A DNA stretch of 16,304 nucleotides. Source: a virus. Position 1 is the stretch's first letter; each line of letters begins with the position of its first letter. The translations under genes were made by a program, and so were the position numbers. Under the pieces are notes generated by a model. It was given only the letters and a program-made list of their open reading frames with translations, was not told the origin of the DNA and searched no databases. Below, piece after piece: positions 1-16,304 of the stretch. Location: UHGV virus genome UHGV-0193351. The stretch is one strand, 5' to 3'.

Positions 1-6290: not shown

Positions 6291-7436
6291 TTATTTTTGT
6301 TTTATGGTAAATGAAATAACATTGTCAGAATGAATCATATCTGATTCTTTAAATCGTGTAATTGCAGATAACTCATTTAAAGGAAGAGCAAAGATATCAG
6401 TTAACTCAGTTACCTTTATGATTGAATGCTTATCAAGAAGTAAAAGTAACTTATTAAGTAACTCAGGCTCTTCTTTTGGGATTGCATCATCTAACGGCTC
6501 CCTACGATGGAATGGCGCTAATTGCTTAAATATATAGCTTTTCTGATTATCGCTAATTAACTTAAGGCTATGACTCCTCATGGCAATACTACCGATAGAT
6601 GTAATCCAACGTAGTTTTAATCGTTCTAACGCTGATAAATTTGGACTATAAAATTCACGCCCGAAAGTCGTGGCTGGCATTAAAAAGCTGGAGGCAAAAT
6701 AATCGGCCTGCAACTCCACTAGGTCGAATAATTCTTTATCATTCAGGTAGTCATCCTCCACTGCCCTATGCATAATTAAATGGCCAAGTTCATGAGCAAG
6801 ACTAAATCGCATGCGAACAGCCGTCTTCGAGCTATCTAACATAATTAAAGGCCGCCCATTATGCCAGAACGAAAAGGCATCAACTTTCTCACCAGAAGGT
6901 AAATGAGAAACCACGATTCCTTTATTTTCAACAAGTCTAGTTAAATTGAGTATTGGACCATCACCTAACCCCCAAAAACGCCTTAATTGGGTGGACATAT
7001 CCTCAATATCAGATAGAGACAGAACCTCAAAATCAATAATATCGAATTCAGGCAGAACCACATCTGGTAATTGAGCATATTTTAGACATTCATCCAATAT
7101 TAATGCCGCCCAACGCCCACGTGTTTTCCCTGTAACTCGAGCCTTTTTGGTCGCAGTTGAACGACTTCTAAAATGAATCGCCCCCTCCAGAGATGGAGAA
7201 GCACTGGAGGCTAAGAAAAATCGTTCTGGAAATCCTAACACCTTGGCTATTGCAGAAAGTGTATCAGCAGAGGGAGACTTCAACCCCTTCTCAAATGACG
7301 AAATAGCTTGTCTTGAAATATTGAGCACTCTGGCAAGTTCAGCCATCGTCAACCCTTTTGCCTCTCTTGCCTCCTCAAGGCGACGAGGATTAAACGATTT
7401 ATCAGTAAATGGTGTTTGTGCGATATTCATGCTCAT
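6291..7436 (-). CDS. fused XRE-family HTH + ImmA/IrrE (COG2856/M78-like) zinc metallopeptidase domain protein
   Basis: 381 aa. N-terminal HTH (LTMAELARVLNISRQAISSFEKG), central HEXXH zinc-binding motif (HELGHLIMH) in a region matching the ImmA/IrrE peptidase fold, then a C-terminal extension of about 150 aa. AT-rich codon usage. Start ATG overlaps the stop of the upstream gene (ATGA at 7433-7436). Confidence 0.8.
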   Translation of the reverse strand: MSMNIAQTPFTDKSFNPRRLEEAREAKGLTMAELARVLNISRQAISSFEKGLKSPSADTLSAIAKVLGFPERFFLASSASPSLEGAIHFRSRSTATKKARVTGKTRGRWAALILDECLKYAQLPDVVLPEFDIIDFEVLSLSDIEDMSTQLRRFWGLGDGPILNLTRLVENKGIVVSHLPSGEKVDAFSFWHNGRPLIMLDSSKTAVRMRFSLAHELGHLIMHRAVEDDYLNDKELFDLVELQADYFASSFLMPATTFGREFYSPNLSALERLKLRWITSIGSIAMRSHSLKLISDNQKSYIFKQLAPFHRREPLDDAIPKEEPELLNKLLLLLDKHSIIKVTELTDIFALPLNELSAITRFKESDMIHSDNVISFTIKQK

Positions 7437-8047
7437 GATTGCTGTGATTTAATTATTTGTTCGGTAAGAATCTTGATTTTATCTTCAATCTCAGAATCCA
7501 CATTTTCTGCTTCAACTTCTACCATCGTCATAATTGGTAAAGACTCAGTATAAAGAATCCCGTAATTATCCGAAGAAGGAACAGTTAAATTCAGTTTGGA
7601 CAAGTGCTGATTACTGCCATCATGTAACATATAAACATGTCCACCAGACGCTCTCCCATCCAGGGAGTCGGCATTTTCATCCCCAAAATTCAATTCATAA
7701 TTTTGATTAGCGTAAACAGCTCTATACAATGCCTGCTTAGGAAGTGGCGCATTACCCGATAAATGATGTGCCGTCATTTTCCAGTTGTTCGAGTGAATCG
7801 CAATGTGTTTACAATTTTTAGCAGCATTGCTACCGACTTCAAAATCCAGCCCCACACGCTTAGCCGCATTCTCAAGCAATGCATCGGCATAAAACCAGCG
7901 CAAATATGACTGTGCTTGAGCCCAAAAAGAACCAAACTCTTTTGCCTTCATATGCGAATGAAGATAAGCCTGTGCTAACGCGATCGAAAGCTCTTTGCGG
8001 CACTCCTTGTCATATGCTTCTAACAACTGTTGAGATAAATTCTGCAT
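7433..8047 (-). CDS. hypothetical protein, first gene of the AT-rich two-gene cassette (candidate toxin/effector)
   Basis: 204-aa ORF, ATG at 8045-8047 with AAGGA Shine-Dalgarno about 10 nt upstream; translationally coupled to the HTH-peptidase gene. No family recognised. Contains an R-x4-H string (RASGGH), only weakly reminiscent of HEPN RNase motifs. AT-rich. Confidence 0.65.
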   Translation of the reverse strand: MQNLSQQLLEAYDKECRKELSIALAQAYLHSHMKAKEFGSFWAQAQSYLRWFYADALLENAAKRVGLDFEVGSNAAKNCKHIAIHSNNWKMTAHHLSGNAPLPKQALYRAVYANQNYELNFGDENADSLDGRASGGHVYMLHDGSNQHLSKLNLTVPSSDNYGILYTESLPIMTMVEVEAENVDSEIEDKIKILTEQIIKSQQS

Positions 8048-8072
8048 GACCGTAATATCCTTGTTGTTTTGG

Positions 8073-8112
8073 TGTCAACCATATTTCCATTTAACATAGA
8101 CTTTGTCAACCA
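8073..8112 (-). promoter_or_regulatory. promoter/operator region of the cassette: direct repeat TGTCAACCA x2, each holding a TTGACA -35 hexamer on the minus strand
   Basis: Minus strand reads TGGTTGACA-N22-TGGTTGACA upstream of the 204-aa gene. The distal TTGACA is followed after 17 nt by AAATAT, a weak -10. Exact promoter is uncertain. Confidence 0.4.
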
Positions 8113-8120
8113 GATAGATG

Positions 8121-8145
8121 CTAGAAAAACCCGCCGAAGCGGGTT
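8121..8145 (-). terminator. rho-independent terminator downstream of hok
   Basis: Minus strand AACCCGC-ttcg-GCGGGTT hairpin followed by a TTTTTCT tract (overlapping the stem end). Hairpin sequence is nearly identical to the terminator at 6254-6279. Confidence 0.6.
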
Positions 8146-8213
8146 AAGCGCGGGTGCATTGAGGATGCCTGACTCATCAGAGGTGGCGAGGGATTTCTCC
8201 CCCGCCAGGTCTC

Positions 8214-8369
8214 TTACTCCTCAGGTTCGTAAGCTGTGAAGACAGCGACCTCCGTCTGGCCGGTTCGGATTCGTACCTCGCAGAGGTCTTTCCTCGTTAC
8301 CAGTGCCGTCACTATGACGGTTAAACAGATGACGATCAGGGCGATTAACATCGCCTTTTGCTGCTTCAT
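8214..8369 (-). CDS. hokD: Hok/Gef-family type I toxin (membrane-depolarising peptide)
   Basis: 51-aa product MKQQKAMLIALIVICLTVIVTALVTRKDLCEVRIRTGQTEVAVFTAYEPEE matches HokD/RelF of the K-12 Qin prophage as I recall it and carries the Hok signature (TM helix plus CE.R motif). The track ORF (8214-8426) is an in-frame upstream extension. Confidence 0.85.
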   Translation of the reverse strand: MKQQKAMLIALIVICLTVIVTALVTRKDLCEVRIRTGQTEVAVFTAYEPEE

Positions 8370-8628
8370 AGCCTGCTTCTCCTTGCCTTTCGGCACGTAA
8401 GAGGCTAACCTACGTGTGTAGAGCATAGATATGGCCTCAGATTAATGTTAAGCGTCTTGCCGGACGCGTAATGTTAACTGGGGCTTTTCTCTATCTGCCT
8501 TTTGGTGTTCATGCCTGAGACAGATAGCCTCAAGCACCCGCAGTTATTCTACTTAACTAAGATTTCCCCGCAAACCGTTTTTGTCCGGCACAGTAAATAT
8601 CCAACTAAACCAATGGCGTTCGCTGTAT

Positions 8629-8847
8629 TTACCGCCAGTATTCAATGCACATGACCGCCATGAACACCCCTAAAAAAAGGGCATTTATATGTCCAAACAT
8701 TAATATCAAAACATCAATTTTTTCCATATACCTTGCTGTGAAGATGATGGGCATACATGATGCGAACAACCAGAACGCAACAAACAAAAACTGCAATGCG
8801 TTTTTCATTATTCCCCCTACAATCAATGTGCAATAACATTTAAACAC
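8629..8847 (-). CDS. putative small hydrophobic membrane protein (72 aa), uncertain
   Basis: ORF in a very AT-rich segment; predicted product is dominated by hydrophobic residues, consistent with two TM helices. No SD verified; an antisense ORF (8645-8836, +) covers the same span, so coding status is uncertain. Confidence 0.3.
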   Translation of the reverse strand: MFKCYCTLIVGGIMKNALQFLFVAFWLFASCMPIIFTARYMEKIDVLILMFGHINALFLGVFMAVMCIEYWR

Positions 8848-8928
8848 ACCTCAATTTGGCCGGACATATAAATATCTAAACCAGAAAAAATCACTTACAT
8901 AGCGTTACAAACTCTTTAGTCTAAATAT

Positions 8929-9444
8929 TCATCGTAAAACATCCTCCACGCTTATCAGTCCATTTCGTTTCAGGTAATCCATCGCCTTCTCCGGTAATTT
9001 GCAGTCCGGCTGAGCTTTTTTCAGTTGACTGACCAGTCGTTTAACCCACATTGTTAATTCGCTAACCTGATTGCCGGATGCTGGTGGATTGTCGGCTTTA
9101 CCCAGAATGGCAGCGCAGCAGGCCTCTCTGAGCACCCAGTCAACAGCATCCTTCCATGCTCCTGTTTCGACTGGCGGATTCTCACGCTTTACCTGTTCAT
9201 AAAAGCGCACGGCTTTAACCAGTCCTTCTGATGTCACCGGGACTGGCGGGCCGATGAATAAGGCCTGAATTTCATAGTTCGGCCTGTCGTTACAATCCTC
9301 TTTTGTCGGTACATATTTCCAGTCACCAGCCCACGGCTTCCCCTGAAAGTCTGTAACGTCTTTTTTCACGTAGCGATATCGCCATGCAACTGGTTTTGCC
9401 TGCCCTGCCGTTTCATGCCCTTCCTGATAATTAATCTCGCTCAT
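8929..9444 (-). CDS. hypothetical phage early-region (nin-like) protein
   Basis: 171-aa ORF with phage-like GC content. Its ATG (9442-9444) overlaps the stop of an upstream 58-aa ORF (ATGA). No family recognised. Confidence 0.55.
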   Translation of the reverse strand: MSEINYQEGHETAGQAKPVAWRYRYVKKDVTDFQGKPWAGDWKYVPTKEDCNDRPNYEIQALFIGPPVPVTSEGLVKAVRFYEQVKRENPPVETGAWKDAVDWVLREACCAAILGKADNPPASGNQVSELTMWVKRLVSQLKKAQPDCKLPEKAMDYLKRNGLISVEDVLR

Positions 9445-9617
9445 TCATCGCCCCACTCATCACAATATGCTTCGACCGGAGTTTTTCCTGCTTCATAATC
9501 ATCACGCCATGCTTCAGCATCAGCAGCACTGCCACCACGTAACTCTGCATAGTCCATTAACAGTTCATGCCATGCTTCAAAACTGACGTTGTATTTAGTT
9601 GAACCAAAATCAGCCAT
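9441..9617 (-). CDS. small hypothetical protein (58 aa), absent from the ORF track
   Basis: Hand-translated: MADFGSTKYNVSFEAWHELLMDYAELRGGSAADAEAWRDDYEAGKTPVEAYCDEWGDE. ATG at 9615-9617 overlaps the stop of the 9610-9792 ORF (ATGGCTGA); its own stop overlaps the next ATG. Coupling at both ends supports it being real. Confidence 0.4.
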   Translation of the reverse strand: MADFGSTKYNVSFEAWHELLMDYAELRGGSAADAEAWRDDYEAGKTPVEAYCDEWGDE

Positions 9618-9792
9618 TTTGCTCTTCCTCTTCGTCTTTTATTTCGTGATATGAGTAATTGCAGTAGTTAAAGAAAATATCTTTAGCTTCATCCTGTATT
9701 TCATCTGGTGTTGCATCATCATCCACTTCGAATACATCCTCAAAATCTCCACCAGCTATTCCCGTTTCAATAATAATTTTGAACTTTCGCAT
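9610..9792 (-). CDS. small acidic hypothetical protein (60 aa)
   Basis: ORF MRKFKIIIETGIAGGDFEDVFEVDDDATPDEIQDEAKD..., highly acidic. Preceded on the minus strand by AGGAGG, then a 16-nt GC hairpin, then 7 nt, then ATG. Confidence 0.5.
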   Translation of the reverse strand: MRKFKIIIETGIAGGDFEDVFEVDDDATPDEIQDEAKDIFFNYCNYSYHEIKDEEEEQNG

Positions 9793-9885
9793 TTCACTAC
9801 CGCCCTTTCGGGCGGCCTCCTGATGTTCTGAGGGTGCAGAAATCCATCCGGTTAAGGATTAAATTTTTAACAGAGCTAAATTTAA

Positions 9886-10242
9886 TTATTCAGTTCTGGA
9901 TTTTGTCGCCCTGCGTATCCGCGCTTTCGCGTTACGCTCAATCTGAATTAGCTTTTCTATATTTTTTCGCCTTTCCCGCTCCTCCTGACGCAAGAGCCTT
10001 ACATCATCTGCCAGTCTGGTTTCTCTTTTCGCCACAGAGAGCATCCAGTCAAATGGCTCCACAACTGCACCGCAGATTTTACAGCGGACCTGACGCTCTT
10101 TTTCGTCAACCCGGACAGAGGCGTGATGACAATATGGTCTTTCCGATGGCTCATAAAGAAAATTAACCTGATTACGAGGGTCATCCTCTTTTACCGGAAA
10201 TAAAACGATATTGCTTAACTCATCCTCTGGTTTTATTTCCAT
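9886..10242 (-). CDS. hypothetical phage protein with putative zinc-ribbon and basic C-terminal tail
   Basis: 118-aa ORF; C-HH...C-x2-C cluster (YCHHASVRVDEKERQVRCKICGAV) followed by an Arg/Lys/Glu-rich helix. No family assigned. Confidence 0.5.
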   Translation of the reverse strand: MEIKPEDELSNIVLFPVKEDDPRNQVNFLYEPSERPYCHHASVRVDEKERQVRCKICGAVVEPFDWMLSVAKRETRLADDVRLLRQEERERRKNIEKLIQIERNAKARIRRATKSRTE

Positions 10243-10681
10243 GCTCCTCTCCTTTGATGCGAATGCCAGCGACGCGTAATGCGTGTTCTAGGTCAATCAG
10301 GTAAAGCCAACTGCCATTTTCTTTAGGTATCATGACATGTCGCTCATCTGCATTTATCGGGTGTCCATATCGAAGGTCGTAGCGAGTCGGTAATTGAACT
10401 TCCCGCGCTTCCAGTTCAGCAATACGCTTGCTCCCATCAGAGATAACGCCTTCGTAATACTCACGCTGCTCGTTGAGTTGTGATTTTGCTTCTTCCAGTC
10501 CATCCAGCAAATCAGCGATAATATCCGCTTCCCGATGACGGATGTGACGCTTAAACGCAGCAAGAGCCGCATCACAATCCCGTTCAGCATTTGGGCTGTC
10601 CGGGATAGCCTGATACCACGCCAGCGTCGACTGATAGTTTTGTGCTGCCTCACGAAGCGCCTCATAGTTAACCTCTCTCAT
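10220..10681 (-). CDS. hypothetical phage early protein
   Basis: 153-aa ORF; start overlaps the stop of the upstream gene by 4 nt (ATGA at 10678-10681). No family assigned. Confidence 0.5.
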   Translation of the reverse strand: MREVNYEALREAAQNYQSTLAWYQAIPDSPNAERDCDAALAAFKRHIRHREADIIADLLDGLEEAKSQLNEQREYYEGVISDGSKRIAELEAREVQLPTRYDLRYGHPINADERHVMIPKENGSWLYLIDLEHALRVAGIRIKGEEHGNKTRG

Positions 10682-10974
10682 TGAGCCACCTCCTGATAAA
10701 TCACTGCATGCCCCAGTTTCTCCGCCAGTGCCAGCTCTGCCTTAGCGCCCGCTGACCGCTGCCAGCCATTCAGCATGTAAATCGCATCCACACAACGAAT
10801 CATTGCCATGCAAATATCCATGTAGTGCGGCTGTGTCAGCCCGTCCGGAAGTACTGCCGGGTTTAAGACGGTATGCCCTTCCCGTTTCAGTTCCTCTTCC
10901 GCCTTGTGAAACGCCTCACGGTTGAAATTTTCATATCCCGTCATTGGACCGGCAATATAAACTCTGACCCTCAC
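10678..10974 (-). CDS. DUF4406-like protein (nucleoside 2-deoxyribosyltransferase-like fold), start re-placed
   Basis: Motif RVYIAGPMTGYENFNREAF...GHTVLNPA...LNGWQRSAGAKAEL fits the DUF4406 pattern as I recall it. The track start at 11043 gives a 73-nt overlap; a GTG at 10972-10974 overlaps the upstream stop (GTGA) and gives a family-typical N-terminus. Confidence 0.5.
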   Translation of the reverse strand: MRVRVYIAGPMTGYENFNREAFHKAEEELKREGHTVLNPAVLPDGLTQPHYMDICMAMIRCVDAIYMLNGWQRSAGAKAELALAEKLGHAVIYQEVAQ

Positions 10975-11378
10975 TCCATCACCTCCTGAAAGTTTCCCCG
11001 ATAGAACGCCAGCACACGCTGCATAACTTCGCTCTGGCGGCACTCACGACAAATTATGTTCTGCCGTCTGTTGTAACGACGTATTTCTCCGTCAGGTAAC
11101 TTTCGAATCAGTGTCGGGTCAGCAGCCTTCTCCGGTGTCTTACGCCATACGCGATACGCCTGCTCTGATGGAAATACCCCGCAACCAGAGAGCCAGACAT
11201 CACCACTGGCCGCAAGCGCACCAGATAAACGACGAATAGCGGTCTTACTGACACCCGTTTTATCTGCCAGTTGTCGAAAAGTTTCTCGTCCGCTCAGGCG
11301 CACGAATTCCACAATACGCGCCTTCACTTCTTCCCGCTCTTCTGGTGTAAATACTTTTGCCATAAGCGCCTCCGGCAA
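10971..11378 (-). CDS. hypothetical phage protein, possible HTH DNA-binding
   Basis: 135-aa ORF with a helix-turn-helix-like segment (RQLADKTGVSKTAIRRLSGAL) and phage-like composition. Confidence 0.45.
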   Translation of the reverse strand: MPEALMAKVFTPEEREEVKARIVEFVRLSGRETFRQLADKTGVSKTAIRRLSGALAASGDVWLSGCGVFPSEQAYRVWRKTPEKAADPTLIRKLPDGEIRRYNRRQNIICRECRQSEVMQRVLAFYRGNFQEVME

Positions 11379-12140
11379 TCACTTTTCCGATACAACACGG
11401 CGGGAAGAATCAGTAATCTGTCGAACAATATCCCGGTGCTTGTTCAGCTCCCGCAGCGCGGCGCAGACTCGCTCCCACTTCTGAACATCACTTTTCGCCC
11501 TGCGCAGCGCCAGGTTTGCCCTGCGAAGGGACGGAAAAATCAGCTCATCTGCTTGCGTTTCGGTAAACGATGGCAACGGCTGCACAATGTCCGCCACAGT
11601 TTCTGTTTTAATTTCTTCCTGTGTTGCGGCTTCCCGGACTGGTAACGCAGCACCTGCTGGCTGAGGAAAGGCCTTACCATCACTTTCCGTTACCAGCGCG
11701 GCTTTCGGCTCTGCTGGTAAATTATCGCCCGGCATGCAGTAACGAAATTTACCGTTCTGATTAACGCGTGCCAGCCGCCCCTTGCTGATTGCCATTGCCA
11801 GCGTTGAAGCTACTTTGCGTGATGTGGTACCGAACAACGCAGCCAGCTCATCCGCCGTTTGTGGTCCGCGTTGTTCAATCGTCGCGGTTAAATCGCACTC
11901 TGAGATTTTCGCTACTGTTGCCGTGGTAGTTTCTTCCGGCTGTTCTTCCGGCGCTGGCTGTTCCTGCTGAACGTTGTTATCAGCCACACGCCAGGTGTAC
12001 GCGCTTTTATCAACGAAACCAGCTTTTTTCAGTTCCCATAGTTCGTTCAGCACTTCTTCACGACTGATATCAAGTCGCGCAGCAAGTTCTATGGATGTGG
12101 CTTTTCCCATTGCTTTCAGTGCGTCAAAAACAGTCTCCAT
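11379..12140 (-). CDS. hypothetical phage protein with N-terminal winged-helix-like domain
   Basis: Start re-placed at ATG 12138-12140 ([43 protein letters not shown]...), preceded by GGGAG 9 nt upstream; avoids the 29-nt overlap of the track start. A second HTH-like segment is mid-protein. Confidence 0.55.
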
Positions 12141-12162
12141 TAAATTTTTCTCCCGGTAAAAA

Positions 12163-12909
12163 TTACTTCGCAATTCCTGGCTGGACGACATTCGTACGCC
12201 AGCTCTCCCAGTTAAAATTCACCCAGCGTCCGCCGTTCATGGTCATGCGATCCATAATCCGCTCGCCGAGCAATGTTTTCATGGCCTCATAGTTCAGGTT
12301 TGTCAGCATTCCCACGCTGCGCATCGACGCTGTCCGGCGATCAACAATCTGGTGCAGTACCACCTGCTCGTTTTTCGTCTCGCGCTGAATGCCAATTTCA
12401 TCAAGAACCAGCAGATCCACTTCGCACAGTTCCCGCAAAAATTTTTCGCCTGACTGCCCGTCGTCATAGCTGGCATACAGGACACTCATAACATCAGCCA
12501 CGGTAACCACAATCACTGTCTGACCGTCTTTCAGCAGGCGATTCCCGATAGCTGCCGCTAAATGGTTCTTCCCGGTACCAGGTTTTCCGCTGAACGCAAA
12601 ATTTGTACACCCGGTCATCAGTTCATCGGCGATGGATTTCGCCTGGCTTAACGCGTATCGCTGGCCGTCGTTCTGCACCTGGTAATTCGCAAATGAACAT
12701 TTGCGGTGCAACGGCTGGATGCCAGAGCGATTCAGGATTTTTTTCACCCGCAACTGACGATTCAGGCGGTTGATCTCCTCGCAACGTTTCTGGCCTTCAG
12801 CAAGTTGCCACTCGCGCCACTCCGCAACCGTTCTGAATGGGGCGGTTACATGTGGTGGGGTCAGTCTGCGGATACGCTCCAGAACGCCTCCTGTCGCAAT
12901 ATTTTTCAT
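12163..12909 (-). CDS. DnaC-like replication protein (helicase loader, IstB-like AAA+ ATPase)
   Basis: 248 aa, colinear with E. coli DnaC: Walker [19 protein letters not shown], Walker [19 protein letters not shown] and C-terminal NFNWESWR. Equivalent to ydaV-type genes of Rac-like prophages. Confidence 0.9.
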
Positions 12910-12915
12910 GGTCTG

Positions 12916-13704
12916 TTACCCCCTGAAGCCTGGCGGGATCGCACTGTCCGGCAACGAGACGGTGTTAACCTGTCGGAGCAACGTCTCAGGCCGAACACCT
13001 TTCGGCGCGAACAGGCCCTGGTATTCATTGGCGATGCTGTGTCGAATCACCTGCTCAGGTGTAAACCCCTGCTGACGGAATTTTTCCAGTTCCCGTATCG
13101 CCCCGTTAGCGCCCTGCTCCGTTCGAATCGGTTTTCGCAATGCCTGTCTGAACCGGACCCACTCATGCCAGAGTGTTTCCGGCAACCAATCGGGCAGCTC
13201 AATAGCCTCCGGCTCGAACTTTTTAGACGCTCGTTTTTGCCGAGGGGGATTTAGGGGGAGATCAGTATTTATATCTTCCTCTTCCTCTTCCTCTGGTAAC
13301 GCTTTTTGATCCGTTTGTGTAACGCTGTCAGCGTTACCTTTTCGTTTCAGTTCGCGTATTTTTGTTACTCGCTCGTTTGTAACCGCCCGTTTTTTAGAGC
13401 TTTTTCCGTTATGACGTTCAAAGTTAGGTAGAGAAAGCCCACCGTCATTTTCGACCAGCCATCCAACCTGAATTAACGCATCAGCAAAACCAGCCATAAA
13501 AGTAATGCGATCTATTGCACTTTTTGTAACGCCGCGAGCGTTACAATCTGCGTTACCGTCTATCATTTGTTGATCCGCCCATGCCCAGAAGCGAATAACC
13601 TTCCCTAATGCGGCATCTGGATCAATATTCAGAATCTCAGCAAGCCTGAATATTTCCGGCTTATCCGGCGTAATAACCTCGAGCTTTATCCAGTTTGAAG
13701 CCAT
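12916..13704 (-). CDS. phage replication initiator (O-like / YdaU-type, DUF1376-like)
   Basis: 262-aa ORF immediately upstream of the DnaC-like gene, with an acidic linker (EEEEEED) between two domains and palindromic repeats inside and upstream of the gene. Family not verified. Confidence 0.6.
   Translation of the reverse strand: MASNWIKLEVITPDKPEIFRLAEILNIDPDAALGKVIRFWAWADQQMIDGNADCNARGVTKSAIDRITFMAGFADALIQVGWLVENDGGLSLPNFERHNGKSSKKRAVTNERVTKIRELKRKGNADSVTQTDQKALPEEEEEEDINTDLPLNPPRQKRASKKFEPEAIELPDWLPETLWHEWVRFRQALRKPIRTEQGANGAIRELEKFRQQGFTPEQVIRHSIANEYQGLFAPKGVRPETLLRQVNTVSLPDSAIPPGFRG
13319..13337. repeat. palindrome GTAACGC-TGTCA-GCGTTAC (copy 1 of 3) inside the replication initiator gene
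   Basis: Perfect dyad symmetry read directly; an extra half-site GGTAACGCT lies at about 13296-13304. Confidence 0.6.
13525..13545. repeat. palindrome TGTAACGC-CGCGA-GCGTTACA (copy 2 of 3)
   Basis: Perfect 8-5-8 palindrome; an extra half-site GCGTTAC lies about 5 nt downstream. Confidence 0.6.
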
Positions 13705-13716
13705 TTGTTTTCACCT

Positions 13717-13737
13717 TGTAACGCTCGCAGCGTTACA
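13717..13737. repeat. palindrome TGTAACGC-TCGCA-GCGTTACA (copy 3 of 3), 13 nt upstream of the replication gene start
   Basis: Perfect 8-5-8 palindrome in the 77-bp intergenic region, next to the AAGGTG Shine-Dalgarno of the replication gene. Confidence 0.6.
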
Positions 13738-13781
13738 TTTAACTGATACCGAACAAAACAGTCCGGCACGATTAATTTCAA

Positions 13782-14204
13782 TCAATGCACTACGACAGAA
13801 TCGCCGGGCGATCCTCCGCCGCTGAAATGTGCTTTCCGGTAAACGGCCTGGACTGCATCATCATGCGCATCAATTGCCGTACTCAACGCTTCCTGCGCCG
13901 CCAGTAATGCACGGCGTTCCAGGGTATCGAAGATGCAGAGTCGGTGACGCAGCTCGCGCGGAAGAATTGCCAGAACCGCAGGGATCAGTTTCTGAATTTT
14001 TTCCCTTTGCGCTTTCGTTTCACCTTTCAACCAACGGTGATAGATATTCTGCTGATTGTTCCAGTCCTTGCCTGGTACCAGGGGCAATTCGCCGCCCCCC
14101 TGGCGCAGATATTCTTCAGTAATTGCGTTAGCGACCCACGCCTGCCCTTTTTCGGCTGCCAGGGCTAACAACACTGATTCGATGTGCTCATGCCTGATTT
14201 TCAT
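13782..14204 (-). CDS. YdaT-like protein (proposed CII-equivalent regulator of Rac/CP-933P-type prophages)
   Basis: 140-aa ORF directly downstream of, and overlapping by 4 nt, the Cro-like gene, the arrangement of ydaS-ydaT in Rac-type prophages. Size fits. Assignment is positional and from memory. Confidence 0.5.
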   Translation of the reverse strand: MKIRHEHIESVLLALAAEKGQAWVANAITEEYLRQGGGELPLVPGKDWNNQQNIYHRWLKGETKAQREKIQKLIPAVLAILPRELRHRLCIFDTLERRALLAAQEALSTAIDAHDDAVQAVYRKAHFSGGGSPGDSVVVH

Positions 14205-14443
14205 GAATCAACCGCTCCTATGCTGTTTTCGCTATGCTTACCGTCTGGGGGGAATACATCGTCAAGTCCACAATGAGCGCCAAGCCGATTAAGGGTAGAA
14301 ACAATTTTTCTGCACTCCTCTAGCCCAGGGGTACGAAAATTTGCTTCGTAATTTGCCAGTCGGCTTTGTATCCACCCTAACTGAACAGCAAGTTGTCTTT
14401 GAGACAGCCCAAGCTGTTTTCGATATGTTGAAATTTTGTTCAT
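14201..14443 (-). CDS. Cro-like XRE-family HTH regulator (early rightward operon, first gene)
   Basis: 80 aa with HTH (RKQLGLSQRQLAVQLGWIQSRLANYE), transcribed divergently from the CI-type repressor gene. ATG at 14441-14443. Confidence 0.75.
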   Translation of the reverse strand: MNKISTYRKQLGLSQRQLAVQLGWIQSRLANYEANFRTPGLEECRKIVSTLNRLGAHCGLDDVFPPDGKHSENSIGAVDS

Positions 14444-14539
14444 TGAAAACCTCCGATGACAATTTTAAACACATCTTGTGTTATATGGTCAAGCTGTTTT
14501 GTGTTTTATGTAAATCACGATTCGTGATACAAGGATGCA
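14444..14539. promoter_or_regulatory. immunity-switch intergenic region with divergent promoters and candidate operators
   Basis: 96-bp AT-rich spacer between divergent HTH genes. Contains palindromes ACACA-TCT-TGTGT (about 14469-14481) and ATCACGA-T-TCGTGAT (about 14513-14527) and repeated TGTGTT motifs. Coordinates approximate. Confidence 0.5.
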
Positions 14540-14959
14540 ATGGAAAAAGAAAACGAAAAAATTGCCGCTAGTAGGCTCAATGACAAAATTGCAATGCGTC
14601 TTAAAGAGCGCAGGCAGAAGCTTGGTTTATCTCAAGGAAAACTTGCTGAAATCTGCGGATGGACGCAATCGCGTATAGGTAACTATGAGGCGGGCAGCAG
14701 AAATGTTGGAGTGCATGACGCTGTCGTATTGGGAAAGGCACTTGGCATATCTCCTCCTGAGCTCCTCTTTGGAGAACAGGAATCTTCTGAATTGTGGTTA
14801 AATGAATCCCAACGAAAACTTCTTGAGTTGTTTAACCAGCTACCGGGCTCAGAACAACAACGAATGATTGAGCTATTTGAAGTCCGGCTAAAAGAAATCG
14901 ATGAGTATGTAGAAAAATATTTGAGAGGCAGGCTTAAAGATAATCCCCCACCGGAGTAA
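14540..14959 (+). CDS. CI-type prophage repressor (DicA/RacR-like, XRE HTH plus C-terminal dimerisation helix)
   Basis: 139 aa; HTH (RRQKLGLSQGKLAEICGWTQSRIGNYEAG) and C-terminal LLELFNQLPGSEQQ segment resembling the DicA C-terminus (LLELFNALPESEQ). Divergent from the Cro-like gene. Confidence 0.8.
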   Translation: MEKENEKIAASRLNDKIAMRLKERRQKLGLSQGKLAEICGWTQSRIGNYEAGSRNVGVHDAVVLGKALGISPPELLFGEQESSELWLNESQRKLLELFNQLPGSEQQRMIELFEVRLKEIDEYVEKYLRGRLKDNPPPE

Positions 14960-14989
14960 TGATCTTGCTATCACAGTAATATGCCAATC

Positions 14990-15013
14990 AGCCCGCTATC
15001 AGCGGGCTTTTTT
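14990..15013 (+). terminator. rho-independent terminator after the repressor gene
   Basis: AGCCCGCT-atc-AGCGGGCT hairpin followed by TTTTTT, about 30 nt after the repressor stop. Confidence 0.7.
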
Positions 15014-15055
15014 GTACCATCATGATATGACACCCACCACAAAACACATTTCGTG

Positions 15056-15084
15056 TTGACATAAGAAAACGCATTGTGTTTAAT
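15056..15084 (+). promoter_or_regulatory. sigma70-type promoter TTGACA-N17-TTTAAT for the ydfA-like/DicF operon, overlapped by a palindrome
   Basis: Consensus -35 TTGACA at 15056-15061, 17-nt spacer, -10 TTTAAT at 15079-15084. Inverted repeat AACAC-ATTTC-GTGTT overlaps the -35 and shares the TGTGTT motif with the immunity intergenic region. Confidence 0.5.
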
Positions 15085-15264
15085 AAGCATATCCAAACAA
15101 CGCCCCACCAGAGAACGGCAGGACAATACCTCGAGTTATCCAGCCACTGAACAGGGCTAAGTAGCCAGCCTGAGGCATACGAACATGACGGCAGTTGTTG
15201 ATTGATACAAAGCGCAGTAGATAAAACGTTCCGCCACCCGGCGTTAAGGGGAAATGAGGTCAAC

Positions 15265-15417
15265 ATGGATACTATCGATCTTGGCAACAACGAATCTCTG
15301 GTATGTGGCGTGTTTCCCAATCAGGACGGCACGTTTACCGCGATGACGTATACCAGAAGCAAAACGTTTCAAACTGAAGCTGGCGCGCGTCGCTGGTTAA
15401 CCAGAAACACTGACTGA
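15265..15417 (+). CDS. YdfA-like small protein (DUF1391-type), first gene of the DicF-containing operon
   Basis: Start placed at ATG 15265-15267 with GAGGT Shine-Dalgarno 5 nt upstream. Product MDTIDLGNNESLVCGVFPNQDGTFTAMTYTRSKTFQTEAGARRWLTRNTD resembles K-12 Qin YdfA as I recall it. The track ORF (15202-15417) is an upstream extension. Confidence 0.6.
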   Translation: MDTIDLGNNESLVCGVFPNQDGTFTAMTYTRSKTFQTEAGARRWLTRNTD

Positions 15418-15803
15418 TGAGGTTGACGATGGAATTTAAAGATTTACCAGTACCATTCCAGGAAATGGCATCGAATGTGGTTCGCTCTCAACTGGCGACT
15501 CTTGACCTGAGTACCGTAGAAAAAGAAACCATCGATACTATATCCGGTAACGTGCGTCGTGCCTTTATCGGTCTGTACGAAGAGAAGCAGCTCTCTGATA
15601 ACCAGGATTTACATGAAAAATACTTCCTGGAATTAATGGACATCCTTAATAAAGGATTTGGCTTGTTAATGAAAAAGAAAGGGATTCGAATAGCTCCCCT
15701 TGAAAATCATTTTACAGCAAGCAGTATTAATTCCTGTGATTTAAAGCATCACACATCCGATGGGAAAGTTGAATCAAACAACAAAATATCAATTAATCAT
15801 TAA
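15417..15803 (+). CDS. hypothetical protein of the ydfA-DicF operon
   Basis: 128-aa ORF; the more likely start is the second ATG (MEFKDLP..., near 15429) with GAGGT 6 nt upstream. C-terminal third is AT-rich and low-complexity. No family assigned. Confidence 0.5.
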   Translation: MRLTMEFKDLPVPFQEMASNVVRSQLATLDLSTVEKETIDTISGNVRRAFIGLYEEKQLSDNQDLHEKYFLELMDILNKGFGLLMKKKGIRIAPLENHFTASSINSCDLKHHTSDGKVESNNKISINH

Positions 15804-16105
15804 TTTATTCACAGGTGAGGTAGAGTGCGTGCGCCGGACACGGATAAGAATCCGGCACTGACAGTTTACTGAAAAGGATATATCCCTGAAAAGTCAGGGC
15901 ATAACGCGAAAGCGCACGGCGAAGTTCGTCTCTCTGTAGGTAGTCGTTAAATTTAATTCGACCGTGCGCTTCCGGTTGTGGCAATCCGCGAAATGGCGCG
16001 GCGGTAAGTATGGCGGGGTTATTCCTTCCCCGCTGAGGACACCGGGTTGTCAGGTTGACCATACGCTTAAGTGACAACCCCGCTGCAACGCCCTCTGTTA
16101 TCAAT

Positions 16106-16163
16106 TTTCTGGTGACGTTTGGCGGTATCAGTTTTACTCCGTGACTGCTCTGCCGCCCTTTTT
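16106..16163 (+). ncRNA. dicF: DicF small RNA (cell-division inhibitor sRNA that targets ftsZ mRNA)
   Basis: Sequence TTTCTGGTGACGTTTGGCGGTATCAGTTTTACTCCGTGACTGCTCTGCCGCCCTTTTT matches the K-12 DicF RNA as I recall it, ending in a GGCGG...CCGCC hairpin plus T5. Lies downstream of ydfA-like genes as in Qin. Ends approximate. Confidence 0.7.
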
Positions 16164-16304
16164 AAAGTGAATTTTGTGATGCGGTGAATGCGGCTAAGCG
16201 CACGCGGAACAGTTAAAACCAAAAACAGTGTTATGGGTGGATTCTCTGTATCCGGCGTTAATTGTTAACTGGTTAACGTCACCTGGAGGCACCAGGCACC
16301 GCAT

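Follow-up and report, generated by a model that had tools for sequence, protein, structure and literature searches.

The window analysed here is a stretch of 16,304 nucleotides from the virus genome UHGV-0193351. The replication initiator gene (12916-13704, minus strand) encodes a protein of 262 aa that matches PHROG 2509, 'replication initiation protein', over its full length (E 8.2e-90, residues 1-262 against profile positions 1-277); this PHROG is an annotation category and not an experimentally characterised family. The gene directly downstream encodes the DnaC-like helicase loader YdaV (12163-12909, minus strand; NF009043, 504 bits; the DnaC match of 303 bits is under the 357-bit cutoff). 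Upstream, an intergenic leader separates the initiator gene from ydaT. These genes are probably driven by a PR-like promoter at about 14433-14462.

Residues 1 to about 125 of the initiator form a winged-helix-like N-terminal domain without a Pfam model. They are followed by a disordered acidic linker (residues 125-163, pLDDT below 50) and a DnaT-like C-terminal domain (residues 170-262), similar to E. coli DnaT (2ru8, E 9.7e-5; 9zbt, E 3.3e-4). A search of Pfam-A with E-values up to 0.01 returned nothing for this protein; PF17948, which describes the DnaT-like C-domain, is found in its relatives. The Phage_rep_O model is not matched, the only similarity of this kind being a PHROG-level 'O-like' match of residues 77-236, and there is no Pfam match to the DUF1376-type N-domain of the YdaU family. 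The initiator family comprises 6,921 clusters at 50% identity and has no Pfam model.

The perfect palindrome GTAACGC-N5-GCGTTAC occurs three times in the window, within the initiator gene and just upstream of it, as stated in the initial annotation. Site B, GTAACGC-TGTCA-GCGTTAC (13319-13337), coincides with codons 123-129 (G-N-A-D-S-V-T). Site A, GTAACGC-CGCGA-GCGTTAC (13526-13544), coincides with minus-strand codons 54-60 (C-N-A-R-G-V-T). The upstream palindrome, GTAACGC-TCGCA-GCGTTAC (13718-13736), occupies positions 14-32 nt 5' of the initiator ATG in the leader and ends 13 nt from this codon. Equal arms of 7-8 bp with differing 5-nt spacers had been described, and this is correct: the arms of site A and of the upstream palindrome extend to TGTAACGC...GCGTTACA (13525-13545 and 13717-13737), and the outer arms of site B are 7 bp. 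A 'terminator-like' call at 13319-13337 was rejected; it is on the antisense strand and reflects merely the palindrome followed by T-rich coding sequence.

The number of palindromes with at most two mismatches expected by chance is 0.02 (200 shuffles), and four matches were reached in none of the shuffles. The sole further match in the window (5438-5456, two mismatches) looks like a chance occurrence. Two extra half-sites GTAACGC were found where the initial annotation had placed them, at 13296-13302 (plus strand) and 13550-13556 (minus strand). The latter is in direct orientation to site A, 12 bp away start to start, and encodes G-N-A of the peptide D-G-N-A-D. Eight of the 15 GTAACGC sequences of the window fall within 13296-13736, the expectation for the whole window being 1.3. 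A search for further copies, proposed at the outset, revealed no additional palindrome in the identical prophage of E. coli C25 (29.6 kb searched), where half-sites beyond the 440-bp stretch occur at about the chance level.

Site B is not isolated: it is the centre of half-site positions spaced by 11-12 bp. In the window this array consists of one perfect palindrome, one perfect half-site and two degenerate positions, 11-12 bp apart. The degenerate half-site GAAACGA (13342-13348, gene strand), as read from the sequence, starts 11 bp before site B. On the other side, site B is separated from the terminal half-site at 13296-13302 (GCGTTAC on the gene strand, encoding A-L-P) by a decayed position, CGGATC (13308-13313). 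In the relatives the same array contains 4-6 good half-sites, direct half-sites flank site B at intervals of 11-12 bp, and homologues of the decayed positions are good half-sites, e.g. GCGTTTC in loci L088 and L089.

The terminal half-site directly adjoins a polypurine tract of 21 nt, (GAGGAA)3-type on the gene strand (13274-13294), which encodes the linker segment E-E-E-E-E-E and is proposed to be a part of an unwinding element. It is followed by an AT-rich stretch (TATAAATACT on the gene strand, 13264-13273), the GC minimum of the region (GC = 0.375 at 13260-13299). Further on there is GGGGG-ATTTA-GGGGG (13245-13259; C5-N5-C5 on the gene strand), common to this gene and ydaU of the K-12 Rac prophage; similar C-runs follow the tract in loci L090, L091, L092, L102, L104 and L119. 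Of 37 loci scanned, 30 have a half-site adjoining the tract; 25 of these read it in frame 0 and the remaining five in frame 1, and the terminal half-site with the purine tract reads A-L-P-E-K-R-R in some lineages and V-T-R-E-E-K-R-R in others. The median purine run is 21 nt (41 loci), purines make up a fraction of 0.77-0.79 at +30 to +45 from the centre of site B, and there is an AT excess of +0.13 to +0.19 just after this site (mean over 41 loci). All 63 arginine codons within the tract are AGA, compared to 48 of 774 elsewhere in the same genes. The proposed core, 13264-13348, corresponds to codons about 119-147, that is, to the end of the N-domain and the disordered linker. The contrast with the tightly clustered iterons of lambda drawn in the initial annotation was a useful lead that proved only half right, since site B does sit in a cluster beside an AT-rich tract.

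A search of viral contigs with the single protein gave only relatives of 96-100% identity, which are uninformative. An alignment-based scan of genome contigs gathered 62 diverged loci. The palindrome was found at the same two intragenic places in 47 of them, and the loci with both sites span Enterobacterales to Planctomycetota and Verrucomicrobiota. Separately, site A is present at +136 to +160 in 53 loci and site B at +323 to +412 in 49. The upstream copy (-32 to -44) was observed in seven Enterobacterales loci, from E. coli, Shigella, Winslowiella, Serratia and Pantoea; it is absent from many other relatives, and good matches to it (0-1 mismatch) are confined to Enterobacterales. In seven of the 62 loci, mostly from Verrucomicrobiota, there is no recognisable site at up to two mismatches. 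In a scan of about 2 kb to either side, sites with no more than one mismatch were seen only at -32 to -44, +136 to +160 and +323 to +412. An insertion of four codons (12 bp) with an extra half-site next to site A recurs in other Enterobacterales loci. IMG/VR contains 163 paired palindromes on 120 contigs, and each of them overlaps an N-domain homologue. C-domains and adjacent genes vary between loci, and the N-domain is the only constant partner of the sites.

The regular spacing of about 200 bp noted initially holds in the window, where the start-to-start distances are 207 and 192 bp. However, it is not a conserved rule: in the relatives the two intragenic sites are 189-264 bp apart, and in 15 of 47 loci the distance from A to B is not a multiple of three. 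With R = 0.37 the helical phasing is weak, and as the loci are also not independent phylogenetically, a loop of fixed phase gets no support.

Codon usage in the arms was counted in 56 diverged loci and the window. The first codon of the arm is xGT: glycine is encoded by GGT in 47 of 53 cases (22% in the background), serine by AGT in 14 of 14 (13% in the background) and cysteine by TGT in 9 of 9. The asparagine codon is AAC in 87 of 88 cases. The fifth codon is xGC, with AGC for serine in 48 of 48 (background 21%) and GGC for glycine in 22 of 24, and the valine codon is GTT in 81 of 96 (background 28%). The nucleotides of xGT and xGC are retained while the amino acid varies (G/S/C/R and S/G/N/R/T, respectively).

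Moreover, a variant of the site is common to both intragenic sites and the flanking half-sites within a genome, such joint changes having occurred in five lineages. In the Pseudomonas/Burkholderiales group the sites are GTCACGC..GCGTGAC, which involves the replacement of asparagine by histidine in one arm and the synonymous change of GTT to GTG in the other. Further variants are GTTGCGC..GCGCAAC (L108), CTAACGC..GCGTTAG (L124), GTTACGC..GCGTAAC (L105) and, in phage epsilon15, GTCCGC-N7-GCGGAC, present twice. The spacers are identical within some site pairs (L108, L087, L088), which suggests gene conversion, possibly inflating the apparent concerted evolution. When columns of the N-domain alignment were compared to the type of site, GTAACGC or GTCACGC, only the site-encoded Asn/His tracked it; locus L107 breaks the other candidates.

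The palindromes are under selection at the DNA level and position-specific, and in the collections scanned they are confined to this gene family. We believe that they are probably double-stranded DNA sites of the encoded initiator, together forming a candidate origin of a Rac-like prophage inside the initiator gene. The initial annotation had already linked dimer-type DNA sites to the initiator, and both the codon fixation in the arms and the exclusive association with the N-domain agree with this. The proposed core comprises site B, the half-site positions every 11-12 bp, the polypurine tract and the AT-rich tract. Dimers of the winged-helix-like N-domain would bind the palindromes, additional protomers would occupy the half-sites, and the adjoining polypurine/AT tract would melt; the DnaT-like C-domain and the DnaC-like loader encoded downstream could then bring in the host DnaB. 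Site A with its half-site at 13550-13556 and the upstream copy may be distal auxiliary sites of the same initiator.

One alternative, which we consider improbable, is that the palindromes are only autoregulatory operators, at which the initiator or a phage repressor blocks the operon of the initiator and the loader, and that the origin lies elsewhere. In iteron plasmids, inverted repeats at the 5' end of rep are the classical sites of autorepression by Rep proteins (RepE of F, RepA of pPS10), and the dimer-type inverted repeats described here are similarly placed. The leader contains one of them, at 13 nt from the ATG, and, given the PR-like promoter, all three would be in the path of RNA polymerase. 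However, the sites conserved throughout the family are the two intragenic ones rather than the leader copy, a promoter scan found no sigma-70-like promoter over any of the palindromes, and the array at site B with its polypurine/AT tract, retained in different reading frames, is typical of an origin and is not accounted for by repression alone.

The palindromes could also form RNA hairpins in the initiator mRNA that influence the start of translation, ribosome pausing or mRNA decay. Isolated palindromes fold at -10 to -12 kcal/mol (z about -4), and the upstream one indeed adjoins the Shine-Dalgarno box, as the initial annotation pointed out, ending 1 nt before AAGGTG. The symmetric changes in the arms resemble compensatory ones, and by themselves they cannot separate a dimer site from a stem. 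However, the sequence of the arms is retained across phyla and the 'loop' is variable, the opposite of most structured RNAs: in the core of the arms (positions 2-6), invariance ranges from 81% at position 3 (A in 153 of 190 arms) to 96-99% at the four others. Among sites collected by similarity to the consensus, the arm pairs that are not Watson-Crick include 5 G-U pairs and 60 others. Direct half-sites that cannot pair are conserved next to the palindromes, and all sites of a genome share one variant, which independent hairpins would not need. The minimum-energy fold of the leader does not use the palindrome; the distance of the upstream copy from the ATG varies by 12 nt (-32 to -44), and this copy is often absent. 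The palindromes have no match in Rfam. The structured-RNA reading, including the gating of the Shine-Dalgarno box suggested initially, is not favoured by these data, and we regard it as very unlikely.

Hairpins might form in single-stranded DNA instead and serve as signals for primosome assembly or priming, used together with the DnaT-like C-domain. Stems of 8-9 bp are possible, with the same -10 to -12 kcal/mol, and this domain resembles the ssDNA-binding domain of primosomal DnaT. However, the palindromes also accompany non-DnaT C-domains, and the invariant arms, the conserved isolated half-sites and the concerted variants are no more in line with this type of hairpin, which makes such a role highly doubtful too.

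It is barely conceivable that the palindromes have no function at the DNA level and are by-products of a repeated peptide. G-N-A-x-S-V-T is indeed conserved twice in the family (at the first position in 126 of 143 distant representatives and at the second in 106 of 143). However, the fixation of synonymous positions far exceeds what background codon usage would give, the xGT/xGC nucleotides outlast amino acid replacements, one copy is non-coding, and site B and the terminal half-site are read in differing frames in different loci. The peptides encoded by the palindromes fall in low-confidence loop or linker segments, that of site A in a loop with pLDDT below 50 (residues 50-56).

Operators of the CII-like YdaT, also mentioned in the initial annotation, or of Cro-like or repressor proteins of the immunity region can practically be dismissed. 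The sites do adjoin ydaT, and a YdaT tetramer can bridge two inverted repeats (PMC9986795, PMC11879457). However, the footprints of YdaT from Rac and CP-933P show the box (T/A)TGATT-N6-AATCAA (PMC9986795, PMC11879457), from which the palindromes differ in the arms and in the N5 spacing. The window contains a perfect copy of this box over the ydaT start (14195-14210) and near-perfect ones at 13769-13784 and 14502-14517. K-12 Rac, whose ydaT is 94% identical at the nucleotide level, has no GTAACGC palindrome even at three mismatches, and in other phyla the palindromes are found in phages and prophages whose neighbouring genes are different. The published box and the comparison with K-12 are the reasons to reject YdaT as the binder.

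If the palindromes are sites of the initiator, the most likely roles of the distal ones would be participation in a larger looped or wrapped complex and/or blocking of transcription into the initiator's own gene. Looping via these sites is possible. A bolder generalisation, towards which we are somewhat sceptical, is that the family may have in common an ancient origin cassette whose nucleotide sequence is conserved across phyla, with the initiator sites embedded in the loop and linker codons of its own DNA-binding domain. The distal site about 200 bp away would then be an obligatory component of a bipartite looped or wrapped complex coupling the synthesis of the initiator to the occupancy of the origin. 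Should this be true, the core-plus-distal layout in the unrelated DUF1376-type YdaU of K-12 Rac would make it a general design principle and not a quirk of one family.

These observations provide a candidate origin for a widespread class of prophages and phages. The proposed class would span Rac-like prophages of E. coli and Shigella, including O157, as well as epsilon15, TL-2011b-like phages and phages of Xanthomonas, Ralstonia and Pseudomonas. A DNA-binding domain that lacks a Pfam model is paired with its probable recognition sequence, which may be of use for annotation of origins and for prediction of replicon incompatibility and mosaic exchange. It is also a case of overlapping codes: the cis-acting DNA element dictates the peptides GNAxSVT, ALP and EEKRRE and the rare AGA codons, and thus peptide conservation in these segments should not be taken for protein function. 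The distal sites might serve as a small natural system for studying remote initiator sites in origin firing or autoregulation. In the literature on oriJ, YdaU, the motif and the epsilon15 iterons we found no account of the proposed origin, its binding, its footprints or its activity; for oriJ itself, PMC11014345 cites Potrykus et al. 2000.

The proposed origin is most naturally compared with that of phage lambda, which lies inside the O gene and consists of iterons and an AT-rich tract, with the gene of the P loader next to it (PMC7466680). The candidate origin is likewise in the initiator gene, in DNA encoding the linker between the DNA-binding and recruiting domains. The other elements of the lambda-type layout are also seen in the sequence: clustered dyad-symmetric sites of about 19 bp, an adjoining AT-rich tract, and the helicase loader gene next. 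In both systems the N-domain and its probable binding sites are swapped as one specificity cassette. However, the initiator described here is outside the Phage_rep_O family, without any Pfam match, and its DnaT-like C-domain and DnaC-like loader replace the arrangement with P. Instead of four tandem iterons, there are head-to-head 7-bp half-sites every 11-12 bp, and another two perfect palindromes are situated some 200 and 400 bp upstream, in the region coding for the DNA-binding domain and in the leader. A conserved polypurine repeat takes the place of the putative unwinding tract.

In the K-12 Rac prophage, ydaU takes the same slot between ydaT upstream and ydaV downstream, and its C-terminal half together with the AT-rich and G/C-rich element is 92% identical at the nucleotide level. 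However, the block 13278-13783 is replaced by DNA without nucleotide similarity, and the N-domain is different, of the DUF1376 type. The K-12 gene has a repeat of its own, which forms a central cluster, with two distal copies in the part coding for the N-domain. These are direct repeats TTSAACAYC, five copies, all inside ydaU, as opposed to GTAACGC palindromes; there is no site in the leader, as only 12 bp separate ydaT and ydaU.

Among plasmids, initiators of the RepA_N type (RepA of pSK41, PDB 4pta) have the origin within the rep gene as well; however, there is no sequence relationship, and the repeats and the layout differ from those of the phage system. The iteron plasmids mentioned above (F RepE, pPS10 RepA) likewise carry the origin half-site as dimer-type inverted repeats at the 5' end of the initiator gene, whereas here no promoter overlaps the sites, and among the distal ones it is an intragenic site that is conserved best. 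Site A and the leader site are most closely paralleled by ori/crr of phage P4 and gamma-ori of R6K, where the initiator sequence is present both at the origin and at a remote cis site, and looping is thought to link the two. There the distances are kilobases, compared to about 200 bp here, and in our case the remote sites are in the coding sequence of the initiator itself.

The palindrome GTAACGC-N5-GCGTTAC occurs perfectly three times in the window, at 13319-13337 (copy 1), 13526-13544 (copy 2) and 13718-13736 (copy 3); in shuffled sequence, 0.02 matches with at most two mismatches are expected. The arms are 1 bp longer on each side in copies 2 and 3, without such an extension in copy 1. Single GTAACGC half-sites are present at 13296-13302 and 13550-13556, and 8 of the 15 GTAACGC heptamers of the window fall inside 13296-13736; the initial annotation had placed the palindromes and extra half-sites correctly. 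A Rac-like prophage of E. coli strain C25 matches the window at 100% identity. No further palindrome was found across 29.6 kb of this prophage, and half-sites elsewhere in it are at about the chance level; thus the similar density in other regions that would have refuted the initial annotation is not seen. A two-mismatch match, GTACCGCTTATTGCGTGAC, at 5438-5456, far from the replication genes, is most likely due to chance.

The neighbouring genes are a DicA-like repressor gene (14540-14959, plus strand), a Cro-like HTH gene (14201-14443) and a YdaT/CII-like gene (13782-14204), the latter two on the minus strand together with the initiator gene (12916-13704; 262 aa) and a DnaC-like loader gene (12163-12909). 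The initiator matches phrog_2509 ('replication initiation protein', E 8e-90) and has no Pfam match. In the 77-bp leader, copy 3 stops 13 nt short of the initiator ATG. Copies 2 and 1 form codons 54-60 (C-N-A-R-G-V-T) and 123-129 (G-N-A-D-S-V-T), and the encoded peptides map to low-confidence loop or linker segments of the structure model. Upstream of copy 3, the same leader contains a predicted 8-bp hairpin (GCCGGACU-loop-GUUCGGU; 13747-13768, minus strand), which is not followed by a U-run and is no obvious terminator.

The N-terminal domain of the initiator (N-domain, about 125 aa) is a module joined to various C-domains. It matches 6,921 representative clusters (50% identity) at E <=1e-3 and 4,370 at E <=1e-10, and is found in sequenced phages including epsilon15, SPN1S, TL-2011b, Xanthomonas CP2, and Ralstonia and Pseudomonas phages. 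The domain (window 13300-13704), nearly always N-terminal in proteins of about 230-340 aa, has no Pfam-A model despite these 6,921 clusters from many phyla. In the non-subscription literature searched, neither this origin nor the N-domain is described. We collected 64 loci from one-genome-per-species contigs of Enterobacterales, Burkholderiales, Pseudomonas, Planctomycetota, Verrucomicrobiota and others; their N-domains share as little as 36% identity. Of 62 loci with sufficient sequence for scoring, 47 carry both intragenic sites at the threshold of two mismatches, six the first only, two the second only, and seven none. Counted along the gene, the first site falls at +136 to +160 and the second at +323 to +412. 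When about 2 kb of flanking DNA is included on each side, sites with no more than one mismatch are confined to these two positions and an Enterobacterales-only leader position at -32 to -44; a few Verrucomicrobiota loci have two-mismatch upstream copies at -21 and -57. In IMG/VR, paired palindromes 170-200 bp apart are present in at least 120 contigs, and all 163 pairs listed overlap an N-domain homologue.

In 41 loci aligned on the second intragenic site, further half-sites follow at 11-12-bp intervals to both sides of it, in direct orientation to one side and inverted to the other, as in the array GGTAACGG-N4-GGTAACGC-N5-GTAACGG-N5-GCGTTAC-N5-GCGTTAG-N4-GCGTTACC of locus L128. The last half-site adjoins a polypurine tract (median 21 nt) followed by an ATATAAA-like sequence; averaged over loci, the AT excess reaches a maximum of +0.13 to +0.19, and the purine fraction one of 0.77-0.79, at 30-45 bp past the site centre. 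On the gene strand of the window, the corresponding order is a degenerate half-site GAAACGA (13348-13342), copy 1 (13337-13319), a decayed half-site position (13313-13308), GCGTTAC (13302-13296), C and the polypurine tract AGAGGAAGAGGAAGAGGAAGA (13294-13274), the AT-rich stretch TATAAATACT (13273-13264) and a C5-N5-C5 element (13259-13245). This stretch is a local GC minimum. From this arrangement, the cluster around copy 1 is probably the core of an origin. The clustered iterons whose absence the initial annotation had noted are indeed lacking around copies 2 and 3, whereas a half-site array surrounds copy 1.

Several other features lie nearby. The element GGGGG-ATTTA-GGGGG (13245-13259; P-L-N-P-P on the gene strand), just beyond the AT-rich stretch, is common to K-12 Rac and recalls the G/C-rich element adjoining the AT-rich region of lambda; in loci L102 and L104 a G run follows the C-runs, making a stem possible. 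GATC (Dam) sites at 13260-13263 and 13307-13310 flank the polypurine and AT-rich tract, and AAAGATC recurs directly after the AT-rich stretch in Enterobacterales relatives (L085, L087, L090, L091, L092); Dam and SeqA may be involved at the putative origin. A degenerate GTTAC/GTAAC pair at 13362-13390 (gene strand GCGGTTAC-N10-GAGTAAC), encoding the conserved A-V-T-N-E-R-V-T, may be an additional weak site or reflect no more than conservation of the coding sequence.

The palindromes may instead serve pure autoregulation, or may form hairpins in single-stranded DNA used by a DnaT-like domain, but neither reading accounts for the conserved array of half-sites and the purine and AT-rich tract that belongs to it.

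In five separate lineages both intragenic sites and the flanking half-sites share one variant. The variants are GTCACGC..GCGTGAC in the Pseudomonas, Paraburkholderia and Caballeronia group, where Asn-to-His in one arm is paired with synonymous GTT-to-GTG in the other, GTTGCGC..GCGCAAC (L108), CTAACGC..GCGTTAG (L124) and GTTACGC..GCGTAAC (L105); phage epsilon15, with N-domain identity of only 34%, has GTCCGC-N7-GCGGAC twice, at +65 and +344. A common variant within a genome fits sites read by one protein, whereas independent hairpins need no shared sequence, and suggests that site specificity co-evolves with a trans-acting factor. The sole gene product always accompanying the sites is the N-domain, since C-domains and neighbouring genes differ between loci. 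On this comparative evidence, we consider it quite likely that the initiator binds the palindromes. As a caveat, some site pairs have identical spacers, which points to possible gene conversion. Among N-domain residues compared between site types, only the Asn/His column that the site itself encodes follows the site variant. Different palindromes, AATTACC-N5-GGTAATT, surround the replication genes of epsilon15 (L147; +726, +788) and TL-2011b (L148; -1385, +1670); one coincides with an annotated repressor-binding site, and thus these are immunity operators unrelated to the initiator sites.

RNA hairpins are not favoured. Folding energies of -10 to -12 kcal/mol would allow a hairpin at each site; however, core positions 2-6 of the arms are 81-99% invariant with a variable spacer, unpairable half-sites are conserved, non-Watson-Crick pairs in 95 distinct sites, picked by similarity to the consensus, comprise 5 G-U against 60 others, and an Rfam search gave no match. 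The hairpin gating initiator translation, proposed in the initial annotation, is likewise disfavoured by the minimum-energy fold of the leader, which does not use the palindrome, and by the leader copy itself, which is often absent and varies by 12 nt in its distance to the ATG. YdaT, proposed there as a binder, is rejected: its footprinted box is (T/A)TGATT-N6-AATCAA (PMC9986795, PMC11879457), a perfect TGATT-N6-AATCA lies over the ydaT start codon at 14195-14210, as published for Rac, and K-12 keeps YdaT without the palindromes. One-mismatch repeats of this box occur at 14502-14517, in the repressor/cro intergenic region, and at 13769-13784, across the ydaT stop and upstream of the initiator ATG by about 65 nt; through the latter, which K-12 Rac lacks, YdaT could act on read-through into the replication genes.

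That the palindromes are a by-product of a conserved peptide is contradicted by fixed codons and changing reading frames, which show selection at the nucleotide level. The in-frame site is xGT AAC GCN NNN NGC GTT ACN. The residue of the first codon varies while xGT is constant: Gly is GGT in 47/53 cases (22% background in the same genes), Ser is AGT in 14/14 (13%) and Cys is TGT in 9/9 (29%). Likewise, the fifth codon is xGC, with AGC for Ser in 48/48 (21%) and GGC for Gly in 22/24; in the arms, Asn is AAC in 87/88 and Val is GTT in 81/96 (28%). In 15 of 47 loci the sites are separated by a length not divisible by three, and thus the second site is read there in other frames. The half-site adjoining the purine tract is GCG TTA CC (A-L-P) in 25 loci and xGC GTG ACC (V-T) in five, and the same downstream DNA, CCAGAGAAGAGAAGAGAAG, encodes P-E-K-R-R-E-E in some loci and T-R-E-E-K-R-R in others. 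Arg codons within the tract are AGA in 63/63 cases, against 48/774 elsewhere in the same genes. The element is thus almost certainly under DNA-level selection, and the conserved peptide motifs are its consequence rather than its cause.

Conservation of copy 2 is as broad as that of the core. The leader copy is a later addition, with good matches confined to Enterobacterales; some Enterobacterales have acquired additional half-site units of 12 bp (four codons) at each location. The regular 200-bp spacing seen by the initial annotation does not hold across loci, where the intragenic sites are 189-264 bp apart (median 215) with weak helical phasing (R = 0.37), making a rigid phase-locked loop unlikely. 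Possible roles of the distal copies are cooperative looping or wrapping that would build a larger initiation complex, and roadblock autoregulation of transcription from a PR-like promoter near 14433-14462. Any specific role is somewhat doubtful. The distal positions may simply be where the protein tolerates the imposed peptide.

K-12 Rac is 92-94% identical to the window over ydaV, the C-terminal half of ydaU and ydaT. The block 13278-13783, with the leader, the N-domain and all three palindromes, is replaced, and the GTAACGC palindrome is absent from K-12 Rac; this is a natural swap of the N-domain together with its sites. The window initiator is outside the DUF1376 YdaU family of K-12 Rac. 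The K-12 DUF1376-type ydaU contains five exact TTSAACAYC repeats (0.18 expected), all within the gene (L001, the MG1655 Rac locus: 1931-1984, 2135-2143, 2220-2228), three clustered by the AT-rich linker region and two in the part encoding the N-domain. They are probably the iteron set of oriJ, in a core-plus-distal layout as in the window; the same layout with an unrelated YdaU hints that it is functional.

The lambda origin combines binding sites and an AT-rich tract in the linker-coding middle of the initiator gene with a neighbouring loader gene (PMC7466680), and the window has the same organization. However, its protein is outside the lambda O family, its 7-bp half-sites are arranged head to head with an 11-12-bp period, its putative unwinding tract consists of a conserved polypurine repeat, and there are perfect sites at distances of about 200 and 400 bp from the core, in the DNA-binding-domain coding sequence and the leader. 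By its sequence organization, the element is a candidate lambda-type origin, which would work within its initiator gene with another protein and another site grammar.
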